In this document: positions 1-64,000 of the stretch, piece after piece
Numbering within the stretch: position 1 is the stretch's first letter
Layout of the letters: each line of letters begins with the position of its first letter
Source of the DNA: Cirrosporium novae-zelandiae
Lineage: Eukaryota
Length of the DNA: 64,000 bases
Direction of reading: 5' to 3'
Assembly: GCA_026023565.1 (NCBI GenBank)
Contig: JAPETS010000021.1
Location: forward strand, 434,001 to 498,000
Notes under the pieces: generated by a model
What the model was told of the DNA's origin: nothing
Database searches by the model: none
Seen by the model: only the letters and a program-made list of their open reading frames with translations
Made by a program: the position numbers and the translations under genes

Positions 1-1303
1 TTTTGCCTAGTCTGGAGGTCTTTCTTTTCCAATATTTGTCTCTCGCGAAGTGAACTGATTTTTCCCTGCTGAGAAACCTCCATTGTATCACGAAAATGAT
101 GCTGATTAGCCAATCTCTGCCAGTCAACTGAGGACGGAGACCTGGGAGGTTGATCAGGAAGCTGAGTTGGCGAGTGGCAATATCCTTCCATGTACCTAAT
201 GCTTGCCCGACAAGCCTTTTTATCCCATTTTAGTTCCTCAACCAACTCTACTTCAGCATCATAATGGCGTTCTTCGAGTTTGCTAATAGCGGTCTCATTC
301 TGTATTTTTATTAGCAATTATTGTGCGATGTCTATATACTACTCACTCGTTCAATTAACTCTTTCCTCTTTTTCTCTTCTTCTATACTCATTTTCAACAG
401 GTCATGCTCATATTTCTTATCCAGTAATCTCCGGAACGAACATTCTAGCTTGTTGAGCTCTGTATGCTCTCGTTTGAGAACCACCTTCAACTCTATCATG
501 GCCCGACTCTCTGGATCCCTTTGAGAAGTTACTGGATCATCACAACCAATAAATTCCTTTAGGAATAGGCTGCTCTCTTCATATTCCGAAGGTAGCGTGT
601 CTGATTGTGGAGTGAAAGGAGTCGTAAGTGGTGTATGTGGTGATGTTGATCTGATAGAGGAGTCTGTATCCGCTTGAACCAAAAGTGGGCGAGAGTGGGT
701 GAATGCCTTTTTCTTCCAGGGGCTGACCGTTTGTATAGGTGGGGCTGAAATGTCGACGGTCTCTTTCAATGAATTCAAAGATGAACCCAAGGAAGCAGGT
801 AGCTTTCCCTTTCGAAAAGCAGAAAGCTTAGTACATTTCGCCCGTAACTTTGAAAGAGATGAGGTTGAAGAAGTAGTATAGACAGAAGATTTGGTTGGCG
901 ATGACGGCTCGTAGGATAATGATAATGATGGCACACCATCCGACAGAACAGAAGAGAAGGGACCCGCAATAGTAGCAGCAAGCCCAGCGAGACGCATCTG
1001 AGCGATCGAAATTGACGGACCCTCTCGTCTGACCGGGTGAGTGGCAATTCCTTGACGAAGTCCAATATTTTCAGCCTGCATTACAAGTTCCTCATCTAGT
1101 TGGTCTTCGGTCATGCCGCTAGGAAGCCGGAGAACAACGGATCGATAGAACATATCATATGTAATGTTGCAACTGATATCGATAGTAGCTTCATTGTACG
1201 ACAGCTCATTATCAGTTGAAAAATATGTTTCTTCATTTGAAGGCGGCAAATCACAGTCATCCATGATAGGAAGTTGAGGAGACGAGGATCGATTAATATC
1301 CAT
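1..1303 (-). CDS. Conserved fungal hypothetical coiled-coil protein (3' end runs off the window)
   Basis: ORF 1303..332 plus a 47-nt intron at 346..300 (GTGAGT...GCTAAT...CAG, phase 0). Exon 2 reads NETAISKLEERHYDAEVELVEELKWDKKACRASIRYMEGYC...RDTMEVSQQGKISSLRERQ and stays open to the window edge. Confidence 0.75.
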
Positions 1304-2169
1304 AGCGATACATTGGCTTAGTCGTTGTGGTTGGCTGTTTAGTCGTCATTGGATCTACCAGTCTGCTTAGTCGTCTAGTCGTAGCCTTGTAAGTGCATCG
1401 GCGGAGCGGGTGGTTATCGATATTTAAGTTGGGTGGGTAGGTTGTTGTCAGCCGTTGGTGGTTGTGGGTATCTCATATATCATATCCAATCATTAGGGCA
1501 CAACAATTTTAAAGAGACGGAGAAAGAAATAATGTAAGATGGGTGAGCTCTAGCTAGTTAAATTAATTAAAAAGGGTCGGATTAAGAGACAGGTGAGCTA
1601 GTTAAGAATTGTAAATGAATCAATCAATATGCGCCTCTAACCAAAGAGAAATAGAATAGAACATTACAGAAAGATATCAAAGTGATAATTCTTTCTTCTT
1701 TGAATAACTGAGCAGCGTTTATCATTCTTCACAATTCTATCTTCTCAGACCTTGGTTCTCATGATAAGAGCTAGGTATGGAGAAGGAACAAGCTGTACAT
1801 TAATAAATGCCGGCGTTGAATGGCATGACGGATCTACAGAAGGGGAACGTCATTTGACGACACCACTTACTTTGACAACGGATTGATTTGAACCGCTGGC
1901 TAAAATTATCTTTAGGCTTTGTCCGCCAGTCCATCCGTCAGCCTGTCACTTTGCTCACCCTACCCTACATCCACAACCTTAAATATTGCCTCCTACGCCT
2001 ACTTTTGCTCATATTTGTTTTGTTTGTCCACCAGGAATTACTGCTCTGACTCCTGACTCCTGGACCCATTCGACTTTGTTCCAGACCTTAAGTTACATGT
2101 ACCGTTTTTGGAGATTAGATTAGATTGAACAAGTTGAACAATAGATACACCATCACCGGAGTTGAAATT

Positions 2170-3330
2170 AACTAGCTAAACCTTAGTATTCTTCTCTAGA
2201 CTTTAGATTTTAGCAATCAATAGATAGCATCTCACTACGTGATCGAAGCAACAATCTCCATGAGTCTGATTACTTGGGACCGTAGTATAGTAGTGTTCTG
2301 GTGGAAGTGTCTCAACCCAGGTTGCAAGATCTCGTTCAAGAGAAAGAGGTTGTGAGATTATAGAAGCTTGATTGGTCAAGGAAGGATACTTAATTGAATC
2401 GCAAACGGGACCAACTCGAGTTAGGATTTTCTATGACCCGACGCCAAGGGGTCTGCTTCCCAGACCCATATTTGCTTCATTTAGTCCGGTATATTTTGAG
2501 GGATAGCTGTTTGACTCTGGAGATAGCTTTTCAGCTAGTAGGATTTTGGGATCAATTCAATAGAATACCGTCCGCGCTAGGATTAGTTTAAGCTAGGAAG
2601 CCAAACAATAGAACTCACCTCATAAAAAGCAAGCATCATGACAGCTTCTAATGTCGGCCTGCTTTAACCTCTGCAGGATCATTGACAGCAGCTTGGATGG
2701 GTCGTAAGGCGGATCCATACCTCAATCTCGAAGCGGCCATGATATCATGAGCCTTGTTGAAATTTGCTAGGCACGCGAGGCCCACTCAGACAACAAATCT
2801 CAGATAACGGCGAATCTTCCGAGGCTTGTCTATATTAAAGGGAGATAATTCAGATGACCTTGAGGGAAACCTGAATCCTCGGGAACATAATTATTGAGTA
2901 AGAAACGTACAGCAATATTCTTAAGTGATACAAGCAAATTAATTGATACATCGCTATAGCTGGACGATGGTGATGAGGTATAATGTGGAGCCGGGGTTAT
3001 GATTGCTATTGTCGTTGGTGGTGGTGTCACTAGTGGGAGTCCAGTATCCATCGTGGCCACCCCTCTGGATACGGAGGCTGCACATTTTCTTTGGGAGGTT
3101 TCTCTTTGAGCCTCATAAACACGAGTATTTTAATTGACGAACCAAGCCGACAGTGGATTTTGAGTAGATCGCACTACCTCTATATAAGGCTGCCAATTGC
3201 TAATGAGGGTCTGTATGACACCCGGGTTCGTACTCCGCAGCCTGAGAAAAAAAAGTAGTCGGAGGGGAGAAGTGGTGATGGCAAAAACGAGGTGGGCTTG
3301 ACTTAAGCAAATTTTGCTTATACGCTTGCT
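2170..3330 (-). pseudogene. Decayed Zn2Cys6-type transcription factor (middle homology region) pseudogene
   Basis: Colinear blocks in shifting frames: AVRFLLNNYVPEDSGFPQGHLNYLPLI*, GLACLANFNKAHDIMAASRLRYGSALRPIQAAVNDPAEVKA, TLEAVMMLAFYE followed by a GTGAGT donor (2618), and LERDLATWVETLPPEHYYTTV (2340..2278). Several frameshifts and stops; no intact Zn cluster recognised. Boundaries approximate. Confidence 0.7.
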
Positions 3331-4950
3331 GAAATAGTTTCTGACCACCCTTTAGGAAGTTTTCTAGAAACTGGTGTTGTCTTCTCTACCGTAATTGGGT
3401 TTAGGATAGATTAGTGGCTCCGATTGGGGCATCACTACTTCACCATGGATAGTACCTTTGGTGTTGACCTTGATTTTTAGGTGGCAAGGGATCACTGCAT
3501 CGTGCCAGAGCTGTCGAAAGTTTCAATTGAAATACTTTCCGATATAATTTGGTGGGCCAGTATATCACAACGAGGTAGTAGAGGCCTGTTGGTTTGGAGA
3601 ACTCGTTAATTTTATCTAGGAATATATTTGCTCTGTCTCACATACGAAGGTTAATAATTCAATGACCTTGGACAAGGGCCTGCATGCATTCTTGTTTGTG
3701 TCATGTATGCGCCTCTATGGTTGTTTTATTTGTTGCTTGTATCATTAGGGTGGTGGTAGCGATTGCAGTTGGGGCCAATCTCCCTGCTGTTGTGCTAATA
3801 CTAATGACAGTAAAGACTGGTGAGGCCTAGTAATGGGATAATACTTGGATAGCTCACCTTACTCACTTCATGGAAGGGTTCGAGAAACTTGTCTTAATTA
3901 GTACCAAAAGTCTGCTAGTACTAATGCATAAACACGCATAAATCCATAGACTTTAGTGCCTAGCCTACTTAAGGAAGGAGAATTGATCGGCTCAACCTCA
4001 ACGTCCCTGAGAGAGGCTGGAGAAAGATGCTGAGGAATGAATGTTTTGGGGATCTATCTATGCTACTTTGAAGTCCCTTGGTGATATAAATAATGGGGGT
4101 CTTATCTTTGATAGTATATTTGATGTGATTGAGGCTTTGTTCATCAGGGTAGTAGATGAGGTCCTGTCTAACTATTTCATAGGGAGGAGAGTTCCACAAT
4201 AAATCTTCTCAAGATAACCCATCGCTTGAACGGTAGGAATTATAAAATATATAGACCAACCCCAACGCCCCTTGACGACGGACCAACCTTCCTGGGCGTA
4301 TCACCCTACCATATGAGGCTAGATCTACTAGCAGCGGCAGCTAAGCTTTCTGATTCATAGGGCTGTTCGGGCGGATCCATCGACTATTCCACATCTAGAA
4401 TCTTCGATGAGCACGTACTCGAGTAGGTGTTTTTATTAATACAACCGTTCATTATTTATATTGAATTATTATTCTCCAAAAACCTCTCTAAACCTTATTT
4501 GTTTGATTGAATCCATATAATATAATGCCTTAGTTTGAAGATATTTATTTGACATTTTTACTTTATATACTGTCGGTCGGATACGGATATTTATACGTAC
4601 TAAGAAGGTGCTAGGTAGGTACCTAAGTACCCACTATTTTATACTTTCAATGTATTGTAAAGTATCATGTACGAAAGGAATAGTCTTTCACTTAGTTTAA
4701 GATGACTGATGCTCCGGCATTTTTGAATTCTAGAGCCCTGGCCCCCCCAAGGCTGCAGTTCAGTTGTGGGGGACGTCTTCTATCTTATCCGCTAACTATA
4801 TCCCTGTAGCCGATGCACGGACCATTCATATGTATGAGAACCTCAGTCAAAGACATCCCAATCGCGGACTACACATCTTGAATCTGCTCTTGCGTATGGA
4901 TGTCATCGGAGATGGATAGTATTTCTAACCAACCACTAAAAAACTCAGCT

Positions 4951-6723
4951 ATGGCAGGACCAGAGATACGCTATACGGTTTTCATTCGTCTTCCCTTTTC
5001 ACGGCCTCAAGGCTTCGTCGATCCAGCACCTGTGAGCATCTGAGGTTCGAAATCATTGCCTAACCAAACTAATTGGGACATTAGACCAACTGGACAGCAG
5101 CCAGAGATAAAGAACTGTGGGATGCTATTTCACGCAAAGATGGAGATATCGACTGGCAAGCTCTGTACGACTCTAGCCACCAAACATCTCCCATGATCTT
5201 TTGAGATATATAACTGACCCAAAACAACATGCAAAGGGCTGAACGCTTTAATGTCCCACTTTCATTCCTCTCCCAAGTAGCGGCATGGCTATACCAACGA
5301 CAGCTATCAGAAATGCGTGCGCAAATGAGACGAATAGGTGCTGCTGCCAACACTACTGCTTCAGCTGCGAACTCGCCGATTCCGCCAGATATGAGCGATG
5401 GAAGTGGGAGTCTATCAGCTGTTGCTATGAAAAGAACTGCTAGTGGTGGTATGTCAAGAATAAACGTAAGAACAAAAGAATGTGCTAATGATAGATATAA
5501 ATAGGGTCTAGAGTGCCTAGTTCATTATCAATGAGACATCGGGATAGTCCTATCCCAAGAGGGGATATTAGTGGAAGTGGGAGTGGTATAAGTATACCAG
5601 CCAGAGTAAAACGTATGGTCATTGCTCAGATGTCTAATTTACTACTGTTTTCTATCACTGATATCAACGCCTGACAGCTCCTCCGCTTTCGAGAACAGCA
5701 TCTCGGAACACTATTATTCAAGCTCGATCAATAGCTCCACAGGCTTCTCATCTAGAACAAACCTCGAGTCTACAATCTAGGCAGTCACAACGTCTCCCCC
5801 TCGTGAAGAAGAGGAGCATCAGTGGAAACAAGCCCGAAACCTCAAAGAAGGAGAAGGAAGCCGAGAAGGAGCTGATCGACTCCCCAGCCGTTGGATCCAC
5901 AAGCCCAGACAGTGATTCTTCTATAAATTCTTCATCTTCCGAACCAAGCAAGGTTCCAGCATTCCTACACCGCTCGCGATTTCTGCCCCGAAAAACCCGA
6001 GCCAAAAGGAGCCCCATGGAAGAGGATATTTCGGAAGACGAGGACGATGAATCTCCCGCTTTCCTTCCCTTTTCCAATACTGGTACACAACCCCAGTCCT
6101 TAGAGACTTCCCCAAATGATCCTAGCGCTACCCTCCGTCTCGAAAAACCAGCAGGGAATACTCGATCCCGGGGTCCAAGTACATCTATCGCAGCAAATCG
6201 AGCGGCGGTTATTGCTGCATCCCAGACCACGACAGCAAGCTCATCCAATAGCTCCGTTGTCTCTGTTCCCCCCAACGTCTCCCAGAATGATGGCAGCCAG
6301 AACACGCGACCATGGCCTAGCTCCCAGCAAGGCGGAATGCTAAGCCCGAGACGAACAGCAGAACTAGCTGGTTTAAGCCCAAGAAGAAGGCCACAGCAAG
6401 CCCCCGGAAGCGATACAGGAACCCCTAGCATGGGAAGTAGTTTCAGCGATCTGGACGGTACGTTTTTGAAAATCGCACCCTTCCCTTTTTTATATATATA
6501 ATTGTTTCCTTGCCGTCTTAATCTCTCTTAACTTTCCTTGGTGTGACACTTTTCTTTTCGACTACATACAGGACGCCGCTGATAAATATCGGTGTGGGAA
6601 GACGCCAGCGTTACTCAATCAGCACTGGAAGAGGCCCTTTTGAGCAATATGCAACATGGCGGTGTAACAAGTCGGATGAGTACGATTAGCCAGGCGTTCA
6701 GGAGCCGATATGGACGGTTTTAA
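4951..6723 (+). CDS. ATG29: Autophagy protein Atg29 (6 exons)
   Basis: Spliced N-terminus MAGPEIRYTVFIRLPFSRPQGFVDPAP|TNWTAARDKELWDAIS..DIDWQAL|AERFNVPLSFLSQVAAWLYQRQLSEMRAQMRR matches the Atg29 N-terminal domain. C-terminus SMGSSFSDLD|DASVTQSALEEALLSNMQHGG..SRMSTISQAFRSRY is typical of filamentous-fungal Atg29. Five canonical introns. Confidence 0.88.
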
Positions 6724-7915
6724 AATACTATAAGGTTAGGCGGTTTGGTCCTTCGTGTATGCTATTAAATTGATATGGTATCTTAAGCTGTTAGTCAATA
6801 TGGAAAGAATGCAACTATGATTAGGGAGAAGGGGGGGGGTGGCTAAGATATGTTTTCGATGAATAGTGATAATGAATCGAATGAAGAAGAATATATGAAA
6901 TCGTATATCCCATTTAATTAATCAAATACAATAACTAGTTATTGAGGACAAATGCCCTCTAGAGGACAGATCTCTAAACATACAAAACATAACAAAGAGT
7001 TCAATTCGCTTCATGCCTGCCAATTAAGCTCAGAATCCCTTTCCTTGAACTCCAGAAGTTATTATATAACCACTTGATTAAAATCCATATACCTACCTAT
7101 AGGTGTGATTATTTGTATCATTTATCTTTATCCTATTATTACGAATATATATATATATATATATCAGAGTATCCCCATGACATGACCGGAATGATATAGT
7201 AGTAGTATTAATTCTATATACAGACAGACCAAGTTCGATCCCATCCCATCCCGTCAGTCAGTCCCATCATCTATCTATCCACTCTCCTCCTCCCACAAAC
7301 ATCCCCCTTTTAAATCCAAGAATGGAAAAGTTCCGAGAGACAAGATATATGGGTATATATATACATATATGCATTCATTGTTCACTTTGTAAACTTTATC
7401 ATCATAGGGGGACGGGACTCTTTAACTTTTCAATTCTTCCATTTCTCATGACCTTTTTTCCCCCCTGAACCAGTAGAGTAATTTTATGTTTTTTTTTAAA
7501 TTTATTTTTTCAATTTTTAGTGAGGGGGTTGGATGGGTGGATGGATGGATTGATAGATGAACGGATGGATAGAGAGGTCTGGGAGGAGGTGTTGCATGCA
7601 TGCATGCCTCTTTCTAGATTTGCTGCCCAAACCAACACTGACTTCTTTTCTTTCTTGTTGTTGGGAAAAGTTATAGGCTATCCAAAAAAACTGGTATGGT
7701 ATAGTAGACTGGTACCCTCCCTCGAAACTTGGTTAGTCTTTATGACCCTAGGGAATGGTGGAAGAGGATATTCCACATTCCACAATCAATCAATCACAGA
7801 TTGGTAGATTGCTTTCTCCACAGCAAATATGGTTCAGGGTAAAGCAACATGGCACGTATTCAAGGGGCATCATCATCATCATCATCTTAGACAACCATAT
7901 CATAATTTTTTTTTT

Positions 7916-9223
7916 TCATAATTCTTTTGCCTCCTTTGCCTTCCTAATCATAGCCGTATGCATGGTAGCAACCTCGGGGACTATTAAACTCTCGATTTCT
8001 ATTTCCGGCTCACCATCTACTCCCATATGGTTTTCTGAATCATGGGTTTCATTCCCACCTTGTCCTGCTGCTGTTGTTTTCGTATTATTACTTTTGCTCG
8101 AGTTCGCTTCTCGTTGTTGTCGTTGCTGCCGCTGCCTCTCCGCAAGCCCAATCATCCTCTGTATCCCCGACTCGCTCTTTGCCCTCTGCTGCATTGGTAC
8201 ACGAATCCACTTCTCCCGATTCTGTTTCGATACAAACACGACCTCCCATTTACGTGTCGATAGCAGATTCCCAATCACGAGGTGATGGGAATACCGATCA
8301 AGCGCCAATTGCGCTTTGTGGAGTAGTAGTCCGGGGTCTGTTTCCAGCTTGAAGCTAATTATCATGCTGCCTTCGGGGGCCCAGCCATCGACGAGGCGTT
8401 TGAGGAATTTGGGGACGGGGTCGAGGTCGATGACTAGTTTTTTGCCGGGGTGAGTATGTGCCGCGGGGTGATTGGAGGTAGTGGAAGTGGGTTTATTGTC
8501 GTCGGAAGAGGACTCGCCGTTGTCGGCTTCGTCGGCGATGGATAGGAGCTCCGGAACCTCAATATCTTGCGATTGGATTTTGTGCTCGACCATGCGATCG
8601 CGGGGGACGAAGAAATCAGACACGGCGGCAGCGAGGTAGAAGAGAGCGTTGGAACCCAGCGGGCTCATCAGCGTCGCTATTCCCCTCAGAGACCAGAGGT
8701 ACTCATTGATAGTAACAAAAGGTAAGACGCACAGAAGATTCTTCTGCTTGACGGCTGTGTATTTGCGTAGAACGGCGGAAACATTCGCTTGGTATTCGTG
8801 GGACAGGCGGACGGAGCCATCATCGGAGGACGCCTGGAGGAAATCCAAGAAACAATTTGTGGAATGGCTGTAATGGCGTGCGTAGGGCAGGAGGGAATGC
8901 TGTCGATGGAGGAATATCACGGCGTAGCCAGCTTCAATGAAATATTCGGCGGAGGTGGCACCGCGGGTTCCTGCCGAGAAATTGTCGATGAAGCGGACCG
9001 TCTGGTTTTCCAGAGGGACCGTAGTTCCCCCCGATGTCACCAGCACTACCCGACGGTGCTCTCGCACATGCTGGTCAATAAATGCTTTTGCGATAGACGA
9101 TTGAGCGGAGAGAGTTTTGGGAGGGGGGTTGCAGGCAAAATAATCGTGTTCTGCTGCATGCGCTGGTGAGATGATGCGTTGAAGGGAGTTGTCATCGTCG
9201 CCGTTGTGGGGAAGGGTAGACAT
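7916..9223 (-). CDS. CAB2: Phosphopantothenate--cysteine ligase (PPCS, CoA biosynthesis step 2)
   Basis: Intronless 435-aa ORF with VLVTSGGTTVPLENQTVRFIDNFSAGTRGATSAEYF, FYLAAAVSDFF, ISFKLETD and VIGNLLSTRK motifs. Confidence 0.96.
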   Translation of the reverse strand: MSTLPHNGDDDNSLQRIISPAHAAEHDYFACNPPPKTLSAQSSIAKAFIDQHVREHRRVVLVTSGGTTVPLENQTVRFIDNFSAGTRGATSAEYFIEAGYAVIFLHRQHSLLPYARHYSHSTNCFLDFLQASSDDGSVRLSHEYQANVSAVLRKYTAVKQKNLLCVLPFVTINEYLWSLRGIATLMSPLGSNALFYLAAAVSDFFVPRDRMVEHKIQSQDIEVPELLSIADEADNGESSSDDNKPTSTTSNHPAAHTHPGKKLVIDLDPVPKFLKRLVDGWAPEGSMIISFKLETDPGLLLHKAQLALDRYSHHLVIGNLLSTRKWEVVFVSKQNREKWIRVPMQQRAKSESGIQRMIGLAERQRQQRQQREANSSKSNNTKTTAAGQGGNETHDSENHMGVDGEPEIEIESLIVPEVATMHTAMIRKAKEAKEL

Positions 9224-10067
9224 GGTTTTTGTTAAATGTTATAGGAACACCAACTATGTACGATATAGTAGTATAGCTAGCGCTTTTCTTGTCGACAATA
9301 TTGTACGTAAACAGATAAAAAATAAATAGATGGATAATTAAAAATGTTGTATCTATCTAATTAAAGATGTATGATCCTTGGAGGGGTAGATTCACTAGGA
9401 CCAGGAGTACACTGTATTCTGTATAACGATCCCCGGATGTGAACACTAATACCAAAGTACCAAAGTAGTAATTTGATATCAATATCTAGATCTATCGATA
9501 GTCTATATATACATATATATATAGACTTAGTGTTGTTAATTATCTTTTTTCCCCTCTTATCTCCCAATTCTTTTGCGTCATTCATTATTCTGTTCCGTTA
9601 TTCCCTAGATGTTGTCATTCTTTTCCAAAAATCAACTTTCGAGTTTTCCATCCTCCTAGAACTAATAGGCCCACCCTCAACTATTTTCAATAACAAAATG
9701 CTACACAGTTCACTACTCACCAAATCAACAAATTAAGCGAGACAATCAATGTCCCATGGCCATTCCGGAACCAACGTACCTGTACTCGCCCTGTAAGGTG
9801 GTTGTTGAAGCCAGAAGATGGGGACCAGTCCTGCCTAACTGCTTGTAATGTACCAGCCCGCACAAGAAATGCCTCTCCTGGTCCAACATGCGGCGAGTCC
9901 AGGGACTTGGTTTCCACTTACCTGACAATTCTACCTGCAGTTATGCTCTTCACTTTGTCTTTCCTCCAGCTTCATTTTCAAATTACAATTAGTCGTCCCT
10001 AGCGGCCTCCCGGAACTCCTTAGAGCGCCATCGATATCCTTTCAGACCTTATCGAGGTCCTCGAGTC

Positions 10068-13000
10068 ATGTCTGGACGACGTTTCCAATACGGCACTGCT
10101 TCTTCGAGCCGCCCTTTCGATGGAACTGACCTATTATCCTCATCCTCTTCATCCTCATCTAAGACTTCTCATCGAACGGATGACCCGACATACCCATATG
10201 AATATCGCCACACCTCCTCTTGTAGTTCCACCGGATTCCCTCTCGCCATTGTTCCTAATGCTAGCCCTGCTGGGAAAGTAGCGATTCCTCCCTTGCGACG
10301 AGACGGATTGCCACCTCCCTCACCCTCACAAGGAGACAAACGTGTAGGCCATGCTTGCCAACCGTGTCGGGAAAGGAAAACAAAGTGCAGCGGAAAGAAT
10401 AGCCAAGAATCCTCCTGTGGGCATTGTCAAATGTATGGGATCGATTGTTATTGGACTGATGGCAAACGAGTTAGGGAGAAAAAGTAAGTGACCTACATGC
10501 AATCGTTGAGAATTGTCAACGTAAGGCGACCTCGTTGCAAATGCGAGTGACAACACCTGTAGTCAACCATCGAGCATGGGTTCAAAATGCTGGCATGGGG
10601 GCTTCGATGTGATCGCTCTCCCAACGCATTTCATACTAGCTGAATCCCCCAGGCATCGTAGAAGCTATCAACCGAGTCTGGACTGGATTCGCTCGATTTG
10701 TTTTGGCCACTAGCTAGGTTACTGAAGTATGCACTAGGGAATTCGATAATATGGCAGACCAACTTCATGGGTACCAAACTCGCCTTAATGAGTGTAAAAC
10801 GCTTCTTCGGGATCTCAGTAGTCGGGTAGATGCCCACGATCGATCGCGGATCCAAATGGTCTTAGACAGGGTATACCAAACCCCCGACGCATTTTATCGC
10901 GTTGACATTTCAAGCAGCTTCCTGTTGAAAACATCACATCGAATCCTCATACCCGATCAATATCGGTTCCCGATATTGTATCACCACAGGAAAGGCCTTC
11001 AGGGTCGGAAAGCCACAGAGTGACAGCAAGTATTGATTCTTTCTCAGTGCTCGATTCCATCACCGAGGACTATGATACCAATGAAACCCTTCGCGCAACA
11101 GGCTTCACGGGTAAACACTCAGAGCGGGTGTGGGTAGATGGACAGCAAAAAGAGACAAGTTCAAAAGAATCAGCGTCAACGAGAGATGTTCTCGAGCCCA
11201 TTTCCACATCAGAAATGTACTCGCCACGACCTATGCTTGTTCCCCGTGGTAACACTTCGCAGGAGGGTTTTTGGATGGATGATTCTGACTATAATGTTAA
11301 TGACATCACAATTGAGATTCCTGATGAGGTGGATCCATATACAGTTCCTCCTAAGGAGGTTGCTGAAGACCTTGTTAACAGTTATATGGAGACAGTTCAT
11401 GCTATGTTTCCTATTGTTACAAGGATTCTTTTTTACCAGACAGTTAACAAGCTTTTATCGGGGGGTACAAGTCCGGCCAAGTGCGAAATGGTGTGCAATT
11501 CTTAACCTGATATTTGCCATTGGGGCACAGCACCATAGCCTGAAACGGTCTGAAGGAATAGAAAACATACGATATCATCGGATTTATTTCAAAAAGGCAA
11601 GGCTACTTGCCTTGACGAACGAAACCATCATGGAACATCCCGATTTCCAACAGATCCAAATCGTGGCCTTGGCCTCATTCTATCTTTTATCCGCGAATCA
11701 AGTTAATAGGTGATGTTTAACCTACTGTTTGTTGTACACGATACTAATGTAACAGTAAAAGGTCATGGAACCTCAGTGGTCTCGCTGTTCGATATGCTGT
11801 GGTACAATCCCTTATTGCGTTAAAGTTGTAAACACTAACCGTGTCCCAGTCATTGGGACTCCATAAACGCAATGATAGCTCTGAATTAATGGATTATAAG
11901 AAGGAGGCACGGCATCGGCTATGGTGGTCCTTGTATGTTTTGGAATGTATGGTCAATATTGCAACTGGCCGCTCTACCGTGATGGTGAATCTTGATTGTG
12001 TAGTGCCTCTACCAAAGCCGTAAGCCTTCGCTGGTGAGCGATAGAGCCTTTCGCCTGCTAACGTTATTTTTGTTTGGGTGTTAGATATCCAGAAGAGACC
12101 ATATTCCCAGCCACCGATGGCAATATATCACAGAAAGCTTCGAGCAACCCCCCAAGAGTGGACCTATTAACCACAACACAGACTATGCCAAGTTCTAACC
12201 AGGCGGCAAATGTTCGTTTATTATCTCCAATCAGAGAATATGCGCGAACCGTGGAACCGAACCCGTCACTTGTTTTTGTTTTTCAGATCCATCTTTGCAT
12301 GATTGCGCAGGAAACGATGCGCAGTCTCTATGGTACCGATATATTCAGTCAATCTTGGAGTCATGTGCAATCTACGATTGATAATCTCAACCACAAAATA
12401 GAAGAATGGAAGGCTGCCCTTCCAGCGAGTTTTCAGGAAGGGTCTCCCCCCGATCCGCACCTTCGTCTCAGCCAGGGTCTCACCTTCTTCTACTATAGCG
12501 TGAAAATGATGATTAATCGTCTATGTTTATGTAAGATGGAGCTTTCTGAGCAGTCCAAGGTATTCAAGACTACCGCAGCAATGCAGTGCGTGCAGGCAGC
12601 ACAAGCCCTGATAAAGCTCTTGCCAGAGGCTCCAAATGCTGTGGAATTATACTCGATCTCACCGTGGTGGTGTGTATTGCGATACCTAGTTCAAGCAGCG
12701 ACGGTGCTCCAACTGGAGCTAGCATTGGGGGCAGACCACATGTCTTATGGAGCAGAGGTGCTACTAACTTCAGCTAAGAAAGCGGTTCTTTGGCTTCATT
12801 CATTGACGCGAGATGACCTGGCAGCAAAACGTGCATGGAAAGTGTGTCATGAAATGCTGCAAGTAGTTGCCAGTCGAACCGGTCATAGAATTAAAGGTGT
12901 ACCTGAAAAGCCACTATCAGACATAGGGTTCTCTCAGGATGAGCAAATCGGCATGGTAGGGGTAAAGTTTGGTACAAATGCCGTGCAGCAGGATATATCT

Positions 13001-13180
13001 CTGTCAAATCCGCAACAGAGCCCCATGGCTGGCCCAGAAAATCCGAAAAATGCTTTTTATGGTGGATTACAGAGCCTTGAACCGTATGCATTCCAATCTT
13101 CAATCTACACGAGTTTTGACGACACTTTGCCAGATCGGTTTCAAACAGAGCTTAGTAGCGTATATCTACCTTTTGATTAA
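10068..13180 (+). CDS. Zn(II)2Cys6 transcription factor with fungal-specific TF domain; apparent +1 frameshift at 11429-11434
   Basis: ACQPCRERKTKC..CGHCQMYGIDC binuclear cluster; YMETVHAMFPIV, ILNLIFAIGA, SLGLH, EARHRLWWSLYVLE..TGR and PWWCVLRYLVQA motifs. Introns at ~10484-10737, 10871-10917, 11710-11761, 11801-11849 and 12020-12084. The frame changes at a T6 run. Confidence 0.85.
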
Positions 13181-14590
13181 ATGTATGCACAGGATAGGAA
13201 TCCTAAGGCTGACGTTATTTGAGGATGGAGACTCTTGCCATCAGAGATGCTGTAAGGAAAGACGGACATGCTGCCATTCAACTTCTGTGCAATTATACCT
13301 GACCTTCGAGTTCTGTGATAGGGGTTGTATATGCGGCGAAACTAGGAATTCGGTTCCTAGAGGGTGAGGTTTACAGGCGATCAGGCCATTGCAGTTTTAT
13401 GTATTTTTTATTACGAGCCAGGGAGATGATTTGAAGTATCTCTTGTGAGGGCGAGTTCCACATCCTGCCGAGCCACGAGGGAACGCATTTGCCTCTACCA
13501 GCTCGGTTCTCAGTATGGCCTCTCTTTGGGTTGATGGATGTTGAGTATGCGTCTCGTTTCTCGCAAGGATAGAGCACCCTGTTAGCGTCAGTGGTGATTA
13601 TTTTTGAGATGAGAGTGGGTGCCTAAGAGGGAGATGAATTCAGCTCAAGACAGTTCTGGACAAAGGCTTTGCCCAGCAATCAAGGGGGACTTTAATATCC
13701 ATTTGACATTACCTGAACCATAGCTCATAATGCCGCTATCAACTTGCGGGGTCCACTGCAGGGCTCTATGCCAGGGGAAGACAAGTGGTGGCATGTTAAT
13801 CAAATAAATGGTCGAGTGCTGAAGATCGGAGTATCGTAAGGGAAATAAAGGCAGTGTTGTATGGCCAGGATTTAGATTCGGGAGGAACTACATGTCGAGA
13901 TTATGAAAGGGACGATGAGGATCTAGAGAAAACGGATGGATTCAAGAGTAATTATATGTTGTTGACGACAACAGCGATCTAATAACAAGGGGTGATGTCA
14001 ACAGCTCAGTGCTGTTGAAGATGTGGGCAATTTGATAGGATCGGATGCAAATTCCGACCAACAAGATGGGTGAATTAATATGAGGGAAGAATGGTAATCC
14101 TCAGCAGATGATGAAGATATAAACAGCACCAAGTAGCAAAACTAATGATGAAAAGGCCACCGCAATAACAATGAACCACAATCAGATAAAGTTTACCAAG
14201 AAGATTCCGTGATTCCAAAGAGTAAAGTTCCTTTGATTCAGCCCTAAACTACAATATTATGGTTGTTGGTGCGTGTGTTTTGATGGATGATGTAAATGAC
14301 TGTAATTAAGTATAAATTCTATATAAAAATCCTGGAAACAAAGCAATACAATTGCTATTGCCTTATTTTGGTTTTCTACTCTGTATTTCATCTGCACGTT
14401 CCGTTTAATAATAATTAATTCATGAGATGGTTGATGGATACAAGGTCAATTTTTTGGTTTGTTGAACTCTTCGGCCGGATTGCTTGGCTAAAAAAGTGAA
14501 AGGTTATGACCTCCCATCTTAACATCTATTAAAAATTAAAAAATAAAAACACCTTTTGATTTCACATTACTTCTGGGAGAAATTAAATGA

Positions 14591-15199
14591 ATGGCTTTTC
14601 CTCAAAATATGTCGTCCAAACAGCCGTCTCAAACTTCTTCATCTCCCCAAGAATTAACTCCTAAATCAACGTTTCAGAGGCTTTTTCCCGAAAAAACTCG
14701 CAAGCAACAGAATCTTTTCCTCTTTGGCTCTTTTTCTTTTCTCCTCTCTACTTTTGTCACACGCCGTGCCCTCCACCGCAAACAAGTTGCGACGCGTCTT
14801 CCTTACTACAACTCTTCTATACTTTCTCATCATAGTCCGCTTCACCAGTTCCACCCTCCGACAGCAACCCCGTCTCCTTTCCAGGCCCAATTACAGTCCC
14901 AGGCCGCAAATGCTCCCGCTGTTAGTCCTCCTATGGAAGCTTTCGAAGCGTTGACGTTGGCAACTCTCAATGTCATGTCCTTCTTCATGATGGCCACAGG
15001 TGGAATCCTATGGAAGATGGATATTGGTAGCATGGAGGATATGCGAAGGTCGGTAAGGAAAGGATTGGGTGTAGATGAACGAGGGGGGTGGGAAAGTGAC
15101 AAGGACGAAGAAATTGAAGAATGGGTAGCATCAATGCTATCCAGAAAGGAAGAAAAGGAAAAAACAAGAGCGCAGCAAGGGAAGGAAGAGAAAAAATGA
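14591..15199 (+). CDS. AIM11: Aim11-like mitochondrial membrane protein
   Basis: 202-aa ORF with a TM segment followed by TRRAL, then EAFEALTLATLNVMSFFMMATGGILWKMDIGSMEDMRR, as in the Aim11 family. Confidence 0.7.
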   Translation: MAFPQNMSSKQPSQTSSSPQELTPKSTFQRLFPEKTRKQQNLFLFGSFSFLLSTFVTRRALHRKQVATRLPYYNSSILSHHSPLHQFHPPTATPSPFQAQLQSQAANAPAVSPPMEAFEALTLATLNVMSFFMMATGGILWKMDIGSMEDMRRSVRKGLGVDERGGWESDKDEEIEEWVASMLSRKEEKEKTRAQQGKEEKK

Positions 15200-15630
15200 G
15201 TAATTTCCAAGCCACGGACATGGATCAGAGCGGAGGGAAGTTTTTGCCTAGGTATTGGGCATATATGGATTTTTTGGAGCCCTTTAAGAACTACCTTTCG
15301 AAGACAGTACTCTGAACAGAGGCACACCACCTTGGTTTTCTGTGATTCAGGGTCTTTATGGACCTAAATGCTTAATGACCTCATATTATGAATATGATGG
15401 TCCTCAGTCGATGAGCCTAATCCCTCATCACTCATAAACCCCGCTTTCAAGATGCGACATATCTAATCCAGAGACATTTGGTTTTCACCAAGGGTTTATT
15501 TGTCTATATATATCCCCAACACCTCAATTGCCCTCTCCTCTGCTCCCCCCTTCTCCCATCGTCCTCTCTATATTCGCTCCATCATATCGCTTCTAGCCAA
15601 AATTAAAATCCAGTTCCACCTACCATCACT

Positions 15631-17007
15631 ATGGGAGCCTCTCACAAATGGTCTGACCTCCCCGCACAGCTTTCATCTGTCATTCCTAAATTCAGTGATC
15701 TCTTGAACACAGACGGTCAACTCAAAGCATTCACAACGACAAATGCCATTACCCGTCCAGTAATGTTCGGCATCAAAGCCGCTGATTCTGATAACGGAAT
15801 CTTGGTAACTATCAGTAATGGAAAAGGCCAGGTAAATACGGGCTCTACAACAAAAACAGCCTTTACACTTTCTGCCCTTCCACAACAATGGGAAGAGTTC
15901 TTCAAGCCAATACCAAGTCCGCCATATCAGAGCTACTGGGGCATGTTCGGGATGAACATCAAGCAAGAAGGTATTGAGGTTCAAGGAAGTCAAGACGAAT
16001 TTGCGTGTTTCACTCATGTATGGCGTCGTACGCTTGAGCTCCTTCACAGCGCTCATTGTGGTCCAATGAAGGAATATGAGCAGCCCCAGATGAACGAGGA
16101 TCATCTCGTCGGACGTTATGTCTACATCACCGCCCCAATCTGGGGCTGCTGCAAAGTATTCTACGAGCATAGTGGGGACGGCGACCAGGAAATCGTATTT
16201 TTACACACCGCAGGCGCAGATGGACGACAGTTTCATGGCGTTATGAACAACGCTCGCATGCTCAAGAAATGTAGCATGTACTGCTTCGATCTTCCAGGCC
16301 ATGGCCGCAGCTTCCCATCCCAAAGTTACTTTCCTGGAGCTCATACGAATACGGAGGAAAGTTATATCGGATGCATCGCCGCCTTTGTCAAAACTCTTGG
16401 ACTGAATAAGCCCATCATTTGTGGAGCATCTATGGCAGGTCAAGTTTGCTTGGCTGTCGCTATCCGCCACGAGGAGGTTGGGGCCGGCGGCTCAATCCCC
16501 TTACAAGGGTAATGCCCCACAATCATTCCTACCCACCTACTGCACAAAAAAAACACTAACACTCACCGTAGTAGCGACTACCTAAACATGGACCGCCAAT
16601 GGCATGATCGCTCTCCTTACGTAAACCAATCCCTCTTCAACCCGGAATGGGTCTACGGAATGATGTCCCCCACAGCTCCGCTCTCCAACAAACAGCTGAT
16701 ATGGCACCTCTACTCCTCCCAAGCTTATGGAATTTTTCACGGCGATCTCGATTTCTATTTTGGTGGCTGGGACGGCCGCGAGCGTGTCGCTAGTATTGAC
16801 ACGGAGAAATGTCCGGTGTATATGTTGACCGGTGAGTATGATTGGAGTAATACGCCAGAGATGAGCAAAAAGACGGCGGACAAAATCAAGGGGGCAAAAC
16901 ATAAATCGATGGAGGGGTTGGGTCATTTTCCCGCAACGGAGAATCCGGAGAAGTTTGTGGGGTATCTAGTTGAGGCGATTGATCATATCCGGCAGGCGAG
17001 ACGTTGA
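15631..17007 (+). CDS. Alpha/beta-fold hydrolase with ~150-aa extra N-terminal domain
   Basis: Two exons (intron 16509-16571). Motifs VFLHTAGADGRQF and FDLPGHGRS, nucleophile elbow GASMAG, TGEYD (Asp) and GHFP (His). Confidence 0.88.
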
Positions 17008-17158
17008 AAATAGGTTAAAGGTGAGGGTATCGTGTTCTGGTGGTGGTGATGGTGGTGGTGGTGGATATGTTTTGTTTATGAACTAAAAGTTTTTGAATAT
17101 CATTTCAAGGTATTTTTGTTATGTACGAAATTCTCATATCCATTCCAACTTCCTTATA

Positions 17159-17188
17159 TACATACATACATACATACATACATACATA
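17159..17188. repeat. (TACA)n microsatellite
   Basis: About 7.5 perfect TACA units just downstream of the hydrolase gene. Confidence 0.9.
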
Positions 17189-17679
17189 AGCCATTAAGCC
17201 CACCCACCCATCTTTCGACTTCAATCCTAGTTACTAACTACCTACTTACCTTATATAATATAATATAATATACCCAGCTTTCGAAAGAGAAAAAAAACAC
17301 ATCTAATAAATGGCCTTGGCTTGACTTACTCTTCGAGAACCTAGCATAATACGGTCGCTCCTTTTGCTAAATGTGGTCCCCACTGGCGAGGATGGTTGGT
17401 CCCTCCAGGGCTTCCCTTCCATTCATCTAGTAGATAGATGTGATGGATGTGAACCTGTGAACGAAGGGTCATGGAGTAGAGAACGACGCGGGTGCCCCCA
17501 GATGGGATGGCGCTGGTGACGCACTCCACTCACTCACTACCAAGAGTGAAGATGTCTTCGGTGAATTTGAATTGAATTGAATTGGGGCTACGGGCTACGG
17601 GTTACGATACCGGAGAGAAAACTAACTCTATGGAAATTTTAATTTGGGGGGGAGTATATAGTCTGGGGAAAGCATGTGC

Positions 17680-17703
17680 TAGGTAGGTAGGTAGGTAGGT
17701 AGG
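17680..17703. repeat. (TAGG)6 microsatellite
   Basis: Six perfect TAGG units. Confidence 0.9.
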
Positions 17704-20700
17704 TTATCTTGTGGGCTGGCTGCATCTATAGTAACGCGATAATTCTCCGCGGGGTTTCTAGGAATAGGGAGGGGCTGGATAGATAAATAGATAGATAGGA
17801 TCCTGAATAACGCTCATGAGTCCGCTGTTCATCCTCGCGAACAAATAGGCAGTTCAGCTTAGGTTGGTAATTGTTAGGGTTCCTTGGTTCGAAGGTCCCA
17901 TATATGTCTGGCCGGAGGGGACTCCAAATTCTTCCTCAGCCTTCCTTCCTCCTAGGCCTTGCTTTTCTTTTCTTTCCCCTTCTTACCCCTTTTGTGAAGG
18001 CTGGTTCTAGTGGTCCCGTGTGTATCGGTTCTATGAAACAACTCAAGTAGATCGAAGGGCGCATTTTGAGAGAGGTATTGCCTGATCTCTGTTTATGCAG
18101 TTTTTTTTTTAAAAGAGATAGGAATCGAAGCTGGAGTCTTGCATACTCTTAGCCCATATTTTGGAGAGGATTTTGTTGAGCATCTGGAACTTCATTATTG
18201 TCGAATAGAAATAATATTTCGGGTATGAAGCTATTTTCAGGTTCTCACCTCCACGTATAGTGGTATATTACCCTCTGATCTTTATCAATTCAAATGATTT
18301 TCCTCGCAGTTTTAGAAGGATAACTTCTAGACAATGCCCGAATTTTATCAAACCCCCATTAGATTGGAATAGTTCCTTTATTCGCTAGTAATTACTTGGG
18401 GAGGTAAATACTTGGATGGGAATTCCTCCTGTATAAAGGTGCGCCGATTCATAGTATCGACCCCCCCCCCCAGCGTTATCTGTGAACTTATCATAGTGAA
18501 ACACCAACCCCACGAGGGGACGGGGAAACCTTCCTAAAGGTCTATCTTGAATAGGCGGGAGGAGCAAGTTTTCCAGGATGCACGAAAGGATATGGCTTTT
18601 CCCACTCTCTTGGGAGCTACAAGTGGAGGCTGACTAGGGCGAATTAACATTCAAAAAAACCCCCGGAGGCATCTTAATGCTATGTTGAGTTAGGGGCGGT
18701 TGACTGGTAAGAAAGAATATGAGCTAAGAGATCATATTCCTCATATAGGAAATTTTGACTCAGTAATGCCTTGGAGACTATTATCTTCTGAAGCTCTCTG
18801 CACGACCTAGAGAAGATTGATGCTGCTTTTCATCTCCTGGGATAAATATGTCTCGTCGTCTCCCTTTTCCGACGCAGAACCGCTGAGTAGCTATGACTGG
18901 AAGGCAAATCTAGGCCGATCTGCATTTGATAACCTCCGAGGATACGATTTAGATAGATCAAGATTTCTAGGGACCAAGACACGGCTTCAGCAATTTGTCA
19001 AAATCATCCAATCCAGAGTTTGCTGGTATACATTGTGACTTGTTAGCTTTTTTTCTTTGTGATAAATCAAAAGCTGGACCTTGATACCCGTTGAGAAAAA
19101 AAAAAAACTCAATGCTAGCATTAGCTAATGGTAAAGAATAGTTCCAACTTCGTTGAAGTTCTATTCATAGGGGCCTGTCAAAGTATGTTTATTCTGTCAG
19201 ATTGCGACCACCCGGTGGATGTTATGAGTAAAGATATAAGATAGGGTTTACGGTTATAATAACGCTAAGCGCCTTACTGCAGGTCTTTAGCGCCCGTATA
19301 CATATTTAGACCCCGCCACGCCCGTCTTTGGAGGTTCTCTTGTTACCCAGTACTTGGAAGACTGATCATTGATCGTCTACACCGTGCCGAATACTTTGGT
19401 ATATCAACCGAGAACCAAAAGAAATGAATTAGGAAATGCTGCTCCATTGTTGAAGTATACTTTGGATATAGAAAGTTCAAGACCAGAGTAACAGTTTCTG
19501 AGTTGAAATTATGCAATGTCTGTTCAAGGTTTCTGGCAAAGTTTCTGGCAAAGTTTCAAGCCCCAAGTTATCACTGCCAAGCTCTCACAAGCACCTTTTA
19601 AGGAGAAAAGTAATAGGGAAATTTTTGTTTGTTCAGATCTTCAAATATAACTTAACTCGGACAAAAAAACCTCCTGAAAATCCTGAAGTTCCACTAAAGT
19701 TTCAGGGTTGAGTTTGGTGGAACTGTGGGACTGTGGGACTGTGGGACGGGTGGAGGGTGGGCCATGACTTCACAGATGACAGGCATGACGGGCAGCTTTC
19801 TTCCACGGATGCAACTTCATACTGATGTATCATGGCCACGGACGAAATAAGATTAATTACCTGTAAACAAGAAAGATGATGAAAGATGGATGACCTTGAA
19901 ATGACTGGTGAATCGAATGATTGGCGATGGCTGTAATTACTTTCTAAAGATGTGCTTCATCATGCGAATCTGCGACAATGACAGGCTTCGGTGGCATCCA
20001 TGAGAGCCTACAATAGCCTATGATGACCTCTGGCAACCCCGGTAACAAACGCCCACGAAGCCCAATTGAGGTTAACTTCTTAACAAACTTCAGGTACTTG
20101 ACCTGTGCTTTACATAAGTCAAGTATGAATTTGAATCGTCTTGAAGATCGATCCTGGGGGTGGGTTAATGTATCTCACACTTCTCTGCTATCGATTTTTT
20201 GAAGGCTATTATTCTAAATAATGGATTCAACCTCAACTTTTCCAATCACTCATTAACCATTGAACATTTTCTTTTTATATTATCCATCGAGAGCTGTGCT
20301 CTTTTGAAGTTTTTCCGTCCAAAGCCAAGCTGGATCGGTGTGGCTGGTTTTGAAGTCACCAACCAATTGGGCGCTTCTTTCTTCTTAATTTTAGGGGACG
20401 ACTCCTAAGTAAATGGACGGCAGGTACCTCCTTCCTCTCCGATAAACGAGCGATTCATCATTCAGAGACTTGGATTTGCATTTTTGGACTTGGAACTTGG
20501 TGAATGGTAATTACTCTTAGTACTTAGTCTCTGTGGGCAGCCAGCTACTATCATCAGAGGTACCCCCCCATAATCGCCTTTTTTTTACACCAGTAATTAT
20601 TAAACACTGCCTTCTTCCTGCCAACTTTCTTCCCATTGCACAGTCACAATCAAGCCTATTCTAATCATTTACTGATGGTTCCAATGATAATAATATAGAA

Positions 20701-20960
20701 CTCCCGAGGCATCTGTCCATTTTCCTCAATGCGACCTGGTCTTATCCACCAGGCTCGCATCCCTCCGTCGTTAGCCCTACCATCTACTTTCCTTAATTAA
20801 TTCCCCCAAACCAGCTTCGCTTTATCGTCGCATTTCCTCTCCCCGAGCTCAGCTGTTGCGCTCACAACATATCATCTCTACCTCTTCCGCGACCTAGTCG
20901 CAGTCTCCATGATCTACTTCCAGGTTGCTTAGAATTGTTCCGGAAGGAGATAAGCGCATA

Positions 20961-23503
20961 ATGCTGAGGCCTGCAACCCCTCTTTCGATACTACTCTTCG
21001 CAGCTTTTATTCTTCTCCTACTGTCGGTGCTATCTACTCCCATCATCAAAGGAATTCCATTGGCGAGCTACGAAGGAACAGATTATGGTGTTTTTGGTTA
21101 CTGTACAGGGTCATCATGCAGTGGGCTTAAAGTGGGATACTCTCCTAGTATGTTCGACCAGTTTCATTGTTATATTCAATTGGATTGTTATTGGTCTTTG
21201 GCCATGTTTGGATGAGAATACACGCTTGCCACGGTAGTTGCGTTGAGAAGTGTCGGATACAGAATCTAAACTCACTGTTTCTTTACAGGCCAGGACAAGG
21301 AAGATGACGCGGATTACGATCTATCAAGTAGCGCTCGACATACATTATCGTCCATTCTCATTGTTCACCCTGTCGCCGCATTACTCACCCTAATATGTCT
21401 CGTCCTTGCGTTAGCAGCGCACCTTCACGCGCCATCTCATTCTCCTCGTTACCTACTTGCATTGCTCATCCTACTAATACCGACTGTTCTCGTGTCTCTC
21501 TTGGCGTTCTTGGTTGATATTCTACTCTTCGTCCCGCATCTACAATGGGGAGGATGGATTGTATTGGCAGCTACAATAATACTCACCGCGAGTGGAGTGG
21601 TAGCCTGTGCTATGCAGCGCACTCTAGTTTCGAGGAAGGCTCGCAAGAAGCGAATCGCTGAAAACGCAGAAATGAACGGAGAAAATTTTTATAGTCGGCA
21701 GAATACTGGGCCAGTTGCAGTTAATACGCAACCTGTTAATCCGGCGAATCCTCCTATGATCAATGGTGGTCCAGGAGCAGACAAACTGCCAGCTTTTGCT
21801 ACTTTTGAAACCTCGCAAACACGCCGGGTAAGTGATGAAGAGGCTACTCCATTAAACAACAGGTCTCCATCTACTCGCACAGCCACAATCACATCTTCAC
21901 CGCCGGGGTTGATGGATGATCAATCGGAGAGATATGGAGATCCGGCAATTAGGCGAGGACCGAGTGCCGGACGAAATCCCCCTTACAATGGGCCACGAGA
22001 TGAGTTTGGAAACCCATTACCACCTTCTGCCGCCTTCGGACCCCCACCAGTACACCGGCAACCCTCCGATCCGAGATTCCAACCACCACCATTTCCAGGA
22101 AATGGAAGAGGTGGCCCACCTCCTGGATTCCGAGGCCGCGGGAGGGGTGGATATCCGCCAAGAGGGGGATATGGCATTGGAAGGGGAGGTCCATACGGAG
22201 GCGCTCCGCGTGGTCCACCACCCTTCAACGGAGGTCGAGGAATGCCAAATGGAGTGGCAATGGCTGCCGGCGCAGGTGCTAGTATGATGGCGGGGGATAT
22301 GATGAACCGTGGACCACCACGAGGTCCCCCTGGATATGACAATGACTATCCACCACAGGGACGAGACGGTCCAGGCTTTTATCCTCCTCCGGGCCCAAAT
22401 ATGCCTCCTGGTGTCTACGCCCGACGGTCACCAGCCCCCCAGGGACCTGGTTCAGATTCGCAAGGTTATGGTTATAGTAGAAGTCCACCTAATGTACCTC
22501 CTACGGAACGTAGCGTGTCAGTCCCTCTAGCACCTCCAATGGACGGGAGTGGTTCAGCGCAAGATTCCCCAGCGGATCCGCAAGAGCATGACCGTTCACC
22601 CCACGATGCAGAGGTTGGTCAAGCAGTAGAAATGGATGCCTCAACAGGGACTCATTTCTCGATGTTATCGGAGGAAAACCAGCCGAATAATTTAAGAGAG
22701 AGTGATGCAGACATTCAAGGGATGATTGGTATGCAGCAGCAACGACAAGGGTCTCCGCGACAGGGTGGAGTCGTGAGTCCTACAAGCATGTATAGCCAAC
22801 AAACGTGAGTTGCCACTATTGCATTGATCCAGTTTAGAACTGATTAGGTGCCTCTAGGAATAGCCAATATCTTGCTCCCCGCGCCGACTGGGCCGCTGCT
22901 CGAAACCCTTCTTCTCCCACTGCCGCTAATGCTAACCACAAACTGTCTCCTATCCTATCCTCGCCTGTCGAGTTACCGGGATCCGACCCAACCTCGCCAC
23001 CCCAGAGCCCACATGATGCACGTAGTCCACCCAGTCGAGGTTCAGGTGAAGACTACTACGAGGATGTTGACCCACGTTTTGTCGAGCCGACAACAACTCA
23101 AGTGCAACATCCATCTGCACTTCCAGCAGCTCTAATGCCTGGTAGAACACCTATCGATAGTCTGCGATCGTCGGATGGGTTTCGAGCGAGTTCATCATAT
23201 GAAGATATAACAGTTAATGATGGACCTCGTTCGCCTGCAGGGTCTGAAATTAGTCATTTCACTTCCATTAGCCAGAGAGAAGTAAATCCAAGATGGAGGC
23301 CAGGACCACCATCTAATGGAATGAACCCGGGCCCTCCTCCTGGAATGCTGCCACCAAGACGTGCTGTTCCTCAAACTGATATATTAGGAAACAATCCCGA
23401 TTTTGAAATTCCCGGAATGAGAGGTAGAGGCATGAGAGGTGGCAGAGGAGTAGGTCCGTCGTTGGCCGCGCCAGGTGGACGATATCCCGTTAGGGATATA
23501 TAG
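20961..23503 (+). CDS. palI: pH-response regulator PalI/Rim9 (SUR7/PalI family)
   Basis: N-terminus MLRPATPLSILLFAAFILLLLSVLSTPIIKGIPLA..YGVFGYC, then LSSILIVHPVAA, LLAFLVDILLFVPHLQWGGWIVLAAT and RTLVSRKARKKRIAENAEM, followed by a long Pro/Gly tail. Introns 21148-21288 and 22805-22863. Confidence 0.92.
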
Positions 23504-24242
23504 AAAGATGTGGTGTTAGTATCCATCTTAAACGTTATCCCACGTTAATTTGGATGTATTTTCATGAAGGTCTTGTTGATCTGGAGTCAACGATATTATG
23601 AGTTGTTGCGACGTCATCCCTCCCACTATCCAGGCCATGGGTCATTTTCTTTCTCTTTTGACATCTGTTGGTATGGAGTTTTATAGGGAATACGGTGGAA
23701 ATCATGGGGTTGTTATAAGGAAAGGGATATTCATGACACCGATACCAATCACTGTGAATTATTTTCTTTTCGTTTTTTTTGTCATGTCTTTTGAGCGGGT
23801 ATCTTGAAAAGCAAGGACACCAAGACTCCAGTTGTAGTTAGACTACCCTTTTTCGGCTAGTGCGACTTTAAATCCTCCAGATGGGAGTGAGGAAGAGAGA
23901 AGAGAGGAGACAAGATCGATGGATGCTGTATTTGATTGGTTACAGACTTATACCTCGCGGTCCGTGATTGAGTGAGCGAAACGGGGATAAGAGGGGATAA
24001 GGGGGATAGTAGATAGACCGGTGTGTCAATATGCACGTCTTTCTTGTGTATCATTGATTGATATTAAGCGTTGCTTGTTGTACATAATGAGGTTCTTTGA
24101 ATGCCAAATAGGTATTTATGTGCTACCGAGGTTTTGTTATCTAATTCTTACACATGCTAGAGTTGAGACGGGCTTGGGTTCAGTTTTTGAGGGAGACCTC
24201 TCCTGGACTTGGGGCCCCTTAGACGGTAGCTAATACGTTGGA

Positions 24243-24505
24243 GATATCAAGCCGAATAATATCTTGGTCGAGAGGGACTATTTACGGAACGGTTATTGAG
24301 TAGATCCAGCTCACCAATATTGAAAACGCTGCATAGATACGACATCGTCGGTAACTGGATGTGGGTTGGTCGAAAACGAAAAAACTATTTTCTGTCATCC
24401 TCGAGCGCTAGATTTCATATTTTTTGCGGACGAGGACGGACTGAATATGGGTCCTTGAAGTATTTTCGCGATAATCTTTGGTGTGAAATTTTTTCAAGTC
24501 ATAAT
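24243..24505 (+). pseudogene. Ser/Thr protein kinase pseudogene fragment
   Basis: Colinear blocks DIKPNNILVE (24243-24272), TVIE*IQLTNIENAA*I, IVGNWMW, SVILER*ISYF/ADEDGLN and LWCEIF/QVI, with in-frame TAGs and frameshifts. Preceded by a branch-point-like GCTAAT and an AG. Confidence 0.72.
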
Positions 24506-24641
24506 TAACTCCTAATAAGTCAGCAGTACTAGAAGGCCTCACATACCTCCACAAACCCCAGCCGCCATTATCTTATCAATTTTCAAATTCATATAGCCAT
24601 CAACGCCCATCAAGGCTCAGCAAAGTTTTCAACAGGCCATC

Positions 24642-25183
24642 TTATCCAGCCCTCGTACCCGCCTGTCCATCCCTATTAGCTCTCCAAACCCCCTCACCAT
24701 CCCCAAACTCTTCCAGCTTCCAAATCTCTGCCTTTTCTTTGCATTCTTCCAACGCCTCCTCCCCCGCTCTCCAGGCCTCTTGCCGATGTGGCGCCGACAC
24801 CGCAATAAGAATACTTTCTTCTCCAATGGGTACCGTTCCTAGACGATGAATCATAGCGATGGCAACAAGTTTATGCTTAGAGCGTATGGATTTCGCTATT
24901 AAGAGGAGGGTACGAAGGGCTTTGGGGGCATATGATGTGTACTGGAGGTCTTTGACAGGTTTTGAGTTGAAGTTATCGCGAGTTGTCCCTTGGTCAAATC
25001 AGAGCGTAAAGGAGGTAGATAAGAGGAGAGTGGAGGAGTACCTGCGAAAAGGACGACAGCACCAGCTTTGGGGCTTTTTACTTGATTTGTGGTAGCAACG
25101 ATATCCAGATAGTCATAGGTAAGCTCCACATGAACACCCTCATCCGAGAGAGACTGAGGAAATGTATCTCGTGCTGTTGTCAT
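24642..25183 (-). CDS. cnxH: Molybdopterin synthase catalytic subunit (MOCS2B/MoaE)
   Basis: Two exons (intron 25041..24989): KSPKAGAVVLFAG|TTRDNF..LQYTSYAPKAL..IAMIHRLGTVPIGEESILIAVSAPHRQEAWRAGEEALEECKEKAEIWKLE. Confidence 0.94.
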
Positions 25184-25856
25184 GATGAATAGTGGGGGTT
25201 AGATTGGTAACCCCGCAATGTGCTTCCTCGACTCCCTTTAAAATCCAATTTAGGATACCTGCAATTAACAAAGCTAGCTGTAATTCATGGAATACGTTTC
25301 ATTTTTTTCTATAGCTTGAAAAAGGCACAAAGTAAGGGATGACGGGAAAGAAGAGAATATAAAATTCATTATATCCTAGACCTACTCTCGATCGGACATT
25401 TGCTGATCCGTGTGGCTTTCATTGTGGCATTGTTAGCTTCCTAGGTAACTAATTGGCTACAAAGAGCGGGACAGATTTAGAGATTGTGGCAGACAAAGAT
25501 AATCATCACCCTTAAGCCCATCTGTCCCCTTTCGAAACAAACCAGTCAACGCTTTTACACGACGCCTTCCCATAAATTTCGTCGTCTTAGATTAATCCTT
25601 TCGAACTTTCTTCTACTTTGTATCCGTGCTAACATAAATCAATTTAATAATCCTACGCTCTTCCAATACAGATTTCTTTCAATCGACAAGTCCTGTTCAC
25701 GCTACATCGAGACTCCCTTGAATCGCCGCTAAGGATTCTCAACAAATACATACTCAGATCCTCCTATCCATTTCCCGCGCATCTACTCAGTATAAAAATT
25801 TAACGAAGGCGCTACTAGGCGCGCTTTCAAGTCCTTTCCTAAGCCATATTGTCACC

Positions 25857-27026
25857 ATGGCTGTTTCCTCTATCCAAGACCGCACCGTCGAATTCCGTTC
25901 CATCCTCTCACAAGCCCAAAAGCGCCAATCCTCCAACAAAACTCTCGCGCAACGGCAGTCCCTCCTCTCTGAATCCAAAAAACGCGAAGTTAATGGCCAT
26001 GCCACAAATCCTCGGTCCGCGCGTTCGGAATTTGCTCGTGAAGCTGCAAAGATTGGTCGCGGTATCGCCAGCGCAGTAACAAAGTTAGAACGACTAGCTG
26101 AGCTCGCAAGACGGAAGACGTTGTTTGATGATCGACCGACGGAGATCAACGAATTGACGTTCGTGATTAAGCAGGATTTGGTCAGCTTGAATGGCCAAAT
26201 TAGTACATTAGAAGCGATTACGAAGGCACAACATCCAGGAGGGAGCAAAGGGAAGGACCACCAGATTGGCCTACATAATGAGAATGTGAGTTCCGATACA
26301 ATTTAATCGTCCTTTCAAAGGCCCGGTAATTCTAATGGAGCATATGATAGGTCTGTAAACTCCTCCAGGGTAAACTTGCCGACGTATCCCTCAACTTCAA
26401 AGAAGTACTGGAAGTCCGCTCCAAAAACGTTGCTTCCACCCGCCAAAGAACCGACCAGTTTATCTCCTCCGTCTCTTCTCAGGCTGCTAAATCTAATGCC
26501 TTTGCACCCCGCTCTGACTCTCCCTTATACGCGAACAATTCACAGAACGCTCAAGTGAATGGCTTTAGAGGACATTCTGCAAACCCGGATCTATTAACAT
26601 TGGACGCGCCCTCAAATTCTGCCTCACCGTTTGCGGGGCAATCTTCACATGAACAGCTTTTGATGATGGAAGAAGCATCACCCCAGAACTCATATATCCA
26701 ACAAAGAGGGGAAGCAATCGAAATGATTGAACGCACAATCAATGAGCTGGGAAGTATATTCGGCCAGCTTGCAGGCATGGTGAGCGAGCAAGGAGAAATG
26801 ATCCAACGGATTGATGCGAATACTGAAGATGTGGTCGATAACGTGGAAGGCGCGGAAAGAGAACTGATGAGGTATTGGGGACGAGTGAAAGGGAATCGAT
26901 GGTTGGTTGCCAAGATGTTTGGAGTTCTGATGGTATGCCCGATATTCTTGCCAATATACTCGAGATGGAAAGATGCTAACTCGTGAATAGATATTTTTCA
27001 TTCTTTGGGTTATGGTGTCAGGCTAA
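25857..27026 (+). CDS. SED5: cis-Golgi t-SNARE syntaxin-5
   Basis: N-terminal IQDRTVEF Sly1-binding peptide, Habc region LFDDRPTEINELTFVIKQDL, SNARE motif IERTINELGSIFGQLAGMVSEQGEMIQRIDANTEDV and a C-terminal TM anchor. Introns 26287-26350 and 26933-26990. Confidence 0.96.
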
Positions 27027-27947
27027 TCCAAGGCCTTGGCGTTTCTAGCTCTCATCCTCTTCGGATGTTTATCAAACTTCTTGCAGGGATGGAAATAAAG
27101 TCTTTGTTTGACGGGTTTGGATGACTGCACTGCATTAGATCACTGTGCGTACGCTTTATGGAGTACAGCAGGACTGTATGATGAAGCACGGGCACGATTG
27201 TTGAAAATTACCCTATTTAATACTAAAACGCACCTACCGGAAGATCTACATAGTTCTTGTAAATAATATACCCATCTGTTCTAATAGGCCGTTATCACGG
27301 TAGGGGTGACTTATGGTGTGGATATGAACTTAATAAGGGGTACTTGGTAATTATATCTTTGTCGCCTATTTTAGACATGATGGCTGGATTACGGGTGATG
27401 GGATACTATATATCTTGTATTTAACTGGCTGAGGAACTATCTTAAGATGACGGCATAAAGTGCATGTACTCTGTAATGAGGAGTCTGATTCACGCTAAGA
27501 CGTGAAACACTGCAATAGGAAAATAAGGGCAAGCAAGGATTATTATTAGGAGTTCCTTAAGCAACTCAAAAATGACGAACTATATACATAATGTATACTG
27601 GGCTGATATTGAGCCGTTCGGAGTCAAATCTCCTACATTTCTTAGAAAGACATTCAAATCCCCCTCAATTGTCTTCATCCCGTCTCCCAACCTTGGACCA
27701 GTAGGAATCAAGCATGCCGCTCTGGGGGATTACTTGGAGTCGATCCGACATGGAGGGGCATCGTGCATCGTGACACTTTCCTGAAGAACCACGGTGCCCA
27801 AACTGGGGTCCCATCATCTTTTCATCCATTTTCTCTCTCTAATGATCTGTTTTCTGTTGATCTAATTAACTTAATTTTGCATTTCTTACTGTACACTCTA
27901 AACAATCTCCTTACTATTTCTTCCAAAACTCTTCCCCACAAGCCAAG

Positions 27948-29247
27948 ATGTTGACCTCTTGGCCTTCAGCTCTTCAGAAGCTTTCTGCCAGCCGTATGCC
28001 GTCACTGACGAAGCGTACTGCTACAATCCGAAGATTGAAGACCCTTCCAGCTTTCTCCTTGGAGGGGAAAACATGCGTTGGTATACACTCCTTGGTCCAA
28101 TATATTAGTCCTTCTTGCCTGATTCTGTATTTAGTAACTGGGTGAATACCCATAATCCTTACTATCCCTCATAATGCTGCTGGAACCCTCTTCGTGCATT
28201 ATAACATTAACTATTTCAAAGAGCAGGAAGGGGACTCGGGAAAGAATTCCTGACTGCCTTTGCACTCTCTGGCGCCAAAGGGTATGTTGCTATCTTCAAA
28301 CATTTTCATTTCTACGCATACATTGTGGAATTAATACGCATTGGGCACTGGACCTTGCTAACTATGGTTTGAAGCGCCTGTGTTGACCGTGATATTGCCT
28401 CGGCTGAAGGTTCTATAAAGCACATTACTGCACATGTTGCCGAGCAGTGGAAGGAAACCTATCCAAATGATTCCTTGCCTTTACTAAGGCCATATGGCTG
28501 CGACGTCGCTGTTGAAGCTGATGTGAAGGAAACATGGAAAAGAATCGTTCAGGATTTTGGAAAGATAGATTGTCTGGTCACCGCAGCTGGCATCGTAGAC
28601 AATGTCGCCGCAGAGGAGTATGACTATAATCGATGGAGAAAGATGTTTGATATCAATCTACACGGCTCTTGGCTGTTTGCACAGGAAGCTGGCAAGCATA
28701 TGTTGCAACAGGATCAAGGCAGAATTAAAGGGACCATTACCTTTATTTCTTCCATGTCTGGAACCATCTGCGTGCGGCCGCAAAAGCAGGCAGCGTACAA
28801 TGCTGTTCGTCTGAAATTTCATAATATATCGATGTTGGAATCGACGCTAATCAGCTGTAGTCGAAAGCCGCGGTTACTCAGATGATGCGATCATTAGCCA
28901 CTGAGTAAGCAAGCATATCTAGAATGTGAACAAGAGTAACTAATTTTCCTAGGTGGGGACCGCAAGGGGTTCGCGTCAACTCCCTCAGTCCAGGATATAT
29001 GCTCACAGACCTGATAAAGGAGCTGTTGCAAAAAGAAGGTCCAGAGAAAATAGAGCAATGGAAGCGTGACATTCCTTTGGGGAATTTAGCTCACCCCAGT
29101 GAGCTCCAAGGCGCGATCGTTTGGATGGCTTCTGATGCTGCTAGTTACCTTAATGGCAGCGATGTTGTATGTCAAACTAAGACGGCATTATTTCTCGTGA
29201 TTGCTAATATTTTATAGGTAGTTGATGGTGGCTACACATGCTGGTAA
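27948..29247 (+). CDS. Short-chain dehydrogenase/reductase, D-arabinitol 2-dehydrogenase/sorbose reductase-like (7 exons)
   Basis: Spliced VVTGAGRGLG (TGxxxGxG), LVTAAGI, ISSMSG, YNASK (YxxxK), RVNSLSPGY and VVDGGYTCW*. Includes a 7-nt microexon at 28135-28141. Confidence 0.9.
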
Positions 29248-29620
29248 ACTCCTATGTTCCGCCCTTTGTTGAAGTCGGGCTATGTGTATGTTAGGAGTAC
29301 TATGATATCTCTTCGAGGGAACTTGTCAAACTTGGAACGAATAGCGTGTAGCCTAGGCAGATAAATTCCCATTAGCTGTTGTAGGATTAAATGGAAGTAG
29401 GCAAATATGACTATTTAGGTGTGCCAATATCCTAGGGCCTTGCCACAATTGAATGTTAACATGAGCAGCTTCAGCGGTAGACAATCAACATTTTCTGTCG
29501 TCACGCGACTATAAATTCATGTCTTTCTCCTTCTGGCACCCAATAATTTGTCTACTTCTTTTCCTCTGTGCCAGACTTCTGAGAAAAATTCACTTTGCCC
29601 TCGTTGCAATACTTGACATC

Positions 29621-31533
29621 ATGTCCCATCCAGAGTGTGCTGGCCTGGCCGGGATCCCTAAATCTTCTAAGAACAGGGTGAAACCTCAAGTATCTATGAG
29701 AGATTTATCTTTCCGTGGCTCTTCCAAACCAGATGATCAAACATCAATTACTTCTTCTCATCGTCTTCAAACCCATGTCCCTCCTATTAAAGAGACTAAT
29801 CAAGCTCTCGTCAACACTACACAATCTCATAAGCCAAGTAAACACTACTTTCTCAAATGTCTCTTTTTGATGTAAGCTAACCGTTTGTTTAAGATCAACC
29901 TGAGCTGGACTCTCAAGTCAAACCTCAGACTGTACTCAAGACAAAGACGGAGCCTATTACTCAGCCTAAGTCTCAGTCTGAGTCTAAGCCTGAATCTAAA
30001 CTTAAGCCCCAGCTTGAGCAGCGGTCTCAACCTGTCATGGAAAATAAAAACGTTGAAAAATATTTTCACGATGCTGAGTCACATACACCTCCTCATCGTC
30101 GAACCCCGAGCACAAACGCTGCTATCAAGGTAGAGAGAGAGCGTTTGGAAGCTTCTCATCGTATTGATAATGGTTCCCCCCTTCCGCGTAATCTCAAGGA
30201 GAACCGACTTTTCACGGCAGGACTAGATTCAGGGAATATCCCAGCTCCTTCCATTGCAAAAGCTACTGCAGTTTCTGCTCCAGCATCCTCCACTGCCTCT
30301 ACTTCTCCAAAGAAAATGCAGGGCAAGACCGAAAAAACAACCGGAGGAAACCGCGGCCACCTTCGAGAAATTTCGAGGCCTTCAGGTAAACAAGACTCCA
30401 AAGATGAAAGTTTTGCTTGCTCTCGTCCTGGCTCTGATATGTTGTTCCTATCTCAGCAGCAGACATCTTTGAAGGCTGCGAATGCAAACACTTGGTTCTC
30501 TGGAAACAATAGCACGCTAGAAGAGCCAATTGCCTCCCTAGGGCCAGATAGTAGGAGTATTTCCCCTATGACTATCCGTATGGAAGCAAAGCCTGAAAGA
30601 GAAGGTCTTATTTTCAAATGTCCTGAGCCTCTGCTGATTGATACGGCATCCACGGAAATGGACCACTCTGCTGAGTGCTTTACTCCCCTGAAGCCTAATT
30701 CTGCCCGGCGACATATCACAATTAATAAGCCAGACAGGACCAACACTAATCATCACCACGACCAACAAGCTAATCCACAGCCGAACCCCCCAGTAATATC
30801 AGAGCCAGCCACCCCTGTACTGGCATCAAAAGAAACTTCTAAAGAGGTGGCAGCACCCAATCTAGAGATTAGCAGCATGTCTAACACTCCCACCCGGCAA
30901 CCTGGAACAGCTACCCAGGACCTAGATACACTGGTCGCATTAGCAAAGGACCTAGTGCTGGAAGAGCGCGCAAAGCAACTGTGTGAAGCTCTTCGAAGCC
31001 GAAGTTCACCAATCTATCCCGAGCGATCGGATTCTATCGATCAAGAGTCAGCCTATACAACTTCTGTGGACCCACAACGTCAAACTGAATGGGGTTATAA
31101 CAGTCAGCTTCAGGTTACACTCCCACTCCGTTCAAGCTCTCGACAGAACATACAGGAACCCGACCGCCGTCAGCTTCGACTTGTAAATGTCAATCAGGGA
31201 TTCACTCGTAACTTGATTGCTTCTCTTGCAGATGCAATCATTTTTGTATCTTGTCCAGGAAAGTCATACCATCAAGCGGTTGCTCTCGAGGGGTTGGCAT
31301 GTTTCGAAGATGTTAGAATGCAAGCTTTGAGGACTTGGGGCCTCGCTGTAGGGCAATGGATGAGATATGGCACGCTTGTTTGGGAGTATGAAGTGGCTGG
31401 AAGAAAGATAGAGATCTCTCTGGCTAATGGCACAGCTTGGGAAATGGTTGCACAGGATGTCGAAAAAAAGGCCGCAGCTGGAATGTTTGAGGACCAGCCA
31501 GTGATCATAGTAAAGTTGCTCCTAGACTATTGA
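29621..31533 (+). CDS. Uncharacterised, mostly disordered protein with a Q/P/K/S-rich repeat and a small predicted globular C-terminus
   Basis: ATG at 29621 and intron 29838-29893 (GTAAAC...GCTAAC...AAG) join in frame to the 30037..31533 ORF. No family recognised. Confidence 0.65.
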
Positions 31534-32219
31534 AAGATGGTTTCTTTAAGGATTGAACAACCACATTATCCGTTAATTCATATATTAACTGGGGCTTGCT
31601 TCTAGGCGTATCAGATTCATGGCCAGGGAAAAGGCAATACAGTCAATGGTTGATTTCATGATGACGGAGGTTGATTCTGGGAGTGCTGCCTTAAGTACTC
31701 AAGTTGGACGGTTGTTTGAACGGATTGAGCTCTGTCATCAACTTCAGAATGTGGGTAGCGGTAGGCTGACCTTTTCAGCGTATTGACTAGGCAGATGTTA
31801 TATTCAAGGGAGGCGCGACGACGTCTTCTTGGGATAAAATAAAACTTCCATGAAAAGATAACTCTTGTTACTTTTTGTCACTAGCTAGTAGCTAATTGCA
31901 TCGCCTCGACCAAGGGGATTTTTTGTGTCCCTGTAGTATAATACTTTACTCAAATGACTGTGTAGCAATGATTAAATACTTATCCTGTAGTAGCTGGTAT
32001 AACATTACGGTATCGTTAGCGCCGTTCGGCTGAAAGTTTACTGGAAATACGTTTTACATGTTTCCGTCGCCGAACTTCTCGGTATTCGGGGAATCGATGT
32101 CATCATTGATCGAAAGAATAAGAATCACAAGAAAGGATAGAACAACCAACAGCCCAAGATGAAGGGCAAGAGATTAATCAAACTCCTCTCTCTATAACCT
32201 TATTAGGTTTTTCCCTATC

Positions 32220-34300
32220 ATGTTTCAAAATATGGTTTATAGCCCTAGGCTTTGCTCAAGGTGTCTGGGACAATTACGACTGCAACCAAAAGCAACGAGG
32301 ACTGTTCAACGAGCAAAACCCCATCTTACGAGATATCTCCAAACACAGAGATTCGGGGCCTTTGCCCCCCCTTCTCCCGAATCCCTCGGGAAAGCTGCTC
32401 CTCCAAAAGAGTACCGAAAGACTAGAAGACTTCTTCGCATATTGTCCTACCTTATCGCCAGCTCGGGCCTTGTGTACATCCTCGATAGGCAATTCAATGA
32501 ATCTTCCATAACCCGCAGTGCACGAACGTTCAAGGTTGGTGCAATTGTCGCACTCGACTACAAAATAAATTTTCGAAAGAATCCTCTCTTTGCGAACTCG
32601 CTGGCCGAAGTGCACGCCCGAAATGCGGAACGGGTGTTTGATCTTCTCAGAGTCAATGGAGGTTTATATCTCAAGATCGGGCAGGCCATTGCCATGCAGT
32701 CCGCGATATTGCCACCGGCATTTCAGAGAATGTTTGCAAAAATGTTTGACGATGCACCGCAGAACGAGTGGAAAGCGGTTGAGAGAGTGATAAAGGCCGA
32801 GTTTGGGAAAGATGTACAACAGGTGTTTGGGGTTAGCTTTGACGGGAATCCGGAATTTGGGGTTATAGAGAAGACTGCTAGAGCAAGTGCAAGTGTTGCG
32901 CAAGTGCATTGGGCTCGTTTGAAGGATGGTCGAGAAGTCGCAATTAAGATCCAGAAAAAAGAGATTGCTAGGCAGCTAGACTGGGATTTATGGGCGTTCA
33001 AGTGAGTGAGTTCTCTTTGGAAATTTCCTTGAAACATTACTGACTGCTTAGGGTTGTTACTTACATATACACTAAATGGTTTGACCTTCCTCTGTATAGT
33101 CTTGTACCATATGTTGCAGAACGTCTATCACTGGAAACGGACTTTGAGAATGAAGCAAACAATTCAGAACGCATGAAGGCTTTCATCGCTAACGAACCAC
33201 GATTACGAGATCGGGTTTATATACCAAAGATATATAAGGAATTGAGTTCTAAACGTGTCATGACGGCAGAATGGATAGAGGGTGTCCGGCTATGGGATAA
33301 AAAATCTTTGACAAATCCATGGAGGGGGCGTGGAGGGGAAGGTAGCCCTGGGTATCACGGAACCCCATTCTCTGCTCCAAAGGGAGCCCAAAACAGCATC
33401 CCAACCTCCGTCCCCAAAGCTCACAGCTCCAGCCCGAACCTAAAACCCGAACGCGAATGGTGGAAAGGGAGGGACAGAAAAGGAGGCCTAGGCCTCTCCC
33501 TCCAAGACGTCATGACAACAATGGTGGACCTCTTCTCAGCGCAAATGTTCCTCTGGGGCTTCGTTCACTGCGACCCGCACCCAGGAAACATTCTCATCCG
33601 CCGAAAACCGCACGGCCATGCGGAACTCGTCCTCATTGATCACGGTCTCTACATAACCATGTCCCCAAAATTCCGCCACGAATACTCCCTCTTCTGGAAG
33701 AGCCTCCTAACCTTCGACAACAAAACCCTCTCCTCCATCTCCAAAGCCTGGGGCATCAAAAACGCAGACATATTCGCTTCGGCCACGCTCATGCGCCCGT
33801 ACACAGGAGGCGACCAATTCACCTCTCAAGAACTGAAAAAAGGCCTCCACCTCTCCTCAAATCCCACCACCAAAAAACAACAAGAACAAGAACTCGCCTA
33901 CAATCTCCAACGCAAGTTCAAAAAAGCCATCCGCGAAATGCTCTCGGACGAAACCCTCTGGCCCCACGAACTCCTCTTCATCGGCCGCAACCTCCGCATC
34001 GTCCAGGGAAACAACCAGTTCCTCGGCTCCCCCGTAAACCGCATCAAGATCACAGGGAACTGGGCTTCCCGCGCCCTCGCCGAGTCACCCGATCTCAGCT
34101 TCAGGGAACGCTTGGGAAATTATGGGAAGCACATCGTGTTTAAATTGGTGCTGTTTGGGAGCGATGTGGTGTTCTGGATCAGCTGGGTCAAACAGATTTT
34201 GGGGGTGGGCGGTGGGATGGAGGATGAGATTGAGAAGCAGATGAAGGTGGTGCTTAGGGAATTGGGTGTGGAGACTAATCATGGGATTTTTGATGGATGA
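32220..34300 (+). CDS. ABC1/ADCK (UbiB-family) atypical kinase, mitochondrial, Mcp2/Cqd2/ADCK1-like
   Basis: Basic presequence-like N-terminus; NGGLYLKIGQ (KxGQ), ASASVAQVH, VAIKIQ, ETDFENEA, HCDPHPGN and LIDHG motifs. Intron 33002-33051. Confidence 0.93.
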
Positions 34301-35322
34301 ATTCATTGTTTAAAAATGATGTTCTTACATATTTAAAAAAGTTTTAACAAATAAATGTATTTATATCTTGTATGCCATGCCACATCCTATACATGCCGCC
34401 CGCCATATTAATCAATTGCTATAACCACACACACACACGCACACACAAAAAACATAGACTACCAAAAAACTAAGGAATAGATTTATAATATCCAACTACA
34501 TGTGAGTATTTTAATTAGAATTTAAGAATTAGAATAGTCTAACTAAATTAAATGATTTTTAAATATCCCAATCATCTAAGAAAAAAAGAAGAATTGATGA
34601 TGATGACAATAATAATGATGATGCAACTTGTAATTCTAATTTTATAATATACGTATATATAGTATGTATAGTACATAACTAGATATTTACCCCCCCCTCC
34701 AAACAAACAAACAAAACGCACTCGTACACCATACCATACCAAACTCAGTACAAAAATAAATTAAATTAAATTAAAATGTACAAAACATCTCTCCCCTTCC
34801 TTCATTCATCAATCCATTGGTCCTAATCACCACCACCCCTCCCAGATAAAAAAAAAGACTCAAATCCCTTAAATCCTATTTAACCTTCTGTGTACTTATA
34901 TACATACCTATATGTATGTATGTGTGTTTGTTTGTTTGGGTATGTGTATATATACATTAAGTCCCTTGTAAAATATAAACTTTAAATTAGGAATAAAAAA
35001 TAAGGGGGGTTGAGTTGGGTGTTGGGTGTTTGGGGAGGGGGGTATTTGGAAAACAATTAAAATTTGAATGGATTGAAAGAAAAAAATCAAGGAAGAAAGG
35101 AAGGAAGGAATATTTGCATGGATATGTAAGATAGAATAATCAAAAAGTCCCAACCATCTAAATATAAACATAAAACAATAAACAATAAACAAGATGAATA
35201 CATATTTTCAACTTGCAGCTTGCAACTTACAACATATGGATGCGTGCGTGCACATATATATATATATATTACCAGACTATCCACCATGTGTCATCATCCA
35301 CATCAACGGTACGTAATTCCTC

Positions 35323-38300
35323 CTACTCAGCCTCCCAATGATTTATACCCCGCGGCACCCACTCCTGTCCTGGATAAGCAGTAGGACTCATGATTATTTC
35401 TTCACTGCTGTCATCTCTGCGTAGCCGATCATCCCGCGCATCGAGCTCGACTGGCTGGGCGGTTACGGATTTAATATGAAATTGGGGGTTTTGGGGACCA
35501 TTCTCTAAAGATTGTGGTTGTGGGGTAGCTTGCCTCTCGTGAATATCTTGAGGCTGTTGGTCCTGTGATTGTGGTTGTGGTGTCGTTCCTTCGGTTCCAA
35601 TTTGAAAGGGAGATGGGCTTCGAGAATGGGATGGGGGGATTTGGACCTTTAGAGAGGGGTGGGGGCTAGAATTCGCATGATCTTGTTGTTTTTGGTATTG
35701 TTGTTGATATGACAAAAGAATTTTGGGTGGAGGTGGTGGGGGCAGATCCATCGCCTGGGGATTGACGGGGGATGTAACTCGTGGAGAGTTTGGAAGAGGA
35801 TAGTCCGACGGGTCATGTACTATTCGGGAGGGTGGGGTCTGTGAGGTTCGGGGATCCTCATAATTTCGAGCTTGAGGTCGATTGGTTCTCCGTACGTCTT
35901 CATCTGAAGCTTGTAAACCTGGAAGGCTGAGGCTCCAAGGTCGTTCTTGGCGAGATTGTTCTTCAAGAGGCATCCCACTAAGGCCAAATGTTCCTAGGTT
36001 CTGGGCTGGAACCGGTTGGATAGAGACTCCATTGTCAGAGAACTGTGGTGCATTTTCAAGCGGGGTGCGGTACCGTGTTGGATTATGATAGCGATAATCT
36101 AGACGAGGGCTTGATGGTAAAAACTGCGTGCTGTGATGTCTACCTCTGGGCGAGGACGTTGGTATACGAGCCGAATCATGGCCGGCTTGGGTGCTGTGAT
36201 CATTTATATTTGGAGAATGATAGGTTGTTTGGTTGTGAGGACGCTGAAGTCGAGGGTCATACCCGTAACCTCCCTCAAATTGGTGCGGTGGTGGAGCGCT
36301 AGAATCAACATGACCTTCTTGTACGATATGCCTATGTTTTGCTCGTGCAACACGCTCCTCCGAGAGACGGCGGCCGCCTATGAAGGCGTTCGGGTCTGGT
36401 ATAGATCTGTCAGGCGCATAATAGCCATCTGGAGGTGGGGGTTGGCCCTGTACCAATTGTCCAGACGACCAGGGCCCTGGAGGAAAATACGATTGTTCTT
36501 CATCGATAGGAGTGGGAATAGGGTTCGGTAACTCGGGTGGACGAGAAGGTTCGGAATGTGAATTGAGAGGGCTTTTACTTAGACGACCGCTTATGCTTGG
36601 CCGCCCAAAGAGACCCTAAATTTTACTTAGTCTAGCAGAAATCATTTATCAGAAACACTTACACCTAAATTATGAAATCTCTTCTTTTTTGCCTCGTCGG
36701 GAATCGAAGACGTGGAGGCAGAAGAACGATGCAACCTGTTCCTAATGCGCTTATCTCCCTTTAGCTTAGAATCCTTGCGGGTAGGATCTCCATTTGGTCT
36801 TTCATTCGATACAATTAGTCGTGTTTGACTGCGGTGAAGGTCATGACTCTGCTCTGTAGCTTTAGGGGTAATGCTCTCAGAACTGCGACCCTCACCTATG
36901 CTATTAGCTGCATTATTACTACCTGCAGACCAGAGTATGCTGGACCTTTTGGTTAGCTTCTGGAGTCTATCTTTGGAATTCCGAGGTGAAGCATTAGATC
37001 CGGAAGCAGCACCTGCTTCTGCAGCAACAACATCAATATTCGCGGCAGAATTTTTGCGTATGCGAAAAAAGCCAGTACTGCGTTTGGCTGTCTGGAATGT
37101 TTGATCTGAGAGAGGGCGGCTAGTACTAGAAATGTGGTCCTCTTTTGGATGGTGTTGAGAAGATGAATCCAGCGCACTACTATGTGGTGGATTGTAGTAA
37201 TTTAACGGATGGCTATTCTGGGTTTCAGCCTGTGAAATAGCCACTATAGAGTTATTATTATTATCATCGGTTGATGGTTCAGGATTACCAGGAGTAATAT
37301 GCTGAGAAGGATGATCCCTAGTTGAAGGGTCCCCAACCTCGGGTGAGGGATCTCGGGATACTTGCTCGTCTCCCCGCATTGGTGATACTTCCCTAGACTT
37401 TAAGTAGGATGTTTGCTGCTGAGAGATCTCAGACGGTGCTGGAGACAGTCTTGATTGTTCGGGCACAGGGGTAGAGGACTCGACTAGCTGTAAAGACGAT
37501 TTTCGAATAGCTTGCTCATTTTGGAGTAGCGATGGATTATTAGGATCTGTAGATATATCTTCTGTGCTATTAGGTTCATCGGAGTCTGCCCATACCCGCA
37601 CAGAAGGCTCTGTGGTTGGTTTAGCAGACTCAGTCAGTTCCGTAGAATTACCTTGAATAATAGGGCCCTCTTCAGTTGTAGATGGACCTGGCAGATTCCC
37701 TGCCACGTCTTTTGACGCCTCCGGGGTTGTATCTTCCCCGTCACGTCTTACGGTTTCCAATAAATAAGAATTGAGTGGATGTTCGACTTCTGTCTTGTGG
37801 GGTAAAAGAACGCGGGAGAGTCGGGAAGCGGAAGAAGCAAGTCGTTCTTTGGGGGAAAGAGGACCTCCCCCTTGCTTGGGCGGGGAAGCCGGAGAAACCT
37901 GTGAATTTCAAAAAATTAATTAATTACAGTACTCTCCGCCGCTCATTCCACGCAAGAGTGGAGAAGGATAAAAGAATGAAATTATGCGCATTCCGTGTCT
38001 TGCTGATAACACTACATAACTGCGGCCAAAAGGGGCTCAGGTTGTCATTATACGCCAACGAGAGATTAAGTATCTACCTTTTCTGTATTGCCGCTACCTC
38101 TAAACCTGGCCTTCCCCTTTGAGAAAAGGCCCTTCGCCTTGGTATTAGCCTTTCCTCCAAAAATCCCTGCAGTATGTAGCAAATCCTTCCCCTTCGCTTG
38201 GGCTTGGACTTGCAGGCTTGTTAATCTTACAACCCCAATCGGAGGATTCTGAGAAGAGCCCGAAGTAGTTCTGTTTGCATCTGTCGATGCTTCTCCGAGA

Positions 38301-41300
38301 TTATGTTTGGAGAACCTATGCTTCTTACCAGTAACTGGGGGCATATCCTCCTGGCCAGGAAGCTGACGGGACGCGGCTTCAACCCATTCACCAAGGAGCC
38401 CTCTTTCCATATCTAGATGTGCCCGTCTTGATGCCGCAAATGCTTTGATTCTTTCATCGGGATCTTGAAGCGCGAGAATCTCTCGGAACGACATGATTTT
38501 GGGTAGTCCCCCAGAAGGGGATTGTGGGGTTGGTGGAGTAGGAACCTCTGCAGTACTATCTTCCCCCATTGAGTGGGGTTCTTGGGGTTCCACCACCTCA
38601 GGCAGCGCAGAATCTTGCCTATTAGTGGCGATGTTTGCAGCTTCATAAGCAGGAAATGTGGCTTCCATTGCGACATCATTTGATGGGGTAGACATGTCAT
38701 TACGTGCTGCTTGCGGGATGGCATTATCAATGTTTTCGGGTGTATTACCTTCCACTTGGGGTTCTCTACAAGATTCTAAAGTAGGTTCTGTGGGGGGAAT
38801 CCGGGTTTCATGCTCCACCGATCCCGGCTGGATAGTCTCTGCACCAACATTCAACGCTTCCGATGTGTCTGCCTCCCAAGAGAACCGATGAGTGTTCTGT
38901 GGACGTGTAGGCTCTAGGAATCGTGAAGATTCGGTCGGTGGTTGCGATGTAGAAGGTGATGAGACATTTCGCAGGCCGGGAGGAGCAGGTTTTCCTTCCC
39001 CATCAGCCCACGGGTTGGAATCTCCGAGAGGTGTTGAAACTTTTCCAGTGCTTAATTGGTCCGGTGGAGAGTTCCAATAACTTTCATACTCCTCTGGAAG
39101 CACGGTACTCTCTCGTCCCTGAGGCTCTTCTGATCCTGTCGATAGTCTCTGCTCGCCATGGTCAAGCGTACTAGAATGAGGGCTCGGCGACTCAGAAGAG
39201 TCCAAAGGATTAAGACTTCTCACAATTAGTTTCCGAAGTCGATCACTTTCTTCATCACTAGCAACAGTATCAATACTCAACGATGGAAAAACTTGAGGAC
39301 GATCAGTTGGGTCTTCAGAAAGATTCTGGTCTTTAGACCGTGGTCTCAGAGGAGATGGAACAGCAAAATAATCAGGTCCTGCATGTTCAAGATATGATGA
39401 GTCTTTCGGGGGAGGTGTTGGAGCAACACTAGAATCTCCTGACTTAGGACCCTGAGTTGATGCAGGAATCCCAGTATTTCCGAGTTTGTTTGCATCAAGA
39501 ATTTCATTATCTACCAGTGTCGAAGAGAGATCCGCCGTTGTATTGCTGGTAGATTTAGGGAAAGACGACGACCGAGCAGCAGCAGTAGGCGTTGACTCGT
39601 TTTCACCTAAGGCTTCAAGCGATTGATTCCTAGACGGGGAAAGATTTGTTTGCTTCTGTCCGGAGGCAATTTCAGAACCAGATAGCTCTGAAGAGAAATT
39701 TTTGTCCTCTTGTTCTGGAGTCTCTGTTGTTGTGGTGGCGTATGAAGTCCAAGCCCCTGGTAGTGCTGGTCTAAAACTCTCAGCACGTTCACTAACGGGG
39801 CGAGGCGGGATTGTGTCTGTCTCTGCAATAGGTTTAGGGGAAACAGGGACCGGAGAGCTGCTTCTCGACCCTTCCCTAACCCCAAAGCGCTCTGCAAGAT
39901 TTCGAACCGTGCCCTTCGTTGGAGACTCAGCCCTTGCTATAGGTGAACTTGTTCGGTCTTGAGGCAATGCTTCTGAATCGCGGTTGCTTATGAAAGAGTT
40001 ACGAACATTTTCCACGACAGTGCCAATACGAGATTGACTTTTCTTTGATTGGTCATTTTCATTCCTCTCAGACTCACTGGTCTGGGTTGAAATTACTTTA
40101 TCCTGAGACTCATTAGTAATATCTGCTGGTCTACCGTCCACAACGGAGTCACTGCTTTGGACAACAAGAGACCTTGCTGGACTATTCCCTGGACTTGGGG
40201 TGCTCAAATTCCTCCGGTGGCCTGGCTTGAATCCAGGAGGTGGAGTACTGGTAATATCTCGGGGGTTCGCTATAGAACCAGGTCGAGAAGATTCGTTGGC
40301 CTCCTCTGGGATTGTGGGGTTTGCAAGTTCCATCTCCGACGTCTTTGCATGTGCTTCAGCAGTGTTAGTCGGAACCCCGCTCATTATTGGACTGATTCCA
40401 GAGGTACTTTCGGTGTTTGTTCGTGCTACACTTCCTCCAGTAGTCGAAGACGGTGTTGGCGGAACAGTATCAGGCTGGTCAAAGGCCTGGTTGACTAATG
40501 ACTTGAAGCCAGATGAAGGTTCACGCTGAATGTTGGTTGACGCAGATTGCTCTGAATTTGCCTTAGGAATCTCACGTTGCCTGACAGCTATGTCTTGAGA
40601 GGGTGCTAAACCGGGTGGTAACTTCCTAGCAATCGCCATATTTCCAATTTGAGGCCTGGAATTCGATCCTTGTAGAATTTCATCCCCAAAACTGGATATC
40701 CCTTCAATCTCAGGAAGAGCATTACCTAGCAACAAAGTATTTTGGGTTGCAGAGCGATCATCAAGTCTTTCTTGAGCTTTCCCTGATGTATGAGGATCAG
40801 GAATAATGATACCGTCAAATCCATATTCACTCTTACGTTCGGTTACAGGTTCAAGCATCGGCCTGAGTCGTCTTGAGTCGCCATCATTCGCACTCTCAAG
40901 GCTAGGTCTCCGGCGCTGACTCCTGCTAGAGTTATCAGTTCCTCGCTCGCTTTGCCCGTCATCTGAGCCCCTCCCCCCAAGAATAGAATCCATGCTTGGC
41001 CTGCTTGACTCTTGAGAACGACGTTCTTTCTCACGTTCTTCCCCCATTCGTTTATAGATGTCAGCTGGACGAACTAACGTAATTGATTGATTGCTAGCTG
41101 ATCGTTCACGAGTAGCAGCTGTTGTTGCTACATTTCCTGGTTTAGACTGTGCTGGTGTAGTCTCCATCTTTGGAAACCCGGCTCCATGAGAACCGTGGTG
41201 GCTTAAACTGCTCTTCCGAGGAGGAAACTTTTCAGCAGATTGATCAGCTAGAGGAGTTTCCGAGCGCCGAGGATTTAAAGGTCGGGGCATAGCTGAGGAT

Positions 41301-41884
41301 GCTGAGTTAGGTTCCGGCGAGAAATTGGTAGAGACAACGCTTGACATCGATTGCTTCCGGTTGCTAGCGGCCCAAGGGTCTTGACTGTACACAGATGCGG
41401 AAGACTGTGGTTGTTTGTCATTGTTGTTGGGGCGATCATAGGATGGCTGAGGTTGTGTCTGTATCTTTAGTGGTGGTGCTTGGTTTTGGCGAGGTTGCTG
41501 GCTATCAGTAGTGGAGAGTCCTTTTTGCTCATCACCCGCTTCAAAAGAATTTGCTCTTGGTCTAGTATCATCACTAAATCCCCCTTGTTGAGTGTTCTGC
41601 CCCTTCTGCCTCAACCCAGTAGGCTTTGAGACAGGATTAGGTTCTGGCTCAGGTTCTGGCCCGTCCGCTCCATATTCATCATATTCATCGACATCTCCCC
41701 AATCATCCCCATCATAATTATATGATTTCGCCTCCACCCATTTCCTCGTCTTTGATCGATGGACATCTGTTTTGAATGACGGGACAGAAGACCCAGGAGT
41801 CGCAGGGCTGGGAATGTTACTCCTAGGATCCCGGTCAAATGGGGAACGGCTTGTCTCGAAATTATGTTGATAAGGTCTGGACAT
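35323..41884 (-). CDS. Very large intrinsically disordered fungal protein; short form 41884..38066 (1272 aa), spliced long form ~2111 aa
   Basis: Conserved-looking N-terminal SFKTDVHRSKTRKWVEAKSYNYDGDDWG and LVRPADIYKRM. Phase-0 introns 38077..37899 and 36662..36616 join three ORFs without stops; the long form ends IIMSPTAYPGQEWVP..WEAE*. Confidence 0.75.
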
Positions 41885-42789
41885 ATCGAGTGGTCCTAGA
41901 TAGAAGCCAAGAAGATTAAGGAGAGTAGTTTACGTAGGATGTAGTAGGTGGGAGTTTAATGTTTTCGTGGTCGTTGATCATGGATAATTATCATTTCGTC
42001 CGATCGTAGAGCATATACACAACTAAGCCACAGATGAGGACCAATAATCCCGAATATTGAGGGTGAGAAACATGCGTTCGTTGTTTGGTTGCCAGGGGAG
42101 GAAGGATAGCTCGCAGTTACAGTTGTCGCAATTCTCAACTAAAGTCTTCAGGTCTATAAAATAGTCTGAGACGATAGGTAAAGTAAAGCATGCAGTAATA
42201 ATGAATATGAAAGCTTGAGATGCTAGGGCAGATAATGCTACTAGATAAATAGAGTGAAATTAGAACTTGAAGCAGAGTTGGGAAGGAGGGATTGCAATTA
42301 CGTTCTGGGGAGGTTTCCCTGATTCGCGACAGTTCACTGATGCTTCCGACGCCTCTTACACGCCACTGCGGCTACGTAAATGGGGCTGAGATCCCTGAAA
42401 GCTTAGGCACCAACCACTCAGAGGCATTCAAAGGTATTCAAAGGTACAGTACCGAAATTGCCGAACAATCAAAAGGTCGAAAGGTGTTTACAAGGTGTCT
42501 ACAAAGTAACCTACGGCACCTAGGTAACGGTAATTAATGCCTGAGGCCAAATACCGTTCATTCTTTTACAGTAATTACCAGCTGATACTTTGGCTAACCA
42601 ACTAAACTACTTGTATAACCATCTGTGACACCTTCCTGTCACACAAAACATTCCAAGGCTCTTTAAATTCTCTCTTAACCTCTTCTGATTCCCATTTAGA
42701 ATCCATTCCAGGACTCAGTCATAATCATTCATCTTCATTAACTTTTCTCTTCCGAGGAAGATTGTCTTACAAATACTCAAAACGACATC

Positions 42790-45383
42790 ATGCAGCAACA
42801 AAGGTCAAGATCGAGGAACAGCTTATCACCGAGACATCGAACTCCACCTTACGGTAAACCATAGATGGGCAGGATAATCTGAAAGCTTGGCGCAGCTGCT
42901 AATATGAACTGGGAAGATTCTTCAAGAACACCGCCACGAGGACCCGCTGCAGAGATGCGGCTAAATACACGAGATTGGGATCGCAGAAAGGATCGGGGTC
43001 CGTATTCCGACAACACTTCTTATCGCGGCCGGCCCTCGTCACCCCGAAGAGGGGGGCGAAAGACCTATAGAGATCGGGATCAAGAGGGGTATCAATCGCC
43101 AGTATATGAAAGTTATAGTCGAAGCAGAAGTCGAAGTCCTCGCCGAGATAGGTCACCGCACTATAGTGGCCCTCCGAGTAGAGAAATCATTATGGAAGGC
43201 TTGCCTATAGGAATGACTGAAGACGACGTTCGACACCACCACCCTCCCTTTCCATGTTCTGCCATACTCCAACCAGCCTAAGTCCTCTGCTTTTTGCTGT
43301 GAATTTTGACTAAGGAGTCGCGAAATGGCCGTCGCTGGCCTAGCGTTGGCTTAACAGATATCGAGAGAATTGAAGCAATATCACAATATTGAAGGCCTCG
43401 AAGATGTACGAGTGATTCGCGATCGCCAGACGCGTAAGTTCTACATGATACCATCTATTTTCATTTGCTCAGTAATACCACAGGAGTTTCCCGCCAGTTT
43501 GGATTTCTACGCTTTGCGACTCTGCACAATTCGAGGTCCTTCCTCGAGCGCAATCACCCTATGATATATCTTTACGGTAATTCTGTGGTAGGTGAAGGCG
43601 AAGACGAAGGTACAAAGGTTCGAATATCCTTCAGCCGTGAAAGGGAAGATCGAGGCCGTACCGAGAGACAGGAGGGCGAATGGATATGCAAGATTGTGGG
43701 TCCATGCGAAATATAAAGCATACTTACGGCTACAACTAACACACTGTCAGTGCTCTGTTCTCAACTACCCAGGGCGTATCCGGTGCTTCAGGTGCCAATC
43801 TGTCAAAACTGGTAAGGTATTTCTATCCTAAAGCTTCATAGTAACTAACTTTCCCAGACGCTATGGCTAGCGGCTCTTCCCTTCCTGCCGTTCCCGCACA
43901 GCTTTCCAACAACGGAGATAGCGATATATCACCCGATAATACTCCATCTCAGTTCCTTCTAGTGAGAGGACTTGAACCTACAGTGACTGAAGAAGTTCTC
44001 GCCAAGGGCGTCTCGAAACTCTATAAGCCGGATGCCGCCGCTGCCGCTGCTTCAAACGCTACTGCTGCTAAGAAATCTGGAGCAAAAGTTGCTTCGACGA
44101 CTGGCGATGCCAATCTTGGTGCCAAAGAAGGTAGCCTTCGAAGAGTGCTCCTAATTCGAGATAGGAGGAGTAACGATAGTTGGAGATATGGGTTTGCGGA
44201 ATTCCAAACCGTCGATGTTTGTGCTCTATAATCCGACTGTTTAATAGCTTATTCACAGATTCTAGGATGCGCAAGCTGCTCTAACAAGATTCAATTCTTT
44301 TGACAAGTTCACCATTTCGTCCAAGCCGGTTCTGGTTAGCTATATACATGCTGGCGTCTTTGTCCCGGTCTTTAATCCAACTCCAAGCATCGAGAGGTTC
44401 CTGTTCAGCCCCTTGAGCAATGATACTCTAAAGTTGCAATATTGGGATGAATCAGCATATGTCACCGAATTGAGACTAGCACAGTCAGGAAATACAAGCC
44501 CACAAGAAAAGGATGGCAGCACCAATGCCACGGCTAATGAAAAGGCTAAGGATGGCCTAAAGGCTACCAAGGCCAATGATTCAAAATCTAAGAAAAGAAA
44601 GGCCGACATCGGGGCAACCTTGAGTTCGAAGAAAGTAAGTGTTGGGCGTTAATATACACATGTTCTGACTAATTCTTACAGTCTGCACCTGCCCAGCTAC
44701 AATTCTGGAGCAATCGTCATGCCGAATTACATGGTCTTGATGTCAAAGACTCCAAAAAAGGAGACGTAGAACAAGACAACAAAACCGAGGCTCCAAATGT
44801 CAAGGAAGCCGATGAGATTGAGATTCAAACCCAATCTTATGCAGATCCAGAACGAAATTGCTGTTATCTGTGTTCTCGTCAATTCAAGTCGTCGGCTGAG
44901 GTTAACAAACATGAGCGCCTAAGTAAACTCCATCAAGACAATCTTAATAATGAAGAATTGAAGAGCAAGGCAATGGCCAGGTTGAAAAAATTAGGTCATG
45001 CGGTTCAATCCGCATCCATGTCTGAGTATCGTGATAGGGCCAAGGAAAGGCGTCAAGCATTTGGATCGTCCAAAAGAACACCGCTACCGGGAAAGCCTAA
45101 AGCGGTATCAGAGGAAAAGGAAGCAGCTCCTCCACCGTCAAAGGGTGCTTCTTTGCTTAGCAAGATGGGCTGGTCTTCTGGAGCGGGTTTGGGTGCTCAA
45201 GGTACTGGCATGACAGCGCCCATACAGCAAGACCTTTATGTCGCTGGCGTGGGTTTGGGGGCTGAAGGGGGGAAGGTAGGGGATGCTGCCGAGGAAGCAA
45301 GCAGGAATACTGGAGGAAGTTATGCGGCATTTTTGGAGAAGGCTAAGGACAAAGCCAAAGAGCGATTTCAGCAGATGAGTTAA
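42790..45383 (+). CDS. RBM5/RBM10-like RNA-binding protein (2 RRM, RanBP2 Zn finger, C2H2, G-patch)
   Basis: RS-rich N-terminus; RRM1 SRQFGFLRF; WICKI|CSVLNYPGRIRCFRC; RRM2 SWRYGFAEF; CYLCSRQFKSSAEVNKHERLSKLH; YRDRAKERR; G-patch SKGASLLSKMGWSSGAGLG. About 8 exons. Confidence 0.9.
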
Positions 45384-46394
45384 AAGAATGTTGCTGCCTA
45401 TGTTTTCTGTCATCCCTCTGCTTCGTGCAATGTTCTTTCGGGTTAGGAAAATTGTTTGGGTAGGTTGAATTGGCAGATGATTTTTGGTTTCATTTCATGA
45501 GGAGTGTATTAATTTACCAGTGACGGATTTCGGGTTGATTAAACATGAAAGATATTCCACTACTTTGACGTTTGCTTGATGTTCAATGGTAGTGTTCTTT
45601 TAAGACATTTGAGGTGCATGATGTCAGCCCAATATTTTAGCAAATGTGGAGGGGTGCATACTTCTTTATTCATGGTTCCACTAACTTATTGAGACTCATG
45701 CATATAAAAATACTTGGTGGTTGGCCCTAGAAGTGGCAAGGCTATCTTCAGGCTCTCTTTAGGCAACCACAAAAGATGAGATTAAGTGGCGGTGATGGAC
45801 CAGCAGATTTGAGGCTGAGCGAGTTCTTAGCCTCAAGTGTGGCCCGCGCTTAACCTTGGCTTTTCTCAGGTTTTCAATCCTTTGTACGATTCATCCAACC
45901 AGTGACCAACCAGCTAGTTTTTCTAGAAAATTGGCAAGGCGCATTGAGAGTGACATGGCATGGTTATTTTCATCCGCTGATCCTCAATAGCTCAAAGCTC
46001 GTTCAGAATGCGAGTTATGGAACATTAATTTGGTAGCGCCTAAGGCAAAGTCGGCTGCTTCCCTCCCATCATCCCCCGCAGCTGTACTTTTTATATAAAT
46101 GTCCGAGTCTAACTCTGTGATATTTATGCATCACGCCTTTCGAGATCTATAGTCTCAGTAAGACTTAGTGTTAAGGCCTTCAAATATTTTCATTCTCTTT
46201 TCTTAGTTCTCTTTTTCGTCCATATAAGGCCTTATATAAAATTACGACATCACAGCATATACTACATCTACATCTTCCCATTTCAAAAATTCCTCTTCTT
46301 GCTTACTTCATTAATCCGGTTAGCCTAAGTTACTACAGGCTGTTTGGAAGAGTGTTATGCTTTTTGGCCCATCTACCACTTGCTATAGTGAATA

Positions 46395-47606
46395 ATGTCT
46401 GGTACTGATTCACTCCGACGAGAAACTAAGTTGTTAAGCTAAGAAGTTACTTCTATCAGACAAATCTGACTACTGGGATTCATCAAGCCAGTCAATTAAC
46501 TTCTGGATATACTATCCTAACAAAGGCGCGCCTATCGCTTTTGCCGCCCTTTTCTTGATATCTGGCCTCTGGCATACTTACCAGACTTTGTACGTATCCC
46601 CCATACTATAAATTATAAGGAGTGTCGGGTTTTTACTAATCTGCTGTGGTCGTTTAGGAAATACAAGTCATCGAGAGTGACTTGGCTCTATCCTTGGGCG
46701 GCCTCCATTTTCGTCGCTGCATTTATCACAAGAGCAATTGGCGCTTATCAACGGGATAACCTAAACATTCTGATTGCCAGTACTGTTCTAATTTATGCTG
46801 CACCGTTAGTTTCCCTGTTCCGCGTCCACTCTTCATTCGCCAATATCTAAAACTTACAACGCAGGCCCGTCTATGAAGCTGCAAACTGTATAATTCTCGG
46901 CCGAGTTCTCTACTACATCCCCTACCATTCCCCTCTCCACCCAGGTCGCGTCCTAACAACTTATCTCGGTATCGATGTCCTCGTGGAAGCTCTAACTGGC
47001 GTTGGGGCACCTCGAATCGCTAACTATGATCAACCTTACGACTGGCGAAATGTCGGGTATATCCTCTTCAAGGTATCGCTCTGTCTATTCGTCGTGCTGA
47101 TTATTGGTTTTCTATCGGTGGCTATATATTTCCATCGGAGGTGTCTACAGGCAGGCGTTTTGAGCAAAGATGTGAGAACGGTTTTGTATACACTATATCT
47201 ATCGAGTTTCTTCGTCTGTGTCCGGAACCTTTTCCGTCTAGTCTCGATATTCCAGTCAAACCCAGTCAAAGCGGCCCCAGAAACTTTTCACGAGCCATAC
47301 TTTTGGATCTTTGAAGCCACGCCCATGCTCCTTAACACCTTTCTCCTCAACATTTACCCACCAGCCAAGTACCTGCCGAGAGACAATAAGATATATCTGG
47401 CACATGATGGAAAGACGGAGTTAAGAGGGCCTGGATGGGAAGATAAAAGATTCTGGCTATGGACGATTCTTGATCCATTTGACATTGCCGGGCTGGTTCG
47501 GGGCAGAGATAAAGAGACCAAGTTTTGGGAAGTGGGAGAACAACAAGCGGGCATCATTCCTATAGAATCCAAGACAGACGAGAATAGGGGGAAAGAGGGG
47601 GTATAA
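46395..47606 (+). CDS. RTA1-like (lipid-translocating exporter family) multi-pass membrane protein
   Basis: Spliced MSDKSD..FWIYYPNKGAPIAFAALF, LIYAAPPVYEAANCIILGRVLYYIPYHSPLHPGRV, VRNLFRLV and HEPYFWIFEATPMLLN. Introns 46402-46459, 46590-46657 and 46805-46864. Confidence 0.88.
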
Positions 47607-48309
47607 AAGTGGCGGAGTGAGATTTTGCTGTCTTTGTTACCACCGGAATTATAGGTGAAGGGATCAGTAGGTTTTTTGTTTGTATTTGGTGAGTATTGGT
47701 TTGTGTCCTGAGACGCAACACTGACTTCTTTCATTATTCGGTATCATGTCTTAAAGTTTAATAGAGTGTTATGAGTTCTTAGGGAAAACTTGCTTAGTCT
47801 TCATTTGAGGTGTGCCCTTCAGGCCTATTTATGCTACTTTATGGGTTTCGCTACTTCTCTAATCCGTTTGTCTCTCCCTTTCGTAACATAAAGTATTTCA
47901 ACACTTTTTTACATATATCTGCAAACTCATAACCTTTATATACTAGGATGGCCCAGATCTAAACAGTCTTAGTCCTTTGCATCTCTTCGAGAAAGCTAGT
48001 CCTTGGTGTACTGCTATGATTGACTGTCATAGATAATATCTACGGCTTCGAACATTCGGTCCTTCCATACCCCACATGTTAATATTTAGAAGCTCTTTCG
48101 GTCGAGGTCGCTTGGTTCCTTATTCCTTCTATCCAATTTCATTATGCGGTCTTCTGTGTTTGCATCCTTAAACTCTCGGCGTTCTACCCAGACCACCACA
48201 AGTAACTGTACGCATCCATCTTTCCCACCTTCACTCTTCCCCATTTACTTATTCTTCTACTCTCTTAGATTCTCTTTCCATCCAACGCTACCTACAGGAA
48301 CCAGAAACC

Positions 48310-50047
48310 ATGGCTGCCAGTACCACTTCTGCTGCTACTGCCGATACCTCAAACAAGCCTCGCTTCATTCAAGATTACAACAAGCTGAGTACCCTAAAAG
48401 CTATCGAGGAACAATCAACCCTCGAAAAGCCTCTTTTCAAGCAGCTCAGTAATGACTGCCGGGAATATGTTGCCAAAGACTCAAGCGTGACTGGAGGGTC
48501 AGCTCGAATGCGTCGGCTTGAAATTGATGAGTGGCGCGCTATCGTCAACGATTTCATTGTGAATGAAGGTAAAGGGGCTTTGTATTGGGACAAAGTCCGA
48601 TTCAACGTCAAAACGACCTCACTTTTCTGGCCTGAAGATACTGCTTCGTGAGTTGAATCCTCATTATCCCTTGACATCACTCTCACATGAAGAGGAGGCA
48701 TTGCGATAAAATTCTCCCGTCTCATCCCTACAAACCTGATCTGAACTACATCTAACATTTCCCTCATTTACTTTTCTAGGATCGAAATTATCATATCGGC
48801 GTTGCTGCGACTCCACGCGATGAAAGAAGTCAGAAAACGTAAAGGTGATGCCTCCTCAGACGCAAATGACACACCTACGAAGAAACCTCGCTGCCTTGCT
48901 AGAAAAGCATCTTCTCGACCATCCAAACAGGGCGGTAACAATGACGAAGAAGAGGACGACGACCTCTCACAACCAGAGGTGGAATACTTCAGTTCCAAGG
49001 ACGAAGATGAAGAAATCTACTCGGACGTGCAAAAGGTGCTAAAAAGTCCCAACAAACCCCTCCCTAAAAACACAGTCCGCAGGTACGTAACAGCAGCACA
49101 TCTTATCCTCTCCAAACCACCTTTATCTCCCTCCTCCTCCTCTCAACCCAACCACAAGTCCCAACCCAACTAACCACATACTTTCTTTGGAAAAACACAG
49201 TTACGAAAATGACCCTTTCACCTTCTTCCGTGGCCCGTATACCGGGACCCAAGAACCTAGCCCCTCCCCGATGCCAAAAGCAACCGCTCCGTCTCCTTTA
49301 GGTTTCAACCTCCCGACCAATTATAACACCCTCCCCTCTCTCCAGGCTACCATGAGAGCCCAATCCGTTTCCGAGGGTCGAAATATTGAGCCGGCCGTGG
49401 CAAATAGGAGGAAGTCGTTTAGTGCTGATGGGATGATGGAGATTGGAGGAGAAGGAGATGGGGGTAACAAGGAGGAGCATGGAGAAATTGATAACCAGCA
49501 ACTTGTGAGAGTTGCGACAAATTCTCTAGCGAGGTCTGAGATTGGTGGCAGCCGCGAGGGGGATGTGCCCAAACCCACTCGTAAAAGACCCCCCTACAAG
49601 CGGCCAACAACCGTCAAAGAGCGGGTAGAACCCACCACCGCCACCTCCATCCTCAGAAGCCCTACCGCTATAACCACGAAAGCAGCCCGCAACATAAACC
49701 AAATCTTCACAATCACCCTCTCCCTAACCCGCTCTCCGACCCACACCAGCGCCAGCACACTCTACCTATCCCTCCCCATCACCCTCACCACCACCAGCCT
49801 CAGCCTCGCAACCTTTTACGGCCAAGTGGCACTCTCCCTCCCCCAACGCGACCGTCTCGCGCTTGCCCGTTGCAACCGAATCAAAATGATCGTCGAAGGT
49901 ATGGAATGGGGTAAGATGATGGATTTTATGAAGATTGGAGCGGAGGCGGTCTGGGGGGTTTTGTTGCGGGGGGTTTTAGAGGCGAAGGCGAAGGGGGAGG
50001 AGGGGGAGGAGGAGAAGGAAGTGAGAGTTGTGTTTACGGACGATTAG
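48310..50047 (+). CDS. Uncharacterised (orphan-like) protein, 3 exons
   Basis: Three ORFs joined in frame by introns 48647-48779 (GTGAGT..CTAAC..TAG) and 49083-49200 (GTACGT..CTAAC..CAG). Basic NLS-like stretches RKRK, PTKKPR and RKRP. Confidence 0.72.
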
Positions 50048-50385
50048 GAGGTTGTTGTTGGTTTTGAGGAGGAGGGGGGGGGAAGGGGGGGTAAGTCAGG
50101 GAGGGAGGTTTTTTCAAGGTGAGGTTTTTTTTCTGAAGATAGGTAACCGAGGAGGTCCTCTCAAGGTAGAGTTTTTTTTGAACATAAGTAGCTGAGGAGG
50201 CCTTCCTTCAGATTTTGTGATTGTTCATAGCTACAGTACCTATTCCTGGATAATCCACCCCCCCCCCCCCCCCGCGCATAGGGGTTTTATTACTACCTAG
50301 CTCCAACATTTGATTTGATGCGTGTTGAATACTCCATGGAAAGTAAATACCAAGATAAATAACCAACCCATTTCTCTTGAATTTT

Positions 50386-50765
50386 TCTTTGGAATATGGA
50401 TATAGATATAGATATAGATATGGATGGGATGAGATGGGGTGGGATACGAAATCCCCAACTCTATCTACTCTATCTATACTCCATTATCATACTATACCAT
50501 ACCATACTACGTATATAGACCTAGATATACCCCAAACACCACCACAATTCCATTTTCATTTCCATCCATACCCATCCTATAGAGGTTTGAAAAACTACAC
50601 TACCTACACGACTAAATAACCATAAGCATAAGCATAACCGTCAATAAAACTTCGTTTTTAGTTGTCGTTATATTTGTCGTTGTCATTGTCGTTGTCATTG
50701 TCGTTGTCGTTTATTTATTAAAAAGTCGTCAACCAACTAATTAATTATTTATTTATTTATTATAA
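50386..50765. repeat. Mosaic of short tandem repeats (GATATA, ACCAT, CATAAG, GTCGTT/GTCATT, ATTT) in a convergent intergenic region
   Basis: Directly visible low-complexity tracts between the 3' ends of the 48310 gene and CAB1. Confidence 0.7.
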
Positions 50766-51497
50766 ACGATGTTGGCTGGCTATGGGAGGTAATATCTGGT
50801 TCCGTTCTAGTTCTGTCTGGTTTCTGATTCCGTTCTGGTTTAATTATGGTTTCTACCATTCATCTTCACAAGTTCACGGTTTCGCGGATTCCCTTCTTAA
50901 ATGCAACAACAACAACAACGACAACACCACTTCCCACTTCCCACTTTGCAACGCGTGTAAACGTATAACTCTTTGTATGTTATGCTATGCTATGCCATGC
51001 TATACAAAATCCATCACGCCCTATGCCGTCAATGCCCATGCCCATACCATGCCATCCAATCCATCTGTCCATGGAAAAACTCCAGTAATTACCATTACCT
51101 AGTATCCAGGTATCCAATAAACCAACCAACCGCTCTGATTGATGGCTTCTTTCTTTTTCTTTTTCTTTCTTTCTCGGATTTCCACCGGTTTCTGGTCTTC
51201 TCTGGTCTCTTTGGTCTTATGGTCTTCCTGGTCTTTCTGGTATTATGTGTAGCGTGTAGCGTGCGTGGGATAACACAGCAACGATGCAACGAAATAGAAA
51301 AAGGGAAAATTAAACAATTTTTATGGGTTGATTTCTGGTGTTTTTGTGTGTATGGTTTGGATTTTCTTTTCTTTTTTTCTTCATTTTTTTCTTCCTTTTT
51401 TTGAAGTATTAGTCATGGAGACCCTCCCCCAATAAAACGATAGTCGCTAATATAACAAGTGGGGGTGGTGGGCATCCATATCATCCAGAAATCTTCT

Positions 51498-53057
51498 CTA
51501 CTGTACCGATTCCCTAGACCTCCACCTTTGAATCCCGACCCCGTCTCCTTCGAAGCTATTCCTCCTACCCCAATTCTTAGGCTGTCGTTTCAAAAACGCG
51601 CCCACGGCCCCTAAATACCCTTCGTGCCGCAAGAAAAACGCCCTCTTCTGGCCTTGAGACCAGAATTTGATGGCGTAGGAGAGGGTGTACATGGTTTGGC
51701 GGTGACCGCGGATAAAGGAGCCGCCAAAGTAGATATCGTTGATGGAGTGCTTTTCGGATTGTAGGTAAGCGATCTGGCCAATGTTATTGGAGATTGCGTA
51801 TAGGAGACTGCGGCTTATGTCTTCAGGTTTAAAGCGGTTGGATGGAGTACTGGTGTTGTTGTTGTTGTTGGCTGTGTGGTTGGCTTCTTCTTCTTGAGAT
51901 GATGACCGGGGGTCCGGATCGTGGGTCATAAGCCCGTTTCCGTCTTCCGCACTTTTCTCCGCGAGGCGTTTGGTTTTGAAGACTTTGCCAAAGGTACTTG
52001 CGATAGCAGTGCTTTTAAGGCCAATTTTAGTGTAGTCGGTTCCGTAGATGTCTCCGACCAGCATGTCCACGGCCGTGTTATCGCCTTTGTCGGCGAATGA
52101 GAGCATCTCGTCGAAGGTGCGAGCACCAGTGAGTAGAGAGAGAAGACCCCATAGCGTGCCGCCACCGAGGGAGGTACCGCCAACCCGAAGGAACTGGGTG
52201 GGCCCTGAGACTTTAATCACAGAAACTCCCGAGCCAATGTTCACGAGCAGATAGGGATATACGGTTCGGGTGCTCGTGTCGACAAATTGCATCGGGTCCG
52301 TGTCGCTGTAGGAGAAGACCTCGCGCGGAATTTCTGTGATGAAGAAATCGAGGCCAATGATCAAGCATTCCATTTCCTCTTCTCGGACGATTTCCACCCC
52401 GAGGAGTTCTTTCATTCTTTCAAAGTACTTGTAGGCACCCCCACCCGTGGCCACCACGCATAGATCGCTTTTGCGTGACCCATTGAGCTTCTGATGTCGG
52501 GTCTGAAGCTTCTTGATGAAATTGAAACATAGTTCAATATTGTCTGATTCAAATTTGATGAAGTTTAGACGGCCACCGGGGTCGGTTGGAGAAGGCTCTC
52601 GTGTGAAATATACCAGCTTGGCGAGGGAACCACCGATCTATGCAATGCAGTGGAAATTAGTTAGTATCTCTCGCTTTAATTGATCGCGTGCTCGATAGAT
52701 TTATCGAGGACAAAAAAGAGTGGGTGGACGAACATCAACTGCGACATGACTGACAACCTTGTCGTGAAAAGGAAGTCTAATGTCCTTATTCTCATAATGG
52801 ATTCCATTCTCCTCGGTAGGAGATTCTTGCTCGCCACCAGAATCCTCATCGACGATAAAGGCACCTTCAACATTAATCTTGACAGATCCAGGATGTGAAA
52901 TGGCTTTATCGAGTCGGCGAAATTTGGCCGAACCTTCCGAATTTCCTCTTTCGTCTCCTGCAGGCCTGAGGCCATCCTCCACCACCACCGCTGTTCCATC
53001 CCCATCCACCATTGCTCCAGACATTTGGGCCAGCTGCCGCGTGTTGCTTGTCGACAT
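51498..53057 (-). CDS. CAB1: Type II pantothenate kinase (CoA biosynthesis step 1)
   Basis: VAVD|IGGSLAKLVYF across intron 52733..52638; ATGGGAYK, EMECLIIG, YPYLLVNIGSGVS, RVGGTSLGGGT, VDMLVGDIYG and FLRHEGYLGAVGA. Confidence 0.97.
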
Positions 53058-55101
53058 GGGTCACTTTCGATATTAAAAAATAAATACATAAAAGACGTGT
53101 GGCTTTTACGGGACTGATTCCATATGTTGATTTCTGATTCAATGCTCCGGCGTTCCCATGAAACAAATAGATGACCATCTGCCGGGCGTGCCTAGGCTTA
53201 CAGCGTAGACATGATTCCAATGTCCTACTCACGGCCCTCCCCAACACCCCCCCCAACACCCTCTAGATGATGAGCGCAGACGGCTTTCCTTCTATCCGGG
53301 TCAGCAGCAATAGCTTTTAACAAAACAATAACGTCCAAATTAATCCTATACATACAGTCATCCTGACCTGGTGCTGATCTGTGCCTTGTACTACTTTGCC
53401 TCAAACTCCAACTTACTAAGTAGATTCAATTGGCTCCATGCATGACATGCTTTTCATCCTCTCACCCACCTCCTAGAATAGACGGATTACAAACTAGCCT
53501 ATTGATTATCCCATCTGACTGCTTCTTTTTTTTCTCCCTTCTCTGTTGTATTGCTTTTTCCCATGTTACCGTTTAACATGCTAGACTTTCATGCAAATTC
53601 CCTCCAAAAGCCTTCGAGAACTTGATACATATGGCTTGTCGTACAATGAAACATGGCGAATGAACGCCTCTTGCAATTCCAAATCCTCCTTTATGCCAGA
53701 TCTGTTCCAAGAGCCGAATTTACCTGTACCATAAGACAATGTGGGAAACATGTTACGCTGTTGATATAAAGGAGCCTCTCGAAGGATCATATTGGTCGAC
53801 AGCAGTAGGCTTCTCCTTGCTGTGCTCCAGAGTAGTTTGATATGGATATTGCAATTGCTATACGGTTTCTGTCGCTGGTCCGATATCGGATATTTTTTAA
53901 GATTATCAACAATATCAGATACAGTATAAAGTCTCTCAACATTCATCAACATCAATGAAGATTGGTCAAAGATTTTTCTTCTTCGTCCAAGAAACCCACT
54001 TGTCTTGTCTAGGCAGCATAAGGGAAGATGGGTGGTGATAGCCAGTCGAAAAAAAAACCATGAAACAAAAAGGAGACACAATGATACTGAATATGGATGA
54101 ATCGTACAGAATTTTGGTGGTGGTTGAATGATCGCCTTGTTTGGTTTCACGATCGAGATAAGATCTAGGGAATTATCTATCTCGCATATAGAAGAAGAAG
54201 AATAGATATGCATTGATAAACGCCCAATTAGGTCAAATAGGTGATTTATTGTTTTATTCACATGACATAATATCGGCGGATCCGAGAAAATTTTGTTCAT
54301 CCTTCAAAATTGACTATCCTTCTGGCATAACCCAGCTAAAACTACGTGACTTGATATAACCATCATTGTCGAGCATGGCTGGGCATCACTGCAGTTGCAC
54401 AGGAAAATATGCGCAAGGCAAGGTGCAGTGACCTCGACACCTGGGGCTGCAAGGCGTTCTTTGCCCGACCGTCAATTATGGCAGGTATAGGTCCTGGGCC
54501 CTTGTGGCTGGCTACCTTGCTTTAAACACACTACCATACAGAAGACAACAATCCTTTACATTCTGCATTATTCATTTACGGATGGTACCAGTCAATCGAG
54601 AGTACAAGCAATTGGTCTTGTCGAAAGCTAGTAGTATCTAATTCATTCCCCTACCGATAGATAGACAAAGAGACATCCCATAAGTTTTTTTCCCCACCAT
54701 GATCCTTCAGAATCTAAAGGCCTGAAAAAAAAAAGCCTGCTTTTTTGGAAATCAAAATTCTATCAACCAGGCAGCCACCAACTTTTTTTTTTGTTAGAAA
54801 GCTTTCCCTCCCTGCTCACCGCAATGAATCAAGTGGGTGTGTGTGCAAAAGTTCCAAGACCCAAACCGCCTAAATAAAATGCAATCATAGGTTTTGGTGG
54901 GGTGTGAAGGCATGAAACAACCCAACCAAACCGACCATGACCGTGATAATCGTCAAGGGAATCTCAATGATGCGCAATGCGTGTGTGTCCGTGATCATAT
55001 CTCATCAAAATGCATGTAGTAGTCGTAAGTTTAAACGCAAGGAAAAACATAACGGGTGCGTTGGGTTTATCCACATCATAAATCATCTATCGTATGCTTC
55101 C

Positions 55102-56142
55102 TCAATCATCCGTATCCGTACCCGTATCCTTGGAGCAGCCACATGTGAGGATGCCAAGCGTAATGCTTGAAAGCGTCCTTTTATGTCGCTCGTTTTTACG
55201 GCTTCCTTTTTCTGATGGCTCTTTGGTAGACCCTTCTCTCGACTTTCCCATCGGTAAATGAAAAGTTGAAGTCATGGAGCGGATCCGGGCTGCAAGCTTC
55301 TCGTCCTCATCATCTTCCCAAACCGACTTTTCCTGCTGCATGACGACAGGAGGTATTACCGTGGGCAGCCTTGGCTCTCTAACTATAGAATCACTGCGGA
55401 CTCTATTGGGGTTGAGATCTGGTCTCACAGATCGCGCCGTTGGATCTGGAGTCATACACCTCGGTGTTACGGTGTGGTTAGAACTGGCTTGGGATGAGCC
55501 ATGCCGCCGATATTGAGTGGGTGAGCCCAAGAGGTGAGTCCGTGATTGCGTGGATAAAGTAGAGTAAGCAGACTGGGGAGAAAGAGGAGATGTAGAGGTA
55601 ATTGATGATGTTCCAGAAAAATATTGAGGTTCAATAGATGAAGAGTTGCTGGCTCTTTGTCCTAGATCTAAACTCCCCTGGCGGTAGTCGCTGGATAGGG
55701 ATATATCCCGTAGATGTGAAAGATTATTAGGGACGGTGTAGTCACTGTGATGTGATGGAGCATATGTCGAGAAAAGAGGGTCGTGTGGTCCTTGAGTATA
55801 GTCGTTGGACTCTGATCCATGAGAAGAATTCATAAAAAGCTGTTGTCCATACACTGCAGTTTCTCTGCGGATAGAAGAAAATGAAGATCCCCCAGGACGT
55901 TGTGATGACGTGCAAGTTTTCCTCATGGTAACGGGGGCGTCTAAAGGGGAAGTATATTTTTTTTCTGGCGGGTTGTTGAAACGAACGGTCCTATCCAAGC
56001 CGTGTTCTCGTGGGGTTGTCGAATTTGGCGTGTCCTTAGCTTTTTCGAAAGGCGGTTGTCGTCTGAAGTCGATATCGAGTGTGGTGTCATTATCGTGATA
56101 AGATGGTAAACGTGGTGGATAGAAATCTACAATACGGGCCAT
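55102..56142 (-). CDS. Uncharacterised Ser/Pro-rich protein
   Basis: 346-codon ORF from the ATG at 56142 (MARIVDFYPP..) with a protein-like disordered composition; acidic EKSVWEDDEDE motif and CGC near the C-terminus. Confidence 0.65.
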   Translation of the reverse strand: MARIVDFYPPRLPSYHDNDTTLDIDFRRQPPFEKAKDTPNSTTPREHGLDRTVRFNNPPEKKYTSPLDAPVTMRKTCTSSQRPGGSSFSSIRRETAVYGQQLFMNSSHGSESNDYTQGPHDPLFSTYAPSHHSDYTVPNNLSHLRDISLSSDYRQGSLDLGQRASNSSSIEPQYFSGTSSITSTSPLSPQSAYSTLSTQSRTHLLGSPTQYRRHGSSQASSNHTVTPRCMTPDPTARSVRPDLNPNRVRSDSIVREPRLPTVIPPVVMQQEKSVWEDDEDEKLAARIRSMTSTFHLPMGKSREGSTKEPSEKGSRKNERHKRTLSSITLGILTCGCSKDTGTDTDD

Positions 56143-58945
56143 TTTGGGGCAAACGAGTGAAGAATGGAATGAATTACCTGCGGTCGTTCGAGGCAACACA
56201 CAACGCAGTAATCAAGTGAGAAATGTGGGAATGTGGGGAGGCAATGTTTATATGAAATTTATCAATTAAGCTCAGGCGTCACACAAGAATGTAGTCTGGA
56301 CTAGCAGATGAGTGGCTGGAGGGGGAATTGGCAGAACTGGCCATCAGAGACACCCGTTTACGAATATGGACGTCTTGCATTAGTATGGATAAGATGATTA
56401 ACGAATGAGAAAAAACATATGCAAGCCTTGACCCAAGGCTATGGTGACGGACCATCATCCAGAAAGCCGATTAGCAGTAAGGACGAACCAAGCAGAGGAT
56501 TGATTAGATGTAATGCCAGATAGATAATTATGCTGCTAGATCTCAGAGGATCTTCGTAGCCACTGACCACTAGATGCTCAAACCCTTGACGGCAAGTTCG
56601 TAAATGCTTGCTCCGATCAAGAGATGAGAGAGGTCGATTAATGATCACATGCATAAAGGAACCAAATGCCAGCTTGAATGATATGGATAGACGTTGATGG
56701 TTCATATGCAAATGCCAGGCTGCGCTTGACTTGGGATTTGACCATGGCAGCCATGGCAGACCTAGACAGATGCCAGGGTAACATTGGTTCGTATTGTTTG
56801 TTGCAAAGGGGAGGATGGATTTGAACTTGGAGCCAGGGCTTGGAATTTCTGGCTTGGAGAGGGGAAGAGTTGCAGGTTCATCTGCAATAGCCATCAGGTC
56901 CTTGATGATAAATTCCCCTGCATGCCAAGTACGAACCAGATAGCTCAAATCAGAAAATGAGAAGACGCCTTTTATTATTAACAGACATGATTTTGAACAC
57001 TTGACCAACATTTCATCGTCTATTTTGTCTGGTACTTTTTTTATTTGCATCAAATATAATCTGCCGTTTATTGATCAGCACCGGTTAGGTGGTTCCCCAG
57101 GGAAGATGTGAGCGAACGCCTACCTATTATTAAGATAATACGAGTTGTCTAGTTACTTTTGCTTGACAGAAAACAGACAATCACTAATTAAGATGGGAAA
57201 TAATGAACAAAAAGAGGATAAATATGGATCCAAGAGGACGGAACTGGAGCTGGTATCGGTCGGTGTTTATGATATTTCCTATTTCCTATTCTATTTCCCG
57301 AGACATTAGATGATAAACAATTAATAGATTAAGGGACCAGATATCATTTGTAGGACATATATAGCAGCAGGAACAGAAAAGAGAAAGTTTTTTTTTTTGT
57401 CACAGATTGAGATCATGGGAGCTTTTTGAAGGTTGATGATTTGGGAAGTTTGGAGCTTGGAGGGGTTTTTTTGGTTCCCTCGGTTTTTTTTTTTTCATAT
57501 TTAATAATGAATTTTGGTTGATTGGTGATTGGATTGAAGAATTAAATTATCCGAAACCGAGTTTTAATCAACTGATCTGATTTCTTATGATTGGATGCAT
57601 AAATGCGGGAAGCGGCGTCAAGCCACTTCTTGATTTTCACAACTACTCCAACACCTTCTAACAGCTCTAAGACCTCCAAAAAACACCTCTTAACATCTCC
57701 AGCTTACCAACAGCACGTCACTTTCAGAGTTCATCCATGGTCAATACTTTCCTTATTCTAGACTAACTGGATTTCTTCCCTGTCAAAATTCAAAGCAAGA
57801 CATTTCAACCCAAAAAGACAATTCCAAACGATGTGTAATTATGTATGTAATGTATCTAATTTGTGTAATATGTGTATGTAGTGTAATGTGTAATCGAGAA
57901 CTAACCACCTTGGAGAAGTTACATGCAAATAATTAAAGATATGATAATTAATAAAGGATGAAATAAATGAATAGATGAATAAGAAAAGGAGAGTTGAGCC
58001 GAGAGAGAAAGAGAAATTAAGGATGCGGGATATTATCCAATGCATCTAATTACAATGTAGGTACAAGTACAGTAACGAAGTACCTGGAGGTACAGTACTC
58101 GAGTAATTAGTTTACCAATCTTTGTATCCGTAAATTTTATCCAACCGACACCAAGTGTGCCACCAGACATGTTCAACAAGTCCAGTCCAACAATCCAACA
58201 ACAATTCAATGAATTCAACCCCGACAACAAGCAAAACCTGCCATTTTTCCTTTTCTCCTTTTCTCCTTTTCTCCATTCCATTTCCCCTTTTTTTTTTTCT
58301 TTCGTCTGATTAACTATCTTCTAGAAAATACAAAAAAAATAGCAGGAATGATTATTGTAAATTCAATAAATCTTCTTTTGGGAGAAGAGAGAGAGTTGTA
58401 ATCGCCAAGGTTATTGTTACACCCACCCCCTGGCCATAAATCGATCCGAATTGCCAACGCATACACTCGATCCCAGCCACCCATATCAGCAGCAAATCGA
58501 GGCAAAAAAAAAATCGTCTCTTTCTTCCCAGGAAAAAAAAAAACCAATACTCTTTCCCCTGGTAAAGCCTTGTTTGGTTTTCTTGAGGCCTAATCTTCGC
58601 CTCAATGCATCATTCAATTACCTGACCTCTTCAATTGACCGCCTAGATCTTGCCTGGTTGTCGTCCACAGCTAAATTTCCCATTCAAACCCAAGCAGAAA
58701 AAGCTGTCGGTGACGTGGGAACTTCGGCCCCGGCCTTTTTGTCCTGCTGCTCTAATTCAAGTCAAGTCAAGCAACAAAAAAAACATAATGAGCTTCATCT
58801 GCTCTAGTATATCCATAGAACTGCAACCACAACCACAACCAACTACCCTCAATTTTCACTTCTATTTTCCAACACCGTAGCGACATTCAAATAATTAGTC
58901 TTCCTATTCAACTACCTCATTTGGTGCCTTAGAGTTGATCTTGGT

Positions 58946-58990
58946 CCCCCCCCCCCCTCCCCCCGTAAGGGAGAGAGAGAGAGAGAGAGA
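58946..58990. repeat. Poly-C tracts followed by (GA)10
   Basis: C12-T-C6, then GTAAGG, then (GA)10, upstream of the 59.5-kb gene. Confidence 0.85.
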
Positions 58991-59505
58991 AAAGAGGACG
59001 AGATAGCAACAATACAACTCTATAAGCTCCAACTTCAGCAACACTACTCACCTTTAACTCGAGCAATATCCATTTCAGATGAGACTAGACGCGATCCACT
59101 TTCGATTTTCACACTTTCTCAAAGTGCCACCATATCATGATATCCTCAGTCTGATGTGGTTCGTGCTTATTGATATTTCAATTGGTGGTTCAATCGTGTA
59201 AGTCGCTTCCCCAGCCATCTCGTACATGAACATTGGTCCAGCCTCACGATTATTTTTTCCCAACCTCTCAAATGTCACAATTAGCTCCTAATTATTCTTT
59301 TTACCAATATTCTGGAAACCCTCCGAACTTACATAATTTTTTCCCTGCCAGACCTGATATCCATTGCTCCAAATTCCGCATTCCTCGACAACTTTTGCCG
59401 GCCGATTCAACCGAAGCTTCACTTTTCGCGTCTTTTCAATTGGAAAACTTATAGAACGCGCTCGCATTGTCGTCTCGACTACAATCTTCCCCTCCATCTT
59501 ACAAG

Positions 59506-62055
59506 CTGTCTCAAGAAGGCCAGGCAGTCTTTGACGAGTCTCACGAAATTTACGACCCTTTTACGCAGCCTTTACGACAACGCCAGCAGCAGCAACAGTT
59601 TTCTCAGATACATACCCCTCCGCGTCCATCAAGCTCTTCCGGTGGTAGCATTCGTACACTCAGAAGAACACCTGAAGACAGTAACTTGCGTAGTCGACGA
59701 GCGGCCTCTTTGGATATTGAACCACCTGTCCCTGAGCTTCCAGATCCTCTTCAACCCCGTCCACGGACACCGCGACAACCTCCGAGTGAAGGCAACTCCA
59801 CTACAAGAGAAGCTCCAACCCATAGTTTTGGCCTTGAGTCATATTGGCCGGAGAGGTCTCTACGCGTCTCAGAGCGCACTGCTTCCGCCATTCTGTTCGC
59901 GCTCGAAGAAGCTATAAGAACGCCCTTTCAATTTACACCCGTTGTAGAAGAGGAAAACGCCTCAATGTCAGAGCTCGGCGGAGGGACACCATCATCAGCT
60001 ACTGGTGGAAATGGGCGTGCTCAAAATGGAGGGGTTCGATCGGCTTCTGGACCGGTGCCAGTGTCCCAATATCCTTCCGACCGAGTCCGTACACCTACCG
60101 ATATCATGAGACAACGACGAGACCGGGAAGCAAGGAAAAAAGCGGAACAGGAAGCAAGGCAGCGTGAACAAGAAGAAGAGGAACGACGAAGACATGAAGA
60201 GAGGAGAGCGGCTGCTGCTGGCGTTGGAGGAGATGTAAGTGGTGTGTCCGAAGGGGCCCCACAACGAAGGCCAAGTGCTCCAACTCGGAGAACTGAACCT
60301 GATACTGGCTATATATCAGAGCAAACCAGGAAGCCGACTGAACGAGTGAGCAGTGGCAATCCTCCCAGAGTTAATGTACCAACTGGCGCTCCACAACCTC
60401 TTAATGTCCCCGGCGCGGCTGGTCGCTCGCAGGATCCCAATCCACAGCTACGTGCTGCGGGTGGGAATAATGGAAATGGTGCTGCAGTTCCACCAGCATC
60501 CAGTCGTACACGTGGTACGACACTGTCACAAGGACAGCCAAGACCAGTTTCACAACCGCCTCGAGCGACGTCAGAATCATATAGACCCCAACAAGGTCGA
60601 TCATCGCAAGCAAGGCAGCCATCAGGTGGACGCTCTGCATCACAAGCGCAACCTCCTTTGTCTTCGACCGCTCCCCAAACCCAGGCAAATCAGAATGGCC
60701 ATCCTGTCGGGACATCCAGACAACGCGATCCAACGCAGTCCGCTTTTCCTCATGCTTTTGAACGATGGGAGCAACTCTCTTCGCATTGGGAAGGCCTTAC
60801 TTCCTACTGGATCAGACGGCTGGAGCAGAACGGGGATGAACTGAGCAGAGATCCTTTAAGCCAGCAGTTGTCGCGTCAGATTACTGACCTTTCGGCAGCT
60901 GGGGCCAATCTGTTTCATGCAGTGGTCGAGCTTCAAAGACTTCGAGCTTCATCTGAGCGCAAGTTTCAAAGGTGGTTCTTTGAGACACGATCCGAGCAAG
61001 AACGAGCCCAAGAGATGTTGGCCGAGAAAGAAAACGCGCTGCGAACTGAGCGGCAGGCTCATGCTGATGTAGCCAATACCATATCTAAATTGGAAGCGGA
61101 AAAGAAACAGGCTGAACAAAGACTTAAAGAAATGGGAAGGGAACTGCAGATCTCGAAAGAGGAAGCGAGGAGAGCTTGGGAAGAGCTTGGACGAAGGGAA
61201 CAGGAAGAGAGAGATCGAACACTGTCGCTACGAAATGGGGAACCAACGCTCGTTGGGGGCGTTCAAGTAGTGCCCATGATGCAAGGTGTTCCGGCCCGGC
61301 AAGGGAGCGTCGCCCGACCTCCCACTCGAGAGGGTCCGTATGCTGGTGGCCCAAGTCCTACTACAATGGGCGGACAACCAGCGAGGCCTGTAGAGATAGA
61401 AAGAGAGATATCGCCAACAAACACAGATCCATTCGTAGAGGAACAGGAGAGTCAACCTCCGCTTCATCAGGAGCCACCCGAATCTCCTGCGACTCCAACT
61501 CAGCAAATGCCCGGAGCCATGGAAGAACAAACGGAGACTACTTCCACGTCGTCAACCCCAGTTGCATATTTCTCTCAAGCACCACCACAACCGGCTTCAA
61601 CTGCTCCTTTTTATCAGCAAGAAAGTACTGCTCTTGAGGAGCCTCGAAGTGTATCTGAAGCTGAAGAACGGTCGTATGTTCCTTCGTCTGTGGGTGGAAG
61701 TGAAGATGATTACGAATATGACGAGGGTGAACAACCGCGACGATATGAGCAACCAGTAGGATCTGAAAATAGCGACGAATATGATGTATCAGAACAACAG
61801 GAACGGGAAAAGGAATACAGCCAACGATATGGGGGAATAAGCGGGGTCGAATATGGGTCGGGATCTACCAGCACTACCTCGAGTGGGCCATTTGGCTACG
61901 GCATGTCTGTTCCAGATTACAGTGGATCCGATTATGGAATGGGTACAGGATGGGAAGCGGTTCCCAGACATCATCATCCCACCCGATTAAGTGATGTCCT
62001 CGAGGAAGATGAGAGGAGCCGGACGAGCCCTAGTCGTGCAAGTTCAGCGAGGTAG
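59506..62055 (+). CDS. Conserved fungal coiled-coil/disordered protein; first AUG at 59965, probable upstream near-cognate start (CTG 59506)
   Basis: Stop-free frame 59455-62055. Motifs FPHAFERWEQLSSHWEGLTSYWIRRL, DLSAAGANLFHAVVELQRLRASSERKFQRWF, ELQISKEEARRAWEELGRREQEER and HHHPTRLSDVLEEDE. The start position is inferred. Confidence 0.8.
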   Translation: MSQEGQAVFDESHEIYDPFTQPLRQRQQQQQFSQIHTPPRPSSSSGGSIRTLRRTPEDSNLRSRRAASLDIEPPVPELPDPLQPRPRTPRQPPSEGNSTTREAPTHSFGLESYWPERSLRVSERTASAILFALEEAIRTPFQFTPVVEEENASMSELGGGTPSSATGGNGRAQNGGVRSASGPVPVSQYPSDRVRTPTDIMRQRRDREARKKAEQEARQREQEEEERRRHEERRAAAAGVGGDVSGVSEGAPQRRPSAPTRRTEPDTGYISEQTRKPTERVSSGNPPRVNVPTGAPQPLNVPGAAGRSQDPNPQLRAAGGNNGNGAAVPPASSRTRGTTLSQGQPRPVSQPPRATSESYRPQQGRSSQARQPSGGRSASQAQPPLSSTAPQTQANQNGHPVGTSRQRDPTQSAFPHAFERWEQLSSHWEGLTSYWIRRLEQNGDELSRDPLSQQLSRQITDLSAAGANLFHAVVELQRLRASSERKFQRWFFETRSEQERAQEMLAEKENALRTERQAHADVANTISKLEAEKKQAEQRLKEMGRELQISKEEARRAWEELGRREQEERDRTLSLRNGEPTLVGGVQVVPMMQGVPARQGSVARPPTREGPYAGGPSPTTMGGQPARPVEIEREISPTNTDPFVEEQESQPPLHQEPPESPATPTQQMPGAMEEQTETTSTSSTPVAYFSQAPPQPASTAPFYQQESTALEEPRSVSEAEERSYVPSSVGGSEDDYEYDEGEQPRRYEQPVGSENSDEYDVSEQQEREKEYSQRYGGISGVEYGSGSTSTTSSGPFGYGMSVPDYSGSDYGMGTGWEAVPRHHHPTRLSDVLEEDERSRTSPSRASSAR

Positions 62056-62542
62056 TTCTTGGGTTTAGCATGGTGTTTATGGGAAATAAATCATGGTTCG
62101 GCTAGTCTATGGGGAGCGTGTTCAGCACGTCCCCGTGGAGGGGTAATTTCTTTTGTTCATAATAGGGCTGGGAATGAGCTTGGCCTGAATGATTTTGAGG
62201 ATCACGTCAGGGAATTTGCTGACGATACTGTAATGTATGCAAAGTGGTAGAGGTTATGAAAGCAATAAGATTCAACGAGTATCGGTGGGCTTGGACATTC
62301 TTGAGATAAAGAAATATTTAGTAATAATAACAGCTCCAATGATTTGGGGTAAGAAGATGGTGATCGGCGAACTTGTGGAGAATTTTCCGTCGTCTGGACC
62401 TGAACCGAATGTGCCCTCGGCCTATTAGGAATTATGGGATGATGACTTTCGTAGCTTTCTAATTGACTTACATTTGCTTGCTTAACCCCCCGAATTACCC
62501 TGCATTCGATTTACCTGCATTGATTCCGGATAGCTGAATTAG

Positions 62543-63613
62543 ATGGCTCACTGCTTGGGGAGTTCCACATCTGTGGTATATAATATCGCCAAGCTGTCTC
62601 TTCGGAATCCGGGACGGAATGTTCTCCTACCAACCAGATATTTAACCCAAGCTCCTCGAGCTTTCAGCACATCGAGATGCCAGTCAAACTTCCCTTACAA
62701 TTGCAGATTGTCAACTCTTCCAGAGTCATGCCGCTCAAAATGTCTGAGTTCGAAGCTCTCGACCTCAAAGAGGTCATTCAGCTCCACTCCAACCAAGAAA
62801 TACAAGACAATACAGGAGGCTCGCTCGCGCTACCGCTCCGGTGTATGGTAAATCCCTTCTCTGTACTCCTGCAACTTACACTAACGATTATGTGCCTTAG
62901 CCATTCTCGGTGACCTCTGCTCTGGTCTTCATCGTAGTCGGCGCCGGTTTGATTGTATATTTCCGCTTTGAAAAAGCGCGGATGGAAAGGGAACACATCG
63001 CAAATATGAACAAAGGTGTCGGGAAGCCCAAAGTTGGTGGTCCGTTCGAGCTTGTAGATCAAGAAGGTCGTCCTTTCACCCACGAAAATCTGAAGGGGAA
63101 ATACGCACTCATCTATTTCGGCTTTACACACTGCCCTGATATATGCCCAGAGGAACTAGATAAAATGGCCGAAATGATCGATATGGTGCGGAATAAATGT
63201 GGAAACGTTATGCTTCCCATTTTTATTACATGTGATCCGGCCAGAGATACACCAGAAGTTATAAAAGAATATCTCATAGAATTTCATCCCAAGTTGATTG
63301 GGCTGACAGGGACGTGGCAACAGATCAAAGACGTCTGCAAGGCTTATAGGGTATACTTTAGTACACCCTCAAACGTGAAAGCCGGCGAGGATTACTTGGT
63401 GGATCATAGTATTTATTTCTACTTCATGGGTATGCAGCCTGGACATTTCCTTATATCGATCCTCTAACCCTCAGTCTATAAGCTAACGAAATTCTTCTAG
63501 ATCCTGATGGAGATTTTGTCGAGGCCGTCGGGAGACAGCACACGGCCGAACGTGGGGCACAAATCATGATTGATCATATCAAGGATTGGCGTGGAAAACT
63601 TAGGAAGGACTGA
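62543..63613 (+). CDS. SCO1: Cytochrome c oxidase copper chaperone Sco1
   Basis: Mitochondrial presequence, one TM helix, VGGPFELVD, YFGFTHCPDICPEEL (CxxxC), DPARD and DYLVDHSIYFYFM|DPDGDFVEA. Introns 62842-62900 and 63429-63500. Confidence 0.97.
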
Positions 63614-64000
63614 GGAGCAGAGGCAATAGCTTGACGTTGTGTTTGAATTTCTGTGGATTGATTCTTATGCTATGGGTTTTTTCTCAGAGTAGTGAATCAG
63701 ATCTGGAAATGGTGATTGATGCGCAACGTTAATACCTGTCTCAGTTCTTTAATCGGATGTATATCTAGATGAATTTTGTACAGTAATTGTGAAGTGAAAT
63801 GAATTCTAACCTCAGGCCGCAAATTCTTTGCGCACCACGTGCTTGCTTGGCAAATTTGAACAAGACAAGGGGGATTTCTTTTCTGATGGCAATCCTTTCT
63901 ACGAAAATATTATTCCCCCAAATCATTCACTTGGCATAACCATTTGAATTCACCTTGTTTGGTTATCACTTCTCGATTATTTTGTAATCAATGAATTCCA

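Follow-up and report, generated by a model that had tools for sequence, protein, structure and literature searches.

The main product of EIF4G2/DAP5 depends wholly on a GUG start. In yeast, GRS1 (UUG) and ALA1 (ACG) each produce a long and a short isoform, the second arising from a downstream AUG by leaky scanning, and their extensions are mitochondrial presequences. For the Pezizomycotina, Ivanov et al. (2017, mBio, PMC5487733) describe how cpc-1, the GCN4 homologue, is extended by about 180 aa at its N-terminus through initiation at conserved near-cognate codons (CUG, AUU, ACG), with support from toeprinting and ribosome profiling. The same study gives a dN/dS of 0.285 for this extension (PMC5487733).

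The window, meaning the whole 64-kb stretch of DNA analysed, contains on its + strand a frame open from stop to stop over 59455..62055 (866 codons, closed by a TAG), which encodes a member of an uncharacterised Ascomycota family. Its upstream bound is an in-frame TAG read from the sequence at 59452..59454, four codons before a TTG at 59467 (site A), and its first in-frame ATG lies at 59965, preceded by 170 open codons. Around the site, + strand ATGs occur at 59079, 59137, 59154, 59226 and 59272, and the next is 59965; the segment 59275..59964, probably a short 5' leader together with the whole N-terminal extension, holds none in any of the three frames. Both the frame and the ATG-free zone had been reported in a preliminary description and are confirmed on the sequence and by the ATG listing. 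That description lacked the in-frame position of ATG 59272 and the second near-cognate codon, TTG 59467, located 39 nt before the CTG that it had named. Its expectation of roughly ten ATGs is of the right order, the value for 690 nt being 8.2 from base composition, 4.1 from a first-order Markov estimate and about 13 from the window's density of 19.2 ATGs per kb. The resulting 693-nt gap between ATGs is the longest in the 64-kb window, followed by one of 518 nt; among trinucleotides, only ATG and GGG are missing from the zone, and CAT is present 11 times. With a Poisson P(0) of about 0.017 to 0.0003 and about 90 such windows per 64 kb, the gap judged from the window alone is only moderately improbable. 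It is the comparative data, not the window, that make it convincing.

The preferred reading, to which we assign a probability of about 0.8, is that the full-length protein would start at CUG/UUG and that leaky scanning would yield a 696-aa form from AUG 59965.

The comparison set comprises 80 orthologous metagenome loci, many of them from a few metagenome projects. The conserved Met is covered by 73, five of which run off the contig, leaving 68 loci with complete upstream sequence. Removal of identical upstream sequences leaves 52 loci (window included), grouped into 32 clusters at 80% amino-acid identity; the clusters share descent, and binomial arguments on them overstate independence. Every one of the 68 complete loci keeps an open frame of 107-215 codons ahead of the conserved Met, with 0-2 ATGs per locus in any frame of the open stretch. 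None of the 68 carries an in-frame ATG there, and the orthologues with a normal ATG at this position that would have counted against the preliminary description were not found. Met is present at the 59965 column in 73 of 73 loci covering it, and M171 is nearly invariant in the protein alignment. The closest ATG on the 5' side of site A is 195 nt away in the window and 79-684 nt away in the other loci.

Amino-acid conservation begins at the CTG at 59506 (site B). From there to Met171, dN/dS is 0.09-0.40 by the Nei-Gojobori method in 15 of 17 locus pairs, the other 2 being saturated and giving no finite value (dS is saturated in many locus pairs), and it is about 1, and noisy, both between A and B and upstream of A. 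The extension following site B (59509..59964, + strand) retains the motifs FDExxEIYD, QRQQ, SSSGS..LRRTP and YWPxRxxxxSxRTASAILxALEEAIRxPFxFTP. The extension is constrained as a protein by purifying selection, and the open, conserved frame with dN/dS below 1 that was proposed beforehand as a check is borne out. That only AUG 59965 is used, and that the region before it is a leader conserved for some other reason or a decaying former coding region, is barely credible. This AUG is the first, and 19 of the best 120 database models start at Met171; however, such an account is contradicted by low dN/dS over about 150 codons, by a frame that stays open in every complete locus, by motifs kept at the amino-acid level while codons vary, and by a helix confidently predicted within the extension.

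The depletion of AUG extends across the family and across all frames. From site A to Met171, the 52 loci contain 23 ATGs against 141.9 expected under the Markov model, and the same stretch contains 382 CATs; equal lengths of downstream coding sequence contain 294 ATGs. When amino acids are held fixed and codons are redrawn from each gene's own usage in 31 cluster representatives, 14 out-of-frame ATGs are observed in the extension against 93.4 expected, and the downstream control has 110 against 79.2. In the same representatives, not one of the 4,916 extension codons encodes Met; downstream, 274 of 20,970 do. Tyr and His codons preceding GA offer an example of synonymous AUG avoidance, being always TAC or CAC in 16 sequences. 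The residual ATGs (n=15) are all out of frame with a pyrimidine at -3; the frames opened by 11 of them span 4-76 codons and stop short of Met171, and those opened by the other 4 span 7-19 codons and stop 13 nt past it. The AUG depletion anticipated in the preliminary description is accordingly present family-wide.

Two near-cognate codons are conserved, one of them (site B) at the 5' limit of amino-acid conservation. Site A (TTG, 59467..59469, + strand) has the context CTCGCA-TTG-TCG, with C at -4 and G at -3, and would give a protein of 862 aa. Site B (CTG, 59506..59508, + strand), 13 codons downstream in the same frame, has the context TACAAG-CTG-TCT already given in the preliminary description, with A at -3, and would give 849 aa. 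Among the 32 clusters, site A is TTG in 24, CTG in 3 and GTG in 1 (NTG in 28), with C at -4 in 29 and a purine at -3 in 29. Site B is CTG in 17, GTG in 10, TTG in 4 and GTT in 1, so that 31 of 32 clusters carry the conserved near-cognate codon that had been set as a check, and a purine at -3 is likewise found in 31; it precedes a conserved D-E-x-Y-E motif by a fixed 9 residues. An NTG codon occupies A or B in 32 of 32 clusters and both sites in 27. There are counterpoints: UUG, the usual codon at site A, is weak as a start; 4 of 32 clusters have lost NTG there; and the A-B interval has a dN/dS of about 1. The residue after site A and after site B is Ser or Thr, the usual second residues of eukaryotic proteins.

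The codon usage at these positions differs from that of ordinary residues. In 12 conserved Leu columns of the same genes, CTG and TTG together account for 232 of 588 codons (39%; 0.24-0.72 per column), with TTG by itself at 14%, whereas at site B all 21 clusters with Leu use CTG or TTG, 10 of 11 with Val use GTG, and the exchange between Leu and Val passes through NTG codons only. Conservation of the near-cognate codons at the 5' limit of conservation exceeds the amino-acid requirement. A frame-blind search upstream of B for C-R-N-N-NTG-[TA]-C returns 18 matches, all 18 in B's frame; NTG codons that have a -3 purine are found 40 times in this frame and 11 and 9 times in the two others. One of the 32 clusters (L056/L057) has a main-frame stop between A and B, while the other two frames are interrupted there in 13 and 8 clusters. 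Sites A and B stand 30-60 nt apart; in 31 of 32 clusters the distance is 30-48 nt, about the length of one ribosome. Conservation at the nucleotide level covers the NTG codons, the context of each and the frame, in an extension that is itself under selection and AUG-free. A search for RNA structure after the start codons gives 0 conserved pairs (RNAalifold, 16 sequences). The motif TTGCG/ATTGCGCC upstream of site A, found in 15 of 32 clusters, is non-specific, occurring in 14 of 29 in a control 600 nt upstream.

A single functional site is a possible reading, one we consider somewhat unlikely: either UUG 59467 alone, the CUG column being a mere residue, or CUG 59506 alone, the UUG column belonging to a leader element. 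For B alone speak the onset of protein-level constraint at B and its stronger codons, CUG and GUG. For A alone speak its constant in-frame position, the A-B frame open in 31 of 32 clusters, and a cluster in which B is often CTA or TTA while A is GTG or TTG. Against either version, A and B each show their own constraint at the level of codon and context, and loss of one occurs only where the other is retained, as the presence of NTG at A or B in every cluster indicates.

The downstream AUG at 59965..59967 (+ strand; Met171), the first of the mRNA region and the candidate start of the 696-aa short isoform, has the context GCCTCA-ATG-TCA with T at -3. Over the 32 clusters the base at this position is T in 18, C in 10, G in 3 and A in 1, a pyrimidine in 28 of 32. 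This context is weak and does not look tuned for efficiency.

The public gene models bear on the origin of the extension. The database protein P0001 (870 aa) is identical to the window's gene product and consists of MISS plus the open frame, the MISS exon (59137..59148, + strand) being spliced to 59455 across an intron of 306 nt (59149-59454; donor GTCTGA, acceptor AG at 59454). No CTAAC-type branch site precedes 59454, whereas both short introns of the neighbouring gene have one, and no counterpart of the MISS exon is found in the other orthologous loci; the exon is judged to be a gene-predictor construct. Within the best 120 database proteins, 15 start exactly at site B, 3 of them written with V, in addition to those cut at Met171. 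Close relatives in the Ajellomycetaceae carry mutually unrelated N-termini ahead of the site-B 'LSPAPP'. Such disagreement among models is what a gene lacking an AUG start would be expected to produce, and supports that view. Two NCBI models (P0002, P0013) place M upstream of site A in possibly continuous sequence, and two Penicillium models (P0105, P0119) place M 6 residues before site B; in these lineages real AUG starts are possible. P0002 and locus L001 are 83% identical but cannot be aligned over the first 13 residues of P0002.

An upstream exon with a normal AUG, spliced in frame to an acceptor just before A or B, would make the extension ordinary AUG-initiated coding sequence, and we regard this as improbable. 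It agrees with the annotation of P0001 (ATG 59137, donor 59149, acceptor AG 59454), and the TAG at 59452-54 could serve as a YAG acceptor. Site A is preceded at a distance of at most 10 codons by an in-frame stop, frequently TAG or TGA-G, in 18 of 32 clusters (3 of 32 in each of the other frames), and an intron end can resemble such a stop. However, splicing leaves unexplained both why out-of-frame ATGs are so few at synonymous sites (14 observed, 93 expected) and the two NTG-restricted Leu/Val columns with their conserved -3 and -4 bases. Furthermore, no conserved polypyrimidine-AG pattern is seen upstream of site A, several clusters (e.g. L022) contain no AG in the interval from the stop to site A, the proposed 306-nt intron with its GTCTGA donor has no CTAAC-type branch site, unlike the two short introns next door, and the annotated N-termini of close relatives are unrelated to one another. 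The obvious donors GTTCGT (59159) and GTAAGT (59198), considered in the preliminary description, are indeed phase 2 from ATG 59079, with exons of 80 and 119 nt, and therefore cannot be spliced into the frame at 59455. Among the short metagenome contigs, no poly(A) or poly(T) ends that would mark mRNA-derived contigs were found.

A start at ATG 59272, with readthrough of TAG 59452 or with the TAG as an assembly error or recent nonsense mutation, is a very remote prospect. This last ATG before the gap shares the frame of the gene, the TAG is the single stop between them, and the ATG-free zone begins directly after it. It opens a 60-codon frame (MSQLAPNYS...ENL; 59272..59454, + strand) that is ended by TAG 59452 and shows no conservation among orthologous loci; the frame either lies upstream of the transcription start or is a uORF. 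Against its use as the gene's start, these 60 codons lack a counterpart in orthologues; every one of the 32 clusters is interrupted before site A by in-frame stops, whose places vary, and has no in-frame ATG in the open frame; and dN/dS upstream of A is about 1. As to a sequence error, a search of sequencing runs for this DNA turned up a single DNA run and no RNA run; one contig of that run matches every base of 59001-60300, although the run is probably the assembly's source and the match is then non-independent. A canonical intron rescuing ATG 59272 was considered and rejected: the only GTs in 59272-59452 are at 59273 and 59430, neither a good donor, and from GT 59430 no AG checked in 59504-59527 restores the frame.

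The product belongs to an uncharacterised, mostly disordered protein family present across the filamentous ascomycetes. It has 1604 homologues at E<=0.001, with named matches that include lichen fungi, Eurotiales and Onygenales, as well as relatives in Aspergillus, Penicillium and Paecilomyces; of the best 120 of these, 119 have no precomputed Pfam domain. A Pfam search of the product gives no family above the cut-off (best sub-threshold match Peptidase_M61, E 0.17), a search of the ESM Atlas returns only 'hypothetical protein' clusters (best score 0.86), and a literature search found no study of the family. Membership of the cpc-1/GCN4 family is rejected, given that no Pfam family passes the cut-off and no conserved uORFs are present; the likeness concerns initiation only. 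The alignment-based AlphaFold2 model is poor, with a whole-model mean pLDDT of 51, and is used solely to place helices. It shows a long helical region at residues 434-594 and, in the extension, a helix predicted for residues 140-155 (ERTASAILFALEEAIR; 59872..59919, + strand), whose 10-residue blocks have mean pLDDT of 84 and 75 and which is the sole confidently folded element there. The rest of the extension is acidic or polar and disordered, unlike a targeting signal.

In the mechanism proposed for this conserved Pezizomycotina protein, the first roughly 150-165 residues would be encoded upstream of the first AUG of the mRNA, and the full-length protein would be made solely through near-cognate initiation. 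The main start is probably CUG 59506, where amino-acid constraint begins, and UUG 59467 probably contributes as well, giving the 862-aa product. These codons would catch only a fraction of the scanning 43S complexes. The remaining complexes would scan about 460-500 nt that selection appears to have cleared of AUG in all frames, and would then initiate at AUG 59965 to produce the 696-aa form lacking the extension. Both the use of the near-cognate codons and the order of dominance between them are inferred. That the short isoform is made and important is suggested solely by the AUG desert, which, combined with an in-frame first AUG, could alternatively keep leaked ribosomes in frame, avoiding premature termination and mRNA decay. 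The two-isoform reading with a CUG start offered in the preliminary description gains support from dN/dS, codon conservation and AUG depletion; it is refined by the second candidate start at TTG 59467 and by the weak context of AUG 59965. A more speculative addition, which we think unlikely, is that the tandem of a weak UUG and a stronger CUG/GUG, always in frame, acts as a sensor of start-codon stringency. Complexes paused at CUG would queue others over UUG, and the ratio of 862-, 849- and 696-aa forms would shift with eIF1/eIF5 activity or stress. The helix-bearing long form would then be a translational read-out that needs neither uORFs nor RNA structure.

If near-cognate initiation operates as proposed, the complete conserved form of a filamentous-ascomycete protein family is made from non-AUG codons only, and public models are systematically wrong, some cut at Met171 with the loss of about 150 conserved residues and others supplied with invented first exons. 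The gene would offer an unusually clean case for fungal start-codon stringency, combining a pair of conserved near-cognate codons with a desert of about 500 nt and lacking both uORFs and conserved structure. For gene finders, the rule would be to extend an AUG-free conserved open frame before the first AUG up to a conserved NTG codon.

As in EIF4G2/DAP5, GRS1 and ALA1, a conserved functional part of the protein appears reachable only from a near-cognate codon. The extension differs from the presequences of GRS1 and ALA1 in being acidic or polar and disordered with one helix. It resembles the human non-AUG extensions reported by Ivanov et al. (2011, NAR, PMC3105428) in its open conserved frame before the first AUG and in a conserved codon of the CUG/GUG/UUG type at the 5' limit; those are vertebrate genes, whereas the present gene is fungal. 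The closest parallel is with cpc-1 (PMC5487733): the same fungal subphylum, an extension of about 150-180 aa without an AUG start and under purifying selection, several near-cognate codons conserved in favourable context, and inconsistent automated annotations. The conserved codons differ, being UUG and CUG/GUG here and CUG, AUU and ACG in cpc-1, and the proteins are unrelated, the present one having no bZIP domain and no Pfam family. According to PMC5487733, the cpc-1 extension overlaps AUG-started uORFs, with near-cognate starts proposed to bypass uORF2, whereas the present gene has no conserved uORFs and a complete AUG desert. The cpc-1 starts are backed there by toeprinting and ribosome profiling, and those of the present gene are predicted from sequence comparison. 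In conclusion, the case adds to the known cpc-1-type extensions, in a gene that is itself unnamed and widely conserved in fungi.

The studied gene lies in a frame of 866 open codons, stop to stop, on the + strand of the window (59455..62055). ATGs near it on this strand occur at 59079, 59137, 59154, 59226 and 59272, and then only at 59965, the first in-frame ATG and codon 171 of the frame (Met171). As the preliminary description had stated, 59275-59964 contains no ATG in any of the three + frames, although base composition would predict 8.2 and a first-order Markov estimate 4.1; the CAT trinucleotide is found there 11 times. The gap of 693 nt is the longest within the 64-kb window, followed by one of 518 nt. 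Two features had been overlooked: ATG 59272 shares the frame of the gene and is separated from it by a single TAG at 59452, and an in-frame TTG is located at 59467 (site A). The in-frame CTG at 59506 (site B) has the context TACAAG-CTG-TCT attributed to it, and a manual check confirms the phases calculated earlier for the donors GTTCGT and GTAAGT. At 58948-58995, some 470 nt before site A, a run of ~17 C/T bases precedes a (GA)n tract, which may represent a promoter-region low-complexity element; positions 58900-59000 were left out as repeat when sequencing reads were compared with the window.

A scan of metagenome contigs yields 80 orthologous loci (L001-L080), 73 of which span the conserved Met171, with 5 of the 73 reaching a contig end. 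The remaining 68 all retain the open frame expected upstream of the AUG, extending 107-215 codons with no in-frame ATG (0/68) and with 0-2 ATGs in any frame per locus. Their translations share the motifs ..(A/E)-(L/V)-S-R-x6-D-E-P-Y-E-I-Y-E..QRQQ..SSSSGS..LRRTP..YWPxR..ISxRTASAILxALEEAIRxPFxFTPDLxEENAS-M. One lineage (L032, L038, L055 and L065) carries an intron within the extension, after LQLRQ; it shifts the frame in three of the four loci, where the part preceding the intron was found in a different frame. From the site B column to Met171, Nei-Gojobori dN/dS is 0.09-0.40 in 15 of 17 locus pairs, the other two being saturated; between the site A and site B columns, and upstream of site A, values scatter around 1, with 5-23 codons per pair. 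The low values bear out the purifying selection anticipated upstream of the AUG and reject an untranslated leader. Readthrough from ATG 59272 is likewise rejected, as there is no conservation upstream of site A. Judged from this constraint, the extension is translated.

After removal of identical upstream sequences, 52 loci (window included) form 32 clusters at 80% amino-acid identity. Site A is TTG in 24 clusters, CTG in 3, GTG in 1, CTC in 3 and TCG in 1; site B is CTG in 17, GTG in 10, TTG in 4 and GTT in 1. An NTG codon is therefore present at site A in 28/32 clusters and at site B in 31/32, at one or the other in all 32 and at both in 27. A purine occupies -3 in 29/32 clusters at site A and in 31/32 at site B, in line with the strong start context proposed for CTG 59506, while C at -4 is conserved at site A (29/32) and variable at site B. 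The following codon is mostly TCT after site B and mostly TCN or ACN after site A. Twelve conserved Leu columns further downstream, serving as control, use all six Leu codons (CTG+TTG 39%, TTG 14%). At site B all 21 Leu clusters have NTG, a binomial probability of ~3e-9 at p=0.39, with clusters only roughly independent. Exchange between Leu and Val at both columns passes through NTG codons only.

When the sequence upstream of site B is searched for C-R-N-N-NTG-[TA]-C regardless of frame, 18 matches emerge, all in frame with site B, and a stop between the two sites occurs in the main frame in 1/32 clusters, compared with 13/32 and 8/32 in the other frames. That site A lies in frame is thus no artefact of the protein alignment. 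The exception is the L056/L057 cluster, with an in-frame TAG between TTG and CTG, where only site B or something downstream can start the protein. In 15/32 clusters (L032, L040, L049, L051, L056 and others), a ATTGCGCC-like or TTGCGATCGC-like word recurs 18-83 nt ahead of site A; the window lacks it. It is not clearly specific, since TTGCG appears in 14 of 29 cases in a control window 600 nt upstream.

The depletion of ATGs extends across the family. Between site A and Met171, the 52 loci contain 23 ATGs against 141.9 expected (Markov) and 382 CATs, and equal downstream coding lengths contain 294 ATGs. In the 300 nt preceding site A the count is 66, with 151 expected. Synonymous resampling, with amino acids fixed and codons drawn from each gene's own usage, was applied to 31 cluster representatives: out-of-frame ATGs in the extension number 14 against 93.4 expected, and 110 against 79.2 in the downstream control. 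Of 4,916 codons in the extension none is Met, as against 274 of 20,970 downstream. The 15 surviving extension ATGs are all out of frame with a pyrimidine at -3; 11 open frames of 4-76 codons terminating upstream of Met171, and 4 open frames of 7-19 codons terminating 13 nt past it. In the DEPYEIYE motif, Tyr/His codons before GA are TAC or CAC in 16/16 aligned sequences, so that TATGA and CATGA are avoided. In three Eurotiales-like clusters (L004, L018, L021), Asn-Ala codons AAT-GCN create an out-of-frame ATG 5 nt before Met171, with a pyrimidine at -3 and a 7-codon frame. On these counts, the AUG desert foreseen by the preliminary description is selected.

The public model of the gene (P0001, 870 aa) consists of MISS plus the open frame; in it, 12 nt starting at ATG 59137 form an exon spliced to 59455 across a 306-nt intron with donor GTCTGA. 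An AUG on such an upstream exon, spliced in frame, could place the end of an intron just before site A: across the loci, in-frame stops are enriched shortly before site A, at distances of 3-51 codons (TAG 59452-59454 in the window), and 18/32 clusters have one within 10 codons, versus 3/32 in each of the other two frames. This enrichment may be the trace of an intron end or may reflect selection fixing the N-terminus. However, no conserved acceptor-like pattern is found upstream of site A, the intron in the public model is of an unusual kind for this genome, and the annotated N-termini of close relatives are mutually unrelated. Neither the NTG restriction nor AUG avoidance at synonymous sites is explained by splicing; such avoidance of out-of-frame AUGs is a prediction of leaky scanning, for which an ordinary AUG-started exon has no need. 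A spliced AUG exon is accordingly considered improbable. Among the best 120 database proteins, 19 begin at the Met171 position and 15 others exactly at site B, 3 of them written with V, implying that a GTG-permitting gene caller chose that codon. Models starting with M near site A or B comprise two from NCBI (P0002, P0013) and two from Penicillium (P0105, P0119); residues 1-13 of P0002 do not align with L001, an 83% identical locus that lacks an ATG at this place.

In the best-supported reading, initiation at CUG 59506 would produce a long protein of 849 aa, site B being taken as the main start because amino-acid constraint begins there and its codons are stronger. UUG 59467 is probably a second start, giving 862 aa, as it is in frame, has a conserved C(-4)/R(-3) context and is kept where site B decayed. 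Complexes scanning past both codons would next meet AUG 59965, yielding a 696-aa form without the extension. This short form may be functional; alternatively, the in-frame first AUG may simply save leaked ribosomes from early termination. Parts of the near-cognate reading are weakened by the poor Met171 context (-3 is T in 18 clusters, C in 10, G in 3 and A in 1), by the lack of conserved RNA structure after the start codons in 16 aligned sequences, and by the stop between sites A and B in one cluster. Overall, the original observation is real, and its near-cognate interpretation gains strong support from comparison of the loci.

Searching databases with the translated frame gives 1604 relatives at E<=0.001; the best 120 of them are all fungal, and those with names come from lichen-forming fungi and further Pezizomycotina. 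P0001, the identical entry, is described as a hypothetical protein from a metagenome-assembled genome of Cirrosporium novae-zelandiae. A Pfam search of the protein gives no family above cut-off, and a protein atlas search returns unnamed Ascomycota clusters only. The AlphaFold2 model (40-sequence alignment) is mostly disordered, with a mean pLDDT of 51 and confident helices at residues 140-155, within the extension, 214-254 and 434-594. The downstream neighbour gene (62543-63613, +) contains a CPDICP motif and is interrupted by two short introns, both of which have a CTAAC branch site; we take it to resemble a SCO1/SenC-type copper chaperone. Among the database relatives of the studied gene's product, P0064 (1358 aa) carries PF02630, a sign that its gene model may fuse the same two neighbours.

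In a limited full-text collection, no paper was found on this protein family, nor any genome-wide survey of near-cognate extensions in filamentous fungi. Conserved near-cognate N-terminal extensions are already documented: for cpc-1 of Pezizomycotina, the conserved near-cognate starts of such an extension have biochemical and ribosome-profiling support (PMC5487733). The studied gene resembles cpc-1 in having an N-terminal extension with conserved candidate near-cognate starts, and would represent a further case.
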